Below are positions 1 to 44,788 of a DNA stretch of 44,788 bases, in pieces; position 1 is the first letter of the stretch, and the number at the start of each line of letters is the position of its first letter. The DNA lies in the NCBI GenBank assembly GCA_001829125.1, contig MIAN01000034.1, positions 8,223 to 53,010 on the forward strand, given 5' to 3'. The position numbers and the translations under genes were made by a program. The stretch is from Spirochaetes bacterium GWB1_27_13. Lineage in GTDB: Bacteria; Spirochaetota; GWE2-31-10; MWDO01. The notes beneath the pieces are model-generated. The model saw nothing but the letters and a program-made list of their open reading frames with translations. It was not told where the DNA came from and ran no database searches.

Positions 1-1
1 A

Positions 2-922
2 ACATCTTTAACTGGTATAGTAGATATACTTACAACGTATCAATTTAGACTTTCTGCAATTTATATAATATCAATTTTTGTAGCGGCTTATTTTCTCAAT
101 AAATATTATAGTATATTTTTATGTTTGTTATCAATATCTTTTAGTTTATACACTATAATTTTATACCACGAGTCTTTTGAGATATTTATTTTATGGAATG
201 CCATTATGACAATTAGCATATATTTTATTGTCGTATATCTATCAACTATTTTAAAGAAAAAAATACATACGGAAAAAGTTAATTATTCTTTAAATAAACA
301 AAATCAACTATTAAAAAATAATATTCAAGAAAAAAATACTTTAATACACGAACTTCATCATCGAGTAAAAAATAATTTTGCTTCAATAGAGTCACTTATT
401 AATTTAACATTAAACGCTAACTCTCCAGACCCATTAAAATCTATAAAAAATCGTTTGATTACATATAGATTATTATACGATAAACTTTGTTATTCTCCAG
501 AAACTAATTCTATAATTTTGCTCAATGAATATTTAAATGAATTGATTAAACTGATATTTGAAAATTATCAGGAAACTAATCCATCGATTAAGTATAAAAT
601 TTATGGGGGTGATTTTGAGATTAAATCAAAAACTGCAAATACAATTGGATTAATTATTAATGAATTAACAACAAATTCTATTAAATACGCTTTTACTGAT
701 ATTTCAGAAGGAAGTATTAATATTAGTTTAATAAAAAAAGAAAATATTATTACAATGATTTATTTTGACAATGGTCGAGGATTTGATCCTAATCAAATTG
801 AATCAAATAAAAAACATCTTGGTTTGCTTTTAATTGAAAATTTAACCCAACAATTGAATGGAAATATCAAATATACTTACAATAATGGCTCTCAATATAC
901 ATTTGACTTTCATATAAACTAA
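2..922 (+). CDS. Membrane sensor histidine kinase, HisKA_2/HWE-like (5'-truncated by window edge)
   Basis: ELHHRVKNN H-box, GLIINELTTNSIKYAF N-box, DNGRG and LGL G-boxes; frame is open back to position 2 with hydrophobic segments. Confidence 0.9.
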   Translation, partial: TSLTGIVDILTTYQFRLSAIYIISIFVAAYFLNKYYSIFLCLLSISFSLYTIILYHESFEIFILWNAIMTISIYFIVVYLSTILKKKIHTEKVNYSLNKQNQLLKNNIQEKNTLIHELHHRVKNNFASIESLINLTLNANSPDPLKSIKNRLITYRLLYDKLCYSPETNSIILLNEYLNELIKLIFENYQETNPSIKYKIYGGDFEIKSKTANTIGLIINELTTNSIKYAFTDISEGSINISLIKKENIITMIYFDNGRGFDPNQIESNKKHLGLLLIENLTQQLNGNIKYTYNNGSQYTFDFHIN

Positions 923-1191
923 AAATATAATATTAAAAATTGAAATAATGTTTAATTTTTTAAACTCATTCCTAAAATGATTATCAATCCAAAAAAAACA
1001 GCAATAAAATAATGGTTATTCATAAAATATTGCTAAATATAATGATTATAATGAGATAGAGTTTTTATTTTGAGAATTTTTTTTTAAATTTTGAATACAT
1101 TTGTCATAGTAAAATTGTTGATATTGATTGACAATTAACATTTTTTTGATTAGTTTATCTAATAATTTGTATCGATAAAAGAGAGTTGTAA

Positions 1192-1392
1192 ATGGATGGA
1201 AAAAATAGAGATAATATAAAACCAGGTCTTGAGGTTGCCATAGTCCTTAAAGAAAATCAAAGAAACGGAATAATGACACCTGGTATTGTTCAGGATATAT
1301 TGACTAAAAGCACATTCCACCCTCATGGAATAAAGGTACGTCTTACTAACGGTGCTATTGGTAGAGTAAAACTAATTAAACCAGGAAATTGA
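1192..1392 (+). CDS. ywbE: YwbE/DUF2196 family small protein
   Basis: G..R..I.PGL.V.IVLK.Q.G..T.G.V.DILT.S..HPHGIKVRL..G.IGRV family pattern. Confidence 0.85.
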   Translation: MDGKNRDNIKPGLEVAIVLKENQRNGIMTPGIVQDILTKSTFHPHGIKVRLTNGAIGRVKLIKPGN

Positions 1393-1396
1393 CAAA

Positions 1397-1819
1397 ATGA
1401 TAAATATAACTGATTCCATATCAATATCTGAAAACGATCTCAGTTTTACTTTCGTTCGTTCAGGCGGTCCTGGTGGACAAAATGTAAATAAGGTCTCAAC
1501 AACAGCAGAACTCAGGTTTAATATAGCCGAGTGCCAATCCATTCCTCATTTTGTAAAAAATCGTCTTATGAATATAGCAAAAAATAAAATATCAAAGGAA
1601 GGAATTCTTTTTATAAGCGGAAACGAATTTCGGACACAAGAACAGAATAAAGAAGCTGTGATAAAACGATTTGTTAATCTGGTAAAACAAGCTGCTATTC
1701 TTCCAAAAAAGCGATTTCATACTAAACCAACAAGATCGTCTGTTGAAAAACGCCTTATAGAGAAAAAGAAACTTGGTGGCAACAAAAATCAAAGAAATTA
1801 TTCAATATTTGATGAATAA
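1397..1819 (+). CDS. arfB: Alternative ribosome rescue peptidyl-tRNA hydrolase ArfB
   Basis: RSGGPGGQNVNKV GGQ motif, RTQEQNK, basic C-terminal tail TKPTRSSVEKRL. Confidence 0.95.
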   Translation: MINITDSISISENDLSFTFVRSGGPGGQNVNKVSTTAELRFNIAECQSIPHFVKNRLMNIAKNKISKEGILFISGNEFRTQEQNKEAVIKRFVNLVKQAAILPKKRFHTKPTRSSVEKRLIEKKKLGGNKNQRNYSIFDE

Positions 1820-1844
1820 CAAGTTTTTTTTCTTTTAAATTATC

Positions 1845-2072
1845 TTATTTAGATGAAAATGGGTTATCTCGTATCTTATCAAACAAATATTCTAACCCAT
1901 TTAGTTTTATTTCATAAACAGTACCAAGCATTTCACCAAGTTCGCCCTCTGGGAATCCCTTTTGATGAAACCAAACAACATAAGGTTCGGGTAGATCAAT
2001 TAGAAGACTTCCCTTATATTTTCCAAAAGGCATTCTATACTGGGCAAGTTTATACATGTAATCTTCATCCAT
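1845..2072 (-). CDS. DUF3820 family protein
   Basis: MPFGKYKG..LIDLPEPYVVWF..KGFP.GELG.....YEIKLNGLE motif. Confidence 0.9.
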   Translation of the reverse strand: MDEDYMYKLAQYRMPFGKYKGSLLIDLPEPYVVWFHQKGFPEGELGEMLGTVYEIKLNGLEYLFDKIRDNPFSSK

Positions 2073-2290
2073 ATTTTAAAATCCTTAAAAGACTCATTTA
2101 GTTTTTTGTTTTACCATATTTTTTAAAAAAAATATATTGAAAAGAATTAGAAAATTGAAAATATTATTTTTTTAGACAAATTACGATTGGTAAATTTGGT
2201 ATTCTAATAAACTTAAAAACTTTATTATTAAAACATAATAAAATATTATTAAAAAACAGTAAATATTTATTGAATTTCAATATATTATAC

Positions 2291-2319
2291 TTGACTTTCA
2301 ATAAATTGTATATTATATT
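2291..2319 (+). promoter_or_regulatory. Putative sigma70 promoter of the DUF2975 operon
   Basis: TTGACT-17 nt-TATATT, then GGAGG RBS before ATG 2348. Confidence 0.55.
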
Positions 2320-2347
2320 TATAAGAAATTAAATTGGAGGATTTTAA

Positions 2348-2851
2348 ATGAAGTATTTTGGTAAAAAATCATTGTCGTCCTTAGCAAGTGGAATTTTACA
2401 TGTGTCATGGTATGTAGTGCTTATTGTATCAATTGTTGGGGTTGTGATAGGCTCCCTAGCTTTATTTTATAAGCCATTTAGTGATTGTATTACATCAGAA
2501 ATTGAAAAGGGCGTTAGCAGTATGAATTATAAAGACAAAACGGATTGGGAAAACTTTAAAAACCTGCCCATTGTTTTTAAACTTATTATCATACCTTATT
2601 TTGGATCACTTGTTGTGTTACTGCTTCAAATAATTAAAAAATCACAGATTTTATTTACGAATTTCAAAAATGATATTGTGTTCGATAAAAGTAATGCTGC
2701 TATTATTTCGAATATCAGTAAACTAAATATTGGATTTTCAATATTAACTTTTAATTTTAGTTTACTGTTAGTAAGCGTATTATTGTTTATGCTATGTGAA
2801 ATTTTTAAAAAAGGGTCAGTTCTTCAGGAAGAGCATGATTTTACAGTATAA
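2348..2851 (+). CDS. DUF2975 family membrane protein
   Basis: Several TM segments, C-terminal ...IFKKGSVLQEEHDFTV, followed by a YozG-like HTH gene (typical pair). Confidence 0.85.
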   Translation: MKYFGKKSLSSLASGILHVSWYVVLIVSIVGVVIGSLALFYKPFSDCITSEIEKGVSSMNYKDKTDWENFKNLPIVFKLIIIPYFGSLVVLLLQIIKKSQILFTNFKNDIVFDKSNAAIISNISKLNIGFSILTFNFSLLLVSVLLFMLCEIFKKGSVLQEEHDFTV

Positions 2852-2863
2852 TAAGGACAATAT

Positions 2864-3079
2864 ATGAGTATAATTTTTAGGCTTGATAGAGTGATGGTTG
2901 ATAAAAAAATATCACTTGGCGAATTGGCAAAACGGATTGATCTTACGGATTCAAATCTATCAATATTAAAAACAGGAAAAGCAAGGGCTATACGAGTTGT
3001 TACTTTAGATGCTCTTTGCAGAGAATTAGGTTGTCAACCAGGTGACTTATTGGAATACCAACCCGATGAAAAAACTTAG
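2864..3079 (+). CDS. Cro/C1 HTH transcriptional regulator (YozG-like)
   Basis: NLSILKTGKARAIR..TLDALCRELGCQPGDLLEY signature. Confidence 0.93.
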   Translation: MSIIFRLDRVMVDKKISLGELAKRIDLTDSNLSILKTGKARAIRVVTLDALCRELGCQPGDLLEYQPDEKT

Positions 3080-3100
3080 AAAAATAAATAAGGAGAAAAA

Positions 3101-3823
3101 ATGAATTCAAACAAAAATGGTGAAATAAGTATTGAAAAATCATCATTATTTAATGCAAGAGTTGCAGGAATTTTTTATTTTACCTTTCTTATAACCGCTG
3201 GGTTTTCACAACTTGTTAGAAATAATTTGATAATACCTAATAATATTGCAGTAACAGTAAGTAATATTATAACCCATAATCTTCTATACCGAATAAGCTT
3301 TGTTACAGACCTTATCGGTTCAACATCTTATATTTTCTTGATATTCTTTTTATACAAGTTGTTAAAATCTGTAAACAAAAATATAGCGAAACTGATGGTT
3401 ATACTTGTACTAATAGGTATTCCAATTGCAATGCTTAATCAACTTAATCAATTTGCACCTTTACTATTATTGAGTGGTGCAGATTACTTGAAAGTGTTTG
3501 ATACAAATCAGATTAATTCCCTGATTATGTTATTTCTTGACTTCTACAAACATGGAGTTTATATAGCAGATATTTTTTGGGGTTCATGGCTTATCCCGTT
3601 TGGTTATCTTGTTTACAAGTCAAAATTTCTTCCGCGAATATTAGGGATATTGCTCATGGCAGGAAGTTCAGGTTTTTTGATAGAATCTTTTGTAATGACT
3701 CTTATCCCTGATTATCAAATACTAACATATCCTGGACTGGCGATTGGCACTATTGCTGAACTATCGACTATCTTCTGGCTTTTGATAAGAGGAATCAATG
3801 TATCAAAAATAGAAAAAAACTAA
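3101..3823 (+). CDS. DUF4386 family membrane protein
   Basis: ARVAG, LYKLLKSVNKNIA, FWG.WLIPFGYLVYKS.FLPRILG, E.....WLLIRG. Confidence 0.85.
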   Translation: MNSNKNGEISIEKSSLFNARVAGIFYFTFLITAGFSQLVRNNLIIPNNIAVTVSNIITHNLLYRISFVTDLIGSTSYIFLIFFLYKLLKSVNKNIAKLMVILVLIGIPIAMLNQLNQFAPLLLLSGADYLKVFDTNQINSLIMLFLDFYKHGVYIADIFWGSWLIPFGYLVYKSKFLPRILGILLMAGSSGFLIESFVMTLIPDYQILTYPGLAIGTIAELSTIFWLLIRGINVSKIEKN

Positions 3824-3879
3824 AATATAAATAGTGTGTGTTTCGGGATGCTAATTAAAAATAAATAAGGAGAATTAAA

Positions 3880-4821
3880 ATGGATTCAAACAAAATGAAA
3901 GCTGTTTTTTGCGAAAAGTACGGAACGCCAGATGTTCTGAAACTCAAAGAGATTAAAAAACCAATTCCAAAGGACAATGAAGTCCTTATAAAAATCTATG
4001 CCACATCTGTATCTTCAGGAGATTGCAGAATCAGAAGATTTGATAGTCCTATGTGGGCATGGCTAATGATGAGAGCAATGTTAGGTTTTACAAAACCAAG
4101 AAATCCTATATTAGGCTCTTTTTTGGCAGGTGAAATAGAATCTGTCGGAAAAAATGTTAAAAAATTTAAAAAAGGCGATCAAGTTTATGCCAGTACAGGA
4201 ATGAAGTTTGGTGCTTATGCCGAATATGTATGCTTAAATGAAAATAGTAAAATGACATTAAAACCTGTAAACGCGAGTTTTGAAGAAGCTGTTTCGATTC
4301 CTTTTGGAGGCACAACAGCATTGTATTTTCTTAGAAGAGCAGGAATAAAAAAAGGATTAAAAGTACTTATATATGGAGCTTCTGGTGCTATTGGAACTTC
4401 AGCCGTACAGATAGCAAAATATTTTGGAGCAGAAGTTACAGGCGTAACGAGCACTTCAAATTTAGAATTTGTTAAAAATCTCGGAGCAGATAAAGTTATT
4501 GATTACACAAAGAATGATTATACTAACAACAATGAACTATTTGATATTATATTTGATAGTATTGGTAAAATAACATATTCTAAAAGTAAAAAAGTCCTTA
4601 AACCAGATGGTAAGTATGTTACTGTGGCAGGATTTGAAATAGCAGATGAAAAACTGGAAGATTTTATCCTGTTAAAAGAATTAATTGAACAAAAAAAGAT
4701 AAAGCCTGTAATAGACAAAGTTTATCCATTGGAAGAGATTGTCGAGGCTCACAAATATGTTGAAAAAGGACACAAAAAGGGAAATGTTGTAATAAGAGTG
4801 CAAAATAATAACAAATTTTAA
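3880..4821 (+). CDS. NAD(P)-dependent alcohol dehydrogenase / quinone oxidoreductase (MDR family)
   Basis: YGTPDVL, GAYAEY, VLIYGASGAIGTSAVQIAK, GADKVIDYT, GHKKGNVVI. Confidence 0.92.
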   Translation: MDSNKMKAVFCEKYGTPDVLKLKEIKKPIPKDNEVLIKIYATSVSSGDCRIRRFDSPMWAWLMMRAMLGFTKPRNPILGSFLAGEIESVGKNVKKFKKGDQVYASTGMKFGAYAEYVCLNENSKMTLKPVNASFEEAVSIPFGGTTALYFLRRAGIKKGLKVLIYGASGAIGTSAVQIAKYFGAEVTGVTSTSNLEFVKNLGADKVIDYTKNDYTNNNELFDIIFDSIGKITYSKSKKVLKPDGKYVTVAGFEIADEKLEDFILLKELIEQKKIKPVIDKVYPLEEIVEAHKYVEKGHKKGNVVIRVQNNNKF

Positions 4822-4865
4822 AAAATCAATAGAAATTAAAATAGCAAACAACGGATGTCATTCTA

Positions 4866-5040
4866 ACAAATTACTCGGTTTTCAAAAAAAAGTATTTTTA
4901 ACGCGAAGAAAACACGAAGTTTAAGGAAGATTTAATTAAAAATTGGATTTTTGATTAAAAACTCCAATAAATTTAAAAAAGTATCTATTTTATTGAAGTT
5001 TTCTCCAATTCTTTGTAAACTTCGTGTCCTTTGTGTAAAA
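4866..5040. repeat. REP/MITE-like palindromic element (CACGAAG...CTTCGTG family)
   Basis: ACAAATTACTCGGTTTTCAAAAAA...TTTTAACGCGAAG matches the reverse complement of 43850-43897; inverted arms ACACGAAGTTTA / TAAACTTCGTGT. Confidence 0.75.
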
Positions 5041-5142
5041 AAAAATTATTATAACATCCCAGTTTAAATGTTAGCCAAAGATATGACTAAAATCTTCAGT
5101 AAAAATTGATATAAATATTACTTGAAAAAAATAAATCCCAGA

Positions 5143-5270
5143 TAAACCACGAATTAAAAGAATAAAATATTATAATAAAAAGAATTTTGATTAAAAACTC
5201 TAATAAATTAAAAAAAATACTCTTTTTTCACTGAAAAACCATCTAATTTTTCGTAATATTAGTATTTTTA
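5143..5270. repeat. Degenerate copy of the same palindromic element
   Basis: AAACCACGAA start; internal TTGATTAAAAACTC.AATAAATT.AAAAA block shared with 4950-5010 and 22655-22720. Confidence 0.55.
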
Positions 5271-5366
5271 ATAAATCTTAGTTATCTCTAAAACCAGTTA
5301 ATAGTTGGCATAGACCGAAGATTTTTTTTATCCATGAAAATCCAGTGGATTAAATGTAGTACTGTG

Positions 5367-6719
5367 TTAATTTATATTATAACTAAGTTTGCGTCCTAAA
5401 GCTCCAATTTTATTAAATAATTTAAATTTTGACAATAATGCTATAATCTTGCCAAATTTTCTATATAATAAATTAAATAATAAAAATGGAATAATTTGTT
5501 TTTTAGAAACAGGAATTCTTTTAATTATATTTTTAAATTTATAAAAGTATTTATATGACCATAAATAACCTCTATATAATTCATTTGCACTCATGTTATT
5601 TGGTTTAAAAACAACATTTGATGTATTATAATTATTCCAGTTAAAATTTATAATCCTATTTTCATTATTTAATTTTTCATATAATATAGTACATGGATAT
5701 GGTGTTAAAATATGTGCTGTCATTGTTTCGATTTTTTGAGAAATCAACCAATCTACAGTTTTCTTAAAAACCATTTTGTCATCATTATCAAATCCAAATA
5801 CTATGCTGGCATTTATCATTATATTTCTTGAATGAATTTCTTTAATTGTATTTTCATAGTATTCTACTTTATTTTGCTGTTTATTTATTTCTTTTATTGT
5901 TTTATCATTTAATGTTTCAAAACCAATGAATAAACTTTGACATCCTGAAGATTCCATTTCATCAAGAATATCAAGATTTTCCCCAATATTCGTTGATACA
6001 GCAGCATTCCATTTTATATTCAATTTTTTCATTTCTTGAATCAACTGTTTTGTCCACTTTAAGTCACCTATAAAATTATCATCTATAAACATTATATGTT
6101 TTGTATTAAACGATCTAATTTCTTTTATTATTTCGTCAATATTTCTTACTTTATATTTTTTATCAATATATTTACAACTATTATAACAGAACTCACAATT
6201 AAATGGACATCCTTTAGTAGCTGTAATTATATTGGTATATAAATATTGACTTTTATCAATAAAACTCCAATTTATTATTGGAATATTATAATAATTTGAT
6301 AGATTGTTACTTTTATATATTTTTTTTATTGAATTATTTTCAAAATCTTTCAGATAATCTAACCAAATATCAACTCCTTCTCCAATACAAATTGAATCGG
6401 CAAATTTTATTGCTTCTTCTGGATTTGTACTGATATGAATACCCCCAAGAATAATTTTAGCACCTTTTTCCTTGTATAACTTTGCTATTTCATATGACCT
6501 ATAAGAAGTGTCAACATTTACAGTTATACCTACAATATCAGGGGTATCATTTAAATATATAGGCTTAACATTTTCATCTTCAATATAAACTTCATGTTCT
6601 GTATTTTCTTTAGTTATTGATGCTAATGTTAATAAAGCTAAAGATGGAGACATCAATCTTTTTAATTCTGTATCCATTGGTCTTAAACTCATTCTTGGTG
6701 AAATCAATTTTATTTTCAT
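5367..6719 (-). CDS. B12-binding domain radical SAM protein
   Basis: CPFNCEFC CxxxCxxC motif, N-terminal cobalamin-binding-like region (ILGGIH, IGEG), FIDDNF, LTPYP. Confidence 0.9.
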   Translation of the reverse strand: MKIKLISPRMSLRPMDTELKRLMSPSLALLTLASITKENTEHEVYIEDENVKPIYLNDTPDIVGITVNVDTSYRSYEIAKLYKEKGAKIILGGIHISTNPEEAIKFADSICIGEGVDIWLDYLKDFENNSIKKIYKSNNLSNYYNIPIINWSFIDKSQYLYTNIITATKGCPFNCEFCYNSCKYIDKKYKVRNIDEIIKEIRSFNTKHIMFIDDNFIGDLKWTKQLIQEMKKLNIKWNAAVSTNIGENLDILDEMESSGCQSLFIGFETLNDKTIKEINKQQNKVEYYENTIKEIHSRNIMINASIVFGFDNDDKMVFKKTVDWLISQKIETMTAHILTPYPCTILYEKLNNENRIINFNWNNYNTSNVVFKPNNMSANELYRGYLWSYKYFYKFKNIIKRIPVSKKQIIPFLLFNLLYRKFGKIIALLSKFKLFNKIGALGRKLSYNIN

Positions 6720-6793
6720 TAAAATTTTATTCCATTCTTCGTGAACTTCGTAGTTTATCTGAGATTTATTTTATTAATTCGATATTCACATTA

Positions 6794-8290
6794 TTATTTT
6801 TTTTTAGTCTTAAATATCTTAAAATCTTTAGCACATATAATCCTTGCAAGATCACGTCCTGTTATAAATGCACCTGTAATACCTCCGCCTGGCATAACCC
6901 ATTGACCTGTAAGATAAAAATTTTTGAGTTTAGGTAATTTTTTGCTAATTAATTCTGGTATTACAGACGGCAACCATTCCCATCCTTGTATACTTCCAAA
7001 TCTATTTGAAGTGTATTTATTTATTGTTACTGGTGTCACAACATCTATTTCTTCAATGTGCTCCTTAATATCTCCAAGATAATCATCAGCAATTTTTATT
7101 ATAGAATCAGCAATCCGCTTTTTTTCCATCATATATTTTTCTTTTTCATTTTCTTTTAAGTTTTTCCAATATTGATAATTATGAGTATGTAAAATTACCC
7201 TAACACAAGTTTTATTTTCGGGTGCTAAAGTTGAATCATAATTATATATCTGAATTGGTATTTCATAAACATTTGTTTTGTCATCAACAACAATTGGTGT
7301 TTTCTGAAATAGTGTAATTACAGATGGTAAATTACTTAAATTTTTATTGATTCCAAGTGATACCATAACAACAGAGGGAAACATAGGATGTTTAGAATAA
7401 AGATTATTGATTTTATTGTCAACAAATTTACCTTCAAGAAGATTAAAAATAGTATTATAACCATCAGAAGCACTAATAATAATATCACCTTTGATAATGT
7501 TTCCATTTTTAAGAATTATTGATTTAGCAATGTTTGATTCTGTATCAATTTTGACAACCCTGCTATTATAATTAATTTTACCACCGATTGATAAATATTT
7601 CTTCTCAAATAATTTTGCAAAATTATAAGAACCGCCAATTGGATACCCAGAATTTTTTGATGCAAGTTGTCCTATACTCATTACAAAAAAGAACATTGGA
7701 AATCTTTTAAAAAAATCTAAATTTAATGCGTATTTAAGGTTCTTATTTTTAATTTTAGATAACACATTTTCAAGTGATTTATTCCATTTTATCAAATAAG
7801 GAAGAAATGGGAGAGAAATAAATTGACGCAAATAGTAATCAAGTGGATTCCACAGTTCAATTGGTTTTTTTGGCATTAAATCTATATTACCAAGTGCTTT
7901 AATATCTCTAATTAGACTTTTTATGAAAATATGCTCTTCAGGCGCTATTCTTAATAATTCTTCCTCTAATTTTTTAGGCTCTGTCCATAAATTTATTTTT
8001 TCACCTTCAGGAGTTACAACTAAACCTAATGAATCATAATAATTAAAATTCATCTCATCTAAAGGTAATATTTCTTTAAACCATTTATTTAAAATAAATT
8101 TTCTATTAAGTCCCCCAATTGAATGAATACAACCATCAAATGTATAATCTCCTCTATTCCATGATGTACAAAGACCTCCGGGAAGTGAGTGATCTTCAAA
8201 AATTTCAGTTTCATAACCATTCATTTGAAGATAATTACCAACTGTAAGACCAGAAATACCAGCCCCGATAATTAATACTTTCTTTTTCAT
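6794..8290 (-). CDS. FAD-dependent oxidoreductase, phytoene desaturase-like
   Basis: IIGAGISGL Rossmann motif, PGGLCTSW.RGDYTFDGCIH, FYLTGQWVMPGGG. Confidence 0.9.
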   Translation of the reverse strand: MKKKVLIIGAGISGLTVGNYLQMNGYETEIFEDHSLPGGLCTSWNRGDYTFDGCIHSIGGLNRKFILNKWFKEILPLDEMNFNYYDSLGLVVTPEGEKINLWTEPKKLEEELLRIAPEEHIFIKSLIRDIKALGNIDLMPKKPIELWNPLDYYLRQFISLPFLPYLIKWNKSLENVLSKIKNKNLKYALNLDFFKRFPMFFFVMSIGQLASKNSGYPIGGSYNFAKLFEKKYLSIGGKINYNSRVVKIDTESNIAKSIILKNGNIIKGDIIISASDGYNTIFNLLEGKFVDNKINNLYSKHPMFPSVVMVSLGINKNLSNLPSVITLFQKTPIVVDDKTNVYEIPIQIYNYDSTLAPENKTCVRVILHTHNYQYWKNLKENEKEKYMMEKKRIADSIIKIADDYLGDIKEHIEEIDVVTPVTINKYTSNRFGSIQGWEWLPSVIPELISKKLPKLKNFYLTGQWVMPGGGITGAFITGRDLARIICAKDFKIFKTKKK

Positions 8291-8430
8291 TCTTTAATTC
8301 CTTAAAAATTCTTAGATGGTGTCTTTCGACTAACTGTTTCCTAAAAAGAATCAATTTGATGTATTTCTATGACTTTCATTAATTATAATAATTTACAAAA
8401 ACTTCTCCTTTTTTACAAACACTAGAAAGA

Positions 8431-9168
8431 CTATGTTCTGTCAGATTTTAACTCTGTTTCATCCTCTGTTTTAATATTCACACCTTTAATTAAAAGCCAT
8501 AATCCTATTGTTATTTCAAAAATAATACTTGGCATAAAAAAAATCATACTTATCGTGTTTACTATTACATCTTGTGGTATAATCATACTTATTAAAGAAT
8601 ATACTAATATTAGTAAATATGAAATTATTCCAAATATTGATAATACACCTGGTACATATTTCGATTTAAATAATAAATAAAAAAACACAATAAAATTTAA
8701 TCCAAGAAATACCATTGAAATTGTTGAACAGGAACTCCGAATATTGATAAATAATCCAATAACATCTTGCATTTGTTCAGGTTTAAATATTGTCAGATAT
8801 GCTTTTCCATTTAACATTTGTAATGTTATAAAAGTGATAAGGACAATAACAACAGCTATAATTGACTCTACTAACTTTAAATTAAGTGCAAGAAATGAAA
8901 TATTTTTGTTTATCGGTTTTAGAATAATAAAAAGAGCAAATGCTAATAATAAACTACAGATAGCAAAAATTAGCTCAAAAGTAAGACTAACACGAAATAG
9001 TAGCTCATTTGCTATAATATTATTGATTGTTTTTGTAACATCTCCTGTCACAATTAGTTTGGAATCTATTAAAGTCCAGTTAAGTATCCACCCGATTACA
9101 ATAAAAAGGAAGATAAGACCTGCTATTCTTGCAGATTTCTGTTGTGATGTGATAGTAGCATTTTTCAT
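8431..9168 (-). CDS. DUF4386 family membrane protein (second paralogue)
   Basis: ARIAG, ILKPINKNIS, YLLFKSKYVP.VLS..G, EITIGLWLLIKG. Confidence 0.85.
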   Translation of the reverse strand: MKNATITSQQKSARIAGLIFLFIVIGWILNWTLIDSKLIVTGDVTKTINNIIANELLFRVSLTFELIFAICSLLLAFALFIILKPINKNISFLALNLKLVESIIAVVIVLITFITLQMLNGKAYLTIFKPEQMQDVIGLFINIRSSCSTISMVFLGLNFIVFFYLLFKSKYVPGVLSIFGIISYLLILVYSLISMIIPQDVIVNTISMIFFMPSIIFEITIGLWLLIKGVNIKTEDETELKSDRT

Positions 9169-9298
9169 TTCTTACTCCGCATTTAAATCATATTTATCGA
9201 TTAAACTTATTGCCCTAAGCATTTCATAAAATGTTTGCGATGTTTACGTAGATGAGTAAATGTAGTAAACTCGCTTTTATCTGCTGTTTATTACAATA

Positions 9299-9982
9299 TT
9301 ATAACAAATTTTTCTCTATTAAATCAACAACAGAATATCTTTTTCTTTCCAAGTTATGATTCATAACGACATCAATTATTTTATTTAAACCTTTGGAATA
9401 GGTATTATGTCCAAGTACTTTTGTTTCAATTTTTACTTCATCATTTCCATCTTTTATAATTATTTTATGGAAGGCATGTTTATCTAAATACTCATTTGGA
9501 ATGCCAATTTCATTGAATTGAATTTCTGGGTCTCTTATCGATTTTATTTTGTCAATTGGATATTTTAAAATATTTGCAAAGCTATAAGCAGTTCCTGGTG
9601 CAGACTTTTTTGTTGATTGATGTGATTCTGTTATTGAAATTTCATAATCTTCAAATTTATCACCATAATTTTTCATCATAGTTATTATTTTTAAAATTAG
9701 AATTGAAGTATTAGGACAAATAATCAATGTAAAATTTGGTTCAATTTTTTCTGTTTCAAGACCAGTTGAAAGTTCAATTAATACAGAATCTGTAACCTCA
9801 CAATATTTTATACATTCTTCTAATTGTCTTCCAGAGCCTGCATGAACAATTATTGACTTTTCATTCAATGTTTTATTGATAGAATCCCATTTCAAAATTT
9901 CACTATTAGGGAAAGATAAATTAGAAGATAGTATTGCATTTGCTAATTTCCCATTTCCAACAATAATTATTTTCAATTTCAT
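9299..9982 (-). CDS. Dihydrodipicolinate reductase-like protein (divergent DapB)
   Basis: IVGNGKLA NAD-binding motif, STG, PNTS, ESHQSTKKSAPGTA resembling the DapB catalytic loop. Confidence 0.7.
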   Translation of the reverse strand: MKLKIIIVGNGKLANAILSSNLSFPNSEILKWDSINKTLNEKSIIVHAGSGRQLEECIKYCEVTDSVLIELSTGLETEKIEPNFTLIICPNTSILILKIITMMKNYGDKFEDYEISITESHQSTKKSAPGTAYSFANILKYPIDKIKSIRDPEIQFNEIGIPNEYLDKHAFHKIIIKDGNDEVKIETKVLGHNTYSKGLNKIIDVVMNHNLERKRYSVVDLIEKNLL

Positions 9983-10104
9983 TCCTTTAAATTTTTTCTA
10001 ATTGCAGCGAACCTTTTGTAAGTTGCCGAAATTGACCTCTTTTAATTATACATTAATACAGAATAATTAATCAACCATAATTTCTAAATTTTGCACTCAA
10101 TTTG

Positions 10105-10415
10105 GATACCAAAACATATCTTGTGCTTCTACCATTTGTTAAAAAGTATATTTTCTATAAATAACTGGTTTAACTTTACCCGACTCTACAAGTCCTATGA
10201 GAAAAATTAACTCTCTAATACTTGCTTGTTCATGTCCAGACGTAACAACACAGAAAAATACTGTCCTTTAGGTTTAAGCAATGGCTTAATTTTTGAATAT
10301 GAGATTTTTCCAACAGCATCAAAAATAATATCGTATCGCTCTTTATCTGCAGAAAAATCCTCTTTCGTGTAATCGATAATTTTGTCAGCTCCAAAGTATC
10401 TTACAAAATCAATAT
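10105..10415 (-). pseudogene. 3' fragment of an MDR alcohol dehydrogenase
   Basis: Minus-strand translation FGADKIIDYTKEDF..RYDIIFDAVGKISYSK..LKPKG then GKVKPVI..Y with a frameshift and stop; paralogous to 3880-4821. Confidence 0.8.
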
Positions 10416-10516
10416 TTCATACAATTAATTAAAAATAGGAGATTTCTCTAAATCAATCATTGTAAAGAATATTGGAGTTATACAAAGATACTGTGCTTTT
10501 TTTCAACATTTTTTTA

Positions 10517-11287
10517 TTATTTATATTTTGCTTCTATTTTTTTTAATAATCCATTTTCTTTTGCTTTTATTATAAATTTATCTAAGTCCTCTTTTAATTT
10601 AGTTTTATTTTTATTTATTTGAAACATAAGTTCAAATTCATATAGTGATTTATCAGAAAAATAAAAATCTTTCATATCTTCATTATTTAATTTTATTTCA
10701 TATGGTGTTACATAAGTATTGCCAAAAAAACAATCTATCCTATGCTTTTTTAACATTGCTATTAACTGTATTGAATCTGTAACATCATATCCAATAATTT
10801 TTTTCTCTTCAAAAAGATTATCAAACTCTCCATAACCAAATCCTCTTATTTTTCCTACTTTTTTTCCAAAAAGGTCTTCAGGTTTTTCAAATTTAAATTG
10901 ATTATCTTTCAACATTACTACACAATCTTTACTCTTTACAAAAGGCTCGCTCCAAATAAAATTTTTAGCTCTATCTCCAGTAAATAAAGGACTATTATAT
11001 GATAGATCGGCTTTATTATAATCTAAAGATATTTGTTCTCTTTTCTTTGGTAATCCAATTATCGTTATTTTATAATTTTTATATTCTTTTTGAAATTCAT
11101 TTAATAAATCTACAACTATACCTTCTTTTAGTTCTCCACCTGATTTATCTGGTTTCATATGAAAAGGGGCATATCCAGCATCATTAAATATTGCATTAAT
11201 TTGTTCATAATTCGTTTCTGAAAAAATTACAGTAATCGATAAAATTAAAAATAAAAAAATCACTCCAAAAATATTCTTTTTTAACAT
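10517..11287 (-). CDS. Extracellular solute-binding protein, family 3 (orphan)
   Basis: Signal peptide, YAPF, GIVVDL, DLFGKKVGKIRGFGY, RIDCF, ENGLLKKIEAKY. Confidence 0.85.
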   Translation of the reverse strand: MLKKNIFGVIFLFLILSITVIFSETNYEQINAIFNDAGYAPFHMKPDKSGGELKEGIVVDLLNEFQKEYKNYKITIIGLPKKREQISLDYNKADLSYNSPLFTGDRAKNFIWSEPFVKSKDCVVMLKDNQFKFEKPEDLFGKKVGKIRGFGYGEFDNLFEEKKIIGYDVTDSIQLIAMLKKHRIDCFFGNTYVTPYEIKLNNEDMKDFYFSDKSLYEFELMFQINKNKTKLKEDLDKFIIKAKENGLLKKIEAKYK

Positions 11288-11529
11288 TTTATCTTCCTTA
11301 AATATAAGATTTTTTTTATTTAGTAGTTTAAAATACTAAATATTCATTATATACACTTCTTTTTTATAATGAACATTATTCAACTTGTTATTATAATATT
11401 AATTATATTCATTAATAAATTATTGTCAAGTCAAAATTCCAAAAACTCTAAAAATTAAAATATCTTTATCTATAAACACACCAATTCAAACCACAATTCA
11501 ACCCAAATTAATGTTTATATACTAAATAT

Positions 11530-11957
11530 TTTTTTAAATTTTTCTTAAATAAAAGATGACACTTTCATATAATCAAACTATATGTTTAACTTTATGACTA
11601 TAATTCTTGAGTTGCTTGGAATGTAATATCTATTATTTTTCTACTTAATTATAATATCACTTTGTATTAATTTTGGTATAAGCGGTTTTATTTCTTTTAT
11701 CAATCCTATTTTATTTGCTTCCAATAATATACCCATCGTTCATATTGTCTCAAGTTCGTTTATTTTGGCAAATTTTCTTGCTTTTAAATCATCTATTAAA
11801 ACAATATCTGGTTTATCTTTTAAAATGGGTAAAGTTCATTCTTAATTTTCCTAATTCAAACATAAAATCAACTTTATTCATTTTAGATAAACTAATTTTA
11901 ATTAAAACTCACCAAAAAGTCATATGAAATAGGAAAATCTTGGGGGGAGTTTGGTAA
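11530..11957 (-). pseudogene. Decayed, internally deleted copy of the UPF0175/DUF3368 TA module
   Basis: Aligns by eye to 13757-14040, 14171-14185, 14374-14410 and 14588-14655, with substitutions and deletions. Confidence 0.85.
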
Positions 11958-12367
11958 CATTTTTCAATAAAAAAACATTAATAAACACAACAAAATTAAT
12001 ATTTATATATCAAAAATAATATAAAATAGCTTAAATTAGCTTATATCAATCTAAAATACTGTAAAATTTAATTATTTATTGTGATTATTAGAGAATATTG
12101 TTAATATTATTTTAAAATAAAAAATATAGATATTAAATAATGTATTTTAAGAAAAAATATATATTTTAGTTAAATATGAAAATATAAATATATTATATAA
12201 CTTATAATGGCATGAAAATACTAAAATAAGTTATTATCTCTAATGTATATATCATTATGAGAATTTAAAAAATATCAGCAATTTTCCGATCACTAAAGCA
12301 GAACTAACCAGTTGGATAACTATTTGTTATGCAAAAATCGACCAAATTTTTTTAATTAAAAAATATA

Positions 12368-12396
12368 TTGATTTAGTATTAAATAAGTAGTATAAT
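12368..12396 (+). promoter_or_regulatory. sigma70 promoter of the mazEF-like module (probably leaderless)
   Basis: TTGATT-17 nt-TATAAT with ATG only 6 nt downstream and no SD sequence. Confidence 0.7.
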
Positions 12397-12402
12397 TATA
12401 GT

Positions 12403-12633
12403 ATGAAAATAAAAACATCAATAACAATATCTAGTGAATTATTACAACAAATTGACAAATTATACAATCATTCAATAAATAGATCTTTATTTATTGAAAA
12501 TGCAGTTAAATATTATCTTGAAAAACAAATAAGAGATAAAAGAAATGAACTTGATTTAGAAATAATAAATAAGAATTCTGAAGATTTAAATTTGGAAGCG
12601 GAAGATACTTTATTATACCAGGTGGAAAATTGA
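12403..12633 (+). CDS. Ribbon-helix-helix antitoxin
   Basis: [15 protein letters not shown]......RS.FIE.AV RHH pattern; 4-nt overlap with the toxin gene. Confidence 0.85.
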
Positions 12634-12959
12634 AAAGAGGAGATTTATTTCGAGTCTATAAAGGGTCACCAAATGACACAAAAGATTTTAGAGTATTTGT
12701 TGTAGTTAGTAGACAAATATTAATAGATTCAAAATTTAGTACCGTAATTTGCGCTCCAATTTATTCAAATTATAATGGTTTATCAACGCAAGTTTTAATA
12801 GGAATTGAAGAAGGATTAAAACATGAAAGTGCAATACATTGTGATGAATTAATAAGTTTAAGAAAAACAATGTTAACAAATTATATTGGTAAATTATCAG
12901 AAGATCAATTAAATGAATTAAATAAAGCATTAAAGATTTCTTTGGATTTAGAAATGTAA
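12630..12959 (+). CDS. mazF: PemK/MazF family endoribonuclease toxin
   Basis: MKRGDLF, R.FVVVSR, TVICAPI, EGLKHES.IHCDEL.SL.K..L..YIGKLS. Confidence 0.9.
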
Positions 12960-13007
12960 TAAATCGCTCGATTTTTGGCTAACCCCTAATTATATATCTT
13001 TCATTTT

Positions 13008-13050
13008 AATTATATACTGAAATGTTTCAGCTTTGTCTTAAATTCAAGTA
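13008..13050. repeat. Half copy of the hairpin element at 28252-28357
   Basis: AATTATATACTGAAATGTTTCAG...TGTCTTAAATTCA shared with 28252-28290. Confidence 0.7.
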
Positions 13051-13063
13051 TCATTTTTTTTCA

Positions 13064-13308
13064 CTGAAATAGAAAAATCTGGGGAGGGAGTTTGGTAAAT
13101 TGATATTGTAGTGGAGAAAAGAGAATTTAGATTTATAAAACACTGATAATAGGGATTTTAATGAAAAAATACGGTGAAAGAATAGTATTATACAATAATA
13201 TTATTAAATATAGTGGGTTTTTATGTAATTATTTTTATTATTGGGTGTTTTGATGTTTTAAAAGATATTTTTTATTGAGGTGAAATTGGAAAAAATCTGG
13301 TGGGTTGT
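13064..13308. repeat. Repeat A, copy 1 (non-coding, about 250 bp)
   Basis: Aligns with 14618-14898 (CTGAAATAGAAAAAT...GTAGTGGAGAAAAGAGAATT...GTGGGTTGT); left end also present at 11925-11957. Confidence 0.9.
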
Positions 13309-13320
13309 AAGCAGTGCATT

Positions 13321-13496
13321 TTATAGTTTAAAAAAATTTAGAAACCAGCCAGCTGAAATTATATACTTTCCATCAGGTGAAAAGTTTGCCGAGTTTATTC
13401 CATTTTGCCCTTGTTGAATATTAAAATCAATTGAAACTAAATTGTTTACAATAGATATTATTGATAAAAACTCAAAAATAATTTTATTTTTTTCAT
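13321..13496 (-). pseudogene. Collapsed remnant of a secreted WD40-repeat protein
   Basis: GAGG RBS, MKKIKLFLSF signal-like start, frameshift, then INSANFSPDGKYIISAGW (a WD40 blade) and stop. Confidence 0.7.
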
Positions 13497-13532
13497 AAAT
13501 ACCTCATTTAAAATGCATGGTTTATAACTACA

Positions 13533-13722
13533 TTTATCCAATAATTATAATTTTTTTCCCTAATTTTGTAAATCAAAATCAATATTTTTTGCTATAATTA
13601 ATATAAAAGGAGGCATAAATACATTTATTTAAGAAAATAAAAAAACAAATCTAACAAATAGAAATTATTCTATCAAAAAACGCTGACTTTTAATTTTGTG
13701 GCTAAATCAATTTTCTTTTAAA
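13533..13722 (-). repeat. Repeat B, copy 1; contains a sigma70 promoter facing the passenger gene
   Basis: Aligns with 15668-15860; minus-strand TTTACA-17 nt-TATAAT at 13572-13544. Confidence 0.9.
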
Positions 13723-13824
13723 TTAAATGGAAAATGATAAACACTGAGAAAACTACTTTTTTAAATTTTTCTTAAACAAAAGCATGCCCTTTGATACAAT
13801 TAAACTACATGTTTAACTTTATGA

Positions 13825-14304
13825 CTATAATTCTTGAGCTGCTTGTAATGTAATATCTATTATTTTTCTACTTATTCTAATATCACTTTGTATTAATTTT
13901 GATATGAGTGGTTTTATTTCTTTTATCAATCCTATTTTCTTTGCTTCCAATAATATACCCATTGTTCCTATTGTCTCAAGTCCGTTTATTTTAGCAAATT
14001 TTCTTGCTTTTAAATCATCTATTAAAACAATATCTGGTTTTTCTTCTAAAGCTAAAACAATTGCTTCAGATTCTCCTATTCCAATATCGCTTAATAAAAT
14101 TTCTATGGCTAATCTATTTTTAACAATTTTTACCCTTCCTTCTAAAAATATTTTTAATTCTTTTGAGAAAGGTTTATCTTTTAAAGTAACTTCTTCATAA
14201 ACAGCATTTGGAACATATATTTCTTTATATAACTTTTCTAATAAATCAAGTTTTTCTATTACTGCCAACGAAATTAATGGTGAAGAATCCGAAATAATAA
14301 TCAT
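13825..14304 (-). CDS. DUF3368 PIN-domain toxin
   Basis: ISDSSPLISL, VP.AVYEE, GESEAIVLA, LIDDLKAR, GTMGILL. Confidence 0.92.
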   Translation of the reverse strand: MIIISDSSPLISLAVIEKLDLLEKLYKEIYVPNAVYEEVTLKDKPFSKELKIFLEGRVKIVKNRLAIEILLSDIGIGESEAIVLALEEKPDIVLIDDLKARKFAKINGLETIGTMGILLEAKKIGLIKEIKPLISKLIQSDIRISRKIIDITLQAAQEL

Positions 14305-14567
14305 CTCTTCATTATCCTCTCAACTTCTTCCTTAAAATCATCTTCATCGTAATTTATTACAGGTATCCCATATTTTCCTAATTCAAACATAAAATCAACT
14401 TTATTCATTTCTGCAAGTTCAGAAGCTTTTCCCATCGATAGTTTTTGTATTTTGTAAAGTTCCATTGCTGTATAAAGTTTCATTTGTTTTATAAAATCGG
14501 TCTTAGTTTCATTTAGTGTATAAAGAATTTCTTCTGGTACATTTAACCTCAATTCAATTGTTTTCAA
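14301..14567 (-). CDS. UPF0175 family antitoxin
   Basis: A.ELY....LSMGKASELA.M....FM.EL...GIP pattern; overlaps the DUF3368 gene. Confidence 0.9.
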   Translation of the reverse strand: MKTIELRLNVPEEILYTLNETKTDFIKQMKLYTAMELYKIQKLSMGKASELAEMNKVDFMFELGKYGIPVINYDEDDFKEEVERIMKR

Positions 14568-14588
14568 TTTTAATCTCCTATTTTATTA

Positions 14589-14617
14589 ATCTTAATTAAA
14601 ACTTATTAAGAAGTCAA
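14589..14617 (-). promoter_or_regulatory. Putative promoter of the UPF0175/DUF3368 module
   Basis: TTGACT-17 nt-TAAGAT followed by AGGAG RBS. Confidence 0.55.
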
Positions 14618-14898
14618 CTGAAATAGAAAAATTTTGGGTGGAGTTTGTTAAATTGATATTGTAGTGGAGAAAAGAGAATTGAGATTTATAAAACACTGAC
14701 AATATGGATTTTACTGAGAAAATACGGAGAAAAAATAGGATTAGATAATAATATCATTAAATATAATAATTTTTTATGTAATTGTTTTTATTATTGATGT
14801 TTTGATGGTTTATATAGTTTTTAAAATATAGAGATTTTATTATTTTTTTTAAAGTTGATTTTTTTTCAGATGAAATTGCAGGGAATTCAGTGGGTTGT
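14618..14898. repeat. Repeat A, copy 2
   Basis: Aligns with 13064-13308. Confidence 0.9.
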
Positions 14899-14918
14899 CG
14901 GCTGTTGGCAGAGGATAT

Positions 14919-15665
14919 TTAAAAAAAACATTTTATTTTTTCCCATATAATCGTACTTGTTAAATTTACAACTACACCAAATATAAAAGATATAATTATT
15001 GATAAAATTGGATGATTTTTAACAAAATCAAATAATTTATAAAATAATTTCTTTTTAATTCTTTTAATTTCTTTTCTAACTTTTTTTATTATATCTATTG
15101 GTATTTTTGATTTTGATAAATTATGATAGCAATCATCACAAATTATTGGATTATAACAAGAATAAATAACATCAGATTTATATCCAGTCATATCAAATAT
15201 ACAGCCTTTTGTTTCATCATGAGCAAAACTTGTTTTCTCACTTTTTGACGGAATTCGATTATTATACATTTTATAAACAAAACTATAAGAATAAAGCTTC
15301 ATTAATATTAAATTCTCTATTGGTATATTTTCACTTTTTAATATTTCAGCCATTTGAAATAATGTAAAAATAATTTTATTGTTTTTTAATCTTCGTGAAT
15401 AATAATTATTTTCCAAAGGGACATTACAAATACAAAAAATAAAATTTATATTATCTTGTAAATTAGGGATAGCTTTTTCTAATATATCATCAGAATAGCC
15501 CCAATTTCCTCCATCAGAATTTTTATCTAAGATATAATCATTTATATATTTATCAACATCAAATAATAAAGATTTATTTTTAATTATTTTTTTGAAATCA
15601 ATATCAAATGGAATATAACCTAATCTTATAATTTTGATCTTTAATTTATCCATATTTCCTCTCAC
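14919..15665 (-). CDS. Hypothetical protein with Cys/His cluster and C-terminal TM helix (likely start ATG 15653)
   Basis: 248-codon ORF with AGAGG RBS before MDKL; HDETKGCIFD...C...ICDDC; hydrophobic tail. Confidence 0.75.
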   Translation of the reverse strand: MRGNMDKLKIKIIRLGYIPFDIDFKKIIKNKSLLFDVDKYINDYILDKNSDGGNWGYSDDILEKAIPNLQDNINFIFCICNVPLENNYYSRRLKNNKIIFTLFQMAEILKSENIPIENLILMKLYSYSFVYKMYNNRIPSKSEKTSFAHDETKGCIFDMTGYKSDVIYSCYNPIICDDCYHNLSKSKIPIDIIKKVRKEIKRIKKKLFYKLFDFVKNHPILSIIISFIFGVVVNLTSTIIWEKIKCFF

Positions 15666-15667
15666 AA

Positions 15668-15860
15668 TTTACCCAATAATTATAAAATTTTTCCCTAATT
15701 TTGTAAACCAAAATCAATATTTTTCACTTTAATTAATATAAAATGAGGCTATAAATACATTTATTTAAGAAAATAAAAAAACAAATCTAACAAATAGAAA
15801 TTATTCTATAAAAAAACGCTGACTTGTAATTCTCTTGCTAAATCAATCTTTCTCTTTCAA
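15668..15860 (-). repeat. Repeat B, copy 2, with sigma70 promoter
   Basis: Aligns with 13533-13722; minus-strand TTTACA-17 nt-TATAAT at 15707-15679. Confidence 0.9.
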
Positions 15861-15912
15861 TATTCTTCGTCCTGTGCTAACCCTAAAAAATCGATCTTAC
15901 ATAATTTACCAT

Positions 15913-15941
15913 TTGACAAAATTCAAACTTTTGGGTATATT
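15913..15941 (+). promoter_or_regulatory. parE promoter
   Basis: TTGACA-17 nt-TATATT; supports ATG 15961 as the true start. Confidence 0.7.
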
Positions 15942-15960
15942 TTTGGTGGATGGGGAATTT

Positions 15961-17766
15961 ATGGCAACAAAAAAAGAAACACATAATTATGACGAGTCAA
16001 AAATTAAGACGCTATCGTCTTTGGAACACATCAGGCTTAGGAGCGGGATGTATATTGGTAGGCTTGGGGATGGGTCTAATTTTGATGATGGGATTTATGT
16101 TTTATTAAAAGAGGTAATTGATAACTCGATTGACGAATACATCATGGGTTTTGGTGACAAGATTTTGATTGATGTAAAGGATAAGACTGTTACTGTCCGC
16201 GATTTTGGTCGGGGTATTCCTTTGGGTAAGCTTATAGAATGTGTTTCAAAGATAAATACTGGTGCTAAATATAATGACGATGTTTTTCAGTTTTCTGTTG
16301 GGTTGAATGGTGTTGGAACAAAGGCTGTCAATGCTTTGTCAAGTAAGTTTATTGCTGCGAGTTATCGAGATGGCGAGGGTAAAGTCGCTGGTTTTGAAAA
16401 AGGCATTCTAAAAAACGAGAAGAATGTTAAGGAAGAAAAGCCAAATGGTACACTAATTCAGTTTGTTCCAGATGCTGAGATTTTTGGTGAATATTCGTTT
16501 GTGGATGAGATAATCGAAAAAAGACTTTTACATTACGCTTACCTAAATGCTGGGTTAAAATTATATTATAATGGTAAATTATTTGAAAGTAAGAATGGTT
16601 TAGCTGACTTATTAAAGGAAGAAATTGGTAGTGAGGGCATTTACGAAATTATTCATTGCAAAGAGCAGAAAATGGAGTATGCTATTTGCCACACGACGAA
16701 TTATGGGGAAACTTATTTTTCTTTTGTCAATGGGCAACATACTACTGACGGAGGGACTCATCAACAGGCTTTTAGAGAAGGAATTTTGAAGGCAATAAAT
16801 GAATTTGCTGGTAAAAATTTTAACGGTGTTGATGTTAGGGAAGGAATAGTTGGGGCTGTTGCGATTAAATTGAAAGACCCAATTTTTGAATCACAAACCA
16901 AAAATAAACTTGGTAACACAGAGATAAAGAGTGAAATAGTAAATAAAGTCAAGGAAACTCTTCTTATATATTTACATAGAAATAAACAGGTTGCTGATAA
17001 AATTATAGAAAAGATTCGATTTAATGAAAATCTAAGAAGCGAGCTTCAACAAGTACAAAAAGAAGCAAAAGAAAAAGCAAAAAAAATTGCTTTAAACATT
17101 CCAAAGCTAAAGGATTGCAAGCATCATCTTTTCGATCAAACAAAAGATGGTGAACGGACAATGATTTTTCTTACAGAGGGACAATCTGCGTCTGGAAGTT
17201 TGGTTTCGTGTCGAGATGTTATGACTCAAGCAATTTATTCGCTTCGTGGTAAACCTTTAAATGTTTTTGGGTTAGGTAAAGAAACTGTTTACAAGAATGA
17301 AGAACTTTTTAACTTAATGAAAGCCTTAGGTATTGAAGAAGGGGTTGAAGGTTTGCGATACCAAAAAATTATAATTTCAACTGATGCTGATGTGGATGGC
17401 TTTCATATTAGGAATTTGCTTTTAACATATTTTTTGGTTTATTTTGAGCCAGTAGTTTTATCTGGGCATTTATTTATACTAGAGACTCCGCTTTTTAGGG
17501 TTAGAAATAAAAAAGAAACGATTTATTGTTATACAGAGGTAGAAAAAGAAAAAGCGTTAAAAAAACTCGGTGCTGAGGCAGAAATTACACGATTTAAAGG
17601 GCTTGGGGAAATTTCACCAAAAGAGTTTGGGCAATTTATAGGTAAAGATATGCGAATCCTCCCTGTAACAGTAGAACATCTAAACGAAATAAAAAAATCT
17701 TTAACTTTCTTTATGGGTAAGAATACTCCAGAACGAAAAGAATATATTATGGAAAATTTAGTGTAG
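15961..17766 (+). CDS. parE: Type IIA topoisomerase subunit B (topoisomerase IV subunit B)
   Basis: HIRLRSGMYIG, EVIDNSIDE, DFGRGIP GHKL motifs; EGQSA, PLN, TDADVDG TOPRIM; RFKGLGE. Confidence 0.9.
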   Translation: MATKKETHNYDESKIKTLSSLEHIRLRSGMYIGRLGDGSNFDDGIYVLLKEVIDNSIDEYIMGFGDKILIDVKDKTVTVRDFGRGIPLGKLIECVSKINTGAKYNDDVFQFSVGLNGVGTKAVNALSSKFIAASYRDGEGKVAGFEKGILKNEKNVKEEKPNGTLIQFVPDAEIFGEYSFVDEIIEKRLLHYAYLNAGLKLYYNGKLFESKNGLADLLKEEIGSEGIYEIIHCKEQKMEYAICHTTNYGETYFSFVNGQHTTDGGTHQQAFREGILKAINEFAGKNFNGVDVREGIVGAVAIKLKDPIFESQTKNKLGNTEIKSEIVNKVKETLLIYLHRNKQVADKIIEKIRFNENLRSELQQVQKEAKEKAKKIALNIPKLKDCKHHLFDQTKDGERTMIFLTEGQSASGSLVSCRDVMTQAIYSLRGKPLNVFGLGKETVYKNEELFNLMKALGIEEGVEGLRYQKIIISTDADVDGFHIRNLLLTYFLVYFEPVVLSGHLFILETPLFRVRNKKETIYCYTEVEKEKALKKLGAEAEITRFKGLGEISPKEFGQFIGKDMRILPVTVEHLNEIKKSLTFFMGKNTPERKEYIMENLV

Positions 17767-17770
17767 AATT

Positions 17771-17820
17771 CTTCATCTATGGAAACAATGGGTAGCTACC
17801 CAATGCTTTCATAGATGAAG
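17771..17820. repeat. REP-like hairpin / possible terminator after parE
   Basis: CTTCATCTATG...CATAGATGAAG outer arms enclosing GGAAACAATGGGTAGCTACCCAATG, a variant of the Roco 5'UTR hairpin. Confidence 0.75.
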
Positions 17821-18079
17821 TCATAAATATTATTTATATCAAAAGTTTTTGGTTTATCACAAATTCAAAAAGTTAAGTACAGTTATTGTATATATTTACA
17901 CGAGTTAATCTGTGTGAATCCGAAACAATCTGATTAATCTGTGTTATAATTTTAAATTTATTATTAAAAAACTTAAAATACTTAGGCGATCTTACGATAA
18001 TTAGATATTGCTAAAAATTTGTTGTGAAAGATATTATTTTTTACAAAACCTAAATATGCTCTTTTAAGGGAAAAATTCT

Positions 18080-20620
18080 ATGTCTTTACTTAAAAAAAGA
18101 ACTCTAAAAATAAAATGGCGACTTCTTATTACAATTATTCCAATTGCTATTATACCATTATCTTTTATTGTATGGTTTATTAGTAATAGAATATTTGAAC
18201 ATCTTGATAAACAAAAAATTATTCTTAATGATAATTTAGTATTTCAAATTGCTCAAAATGTTGATAAGACATTTCAAGATTACGCAAATAAAATTCCAAA
18301 CTTAATTACACCACCAGAAATTAAAAATAATATTTATAAATATTCCTTTAAAGATAAAACTGAAGAAAATGAAATTAATACTGATGAAGTTGTTGGTAGA
18401 GAAGGTTCTACAAAAGGTCTTAGGGTACTTACTGTTTCGTTAAATATATCTGGTGTTACTTATATAATAAATAGGGATTGTCCTTCGCTCCTTCAAGAAA
18501 GATCATTCACATCATGGCGAGCATCCAACATTAATGTTGAACCTGATATGGAAAAACTTATGAACGAAGACCCTGTATTTAAAAAAGCAGAAAAAGATGT
18601 TGATTCTCAATTTAAAGAAAGTGGAATAAAAACCTCAAAAGTAACTATGGGACAACTATCAAAAGATACTTATAGAGAATACGATAAATATACAGTCTTA
18701 CTTTGGCCCATTGTGAATGAATTTAGTAGTCCAAAACCTGAGTCATCATTTTTTAGAGTTTTTGTTTTGTTACTTTTAAGTAATGAAGGAGATAAGGGAT
18801 TTTTACCTCTCACTGTAAAAAACGTTTCTGGTATTGATCAAGGAACTATCTACATTTTAGATTATAAAAATGATATTATGTTTACAAACTGGGGTGGAAA
18901 AGAATTAGACCCTGAGGATGATAGAGATGAAGAAGCAGGAATTTATCCCGAACTTTTAAATTCAGATACAGGAATTCTAAAAGAAAAATTGGTTTCTGGT
19001 GTACTAAATGGAAGTTATGATGAAAATCAAGTAAATACTGACAATAAAACTATTGTTTTTAACACAAAATTTAAAAACAAACAATATCAGAGTTTTATTA
19101 TTGATACAAATTTATATAGTGATATGAAATCTGGGGTAAAAATTGCTTATTTCTATCCAAAAGAACTTATTTATATGCCTATTTACAATATTTTGAGGCA
19201 GATTATTTTTATTGCATTAGTTTTCGTTATTATTATTGTAATTTTATCAATTATGCTAAGTAATTCTTTGGAATTTCCACTTGTTACGTTAGACTATGCT
19301 ACAAATAAAGTAAGTCAAGGTTATCTTGATGTTGATATTGTTTCAGATTCAAAAGATGAAATTGGACATTTGTATAGAAATTTTAGACGAATGCTCAATA
19401 CTATTAACGAGGTTTTGGCGAATATTCAAAAATCCTCAAATAACCTCATTGGTTATCAAAATTCGCTTGATACTGTAATAAACAATTTTGATGCCACGAT
19501 TAAAATTCAAGCAGGATCAATCGCTGAAAGTTTAAAGATGTTTGAAAAATTAAATGAATCTATTAAAAGGGTTGACCAGCATGTTAAAGACTCGTTAAAA
19601 TTAACAAATCAAGCAGAACGACATGCTCAAGATTCTACCCAAATCATAAAAGAAATGATAGAAGAAATAAATATGATAGCAGAAACATCTAAACAGATTA
19701 ACTCTATTACTGATTTAATCAATGGAATTTCTGAAAAAACAAGACTCTTGTCGTTAAATGCTGCTATTGAAGCAAGTAGAGCAGGGGAAGCTGGAAAAGG
19801 CTTTAACGTTGTTGCTGGTGAAATTAGAAAACTTGCGATTCAATCAAATGATGCTGCAAATGAAATTGGACTTCTTATAAAAATGAATGATAGAAGAATA
19901 AAAGCAGGTGTTGCTAAAACATCTGAGGTAATAAATGCAATTGATGATATTAAGGACAGCATTCAAACCATAAAAAATATAGTTGAGCGAATTTTTGTTG
20001 CAACAGAAGAAGAGAGTAAAGGTAGCCAAACAATAATGGACATAATAAATTCATTCTCCGAAGAAGCAAGCAAAAATGTTAAACTTATCGAGTCTTTGGG
20101 TAAAACAAGAAACCATCTTTCTGGTGAAGTTCAAAAAATGAGAAACCTAATTTTAGCATTTAAAGTTCAAGGCGTAGAAAAAGAAGTAATTAAAGATATT
20201 AAAAACTATACTCCAGAAGAAAAAAGAAAAATTGCGGAAGAAAAAAAACTTAAGATTCAATCTCGAAAATTAGCAATGGAAAATGAAAGAAAAAAATCTA
20301 TAGAAAATGATAATTTAAAAGGAAATAATATAATTTTAAGAACACTCTTAAATTATAAACCAAAATTTTCTTTTTTCAATAAAAACGGTAAGAATAAGCC
20401 TGCAAAGAAAGAAATATCTATTAAAATACCTTTAATAATTAAATTTGAAGCTTTTGAAAATAATATTTTGAATAAAATACAAAAAGAAGATGAAAAGAAT
20501 TTTGTCTTATCATTATACAAAAAAGACCTTTTTAATGATACTTATAATTTAAGAGAAGAATCAGATGAACACGAAAAAACAAAATTAGAAAATATATTGA
20601 AGGGGATTGATTATAAATAG
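18080..20620 (+). CDS. Methyl-accepting chemotaxis protein with long C-terminal extension
   Basis: Two TM helices, HAMP (DEIGHL...F..M), signalling tip [31 protein letters not shown]. Confidence 0.95.
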
Positions 20621-20722
20621 TAAGGAAAGACATGGGAGAATTTGAGAGATTAAAATTTCTTGACTTTTTGTGGTAATTTAATTATTGTTTTTACAAATCA
20701 TTGGTTTTGGAGTAAAAGTAAA

Positions 20723-21856
20723 ATGAGAATAAATTCTATCCAGTTTAAGGATAAACAAAGAGGCTGGGAATTAGAAGAACTCAAATTTGATGATCTAAAT
20801 TTGTTGGTTGGTATCTCTGGTGCTGGCAAAACTCAGATATTAAATGCGATTTTAGCGATTAAGAATATTTTAGATGAGAATTTAACATCTGGGATAAATT
20901 GGAAAATAGATTTTATTGAAGGAAACGATAATTATATATGGGAAGGTGAGTTAAGCGAACTAGAAGATGATGATACATCTCTTTTTCCTTATATAACACA
21001 CTCTGAAATAATAAAAAAAATAAAATTTATTTTTGAAAAATTATATTTAAATGGAGATTTAATCGTAGATAGAACCGAAGAAAAAATAATTTATAATAAT
21101 AATCCTTTACCAAAACTTGATACTAATACTAGTATTCTCAAATTATTGGAAGAAGATAATTTAAAAAATGTAGTTAAGGCATTTGATAAAATAATATTTA
21201 GAGACTATACAAAAAATGAAAATCAACTTCAAATCTCTTCAAAAGATTATTATATAGACTGGAAAATTAAATTTAATTCAATAGAAAAATTAAAAATAGA
21301 AAATATTCCTTTGATTCCAAAAATATATATTACATCAAAATTATTTATAGATATTTTTAATGAAATAAAATCTAATTTTCTAGATATTTTTAGCCAAGTA
21401 GAAAATATAGAAGTTGTAAAAGAAATAAAGAATATAGGAAAAAATTTACTTAATTGTTATTACCTTAAAATAAAAATTAAAGATAGTGATAAATGGGTAA
21501 ACCAAAATAATATTTCTTCTGGTATGTTAAGAACTCTAATACATATAGCCGAAATGTATCTTTCTCCTGATGGCACTGTATTTCTAATTGATGAATTAGA
21601 AAATAGCCTTGGCATCAATTGTGTAAATTTTTTGAGTGAGGATTTGTTATTACAAAATAATAGGATGCAATTTATAGCAACAAGTCATCATCCTTACATT
21701 ATAAATAAAATCCCTTGCGAATATTGGAAAATTGTAACAAGAAAAGGTGGAAAAATAAAAGTATATGACACCACTCAATTTAACCTTGATAAATCTCACC
21801 ACGAAAACTTTTTTAAATTAATTAACCTAAAAGAATATCGAGAAGGTATCCAATAA
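20723..21856 (+). CDS. ABC/AAA_21-type ATPase (candidate defence)
   Basis: Walker A GISGAGKT, signature ISSGM, Walker B FLIDELENSL, H-loop TSHHP. Confidence 0.88.
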   Translation: MRINSIQFKDKQRGWELEELKFDDLNLLVGISGAGKTQILNAILAIKNILDENLTSGINWKIDFIEGNDNYIWEGELSELEDDDTSLFPYITHSEIIKKIKFIFEKLYLNGDLIVDRTEEKIIYNNNPLPKLDTNTSILKLLEEDNLKNVVKAFDKIIFRDYTKNENQLQISSKDYYIDWKIKFNSIEKLKIENIPLIPKIYITSKLFIDIFNEIKSNFLDIFSQVENIEVVKEIKNIGKNLLNCYYLKIKIKDSDKWVNQNNISSGMLRTLIHIAEMYLSPDGTVFLIDELENSLGINCVNFLSEDLLLQNNRMQFIATSHHPYIINKIPCEYWKIVTRKGGKIKVYDTTQFNLDKSHHENFFKLINLKEYREGIQ

Positions 21857-22545
21857 TGAGAATTTACATCTTAGTTGAAGGCGAAAACACAGAGATGGCT
21901 TTGTATCCTGCTTGGATTTCCTATATTTTACCAAATTTAAAACGAGTTGATGATTTTTTTAATATTGAAAATGATTCTTACTATATTGCAAGTGGCTATG
22001 GTTATCCAGCGATGATTCAGAATAACCATCTTATAAATGCTATTAAAGATATAAATGATAAGGGAGATATTGACTATCTAATCGTTTGCCTTGATGGTGA
22101 CACTGTTGGAGTTCAAGGAAGAAAAAACGAAATTTTAACACATCTTAAAGTTAATAATATTTCACTAATAAATAATTGTAAATTAGAAATAATTATTCAA
22201 AATATTTGTATTGAAACATGGCTTTTGGGTAATAAAAAAATGTATTCTAATGGTGAATTAAACAAAAATTTTATAGCATATTCAAAACATTACAATGTAT
22301 CTATAAATGACCCAGAATTAATGGAAAAGCCAAAAGATTATAAAAATTCAAAATCAATTTATCATTATTGCTATCTGATAGAAATGTTAAAACCAAAACT
22401 AAGATACTCTAAAGCTTCACCAAACAATGTAATAACAAAAAAATATTTTGATTCGTTACAAGATAGGTTTAATGATACACCAAATCATCTAGGAAGCCTA
22501 AAAACTCTTCTTGATTTATTACATTCTTTCATAAAATTTTCTTAA
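21856..22545 (+). CDS. TOPRIM-like protein (DUF4276/RloB/AriB-like), coupled to the ATPase
   Basis: N-terminal ILVEGENTE, CLDGD (DxD), IETWLLG; TAATG stop/start overlap. Confidence 0.7.
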   Translation: MRIYILVEGENTEMALYPAWISYILPNLKRVDDFFNIENDSYYIASGYGYPAMIQNNHLINAIKDINDKGDIDYLIVCLDGDTVGVQGRKNEILTHLKVNNISLINNCKLEIIIQNICIETWLLGNKKMYSNGELNKNFIAYSKHYNVSINDPELMEKPKDYKNSKSIYHYCYLIEMLKPKLRYSKASPNNVITKKYFDSLQDRFNDTPNHLGSLKTLLDLLHSFIKFS

Positions 22546-22621
22546 CTCTGTGTTTTCTTTTACATCTGTTGTAACAGTTTCTAAAAAATCAAACAAAATA
22601 ATATTGCATCAAAAATTAGTT

Positions 22622-22742
22622 AAAACCACGAAGGAAATGCAATAAAAAAAAGCATTCTAATTAAAAACTTCAATAAATTTAAAAAATCATCTTTTTTATT
22701 GAAATACTTTCCAATTTTTAGTTGCAATATCTTCGTGGTAAT
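22622..22742. repeat. CACGAAG...CTTCGTG palindromic element
   Basis: ACCACGAAG...CTTCGTGGT inverted arms; internal block shared with the 4950 and 5185 copies. Confidence 0.7.
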
Positions 22743-22859
22743 TTTGAGTTTTAAATTGATATTTTTTAATAAAATTTATTTACCATTTAGAGTTCGTTAG
22801 GTATATTTTCCAAAATAATCTCCATATTTTATAAATAGTTCAACCATTTGGTACCTCGA

Positions 22860-23921
22860 TCAGTAGTAAGAACCAAATAATACTATATCGCTAATTGAAT
22901 AATCAATTAATTCATCGTCGTGATAAAAGTAATTATTAATTATCTTAGATTCTTTTTTAGGTAAATAAGGATAGTCATATAAATCATAAACAACTTCACC
23001 CATTTTCTTATAATTAAGTTTTAACTTAAATTTTATCTCTCTTATAGAATTATCCCCTGTATTTTTTAAATTAAATGATAATTTTGTATATTTTTGACCA
23101 ATTCCACCATATTTATAACTAGTTGCCTCATATTTATAATATCGAGCCTTTACAATTTTTTTTCCAGCAGTAGAAAATTCTATAAAGCTTGATGTTGCAG
23201 AGTTTGCTGGTATTATCTTTTTTTCTTCCTCGTTTACATATACAGTACCATCAAATGCCTCTGCAAGAAGATAAACTATACATTTAGAGATTTCAAAATT
23301 TTCTTTATTGGTTAATGTATAATAAACTCGTGCTTTTCCCCATTCTATTAAATCTGTTGATTGGTCGGAAGTACTATCTTTGTCTTTATCGTCTTTGGTA
23401 TCCTTATCATTATTAGTCTTATTATCTTTGTCATTAGATAGGTCGTCTTTATTGCCATTGTTATCCTTATTGTTTTTATCATTGGATTTGTTGTCTTTAT
23501 TTCCATTATTATCTTTATTATCCTTATCTTTGTCTTCTTTACTATAATTAATATCATATTTTTCAAAAATACTTTCTATTTTACTATAATTTTTTGTATT
23601 TGAACTATCATCAAAAATATAAGAAGAATTATTTTTATGATATGTTGCTAATAAAATTGCCTTGTCTTTTTCCTCCACGATCGTTAGTATTTCTTTTTCA
23701 AAATAATTAGATTCTACCTTTATTGGTATTGTTTGCACTATTTTGTAAATCGATATTGATACTCTTTCAATATCTTTACATGAAATAATAGTCACATCTC
23801 CAGTTGCCGTAGGTTCTTTATAATTGTAAGACGACTTTGGATAATCGTCATAACCTCTACATCCCAACATAACTAAAACTAAACTTGAAATCAGTAAAAC
23901 ACAATACATTAAATTTTTCAT
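22860..23921 (-). CDS. Lipoprotein with K/D/N low-complexity repeat linker
   Basis: Signal peptide ending LVMLG-C; GGAGG RBS; 16-aa imperfect repeats NKDNNGNKD..SNDK. Confidence 0.85.
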   Translation of the reverse strand: MKNLMYCVLLISSLVLVMLGCRGYDDYPKSSYNYKEPTATGDVTIISCKDIERVSISIYKIVQTIPIKVESNYFEKEILTIVEEKDKAILLATYHKNNSSYIFDDSSNTKNYSKIESIFEKYDINYSKEDKDKDNKDNNGNKDNKSNDKNNKDNNGNKDDLSNDKDNKTNNDKDTKDDKDKDSTSDQSTDLIEWGKARVYYTLTNKENFEISKCIVYLLAEAFDGTVYVNEEEKKIIPANSATSSFIEFSTAGKKIVKARYYKYEATSYKYGGIGQKYTKLSFNLKNTGDNSIREIKFKLKLNYKKMGEVVYDLYDYPYLPKKESKIINNYFYHDDELIDYSISDIVLFGSYY

Positions 23922-24096
23922 AACAAAATTCCTCCTTTATTTAATAAATTGTTATGCTTAATTAATACTCTCTTTTCTTTACCTTTTCAATAGACAAATT
24001 TTTTGGATAACCGAAGAATTTTTGGAAAGGGGATTTCTCAACAAAGACACAGAGTAAAAAAATTATTTTGTTTATGAAAAATTTATTGATTTTTTA

Positions 24097-24199
24097 AATT
24101 ACCATTGAAAAAATCCCAAAGAAAGAATATAATTTAAATATCTCAGGAAACAAGGGATAACTTACCCCTTGTTTTCTATAATATTAGCCTATTTTGGAG
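24097..24199 (+). repeat. 103-bp direct repeat (Roco promoter + hairpin + partial RBS), copy 1
   Basis: Near-identical to 24919-25021 and to the reverse complement of 43690-43972 minus its insertion. Confidence 0.95.
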
Positions 24200-24215
24200 A
24201 AATTTATTAGAAATT

Positions 24216-24604
24216 TTATTTAATGCGAATAATTGAGTCTATTTCATCGAAATGATTGTCATTAGAATAAAGATCAAGTGAATATTCTAAAATTGTTGCA
24301 GCAATCCACATATCATTTGTAGGAATTGGCTTTCCTTTATTTCTTAAGTTTTTGTAGATTTGAGCATAATAATTAGCAGTCTTTTCTGAAATTGATAGCA
24401 AAATAACATTTGGGTCATTTAAAAAATTTTGAAATTCTTTAAGATTTTTTTCATATGACTACCATATAAAAAACCAGCAAGTAATTCTCCTACAACGATA
24501 GAATTTAAATATATCAAATGGGTATTATGTAAAATTTCTTTTAATTTCTCAGAACCTCTTCTCATTTCAGAATATCCATTTGTGTCCAAAAAAAGATTAT
24601 ACAT
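24216..24604 (-). pseudogene. vapC: VapC PIN-domain toxin split by a 1-nt frameshift in an A7 run
   Basis: FLDTNGY...VVGELLAG in ORF 24419-24604 and GKPIPTNDMWIAA...SNDNHF in ORF 24216-24401; one extra A at 24445-24451 joins them. Confidence 0.85.
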
Positions 24605-24824
24605 TCCAGATTGCCTCGTCTATTTTTCTTTGTTCTTGTAGAATTTTATCTAATTCTTGATTGTCATTATCATTCCATGTACCAATATATTTTTCAAATT
24701 TCTTTGGATTTTCAGTTTTATCTTCAATAAAATCAATATTGACTCTAATAACCTTTTTTTCTGAATTAATGATAATATTAGGAATAAATATTCCACCATC
24801 TTTAACTATACCTTCTGCTATCAT
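24597..24824 (-). CDS. Putative antitoxin of the VapC module
   Basis: 75 aa overlapping the vapC start; AEGIVKDG beta N-terminus; acidic G.W...D...L......RKID.W tail. Confidence 0.7.
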   Translation of the reverse strand: MIAEGIVKDGGIFIPNIIINSEKKVIRVNIDFIEDKTENPKKFEKYIGTWNDNDNQELDKILQEQRKIDEAIWNV

Positions 24825-24918
24825 TTATAAACTCCACATCAATAAAATATACATCAATTGCTACTCAAAGTCAAATTAAAATTATAATCACTATTTTTTT
24901 TAAACTTAGAAATTTATT

Positions 24919-25021
24919 AATTACCATTGAATAAATCCCAAAGAAAGAATATAATTTAAATATCTCAGGAAACAAGGGATAACTTACCTATTGTTTTCCA
25001 TAATATTAGCCTATTTTGGAG
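24919..25021 (+). promoter_or_regulatory. Roco1 promoter, 5'UTR hairpin and RBS (direct repeat copy 2)
   Basis: TTGAAT(24927)-17 nt-TATAAT(24950), GGAAACAAGGG...TTGTTTTCC hairpin, GGAGG. Confidence 0.85.
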
Positions 25022-25027
25022 GTTTTT

Positions 25028-28000
25028 ATGACAGATTTGGAGATATTGAGGAAGATTGAGGGGCGAATTGGGGAAAAATTTAAAAAAATTTCTGAAGATG
25101 AAATAAAAGAAGGATTTAATTCATTTCTTCTATTAGATAATTATTATTCTATAAATAAAAACAATGAAATAACTGGGATTTTAATACATAATATAAATTA
25201 CAAAAAATTTTATGATTTAATAATTAATTTAAAAAAATTGAAATATTTAGATTTATCATATAATCAAATAATTGATATATCAGCATTGAAAGATTTAACT
25301 AATTTAAATACTTTATATTTAGATGGTAATCAAATAAGCGATATATCAGCATTAAAAGATTTAACTAATTTAAATACTTTAGATTTAAGAAATAATCAAA
25401 TAAGCGATATATCAACATTAGAAGATTTAACTAATTTAAATACTTTAGATTTATCAGATAATCAAATAAGCGATATATCAGCATTAAAAGATTTAACTAA
25501 TTTAAATACTTTAGATTTATCTAATAATCAAATAAGCGATATATCAGCATTAAAAGATTTAACTAATTTAAATACTTTATATTTATCTAATAATCAAATA
25601 AGCGATATATCAGCATTAAAAGATTTAACTAATTTAAATACTTTATATTTACATAATAATCAAATAAGCGATATATCAGCATTAAAAGATTTAACTAATT
25701 TAAATAATTTATATTTACATAATAATCAAATAATCGATATATCAGCATTAAAAGATTTAACTAATTTAAATAATTTATATTTACATAATAATCAAATAAT
25801 CGATATATCAGCATTGAAAGATTTAACTAATTTAACTTATTTAAAATTATCAGATAATCAAATAAGCGATATATCAGCATTAAAAGATTTAACTAATTTA
25901 AATAATTTATCTTTATTTAATAATCAAATAAGCGATATATCAGCATTAAAAGATTTAAAAAAATTAAAAATATTATATTTAAATACAAATAAAATAAAAA
26001 TACTCTCAGAATGGATAACTGATTTTAAAGAAATGGATATATTTTGGAAAGAAAATTTTTATTATGATGGTTTAAATTTATATAACAACCCAATCGAATC
26101 CCCTCCTATTGAAATTATCGAACAAGGTAAAGAGGCAATAAGAAACTACTTTTCTCAAATTAAAAAACATGGGACAATACCAATTTATGAAGCAAAATTA
26201 ATGTTTGTTGGTGAGCCTGGATCTGGTAAGACTTCGCTTATGGAAAAGCTTTTAAACCCAAAATATAAGATACCTTGTGAGATAAACTCTACTTTGGGGG
26301 TGGATGTTAGAGCTGGTTGGGCATTCCCATACACAAAGGATAATACAATTGAGTTTAAGGCAAATCTTTGGGACTTTGGAGGGCAGGAGATACAATTTAT
26401 GCTCCATCAATTTTTTTTGACTGCAAGGTCTTTTTATGTGCTACTTGCAGATGATAGGAAACAAGATACTAATTTTGATTATTGGTTTAATATAATAAGA
26501 TTACTTGGCGGACAAAGCCCTGTGTTAGTCGTGTTAAATGAAAAAAATTATCAATCAATAACCAATTTTGACTATGAGGAATATGTAAAAAGGTATTCAG
26601 AACTTTCTATAGAAAGATTTGATATAGACCTTGCTAATGAGAATGAAAAATTTAAAAATCTTTTTCTAAAAATTCAAACAAACTTATCTAATTTAAAACA
26701 TATAGGCGACCCATTGCCTGCCAAATGGTCAGAAATCCGTAAAGAGTTGGAAAGTTTAAAAAATAAAAATCATATTTCTATAAGTGAATATTTTACTTTA
26801 TGTAATAAACATTCTATCACAAAGGAAGAGGACGCTTTATATCTAAGTGGGTATTTAAACGATATTGGGGTAATATTACATTACAAAGATGATCCAGTGT
26901 TATCAGATATAATATTTATTAATCCTCAGTGGGTTGTAAGTGCTATATATATCATATTATCAGATAAAAAATTAGAAAATAACGGTAAATTTACTAAAAA
27001 TTGGCTTTTTAATGTCTGGAAAGATAAAAATTACACTTATGAAGAACGAAATAAGTTACTAAGTCTTATGTTGAAAAATAATTTTGAGTTATGTTATGAT
27101 ATAAATGATAACGAATATATAGCCCCAATTTTATTGACAAAAATTAGACCAAAATTTAACTGGGACGAAACTGATAACCTACAATTTAGATTTAAATATC
27201 CTTTTATGCCAAAAGGAATTATCTCAAGACTCATAGTTAGGCTAAACGAATACATTATAAAAGAAAATGATAATTTTTTAGTTTGGGAATCTGGGGCTGT
27301 GTTACAAAAAGGAAATGTTAAGGCTTTGGTTTATCACGAGCTAACAAGAGATGAAGGAGTAAATGTTATAATAATAAAACTTTTTGGAGAAATTTATCTA
27401 AAAACTGAATTTTTAACTATAATATGTGAAAATATAGAACAAATTCACAAAAAATCATTTAAAGAACTCTATTATGAAAAATTATTTCCCTGTACTTGTA
27501 AAGAATGTAAACATTCTATAAATCCATATTTTTTTAAATATACTGACCTCATAAAACGGATTGAAAAAGGAAAACAAACAATAGAATGTCGTGATAGTAC
27601 CGAAGATGTTGAAATCAATAAAATACTAATGATAATAAAAGATGAAAGCGATAAATTATTAAAAAGTATATTACAAGCATCAAAAACTCTACAATCTGAG
27701 TATAAAACATTAAATTTGGGTCAAAAAGAAGATAATAGGACTAATTTTATATCAATTGAACTAAAAAAATATAATATAATCACAAAACCACAAAAACCAC
27801 ATGGGGATTCTGAAACTGGGAAGTCTTTTGGTGAAGTTGATATTGTTTTAGAAGATAAAAACCAACAAACTTCTGCACTTGTAGAAGCATTTAATTTAAA
27901 ATGTTTGTCTTCTGATGTTATTAGTTCACATTTAACTAAATTATTTAACTATGATAAAAATGGATTAGATGAAAATTATGTTTTAATTTATGTAGAAACA

Positions 28001-28222
28001 GACAAATTTTTTGATTTATGGCAAAAATATTTTGATTTTGTTAAAAATATTGATTTTAAATACAAATTGTTTGATATTCAAGATATTTCAAGAGATATTG
28101 GCACTCCTGCCGATATTAGAGTAGCCTGTGCAAGACAAGATCGCAATAAAAAAATCATTAGAACTTATCATATTTTTATATACTTAAACGCTTTTAAATG
28201 GTCAATATCTAATAAGAGTTGA
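25028..28222 (+). CDS. Roco protein 1: LRR-Roc GTPase-COR with C-terminal PD-(D/E)XK nuclease-like domain
   Basis: Internalin-like 22-aa LRRs, NPIESPP, GEPGSGKT, WDFGGQ..HQFFLT, COR (FMPKGIISRLIVR, CTCKEC); tail EDNRT...GEVDIVL...VEAFNL. Confidence 0.9.
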   Translation: MTDLEILRKIEGRIGEKFKKISEDEIKEGFNSFLLLDNYYSINKNNEITGILIHNINYKKFYDLIINLKKLKYLDLSYNQIIDISALKDLTNLNTLYLDGNQISDISALKDLTNLNTLDLRNNQISDISTLEDLTNLNTLDLSDNQISDISALKDLTNLNTLDLSNNQISDISALKDLTNLNTLYLSNNQISDISALKDLTNLNTLYLHNNQISDISALKDLTNLNNLYLHNNQIIDISALKDLTNLNNLYLHNNQIIDISALKDLTNLTYLKLSDNQISDISALKDLTNLNNLSLFNNQISDISALKDLKKLKILYLNTNKIKILSEWITDFKEMDIFWKENFYYDGLNLYNNPIESPPIEIIEQGKEAIRNYFSQIKKHGTIPIYEAKLMFVGEPGSGKTSLMEKLLNPKYKIPCEINSTLGVDVRAGWAFPYTKDNTIEFKANLWDFGGQEIQFMLHQFFLTARSFYVLLADDRKQDTNFDYWFNIIRLLGGQSPVLVVLNEKNYQSITNFDYEEYVKRYSELSIERFDIDLANENEKFKNLFLKIQTNLSNLKHIGDPLPAKWSEIRKELESLKNKNHISISEYFTLCNKHSITKEEDALYLSGYLNDIGVILHYKDDPVLSDIIFINPQWVVSAIYIILSDKKLENNGKFTKNWLFNVWKDKNYTYEERNKLLSLMLKNNFELCYDINDNEYIAPILLTKIRPKFNWDETDNLQFRFKYPFMPKGIISRLIVRLNEYIIKENDNFLVWESGAVLQKGNVKALVYHELTRDEGVNVIIIKLFGEIYLKTEFLTIICENIEQIHKKSFKELYYEKLFPCTCKECKHSINPYFFKYTDLIKRIEKGKQTIECRDSTEDVEINKILMIIKDESDKLLKSILQASKTLQSEYKTLNLGQKEDNRTNFISIELKKYNIITKPQKPHGDSETGKSFGEVDIVLEDKNQQTSALVEAFNLKCLSSDVISSHLTKLFNYDKNGLDENYVLIYVETDKFFDLWQKYFDFVKNIDFKYKLFDIQDISRDIGTPADIRVACARQDRNKKIIRTYHIFIYLNAFKWSISNKS
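25262..25965 (+). repeat. Eleven 66-bp tandem LRR-coding repeats
   Basis: AATCAAATAA..GATATATCAGCATTAAAAGATTTAACTAATTTAAAT recurring every 66 nt from 25262 to 25922. Confidence 0.95.
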
Positions 28223-28251
28223 TGTTACCCATAATTTGTTTCTTAAAAACG

Positions 28252-28357
28252 AATTATATACTGAAATGTTTCAGGTCTGTCTTAAATTCAGTGATAAACT
28301 TTTTTATAACTTCTTTTAAATAAACAAGTTGTAAAAGAACATTTCAGGTATATATTG
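28252..28357. repeat. Long imperfect hairpin (attC-like) after Roco1
   Basis: TATATACTGAAATGTT...AACATTTCAGGTATATA arms with one extra base; left arm duplicated at 13008. Confidence 0.55.
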
Positions 28358-28423
28358 ACAATTTGGGCAATTCTCAATATAGAAAACTTAAAATTATCCT
28401 TGATACAGACATTCTTTTAATTA

Positions 28424-28590
28424 GGGGCTACTGAATAAGTCATTAGAAAACGCCAGAAGCATACTTTTTTTATCTCTTTAAAAATGCACGTATTTTCAAT
28501 GGATAATTTAAAAACCCTTGCATTTTTAAAGATGATTTTTGATTATAACTTGTTATATAATAATGAATTATGGATTTATTCAACAAACTC
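28424..28590. mobile_element. MITE-like element (167 bp)
   Basis: Imperfect TIRs GGGGCTACTGAATAAGTC / GATTTATTCAACAAACTC, inner IR TCTTTAAAAATGCA / TGCATTTTTAAAGA, TAATTA on both flanks. Confidence 0.65.
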
Positions 28591-30320
28591 TAATTAGTAT
28601 CTTTTTTTATTGGCAATTCAATACCTAATGATTGTGAAAAACTAATGATTTTTTGGATAAAAGCCATTAGGTTATCAACAAGTGGTTCTTTATCGTTAGA
28701 CTGAAAAATCCTTAAGTCTTTAATTTGTGGTATGTTAGCCGCAATTGCTGGAAGTTCTTTAATTAAATCATTTAATAATACATTGTTATTTACCATATTT
28801 CTTATTTCTTGCTTCATTTTTTCTATACTTACCATCTGTTCATCTATTTGATACTTTAATTTATTTCTTTCTTCTTCAACTAAAATAATTGATTTTTCTT
28901 CTGCTACTTTTCTATCAAGATGCGCATCGAGTTTTTGTTTTTCTATAAGGTCTGCATGATTTTGATACAAGGCTTTTAGTTCCATTTCTTTTTTTTCAAG
29001 AAGAATTTCTAATTCTATTTGTTTTGATTTGATTTTATAAATATTTTCTTTTAATCTTGCTTCTTCTTCTGTAGAAAATAATTCTTTATCTGTTTGTAGA
29101 GAAACTTCTCTTTTTATAGAATCAAGTTCAAGCCTTAGTTTTTCTTCGTTCATTTGATTATTTTGTTTTAAAATTTCTATCTCACGATTGAGTTTTAACT
29201 GATTTTCTAAGGTTATTAGGCGTTCTTCTGCTTCTTTCTTTGAAATTACAGTTTGTTCTTCAAGTTTTAATTTATTTTGAATAGATTGTTGTTCTTTATC
29301 ATATCTTTGAGTTTCTTCATTAAGTCTTATATGAATAGTTTCTGTTTGTTTTTTTTGTTTAATTAATTCTATCTGATGATTAGTCTCTGCTTCTCTTGTT
29401 TCTCTTTGCATCCGCGTCTCTAATTCTTTTTTATTAATTTCGTCTGTCATTTCTAGATTACTAATCCTTGATTTTTTCTTTTGCTCGTTTCTATATGGGC
29501 TTTGCAAATCTTCCCATAATGAACTTGAACAAACTATTGCTTCTCTAATCTGTACAGTTATTATTTTAATACCAAGCCCTTCTTTGACAAATTGTTCACC
29601 TTTTTTTTGTCCTTCGGCAACAAGCTTTAGTCTATTTGTAAGTTCTTCTATAATTGGTGCTTTATCAGTAAGAACTTCTTCAACACTCATCGTTGCTATC
29701 TTGTCTTTAATAGCAGCCTCAGCCTGTTCTCGCAGTTGAGCATTTACAATACCAAGAGGATCCCTTGAGTCAGAAAAATCGAGTTTTTTATAGGCTAAAG
29801 AAAAATCTTCAATCTGCCATTGGACATAAGCGAGTACATTAATTCCTTGTTTTTCTTTTGAAATACAATTTGCGACAACACCTATTGTTTGCATTGCAGA
29901 TGGAATAATCAGATAGGCATCGGTATTTGGGTTATACCTGAATGACAAGCCCATTCCAAGTGTTATGGGGTCTTTTTTATTAATACGTGTATGAATAACA
30001 TAAGCATTTGGTGGAACGATTACTTTCTTCCAAAAAAAAGAGCCTGTTATTTTAATTTTTATTGGTTCTTTTTCAAGTTGCATATCTTCTGATGTTTTCA
30101 TAGTATTTATAGGGATAGATTTTTTTAGTTTGGGAGTAGAAGCTGATACGGATGACATAGGAGATGGGCTACCACCCATTATACCCGGCACATTAGCACT
30201 ATATGCGGTTTGGCTAAGATCATTTAATTGAATTGGACTATCATCCAAAGGCATAGCCTCTTCACTTTCTAAGACCTGTTGTTCTATAAAAATATCTTTT
30301 GCTGATTTTTTTTTATCCAT
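28590..30320 (-). CDS. SPFH/flotillin family protein with long coiled coil
   Basis: VVPPNAY-like start of SPFH domain, ISKEKQGINV.AYVQWQI, MSVEEVLTDK, GLGIKI..VQIRE, E/K/Q-rich coil. Confidence 0.85.
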   Translation of the reverse strand: MDKKKSAKDIFIEQQVLESEEAMPLDDSPIQLNDLSQTAYSANVPGIMGGSPSPMSSVSASTPKLKKSIPINTMKTSEDMQLEKEPIKIKITGSFFWKKVIVPPNAYVIHTRINKKDPITLGMGLSFRYNPNTDAYLIIPSAMQTIGVVANCISKEKQGINVLAYVQWQIEDFSLAYKKLDFSDSRDPLGIVNAQLREQAEAAIKDKIATMSVEEVLTDKAPIIEELTNRLKLVAEGQKKGEQFVKEGLGIKIITVQIREAIVCSSSLWEDLQSPYRNEQKKKSRISNLEMTDEINKKELETRMQRETREAETNHQIELIKQKKQTETIHIRLNEETQRYDKEQQSIQNKLKLEEQTVISKKEAEERLITLENQLKLNREIEILKQNNQMNEEKLRLELDSIKREVSLQTDKELFSTEEEARLKENIYKIKSKQIELEILLEKKEMELKALYQNHADLIEKQKLDAHLDRKVAEEKSIILVEEERNKLKYQIDEQMVSIEKMKQEIRNMVNNNVLLNDLIKELPAIAANIPQIKDLRIFQSNDKEPLVDNLMAFIQKIISFSQSLGIELPIKKDTN

Positions 30321-30444
30321 AAATATCTCCTATAAACTATCAGATTAATTTAGAATTTATCTTTCTTTAACTATAATTCAGAGAGGATCATAAAGTCAAT
30401 AGAGTATAGAATATTTTTAATAAAATTTGAATTTTTATTCTAAA

Positions 30445-33400
30445 TTATCGTTCTCTTCTTAAAACTACGATAGTTATATCATCGATAGGTTTATTATCAC
30501 ACCATTCCAAAACATTTTGTAATATTGCTTGTTTTATTTCCTTACAACTTTTATTACCATTTTGTTCTACGAGGATTTGTAAATTTTCTATTCCCCATAA
30601 TTGAAATTTATCACCAGCTTTTCTTGCTTCTATTATTCCATCTGTATATAAAACAACTACATCATCAATATCTATTTTGAAATTATTATCATTTGTATCT
30701 TTTGTAATATCTTCTTTTAGTGACAAAACAGTACCATAAGTTTTAATTATGTCAACGGATTTAGTTTTTGCTCTATAAATTAAAATATCAAGATGTGATC
30801 CACTGTATAAAAACTCACCATTACCAAGATATTTTAATAAAATCATAGTCATAAAATGAAATTCTTCGAGCCTTAGTCTTATGTTTTCCCATAACGCTTT
30901 ATTTATATCTATTATTACATCTTTTGGAGTACAAGTTATACTGTCATCTTTAATTTTAGTATTGAAAGCAGTTTCTGCCATAATCATAATTAAACCTGGC
31001 GTTACTCCATGTCCTGACACATCGCCAATTGCAATCCAGAGTTTGTTGTCTTTATCAAATCCAATATCATAATAATCACCACTTACTTCTTCAGCGGGTT
31101 GCATCATAGCAGAAATTTCTAATTCCTCATTTTCTATATGTTTTGGACATAAAGAAGTTTGTATTTTTTGAGCAATTTCCATTTCTTGTTTAAGTCTTTC
31201 TTTTTCTTTCATATCTTCAATTAGTTGAGTATTTTCTATTGAAATTGCAATCTGAGTAGACAAAACTTTTAAGACCTCTATTTGTTCTCGTGTAAAATAA
31301 GAATTAAATACATTATTTTCAATATATAAAATTCCAACTAAACGAGATTGGTTTAAAATTGATAAACAAATTATTGATTTAGGTTTCTTTTTTATAATAT
31401 AAACATCTTTTGCATACAAACTCTTATCTATACCTTCGTTTAAAATTAAATTTTTTTTAGTTTCTAAAACATTAGAAACAATAGATAAGGGAATATTTTC
31501 ATATTTATAAATTGGGATTGATTTTAATAAAACTGACTCTTTATCACCTATACCTTCTGCCTCAACAAAAACGGCTTCGTCTTTTTGTAAGATTAATACA
31601 ACTCTTTCACAACTTGTTATTTTCATTGCTATTTTTATTACTTTTATTATCAACGTATCAATGTCTATCTCACTTGATATTGCCTGATTTGCTTTCATCA
31701 CGCTATTTATATCTAAAGAATAAGTTATTGTATTAATTGTATCGCTATTAACGTCTGTTTTTGGAGTAAAAAGAAATGATTTAATGTTTTTTTCCATTAA
31801 GTTGTCAAAATCCATTTCTAATCCAATATTATGAAACATATATGAATATTTTTTTTCCATATATTTTACTTTTATGGAAGCATCCCATTTGGTATAACAA
31901 TATATAGATTCTACTAAATAAGTTTGAGCAATTTTTTTCATATTTTTTAATAAATAGAATTTGGCTGCACATTCATTTGCTATCGCTTCAAAATTAATAA
32001 ATTCATTATTTTTTGAACATTTTATTGCTTCATCATACAAAGACATTGCTTCTTGATTTTTTCCAATTATGCTATTATATTCTGCTAGTATCAATTTATA
32101 ATTATGTTCAAATGTACAAGAAGAATCTTTTGCCCATTTACTATATTTTTTTATAATAAACTTATATTTTTTTAAGTAATATTTTTTTTCTTTATCGTTA
32201 AAATAATTCCACCTTTCTTTTATCAATAAAGCATAGAAAAAATAAAACAATGGCAATGTAATAAACGAATTAGAACCAGAAATAATTATTTTTTCTTTTT
32301 CTCTTGCCATATCTAAACCATTAGCAAAATCATCAAAAAGATAAGCCAAAAATATTTTATTACAATAAAAACCTGCAATTGCTTGTAAGTTTTTTACTTC
32401 AATAAGGTATTGATAGTGAATATCTTCATCAAAAAAACTACCTTTAATTTTTAAGACATTCTCATTTTTTTCTGTACCACTAAGGATTATTATCATTTGA
32501 GACCAAATTTTATAAATAATTGTAACTGATTGTTTTATTCTTTTATCTATAATGGAAAGTTTCATTATTTCATCTTTTGCATCTTTTAAATTTGTAGAAA
32601 GTAGAAATTTAAAAACAGCTTGAGTATTTAAAGAATAAGCCGAATATTCAAGATCGCCAGATTCTAATGACTTTGATAATGATGTTTTTAAAATATCCAT
32701 ACATTCTTTTAATGGATGTAGCCAATAATGTTCAAAACAAGCGTAAATCAATGAATTTCTTCCAAGAAAATAATTATTATCATATTTTTTGGCAAGTTCT
32801 ATACCTGCTTTTCCAAATTGTATCGAATTTTTTGCGTCTCCTAACATTCCATTTAAAACAACACCATAAGAAGTCAAACCAAAACTTGAAGGAACACTAA
32901 AACCATGTATCATAGAATACATAGTAGTTTTAATTACCAAAATAGTCATTAAAGATGTATCATAAAAAAATGCTGCTCCTGTTGCTGCTATCATTATATC
33001 TAATGTTTGCAATATTTTTGTATTAGTTAGAGTTTTAAATTTCTTAAGATTAGTAATTTTTCTATTTCTAATTATAAGTTTTGATATAAATAATTCTTTT
33101 ATAATATCAAAAACTGTTGTTTTTTCTGGTTCTTTTATATTTACCCCAAGTATTTTTAAGGCTTGTTTTACTAAAAGCAATGCCTCTCTATATTTTTGAG
33201 AGCCAGCATATTTAATTATTTGAAATCTATAAACATCAACTTTGTCCATATCATTATTACAATTTTTTAGAATTTCTTTAAGAATTTTTTCTGATTCTTC
33301 AAAGTTTCCATTTAAAAACTCTGCTTCTGCTTTAAGAAGATATATTTGAAATGTTCTTTTATAATTTTTTTGCCAACTCTCATTATCAAGTAAATTTATT

Positions 33401-35658
33401 GCAATATTAAAATAATTTAATGAAGCATCAAAAGCCTCATTAGATTTTGATTTAAGACCTGCTTGATAATTTAGCTCAATAAGTTGAAATTTTTCTTCTT
33501 TATTTAATATATTTTTTGCCAGATTTAATTGGTTTACTATGTTAAAAAGTTTATCCTCGTGAATTTGTTCTCTTTGAATTAACATAAACCTTTTACCTAT
33601 TTTATAGTGAATTTCTTCTTGTTCTTCTTGGCTAATTAAGCTATAAGAAGCCTCTAATACTCTGTCATGAATAAATTTTCCTTCATTTCCTGTTTTAACT
33701 ATAATTCCTTGATTAATAGCTTCTGTTATATCATCTAAAGTCTCTTTTTCGGATTTTTCGTAGACAGCAGATAAAACATCAAATGGAAATTTTATTCCTA
33801 TACAACATGCGATCTTTAAAGTATCTAATGTTTTTTCTGGAAGTTTTTTAATTCGCCCTGCCATAAGTTCTACAACATTGTCAGTAATCCGAGATTGTTG
33901 TATTTTATCTAACTGCCACTTCCAACCTTTATCAAATTTAATAAGTTCATCATCACAAAGTTGTTTTATGAATTCTAAAACAAAAAAAGGATTACCACCT
34001 GTTTTTTCTAAAATAAGTTTTGCTAAATCTAATACTTTATCATTTTCAATCTTAAAAGAGTCTGATAATAAAGAGCTTATATTTTGGCTAGTAAATGGAG
34101 GTAATTTGATATTAACCATATCAACATCATTTTTGCCAATATTATCAAATGCAATAGAAAGAGGATGTCCTATATTTATTTCATTATCCCTATATGCTCC
34201 AATAAAAAGAAAATATTCTAATTCATGGTCCATTAGAAGATTTTGAATCAATTTAATACTTGCACCATCAGCCCACTGTAAATCATCTATAAATAATACA
34301 AGAGGATGAGATTGTTTGCTAAAAACTTTTATAAAATTTTGAAAAACAAGGTTAAATCTATTTAATGACTCATTAATACCTAATTGTTCAATATATGGCT
34401 GACTACCTATTATTAATTCTAATTCTGGGATTACATCTATGATAACTTTGCCATTGTTACCAACAGCTTCTAAAATTTCATCTTTAAATATTTTTATTCT
34501 TTCATTGTTTTCTGTAATTATTTGTTTAACCAAACTTTGGAAGGCTTGAATAATCGCAGAGTAAGGAACATTTCTTTCAAATTGCTCGTATTTACCATCT
34601 ATAAAATATCCTTTTTTTTCGACTACGGGTTTCTGTATTTCGTTTATAAGTGATGATTTACCAATACCAGAAATTCCACCAAAAAATACCGCTCTTTTTT
34701 TCCCAGAACAAACAGTGTCAAAAATATTCAAAAGATTTTCTAAATACTCTTCTCTTCCATAAAGTTTTTCAGGAATTTGAAACTTATCAGGAATATCATT
34801 TTTAGCAATTTCAAAATCTTCTATTTTTCCGTTTTCAATAAGCATATTGTAGCATTTTTCTAAATCATATATTAAACCATATATACTTTGATATCTATCC
34901 TCTGCATTTTTATTTAGAAGTTTAAGAATAATCTTAGATATAACAATATGTATTTTTTTATTTAACTTATTAGGAGGGTCTGGAATTTTTGCTATATGAC
35001 AATGTATCAACTCCATAGAATCTTTCGCTATAAAAGGGAGTCTTCCTGTAATAAGTTCATACAGTGTAACACCCAAAGAATAGTAATCAGTTCTATAATC
35101 GATAGACCTATTCATTCTACCTGTCTGTTCTGGGCTTATGTATGCTAAAGTACCTTCAATTCTTTCTGGGCTTACCATATTTTGATTTTCTTTTGAAAGT
35201 TGAGTTGCTATACTAAAATCTATAATTTTGATCTCATTTGTTTTTTGGTTTAAAAGAATATTATGCGGTTTTATATCTTTATGTATTATATGTTTTTTGT
35301 GAATTTCTCCAATAATAGATGCTATTTTTATTGCTATTTCAAGAAATAACTTTATATCTATTTTTTTTTTACTAATTATGCTATCGAGAGAAACTCCTTC
35401 AAAATCTTCCATTATAACAGCAAGGGTGTGCCCATATTTTACTAAATCATAATTTTTGATTACCCCACAGATATTTAAACTATTACAAATATCATATTCA
35501 GTCTTAAATTTATTTAACTTTTCAGGTGTAGGATACTCTTTTTTTAAAATTTTTATTATAACAGGAGTATTATTTTCTTCTGATTTTGCTTTATAAATAT
35601 TAGAATTAGAACTAGAATATATTTTTTCGTAAATCCTATATCCTGTTACATCGATCAT
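30445..35658 (-). CDS. Ser/Thr kinase - AAA/STAND ATPase - helical repeats - GAF - PP2C(SpoIIE) phosphatase
   Basis: HKDIKPHN, YISPEQTGR; GISGIGKS, IDDLQWAD, GGNPFF; GILYIEN GAF; SGDYYD, GDVSGHG, YTDGIIE, DDITIV. Confidence 0.93.
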   Translation of the reverse strand: MIDVTGYRIYEKIYSSSNSNIYKAKSEENNTPVIIKILKKEYPTPEKLNKFKTEYDICNSLNICGVIKNYDLVKYGHTLAVIMEDFEGVSLDSIISKKKIDIKLFLEIAIKIASIIGEIHKKHIIHKDIKPHNILLNQKTNEIKIIDFSIATQLSKENQNMVSPERIEGTLAYISPEQTGRMNRSIDYRTDYYSLGVTLYELITGRLPFIAKDSMELIHCHIAKIPDPPNKLNKKIHIVISKIILKLLNKNAEDRYQSIYGLIYDLEKCYNMLIENGKIEDFEIAKNDIPDKFQIPEKLYGREEYLENLLNIFDTVCSGKKRAVFFGGISGIGKSSLINEIQKPVVEKKGYFIDGKYEQFERNVPYSAIIQAFQSLVKQIITENNERIKIFKDEILEAVGNNGKVIIDVIPELELIIGSQPYIEQLGINESLNRFNLVFQNFIKVFSKQSHPLVLFIDDLQWADGASIKLIQNLLMDHELEYFLFIGAYRDNEINIGHPLSIAFDNIGKNDVDMVNIKLPPFTSQNISSLLSDSFKIENDKVLDLAKLILEKTGGNPFFVLEFIKQLCDDELIKFDKGWKWQLDKIQQSRITDNVVELMAGRIKKLPEKTLDTLKIACCIGIKFPFDVLSAVYEKSEKETLDDITEAINQGIIVKTGNEGKFIHDRVLEASYSLISQEEQEEIHYKIGKRFMLIQREQIHEDKLFNIVNQLNLAKNILNKEEKFQLIELNYQAGLKSKSNEAFDASLNYFNIAINLLDNESWQKNYKRTFQIYLLKAEAEFLNGNFEESEKILKEILKNCNNDMDKVDVYRFQIIKYAGSQKYREALLLVKQALKILGVNIKEPEKTTVFDIIKELFISKLIIRNRKITNLKKFKTLTNTKILQTLDIMIAATGAAFFYDTSLMTILVIKTTMYSMIHGFSVPSSFGLTSYGVVLNGMLGDAKNSIQFGKAGIELAKKYDNNYFLGRNSLIYACFEHYWLHPLKECMDILKTSLSKSLESGDLEYSAYSLNTQAVFKFLLSTNLKDAKDEIMKLSIIDKRIKQSVTIIYKIWSQMIIILSGTEKNENVLKIKGSFFDEDIHYQYLIEVKNLQAIAGFYCNKIFLAYLFDDFANGLDMAREKEKIIISGSNSFITLPLFYFFYALLIKERWNYFNDKEKKYYLKKYKFIIKKYSKWAKDSSCTFEHNYKLILAEYNSIIGKNQEAMSLYDEAIKCSKNNEFINFEAIANECAAKFYLLKNMKKIAQTYLVESIYCYTKWDASIKVKYMEKKYSYMFHNIGLEMDFDNLMEKNIKSFLFTPKTDVNSDTINTITYSLDINSVMKANQAISSEIDIDTLIIKVIKIAMKITSCERVVLILQKDEAVFVEAEGIGDKESVLLKSIPIYKYENIPLSIVSNVLETKKNLILNEGIDKSLYAKDVYIIKKKPKSIICLSILNQSRLVGILYIENNVFNSYFTREQIEVLKVLSTQIAISIENTQLIEDMKEKERLKQEMEIAQKIQTSLCPKHIENEELEISAMMQPAEEVSGDYYDIGFDKDNKLWIAIGDVSGHGVTPGLIMIMAETAFNTKIKDDSITCTPKDVIIDINKALWENIRLRLEEFHFMTMILLKYLGNGEFLYSGSHLDILIYRAKTKSVDIIKTYGTVLSLKEDITKDTNDNNFKIDIDDVVVLYTDGIIEARKAGDKFQLWGIENLQILVEQNGNKSCKEIKQAILQNVLEWCDNKPIDDITIVVLRRER

Positions 35659-35892
35659 TTATATCTCTCAAATTAATTGAATATTATGTTAGTATATAAA
35701 AAATATAAATATACTAATAATTATAAATTTAAAAATAAGTATATGCTATAAAAAACTCGAAAAAGAACTCGTTTTTTTAGGCATATAATCTTATAAATAA
35801 GATTATAATTTATAATTATTATATTGATAAATATTAAGATTGTCAATACATACCTTAAATGTTTTAAAGTCTTTTAAAATTTAAATTTAAAT

Positions 35893-35926
35893 AAAAAAAA
35901 GCGACATCGAGTAAAGATGTCGCTTT
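35893..35926 (-). terminator. Rho-independent terminator of the SLT gene
   Basis: GCGACATC stem, 7-nt loop, T8 tail on the minus strand. Confidence 0.85.
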
Positions 35927-35954
35927 ATTGTAATCTAAGTATTTCTTAGTAATA

Positions 35955-36677
35955 TTAATCCAACAAATCAGAATATTCTTCGAGATATTTTTGAAATCCA
36001 CCATCAATAATTTCTTTTTCGTCTACAATTTTTTGGATATAATCTAAAGTTATTGCTCCAACTTTTGTAGCGGATACTTTACCAAAACCAGCGTTATATA
36101 AAGCTAAAGCCTTTGTTAATTTATTGTCTGCTTTATCAAGACACCATCTTAATAATTTTGCACCATTCATTATATTTACATCTGGATTAAAAAAATCTTC
36201 TGCTTTTAGCTTAGTAAAAGTATTACTATTTAACTGGCAAATACCTCTATCAATGCTTCTATTTTTATTATAATTTACAGCGTAAACATTAAATCTTGAT
36301 TCAACTTTCATTAAAGCGATGAGTAGTGATGGTTCAATGTCAAAAGCTTTTGAATGTTTTAAAGTATATTTTGCAATGTCTCTGTTTCCAATATATTCAG
36401 CATAAAAATTAAGCTTAAGTTTTTCTGTCAAGGTTAAAGAATCTTCATTAATAATATCATTTGTTGCAATATTCTTTTCAATTTTAGTAATAGAAAGATT
36501 TTTTGCATAAGCCTCTTTTAAATTTTTGCCGTCTGCTAGTTCTACGATTAAAACTACACCGCCAAGATATAAACCAAATAATGCAATGTTTTTTAAATTA
36601 GCAATTTTTTTCCATTTTTTTGGTTTGTAATAATTATGTTGGATATTAATATTTGAGCGATCTCTTTTATCAATCAT
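35955..36677 (-). CDS. Lytic transglycosylase (SLT domain), membrane anchored
   Basis: ALMKVESRFN, DRGICQLNS, YNAG; AGGAGG RBS before ATG 36677. Confidence 0.9.
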   Translation of the reverse strand: MIDKRDRSNINIQHNYYKPKKWKKIANLKNIALFGLYLGGVVLIVELADGKNLKEAYAKNLSITKIEKNIATNDIINEDSLTLTEKLKLNFYAEYIGNRDIAKYTLKHSKAFDIEPSLLIALMKVESRFNVYAVNYNKNRSIDRGICQLNSNTFTKLKAEDFFNPDVNIMNGAKLLRWCLDKADNKLTKALALYNAGFGKVSATKVGAITLDYIQKIVDEKEIIDGGFQKYLEEYSDLLD

Positions 36678-37124
36678 AATAACCTCCTGAACTTTTATAC
36701 TATGACAATGTAACATTAATAATAATAGAAGTCAATAATTATTTTTATATATTATTTCTAAAAAGTAATAAATGTTAAAAATTATAAATATTTAGCATAT
36801 TATTATTCTTTTTTTTGATTTATTATTTAAGGAAAGAAAAAAAAATTATAATTATTATTAATAAATTAATATATTTTATTCATTCTTTGTTGTAAAAGTA
36901 GAAAATTGAAAATCTTGTTTTATAAAAAAAAGATTGACGATTTATAAGCTTTCAAGTATATTCTTAGGTTAGAATAATTTTTTTATTGAAAATTTCTTTA
37001 AAAAAAATAGTAAAAATATAAAATTTTACTTGATATTTTGTATCAAACATATATAAAGTGTAATAAAAAAATGTAATTTTTTGTTTTATTTATGTAAGTT
37101 TTTATTTCTTAAACCTAAGAGGTC

Positions 37125-37514
37125 TTGATGAATAAGCTGAATTTAAATTTTAAATCAACTGATAAATTAAACATAGATGTTTATGATATTGAAAATGGAG
37201 TAGAAATAATATTTAAAGGTTTTATTGATGATAAAAATCCAGAAGCAATGCTTTCTTCTTTTTTTAATGAAGCTCATGATAAAATTATAAAGAGTTCAAT
37301 AAAATATATAGAATTAGATTTTACAAAACTTATTTTTTTGAATTCGAGTGGCATTAAAATTTTAATACAATGGATAACAAAAGATGCTACATTGTCGCAA
37401 GATAAACAATATTATTTCAGATTAAAAATAAATTCAGATTTTCATTGGCAAGAAAATTCTACTTCAATGTTAAAAATGCTTGTACCTGATTTAATTACAA
37501 TTTCTAAAGAATAA
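37125..37514 (+). CDS. STAS-like / SiaC-like anti-anti-sigma type protein
   Basis: LDFTKLIFLNSSGIK conserved phosphoacceptor Ser motif, WQ..S. Confidence 0.7.
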   Translation: MMNKLNLNFKSTDKLNIDVYDIENGVEIIFKGFIDDKNPEAMLSSFFNEAHDKIIKSSIKYIELDFTKLIFLNSSGIKILIQWITKDATLSQDKQYYFRLKINSDFHWQENSTSMLKMLVPDLITISKE

Positions 37515-37535
37515 AAAATAGAAAGGGATAAAAAT

Positions 37536-38276
37536 ATGAAAATTTTTTATTATATTGCAACAGTAATTTTAACTATTTTAGTATCAATAGTTTCTGTATT
37601 TTTTATTATTACTGAATGGTGGTTACTTTTTATTCCAAGATATAAAAGGTATAAAATGTCCGATCCTTTTTTGATAATACCATGGACTATTGTACTCAAT
37701 ACATTGACTGGGTTAAGAGTGAAAGTTCTAAATAAACAATATGTAGATAAAAAAAGAACTACTCTTTATATTTGTAATCATCAATCATGGATTGATATTC
37801 CGACTTTATTAAGTTCTACTCACGCCTCAGCACTTTCAAAAAAAGAAGTAAAATATATCCCTTTTATAGGAATACTAACAATTTATGGTGGTGCTTTCTT
37901 TTTTGATAGAGATGAAAAAAAATCGAGACTTGGGATTATAAAAGAAGTAATCGATATGTTAAAAAAAGGATATTCTTTATGTGTTTTTCCAGAAGGAACA
38001 AGGAGTTTTGATGGAAATTTATTAGAACCCAATATAACTTTAATAAAACTATGTTATAAATTGAATGTTTGTGTAGTGCCAGCTGCAATAGAAGGCTCTC
38101 GAAATGCTTTACAAAAAGGTAATTATTATATGAAATTTTTCCAGAAAGTAGTATTAAAATATGCTGAGCCTTTATACCCAAAAGATTTTAAAAATGATGA
38201 AGAATTTGCTAAAGCTTGCTGGGGTAAAGTAACAGAAACACATACTGAAATTAAAACTACTTACTTTAATAAATAA
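37536..38276 (+). CDS. plsC: 1-acyl-sn-glycerol-3-phosphate acyltransferase
   Basis: NHQSWID, FDR, VFPEGTRS motifs. Confidence 0.9.
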   Translation: MKIFYYIATVILTILVSIVSVFFIITEWWLLFIPRYKRYKMSDPFLIIPWTIVLNTLTGLRVKVLNKQYVDKKRTTLYICNHQSWIDIPTLLSSTHASALSKKEVKYIPFIGILTIYGGAFFFDRDEKKSRLGIIKEVIDMLKKGYSLCVFPEGTRSFDGNLLEPNITLIKLCYKLNVCVVPAAIEGSRNALQKGNYYMKFFQKVVLKYAEPLYPKDFKNDEEFAKACWGKVTETHTEIKTTYFNK

Positions 38277-38443
38277 TTATTTTATTCTCACAAAAAAGCA
38301 AATTATGATTGACAAGAATAGTATGTAAGCTTTATCATTAATTTTAGTTATGCTTAACAAATTCTAATATAGTAAATAAATTTATTCTCTAATTCTGTGG
38401 CTAACTAAAAAAATTGGCTAAAATATTTTTATGGAGTAATAAA

Positions 38444-39658
38444 ATGGATTTTTCAAGTTTATTTAATGCAAATCTTAATTGTCCAAAATGTGATGCTAAA
38501 TTGTCAATCAATTTTCAATCATTTAGAAATGGTAAATTAGTTTGCCAAACTTGTAATCACGAAATAGATGAAGTAGAACTAAAAACATACAATCAAGAAA
38601 AAGAACAAAAAGAAGCAGTTGTCAAACCATATAATTCTAAAATTGAATTAAAAAAAGAAAACGATAGTTTTTCTATGTATTTTCCACCTGAAGGACTTAC
38701 TATTGAGGTTGTAATAGTAGGTTTATTTATGTTAATCTGGGGTGGTGGGGTAGTTTTTTTTACTGCTATTTTTGGATTTCTTGCTTTTTCTGAACCTACA
38801 ATGAGTTTTGCACTTTTGTTTCTAATACCATTTTGGGCTGTTGTAGTCTATATGTTTTATAATATTTTTTTTACAATTTTTGGTAAATCTTATCTTTACA
38901 CAGATAAAGAGTATCTTGTATATAAAAGAGTATTATTTTTTTCCTCTTCTAAAAAAATGATAAAAATTAACGAATTAAAAAGCAGTATATGTGATGTCGT
39001 TTATGGAAGTAAAGGCGGAAGAACTTATTTTGTAACTATATATTATGGAAGTCAAAATAATAGTCTTAAAATAAGAAAAGCAGCTTTTTCTACAACTACA
39101 AAAGAAGAATGTATGTGGCTTGCTAATCAAATAAATGATTTTATAAAAGAAAGTAAAGATGTAACTTCTTATGCAGAGACAATGCCAGAAATAATTGATA
39201 ATCAAAAGACCGAATTACAATGGCAATGGGTTATTACAAGCGTTTTAATTGGACTTCCGATACTTTTTGCTTGTAATGCTTTAATTTATCCTTTTTTTGG
39301 TGGAATACCAGCGTATTTTGTAATAGGACTTATTATTGCTAATTGGTCACCTGGCAAAACAAAAATAGAGCCTGTGATTGGCGTAATTATTTTGACAACT
39401 TTGAGCCTTCTTGTAAATTTAATCTTATTACAAACAACATATCCAGAAAATATATCTATTGCATTAAATAAATTTATCGAAATTTATCAAAATATAATAA
39501 AAAGGTTTAACGTAGAGGCACACTATGACATAAAAACATTACAAATCATAGTTCTCTCAATTATACATTCTATTCTAAGCTTTTTAGGGCTTATTTTAAC
39601 CTTCATGGGGGCTTCTTTAGGTGAATATTTACAAGAAAAAAAATATTCTTCTACTTAG
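38444..39658 (+). CDS. Membrane protein with N-terminal zinc ribbon
   Basis: CPKC...CQTC, two clusters of TM helices; GGAG RBS before ATG 38444. Confidence 0.75.
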   Translation: MDFSSLFNANLNCPKCDAKLSINFQSFRNGKLVCQTCNHEIDEVELKTYNQEKEQKEAVVKPYNSKIELKKENDSFSMYFPPEGLTIEVVIVGLFMLIWGGGVVFFTAIFGFLAFSEPTMSFALLFLIPFWAVVVYMFYNIFFTIFGKSYLYTDKEYLVYKRVLFFSSSKKMIKINELKSSICDVVYGSKGGRTYFVTIYYGSQNNSLKIRKAAFSTTTKEECMWLANQINDFIKESKDVTSYAETMPEIIDNQKTELQWQWVITSVLIGLPILFACNALIYPFFGGIPAYFVIGLIIANWSPGKTKIEPVIGVIILTTLSLLVNLILLQTTYPENISIALNKFIEIYQNIIKRFNVEAHYDIKTLQIIVLSIIHSILSFLGLILTFMGASLGEYLQEKKYSST

Positions 39659-39666
39659 GATGTGTT

Positions 39667-40023
39667 ATGAAAAAAGAATATACTTGTATATCATGCCCTT
39701 TAGGTTGTCAGCTCGAACTTAATGTTGAATCTGACAATATTTTAGTAAAAGGAAATAAATGTAAGCGAGGTGAAATATATGCAAAAGAGGAATATTTTTC
39801 ACCAAAAAGAACTATAACAACAACATGTATTGCAATAAACTCAAATAATATTCATAGAATCCCAGTAAAAACAGACAAACCCCTTTTAAAAGAGTACACA
39901 ATCGATTTATTAAAAGAAATTTATTCTCTAAAAATAAATTTGCCTGTAAAATTAGGTGATATTTTGATAAAAAATTTTAAAAATACAGATGTTAATGTAG
40001 TTGTAACAAGAAGCGTTAGATGA
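39667..40023 (+). CDS. DUF1667 family CxxC protein
   Basis: CISCPLGC, GNKCKRG..YA..E...PKR, PVKT, PV.LGD. Confidence 0.9.
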   Translation: MKKEYTCISCPLGCQLELNVESDNILVKGNKCKRGEIYAKEEYFSPKRTITTTCIAINSNNIHRIPVKTDKPLLKEYTIDLLKEIYSLKINLPVKLGDILIKNFKNTDVNVVVTRSVR

Positions 40024-40233
40024 ATATATACTTGAAATCTCTATACTAATCCCTACGATTTTCTAAAATCTGTTAATTTAAGTTAATAAATTTCTACCAA
40101 AAACTAAGGGATTACAAAAAAATCACAATAATATTTGACTTTTATAATAATTTAGTTAAAATTACTAAAAGACTCAAATTTGGGTTTTTAAAATTATATT
40201 TTGTGTTTGTAATATTTTTTTAAGGAAAAAAGA

Positions 40234-40677
40234 ATGGCTCAATTTAAACTACCTCTTGGACAAATTGGTCTTGCTTTAGAATTTTATAAGGTTATGATTA
40301 TTGAAGACTCAAAAACTGTAAGATTGATGTTAAAACAAATTTTATTATCAGAAAAATTTAATCTAATAATTGAAGCTGAAAATGGAATTGATGCGATCCA
40401 AAAATTACAAAACGCTCCTGAAAAGCCAGATATAATTTTTTCTGATGTCGATATGCCTGGTATGAATGGTATTGAAGCAGTGGCAGAAATAAAAAAAATA
40501 GACCCAAAAATAAAAATTGTTATGGCAACTTCTCATAAAGACGAAGACACTGTAAAAAAATTACTTAACCTTGGTATCTCTGGCTACATAGTAAAACCCT
40601 TTGATAGACAACAAGTCTTAGAAAAAATAGCAAAAATAGTAGGAAGAGACGATTATTTGCCTAAATTTATTAGCTAA
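40234..40677 (+). CDS. Single-domain response regulator (CheY-like)
   Basis: IIEDS, SDVDMPGMNG, MATS, YIVKPF. Confidence 0.93.
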   Translation: MAQFKLPLGQIGLALEFYKVMIIEDSKTVRLMLKQILLSEKFNLIIEAENGIDAIQKLQNAPEKPDIIFSDVDMPGMNGIEAVAEIKKIDPKIKIVMATSHKDEDTVKKLLNLGISGYIVKPFDRQQVLEKIAKIVGRDDYLPKFIS

Positions 40678-40722
40678 TGATGATAAATTTACCAAAGAGG
40701 GTATAATTTAACGCATCGCCTC

Positions 40723-43683
40723 TTAAATCTCCTCAATTATTTTTTGAAATTGGTTTGTGAGTTGAAGAATTAAACTTTCTTTTGTGTCGTATTGGTTAAA
40801 AATTTGTTGATATTTGTTAAAAATCTCATCTTTTAGGTCGCAAAGTTCGTTAAATTCAGCCCTATTTTGTGAATTTGCCTTAAAATCAACATCTTTAAAG
40901 TAAACATAGAGATAATGAGGCTTCATTCTGGCTTTAAAATTTTTGTAAGCAAGTTCAAACTCTTCTTTTGTAAAATCACCAACTCTATCGCTAAATAATA
41001 CGATAACAATATCACATTTTGACATTTCTGTATTTATATAATCCTGTATTTTATCACCTGCAAAGCTATGCTTTAAATCTTCCCACAAAACTAACTCCAA
41101 ATACTTATTTTTGTCGATAAGGCGGTTATTTGACCTATTAACTAATAATTCCACCGCTTCTCTATCAGAGATCATATCTTTACCAGATGCAAGAAATATT
41201 TTTACTTTTTTGTGTGACATAATAGGCTCTTTTTGGCTAAATTCTTTGATATTTATATAAAAATCTTCAATACCTTCTAAAAGTTTTGATATATTTACAT
41301 CATTAGTAGTTTTTTGACATTCTATCGTCTGTTTTCCCTTATTTTTATAGTTTTTTAGAATATTGTAGTTAAAAAATTGAGGGTCATTATCTTTTTTACA
41401 TTCCTCACAACAGCAAGGTATCATTTCTTTTAACGGTGGAAAATTTAGCGTTTTGTGGATATAATAAAATTTTTCTCTTATAGCAGAAAGTAAATTTTTT
41501 TTATCAATCCCATCTATAAAAATCTTAATTTTTCTATTTAATGGCTCGCTTATAATCAATGCTTTTGCACCTTCATATTTTAAAATAACTCCGTATTTCC
41601 AATAAGTATTGTTATCTATAAGATGATTTGTTATGACTATAAAACGAGGCATAATACCTGCTGGCATAAAATCGTATTGATATTCAAATCGTAAATTATC
41701 TTTATACTCCCAGTTAAAATCAGGTCTTGCTTGCGGAAGAAGTTCTGGGATGATGTATTCCTCAACTTCTGGTATCTTAAAACATAATTCAAATTTTTTC
41801 ATTAACTCAAGTAGGTTTTTGTGTTGAGTCTTTGGATAACCTTTCCATATCAACTCAATGTCAGTTAGATTAAATTTACCCTTTTTTAGTAAAATCTCCT
41901 TTGTATCAAGCACTTTATACACTGCATCAGTTGCCCATTCTGGCTTTAAAAAAATAATTTCTTTTAATATTGTGTTATCATTAAAATTTAAAAAAACGCC
42001 AAGATCATGATAATATCTACTCAAAAACATTGATTTTTCTTCATTAAGATAATATTCTTTACAAATATCCTCGTATTCTATATAATTTATATAATTTTTG
42101 TTTAAATCTTCAAGTTTTTTTCTAATATCAATCCATGTTTTTGGTAATTTACTACCTACATGTGGAAGATTTTCTATATTACTACGGATAATTTGACTAA
42201 GTTCATCAATACCAGCCCCAGTTTTTGCACTTACTTTAAAAAATCCAATTATATTTGGAAATTTTTCTTGTATGGTTTTTTCATCAATAGTTTTTAGCCT
42301 CTCATCAGTTTTATTTAAAACAACTATTATTGGCGACTCATTAGTTAAAATCCTAATTGTATTAAGCCAGTAATCAAAACTCAATATATCAGTATCTTTA
42401 CGAGCCTCCCAAACAAAAAGATACAAAGACCTCTTAGTCAAAAAAAATTGATGTGTCGAATGATATATCTCCTGACCTCCAAAATCCCATATATTTATCC
42501 TAAAATCATTAGTTTTATTAGTTTTTACATCCCACCTTCTAATATCAATCCCTTCTGTTGTTTTTTCTTTAGATATATCAATATTTGGGTCAATTAATTT
42601 TTTCATCAAACTTGTTTTACCAACATCCCCCTCTCCTACAATCAAAAGTTTTGCCTCAAATAATTCAACTTCTTGAGATTTTTTTAAGTTTTCAAAATAG
42701 TTTTTTATCGCATCTTTGCCTTGTTTAAATATTTCGATTGGTGGGGATTCAATGGGATTACCATCCAAATTTAATCCTTTTTCTAAAAAATGTAAATGTT
42801 CTTCCAATATATAAATTTTTTGAAAACGAATTATCCATTCTTGAAGTTTCTTTATTTTATTTTTTTTTAAATTTAATAATTCTAATTTTTTTAAATCTTT
42901 TAAAGGTAATATATCACTTACATGATTATTTCTTAAATTTAAAATGGTTAAATTAGTTAAATCTTTTAATGCTGATATATCAGTTATTTGATTAATTTTT
43001 AAATCTAGAATATTTAAATTAGTTAAATCTTTTAACGCTGATATATCGATTATTTGATTACTTGATAAATCTAGAATATTCAAATTAGTTAAATCTTTTA
43101 ATGAAGATATCTCTCTTATTTGATTACCTGTTAAATACAAAGTATTTAAATTAATTAAATCTTTTAATGGGGATATATTTCTTAGTTGATTATGTGATAT
43201 ATCTAAAGTATTTAAATTAGTCAAATTTTTCAATGGAGTTATATCTATTAGTATATTATTATGTGATATATTTAAACTATTTAAATTAGTTAAATCTTTC
43301 AATGCTGATATATCAATTATTTGATTATGTGATATATCTAAAGTATTTAAATTAGTCAAGTTTTTCAATGGGGTTATATTGCTTAATTGATTACATCTTA
43401 AACTTAAATAACTTAGGTTAATAAAATCTGTTAATACTGATAGATCAAGGTTATTATGACTCAAATATAAATATTGTAAATTTTTAAAACTAATCATTAA
43501 GTCATAAAAATTTCTATAATTTATATTAAATATTGAAAGTCCAGTTATCTTATCATTTTTATTTATAGAATAATAACTATAGTCCTCTTTATCAAACTTT
43601 TTTATTATTTCATCTTCAGAAACCTTTTCAAATTTTTTCCCAATTCGCCCCTCAATCTTCCTCAATATCTCCAAATCCGTCAT
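40723..43683 (-). CDS. Roco protein 2: LRR-Roc GTPase-COR with C-terminal TIR/DUF4062-like domain
   Basis: LRRs, NPIESPP, GEGDVGKT, WDFGGQ, NKTD, SAK, COR (FMPAGIMPRFIV, CCCEEC); tail KIFLAS...CDIVIVLF..RVG.FTKEEFELA...YVYFK. Confidence 0.9.
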   Translation of the reverse strand: MTDLEILRKIEGRIGKKFEKVSEDEIIKKFDKEDYSYYSINKNDKITGLSIFNINYRNFYDLMISFKNLQYLYLSHNNLDLSVLTDFINLSYLSLRCNQLSNITPLKNLTNLNTLDISHNQIIDISALKDLTNLNSLNISHNNILIDITPLKNLTNLNTLDISHNQLRNISPLKDLINLNTLYLTGNQIREISSLKDLTNLNILDLSSNQIIDISALKDLTNLNILDLKINQITDISALKDLTNLTILNLRNNHVSDILPLKDLKKLELLNLKKNKIKKLQEWIIRFQKIYILEEHLHFLEKGLNLDGNPIESPPIEIFKQGKDAIKNYFENLKKSQEVELFEAKLLIVGEGDVGKTSLMKKLIDPNIDISKEKTTEGIDIRRWDVKTNKTNDFRINIWDFGGQEIYHSTHQFFLTKRSLYLFVWEARKDTDILSFDYWLNTIRILTNESPIIVVLNKTDERLKTIDEKTIQEKFPNIIGFFKVSAKTGAGIDELSQIIRSNIENLPHVGSKLPKTWIDIRKKLEDLNKNYINYIEYEDICKEYYLNEEKSMFLSRYYHDLGVFLNFNDNTILKEIIFLKPEWATDAVYKVLDTKEILLKKGKFNLTDIELIWKGYPKTQHKNLLELMKKFELCFKIPEVEEYIIPELLPQARPDFNWEYKDNLRFEYQYDFMPAGIMPRFIVITNHLIDNNTYWKYGVILKYEGAKALIISEPLNRKIKIFIDGIDKKNLLSAIREKFYYIHKTLNFPPLKEMIPCCCEECKKDNDPQFFNYNILKNYKNKGKQTIECQKTTNDVNISKLLEGIEDFYINIKEFSQKEPIMSHKKVKIFLASGKDMISDREAVELLVNRSNNRLIDKNKYLELVLWEDLKHSFAGDKIQDYINTEMSKCDIVIVLFSDRVGDFTKEEFELAYKNFKARMKPHYLYVYFKDVDFKANSQNRAEFNELCDLKDEIFNKYQQIFNQYDTKESLILQLTNQFQKIIEEI
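42880..43420 (-). repeat. Degenerate 66-bp LRR tandem repeats of Roco2
   Basis: Recurrent AAAGATTTAACTAATTTAAAT on the minus strand; one unit almost identical to Roco1 25250-25315. Confidence 0.85.
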
Positions 43684-43726
43684 AAAAACCTCCAAAATAG
43701 GCTAATATTATGGAAACAAGGGGTAG

Positions 43727-43902
43727 ATACCGACAAATTACTCGCTTTTAATTATTAGGAGAATTTTAACACGAAGCACGCGAAGTTCACGAAGAAAATA
43801 CGGGAAAAATACCTTTTTTAATTAAGTCTTCGTGAAACTTCGTATCTTCTTCGCGTTCTTCGTGTTAAAAATCCACTTTTTTGAAAACCGAGTAATAACT
43901 GA
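43727..43902. mobile_element. 176-bp MITE-like insertion in the Roco2 5'UTR hairpin
   Basis: GGGTAG duplicated at 43721-43726 and 43903-43908; ATTACTCG/CGAGTAAT inverted ends; internal CACGAAG/CTTCGTG palindromes; absent from the paralogous 24097 and 24919 copies. Confidence 0.85.
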
Positions 43903-43935
43903 GGGTAGTTACCCCTTGTTTTCTGAGATATTTAA

Positions 43936-43964
43936 ATTATATTCTTTATTTGGGATTTATTCAA
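43936..43964 (-). promoter_or_regulatory. Roco2 promoter
   Basis: TTGAAT-17 nt-TATAAT, same as Roco1. Confidence 0.8.
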
Positions 43965-44157
43965 TGGTAATTAAAAAAATCAATAAATTTTTCATAAACA
44001 AAATAATTTTTTTATATTTTTTTACTCTGTGTCTTTGTTGAGAAATCCCCTTTCCAAAAATTCTTCAGTTATCCAAAAAATTTGTCTCTTGAAAATGTAG
44101 AGAAAAGAGAGTATTAATTAAGCATAACAATTTATTAAATAAATGAGGAATTTTGTT

Positions 44158-44280
44158 ATGAAAAATTTAATGTATTGTGTTTTACTGATTTCAAGTATAA
44201 TTAATGATTACTTTTATCACGACGATGAATTAATTGATTACTCAATTAACGATATAGTATTATTTGGTTCTTACTACTGA
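44158..44280 (+). pseudogene. In-frame internally deleted copy of the 22860-23921 lipoprotein gene (40 codons)
   Basis: MKNLMYCVLLISS joined to IINDYFYHDDELIDYSINDIVLFGSYY*; both flanks homologous. Confidence 0.92.
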
Positions 44281-44788
44281 TAGAGGTATCAAATGGTTGA
44301 ACTATTGGTAAAACGCAACTCCCCCCTCTAAAAGTCCTAAAAAAACAATATTTATCTTGTTTATATATAATGTATCGGGATTGTTTTTATACTTTAAATA
44401 AATTACATTACTTTTTGGAGGGGGAAAATTGCAATAAAAATAATAATTATTGTAAATGCAGAAAAGACGGAAAAATATATTGATTCTCATTTATTATGAG
44501 AATTAAAATATTTTATAGAATGTGAAAAATAAAAAGATGATTGGGTAGAAATACTAAAAGATTTGATATAGAAGGGCTTGCATTGAAAAGAGAGTTTTCA
44601 GAATGGTTTTCTGTAAATTTATAAAGTTTAATATAAAAAAAACAAAAAAATATTTCGATAGTTGTAAAAGAAATATACTTGGTAAAAAAAACTTAATAAT
44701 TTCCTCAATCTATATTCTATAATGTGAACGATTAATAAGAAGAAACAAAGAAAAGATATTTAGAAAAGGAATAAAAATAAAAAAACCT

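Follow-up and report, generated by a model that had tools for sequence, protein, structure and literature searches.

Bacterial Roco proteins serve as structural models for human LRRK2, and to our knowledge no biological function is known for any of them. Three PDB entries (5il7, 6hlu and 8r4b, deposited as 'Rab family protein') represent the Roco protein of Chlorobium tepidum (CtRoco), which has been studied as an LRRK2 model and for which we know of no sensing function. Lamprey VLRs are receptors assembled somatically from flanking cassette libraries, and combine an invariant leucine-rich repeat (LRR) scaffold with variable xLxLxx positions on the concave face. The LRR-AP-GTPase-COR architecture has been predicted to act as a counter-invader conflict system (Kaur, Iyer, Burroughs and Aravind, eLife 2021; PMC8195603), and in the passages of that paper on the architecture the LRRs are said to evolve rapidly, the C-terminal domains to number at least 24 and single genomes to carry several paralogues; the AP-GTPase with COR is also named in passing in sections of Kaur et al. 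2020 (PMC7159879) that make no mention of near-identical hypervariable repeats. Highly internally conserved (HIC) WD40, TPR and ANK repeats are known from NLRs of fungi and bacteria; according to the relevant parts of the preprint by Dyrka et al. (2020), which cites Paoletti 2007 and Dyrka 2014 for them, their units are 80–90% identical and vary at a few hypervariable surface positions, for which unit reshuffling under positive selection was proposed; the same parts state that long reads are needed to assemble HIC arrays and that prokaryotic NLRs typically carry no LRRs. In brown algae, LRR-ROCO proteins with near-uniform LRR modules, duplicated and shuffled under diversifying selection, have been proposed as immune receptors in the sections of Teng et al. 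2024 (PMC11378527) that deal with them and that cite Zambounis 2012.

We analysed a window (the whole stretch of DNA, 44,788 nt) of Spirochaetes bacterium GWB1_27_13 (GCA_001829125.1, MIAN01000034.1 positions 8,223–53,010, forward strand), whose genome has a G+C content of about 25% and an assembly of 273 contigs that is 87% complete. Its array is a clear example of eleven almost identical 22-residue LRRs as the sensor arm of a bacterial LRRK2 relative, and is predicted to represent a further member of the receptor type already predicted for bacterial immunity (Kaur et al. 2021). The protein has N-terminal fast-evolving LRRs with AP-GTPase-COR, a variable C-terminus and several paralogues per genome, and thereby resembles the AP-GTPase-COR proteins of that study in part order, C-terminal variability and paralogue number as far as its passages on them go; near-identity of the units at the DNA level and the identity of the varying LRR positions do not appear in those passages. 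With CtRoco it shares the LRR-Roc-COR core, to which it adds a C-terminal module; its G4 motif, moreover, departs from the canonical form. The array resembles HIC repeats in its 92% identical units 2–11 and in having 16 of 20 changes in five codons on or beside the concave strand, whereas HIC sensors of NLRs are joined to a NACHT/NB-ARC ATPase rather than to a Roc GTPase switch, and the repeat type here is the LRR. The algal proteins have the same LRR-ROC-COR architecture, but their LRRs, as described in the sections cited above, are separate 72-bp exons that are shuffled and alternatively spliced, in contrast to the contiguous 66-bp coding units of the spirochaete gene. Both lamprey VLRs and the Roco array show an invariant scaffold and a variable concave face, but cassettes were not found here and the variation is inherited. 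Better analogues than VLRs appear to be the HIC repeats found in fungal NLRs and the LRRs that exon shuffling rearranges in brown-algal ROCO genes, and the array would extend the HIC-repeat mode of receptor evolution, described for fungal and bacterial NLRs with WD40, TPR and ANK repeats, to LRRs and a GTPase switch in bacteria.

Layout of the Roco gene and relatives of known structure

The gene encodes a cytoplasmic LRR-Roc-COR (Roco, AP-GTPase) protein of 1064 aa. Its features, and the paralogous gene in the same window, are as follows (positions of the window):

25018–25030, forward strand: ribosome-binding site GGAGG (25018–25022) and ATG start (25028–25030) of the Roco gene, from sequence reading
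25028–25228, forward strand: N-terminal LRR cap, residues 1–67, from the translation (model pLDDT 75–95, helices at 3–14 and 23–29)
25229–25954, forward strand: eleven near-identical 66-bp (22-residue) LRR units, from repeat finding, alignment and model
25955–26020, forward strand: terminal, degenerate 12th LRR unit (LKKLKILYLNTNKIKILSEWIT), with 22–30 of 66 bases unlike the other units
26021–26194, forward strand: C-terminal LRR cap and linker to the GTPase, including NPIESPPIEII, from the translation
26195–26683, forward strand: Roc (AP-GTPase) domain, residues 390–552 (Pfam PF08477, 80.1 bits, cut-off 27)
26717–27628, forward strand: COR-A (residues 564–703; PF16095, 132.3 bits, cut-off 35.3) and COR-B (residues 716–867; PF25497, 96.3 bits, cut-off 27)
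27608–28222, forward strand: uncurated C-terminal module of about 200 residues, a candidate effector (library matches, AF2 model)
40723–43695, reverse strand: paralogous LRR-Roc-COR gene, 990 aa, about 50% identical, with its own 66-bp array at 42891–43447

Each of the four protein forms in the databases begins with MTDLE and carries the same N-terminal cap; a TTG at 25016, merely the mechanical first start of the open reading frame list, was rejected as the start. Read from the translation rather than from a predictor, the N-terminus MTDLEILRKIEGRIGEKF contains no signal-peptide-like hydrophobic stretch. The motif NPIESPPIEII is kept in the family consensus. Roc is followed by COR-A and then COR-B, all above the Pfam cut-offs and in the order that defines the Roco family, and LRR_4 was also matched above its cut-off (185 bits). 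No NACHT or NB-ARC (STAND) domain was detected, the Pfam matches being to Roc/Ras-type GTPase domains only; the protein would be NLR-like in its working without being a member of the NLRs. The place of the array in a Roc-COR GTPase was absent from the earlier note on this DNA.

GTPases of this kind are recognised by the P-loop GxxxxGK[ST], the switch II motif DxxG and the G4 motif NKxD. The Roc P-loop (GEPGSGKT) and switch II (WDFGGQE) are present and shared by all 26 aligned relatives. At G4 the protein has the non-canonical NEKN, so the nucleotide used by Roc is not certain; among the same 26 relatives, the second position of G4 is E in 20 and K in three, and the fourth is N in 13 and D in nine. 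The solved structures closest to the LRR region were 5il7, 6hlu and 8r4b (E 1e-83 to 1e-85), with internalin A next (E 9e-75). Listeria class 1 internalins have the same 22-residue LRR type, LxxLxxLxLxxNxIxDIxxLxx. An internalin or adhesin identity was nevertheless rejected, given an internalin_A score of 200.5 bits against an NCBIfam cut-off of 1600, an N-terminus that is not signal-peptide-like and the presence of Roc-COR.

Repeat units and the positions at which they vary

Tandem Repeats Finder reported a repeat at 25236–25997 (period 66, 11.6 copies, 90% matches, score 1147), which in codon register gives eleven in-frame units, from unit 1 at 25229–25294 to unit 11 at 25889–25954, and the degenerate 12th. 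The near-identical 66-bp LRR units described in the earlier note are thus borne out; its bounds of 25262–25965 came close at the end, just beyond unit 11, and erred at the start, which lies inside unit 1 (true span 25229–25954). The unit consensus is LxxLxxLxLxxNQIsDISALKD, and the eleven xLxLxx strings of the translated units (YLDLSY, TLYLDG, TLDLRN, TLDLSD, TLDLSN, TLYLSN, TLYLHN, NLYLHN twice, YLKLSD and NLSLFN) agree exactly with those listed earlier. Among units 2–11, which are 92% identical at the DNA level, 15 of 66 nucleotide columns vary, and codons 5, 6, 8, 10 and 11 account for 16 of the minimum of 20 base changes (binomial P = 9e-8 for 15/66 of sites). The per-codon variability and dN/dS check proposed in the earlier note hence revealed change clustered in 5 of 22 codons and not spread evenly. 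In the AlphaFold2 model (LRR region pLDDT 95–98), beta strands lie at unit positions 6–8, which puts positions 6 and 8 on the concave sheet, to either side of the buried Leu7; positions 10–11 come directly after the strand. The central units differ almost solely at solvent-exposed positions on or just past the concave-face beta strand, as had been proposed, and in the model these hypervariable positions are the exposed binding face of the LRR.

The scaffold is nearly invariant, silent sites included, in agreement with the previous reading: the rare Ser codon AGC occurs in eight of the 11 units, ATA, TCA and GCA are used throughout, and pS(scaffold) is 0.020. The paralogous array in the same window served as an internal control, with the same scaffold but diverged units (unit identity 0.73–0.81, pS(scaffold) 0.34–0.375), and codon bias alone is therefore insufficient to explain the fixed silent sites. 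Adjacent units within units 4–9 are one or two bases apart, which upholds the observation that neighbours in the central run differ by about one step, and the summed neighbour distance was 39 compared with a mean of 49.2 in 100,000 random orders (P = 0.017). Units 6 and 7 are identical except for two bases inside one codon (TCT vs CAT). These results show that the central units derive from one another by recent copying, through tandem duplication or through unequal exchange that keeps units alike.

We compared amino-acid-changing and silent change among units 2–11 and obtained a pN(x) of 0.337, against 0.020 for pS(scaffold) and 0.018 for pN(scaffold). With pS at 0.020–0.041, the x codons have 15 non-synonymous changes, compared with two silent changes across the whole unit (binomial P ~0.001, small counts). 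This surplus fits the diversifying selection suggested in the earlier note, although the test is not decisive because the counts are small and the repeats are compared within one gene. Many silent changes are disfavoured at about 25% G+C, which may make the neutral rate look lower than it is.

Paralogues, other Roco arrays and the C-terminal module

The genome contains four COR-A matches, and one locus (C79) is a Roc-less remnant. C-termini differ among the paralogues: the Roco described here ends in the uncurated module, C257 in an MCU-like domain and ROCO-2 in yet another tail. We also examined 59 Roco arrays from other genomes, in which unit identity forms a continuum from 0.43 to 0.90. Fourteen of these 59 reach a unit identity of 0.75 or more, and in them entropy was highest at positions 8, 10 and 11 (1.3–2.1 bits) and at most 0.2 bits at the Leu positions, and Tyr and Asp both occurred at position 8 in 38 of the 59 (protein-level examples of the hypervariable-position pattern: P0040, P0061, P0109, P0031, P0110 and P0087). 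These results show that independent Roco arrays that span many phyla and differ in scaffold have their most variable positions in common with the array described here.

The C-terminal module had no match in Pfam, PADLOC or NCBIfam, and none in a PDB sequence-profile search. At E ≤ 0.001 it was matched by 714 library proteins, always at the C-terminus and in varied architectures, and elsewhere it is fused to HSDR_N and a pPIWI-associated nuclease, to GNAT, or to a STAND-TPR-LRR-Roco protein. The full-length model was unusable in the C-terminal region (pLDDT < 50 at 872–995 and 1004–1064) because its alignment lacks the C-terminal module, which modelled on its own reached an AF2 pLDDT of 87.5. 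Within the module, H108 is invariant and D78, E93 and K111 are nearly so. Foldseek against the PDB gave no matches at E ≤ 0.001; weak fold leads were BstEII, McrC and DrdV (TM 0.3–0.4), and an Atlas lead pointed to MunI with a score of 0.82, under the guide value of 0.9. Neither the fold search nor the profile search lent significant support to a nuclease reading. The module is a candidate effector, possibly nuclease-like with a restriction-endonuclease-like (PD-(D/E)xK) fold, which is characterised by an alpha-beta-beta-beta-alpha-beta core and acidic and lysine catalytic residues.

Proposed function, rival explanations and length forms

Variation confined to the concave face, together with a swappable C-terminal module, raises the hypothesis that LRR ligand sensing gates the Roc-COR switch in defence. 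We consider it probable that the array forms the LRR arc with which a cytoplasmic bacterial Roco senses its ligand, that the binding face diversifies by selection and unit turnover, and that the arc gates Roc-COR and the C-terminal module in a counter-invader response. Selection would favour new residues at the exposed LRR positions, while gain, loss and exchange of units would keep the scaffold uniform, so that the recognition surface would change quickly between lineages. Ligand bound to the LRR would release the Roc-COR switch, similar to the cycle in which GTP drives the Chlorobium Roco from dimer to monomer, and the released switch would activate the C-terminal module, perhaps a nuclease, against the invader. 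Such diversification would be germline and population-level, neither programmed nor somatic. A literature search found no experiment on a defence role of any bacterial Roco, and a 2026 preprint on bacterial pattern-recognition STAND proteins mentions neither LRR nor Roco.

An unlikely alternative is an ordinary signalling Roco with a young array expansion, in which the x positions vary as the sole unconstrained sites, with neither diversifying selection nor an immune role. Purifying selection acts on the scaffold residues of any LRR, the dN/dS contrast is fragile with only two silent changes, the continuum of unit identity in other genomes (0.43–0.90) is as expected from ageing duplications, and neither Roco of the window matched a PADLOC defence model. 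Neutral x sites, however, should not outpace silent ones, as they do here (pN(x) 0.337 vs pS 0.020–0.041), and the two-base difference within a single codon between the otherwise identical adjacent units 6 and 7 also argues against neutrality, as do the repeated use of the same positions by independent arrays, often with both Tyr and Asp at position 8 (38/59), and the varied C-terminal modules of the paralogues. Far less probable still is programmed diversification, whether by VLR-like copy-choice from donor cassettes, the mechanism raised in the earlier note, or by a diversity-generating retroelement acting on the array. A retroelement of that kind would combine a reverse transcriptase with a template repeat and leave adenine-specific substitutions. 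What speaks for it is mere likeness of outcome, that is, an invariant LRR scaffold and a variable concave face. In the whole assembly, the best blastn matches outside the gene were 66.6–78.2% identical and lay in other LRR genes, so donor cassettes were not found; none of five candidates in the 87%-complete genome matched RVT_1; and the columns that vary include ones where the commonest unit has C, G or T, with most adenines invariant. Programmed diversification is thus already largely refuted, and the reading of a ligand-sensing arc that diversifies by selection and unit turnover is preferred.

Public assemblies hold four forms of the Roco, with 12, 11, 10 and 3 units, in which the 67 + 733 flanking residues are identical and the unit order is common to all. 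Stretches of 37–60 identical bases connect the units at the joins of the three shorter forms, and the length forms are not proof of unit recombination because a de Bruijn assembler yields the same on identical stretches of 37–60 nt. They may therefore reflect either real polymorphism or assembler collapse, and reshuffling of the array by unit recombination, as the earlier note had it, is plausible. It is possible, if doubtful, that the 12-, 11-, 10- and 3-unit forms are real co-existing alleles in one groundwater population, with unit turnover orders of magnitude above point substitution, and that they constitute the standing receptor repertoire of a Roco-type immune sensor coupled to a new, widely shared C-terminal effector module, maybe a nuclease. 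We regard it as improbable that the array as assembled is partly an artefact, in which short-read assembly threaded, collapsed or mixed units, possibly of several strains, leaving copy number, order and length forms unreliable. The genome is fragmented and incomplete (273 contigs, 87%), the shorter forms show 100% protein-sequence identity apart from unit number and are joined at the identical bases mentioned above, and the sequencing runs that contain the stretch are groundwater, soil or sediment metagenomes filed as contigs (15 runs from 8 studies, four of the runs with at least half of its words). In about 10 of 80 related loci, moreover, the gene leaves the contig end on the LRR side, and other highly identical repeat arrays of the genome lie at contig ends (C105:1-682 and C64:1-486). 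An assembler, on the other hand, cannot make the unit variants or their clustering in five codons, the four forms agree in unit order, the 12-unit form is present on four contigs from several sources (though maybe one assembly filed repeatedly), and many other genomes show a like pattern. For genes like the array-bearing Roco, short-read assemblies are untrustworthy as to unit number.

Among 40 related genomes no orthologue of the Roco was found, matches being at the LRR level only, and a metagenome collection, from which records near this genome may be missing, yielded a single relative (L025, 35% identical). An AbiLi/AbiLii-like pair was detected by PADLOC 2.5 kb upstream of the Roco gene.

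The repeat array and where its changes fall

The array was located by Tandem Repeats Finder and lies in one open reading frame, which is preceded by a GGAGG five bases upstream of its ATG; a second gene of the window served as an internal control:

Window 25028 (ATG) to 28222 (stop), + strand: host open reading frame of 1064 codons, by sequence reading
Window 25236-25997, + strand: 66-bp tandem array, 11.6 copies, 90% matches (Tandem Repeats Finder)
Window 25229-25954, + strand: eleven LRR units in codon register, of the form L-T-N-L-N-x-L-x-L-x-x-N-Q-I-S-D-I-S-A-L-K-D
Window 25955-26020, + strand: twelfth, degenerate LRR unit, directly after unit 11
Window 40723-43695, - strand: second LRR-Roc-COR gene (990 aa), ~50% identical to the 1064-aa protein

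The near-identical 66-bp LRR units described in an earlier note on this DNA are thus real, and the eleven xLxLxx strings that it listed match the translated units exactly. Of the 66 alignment columns, 15 are variable across the ten internal units (2-11), and five of the 22 codons (5, 6, 8, 10, and 11, hereafter the x codons) hold 16 of the 20 minimum changes (binomial P = 9e-8). Change is therefore not even across codons: Nei-Gojobori proportions for these units were pN 0.337 and pS 0.125 in the x codons versus pN 0.018 and pS 0.020 in the remaining 17 scaffold codons. Non-synonymous events in the x codons outnumbered silent events in the whole unit by 15 to 2 (P ~0.001, because the site numbers are nearly equal at 12.4 and 12.6), which makes the proposed diversifying selection likely, although this count rests on two silent changes.

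The scaffold codons are identical despite alternatives of equal A+T content (ATA, TCA, GCA, ACT), and the rare AGC is among them. The array of the 990-aa paralogue (42891-43447, - strand) has the same amino-acid scaffold, yet its pS is 0.34-0.375; the uniformity of the main array thus reflects descent or exchange rather than codon bias, and its units are recently shared. Adjacent units 4-9 differ by 1 or 2 bases, and only 1.7% of 100,000 random unit orders reach a summed neighbour distance as low as the observed one.

A whole-protein AlphaFold2 model, built on an alignment of 26 sequences, gave the array a pLDDT of 95-98 and placed three-residue strands at residues 73-75, 95-97, 117-119, etc., corresponding to unit positions 6-8. 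Positions 6 and 8 are predicted to lie on the concave sheet on either side of the buried Leu7, and positions 10 and 11 to follow Leu9 at the sheet edge. The x positions are the usual ligand-contact positions of LRRs. The claimed concentration of variation on the binding face accordingly held, with the x positions on or beside the concave strand and the unit differences confined to the concave face. A passage in PMC11378527 likewise gives the x positions as ligand contacts in plant NB-LRRs.

Recurrence in Roco arrays and the origin of unit differences

We compared a set of 123 proteins (cluster members and 120 from the homologue search). Of these, 67 carry four or more LRR units of equal period, and several unrelated ones have units 84-89% identical at the protein level, with variable columns 8, 10, and 11 and minor ones at 6, 13, 15, and 17. 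Scorable arrays were present at 59 of 80 loci from one-per-species genomes, and unit DNA identity ranged from 0.43 to 0.90; units 2-11 of the window (identity 0.92, scaffold pS 0.020) are more uniform than all 59, where the lowest pS was 0.095. For the 14 arrays whose identity is 0.75 or higher, mean entropy is maximal at positions 8, 10, and 11 (1.3-2.1 bits), with Leu positions at 0.2 bits or less, and position 8 includes both Tyr and Asp in 38 of the 59 arrays. Hypervariability of the x positions recurs across the Roco family. At about 10 of the 80 related loci, the contig ends within the gene on its LRR side (L034, L042, L045, L048, L061, L062, L071, L079, L088, and L090), consistent with near-identical units breaking short-read assemblies.

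The 90%-identity cluster of the protein contains four members of 1064, 1042, 1020, and 866 aa, with 12, 11, 10, and 3 units, respectively, in unchanged order. Units 8 and 9 are twins, and the 1042-aa form is missing one of them; units 3-4 are absent from the 1020-aa form and units 3-11 from the 866-aa form. All four are identical over the first 67 and the last 733 residues; groundwater, soil, and sediment metagenomes carry the array stretch. These forms are what unequal exchange would give, and they would result equally from an assembler mis-threading near-identical units, for which the identical stretches of 37-60 bases in the array offer places. The chance that at least one form is a real length polymorphism is about even.

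Recombinational reshuffling of the units is thus plausible but unproven. Under such reshuffling, duplication, loss, and exchange of units, combined with selection that favours new contact residues, would renew the recognition surface. Ligand binding by the LRRs would be passed through the Roc-COR switch to the C-terminal module. Programmed diversification was rejected, since neither donor LRR cassettes nor a reverse transcriptase was found in the source genome assembly (87% complete) and the variable sites have no adenine bias. For the same reasons "VLR-like" is wrong as a mechanism. Of the interpretation in the earlier note, the binding-face variation and the likely diversifying selection hold.

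A counter-invader role for this architecture is predicted by Kaur et al. (PMC8195603). In the NLRs of fungi and bacteria, WD40, TPR, and ANK repeats combine high internal conservation with hypervariable positions, and the Dyrka et al. 2020 preprint states that prokaryotic NLRs typically lack LRRs. PMC11378527 reports brown-algal LRR-ROCO genes with uniform LRR exons shuffled under diversifying selection. We found no published description, supplements and figures aside, of near-identical LRR units at the DNA level with concave-face hypervariability in a bacterial Roco; the array is an unusually clean example of a known, predicted kind.

The host Roco protein and its C-terminal module

LRRs, Roc, COR-A, and COR-B all exceeded Pfam cut-offs, and the 1064-aa protein is therefore a Roco protein ("AP-GTPase" in Aravind's nomenclature). 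For its LRR region, the closest solved structures were chains 5il7/6hlu/8r4b (E 1e-83 to 1e-85), which we take to be Chlorobium tepidum Roco, with internalin A behind. An adhesin or internalin reading was rejected, as internalin models fell far under cut-offs and the translated N-terminus is hydrophilic; the sequence points to a cytoplasmic protein rather than an adhesin. Roc has an intact P-loop and switch II; at G4 (window 26537-26548, residues 504-507) it carries NEKN, the canonical GTPase motif being NKxD. Most of the 26 aligned relatives show the same deviation (at the second position 20 have E and 3 have K; at the fourth, 13 have N and 9 have D), and this clade may have a nucleotide specificity unlike that of classical GTPases.

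Pfam, PADLOC, and NCBIfam gave no model match for the last 204 residues (window 27608-28222, + strand). A search of a 1.84-billion-protein library returned 714 proteins matching this module at E<=0.001, and in the best 150 of them, proteins of 118 to 1407 aa, the match is at or close to the C-terminal end. Pfam scans of ten module-bearing proteins identified six Roco proteins or Roco fragments, one with an added STAND-TPR part (STAND-TPR-LRR-Roco), one protein with HSDR_N and a pPIWI-associated nuclease domain, one with a GNAT domain, and three without any Pfam match; the module also stands alone in proteins of about 200-260 aa. A distribution of this kind is what a mobile effector or adaptor would show. 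Residues D78, E93, H108, K111, Y115, and D116 of the module are invariant or near-invariant. Its model, although confident (pLDDT 87.5), had no PDB fold match at E<=0.001; the best leads were the restriction-type nucleases BstEII, McrC, and DrdV (TM 0.3-0.4, none at that threshold) and, in the protein atlas, MunI, also below threshold, so we treat "nuclease-like" as a hypothesis.

Paralogues and neighbouring genes

The source genome (4.4 Mb, 273 contigs, 87% complete) has four COR-A matches, including the 1064-aa Roco. The 990-aa paralogue shares that protein's LRR scaffold and has a near-identical N-terminal cap; its 66-bp array is diverged (77% matches), and its C-terminal tail differs and gave no more than a weak NPHP3 match (E 6e-4). 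The other two, and a gene pair located upstream of the Roco gene at a distance of 2.5 kb, are as follows:

Source genome (G000) contig C257:1058-4831 (locus L106), - strand: third Roco paralogue, 1257 aa, ~20 LRRs, 69-bp period, 78-84% matches
Source genome contig C79:12148-13981 (L107:3149-4982), - strand: Roc-less Roco remnant, a 182-aa LRR-only ORF overlapping a 431-aa COR-A/COR-B ORF
Window 20660-22545, + strand: AbiLi/AbiLii-like pair, a 398-aa AAA_21 ATPase with a one-base overlap with a 229-aa ORF

The C257 C-terminus matches the Pfam MCU (calcium uniporter) family (E 7.5e-16) and is therefore a possible membrane-pore effector; several other Roco family members also have the PF04678 label. 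The C79 remnant is probably a decayed or rearranged paralogue. The C-terminal module of the Roco is modular. Because the upstream pair matches PADLOC AbiLi (E 1.4e-18) and AbiLii (E 3e-6), it is likely an abortive-infection pair.

Elsewhere in the window, a 1737-aa protein (30445-35658, - strand) combines a Ser/Thr kinase, whose domain matches PADLOC PD-T4-6 models (E 7.6e-54), with an AAA_16 (STAND-like) ATPase, GAF, and a SpoIIE/PP2C phosphatase. Convergent with the Roco gene is a 576-aa SPFH/Band 7 protein (28590-30320, - strand) with a long, Glu/Lys-rich, coiled-coil-like C-terminal half. The N-terminus of a 353-aa protein (22860-23921, - strand) is lipoprotein-like (LVMLGC), and 24- and 48-bp tandem repeats (23375-23528) encode its low-complexity Asp/Asn/Lys region. 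Other coding-size arrays of the source genome (C105:1-682, C28:9541-9985, C64:1-486, C140:3908-4602, and C81:44434-45061; 87-94% matches; periods 126, 120, and 111 bp; two adjoining contig ends) may represent TPR-type repeats in further sensor proteins, and highly internally conserved repeats in this genome are not restricted to Roco genes.
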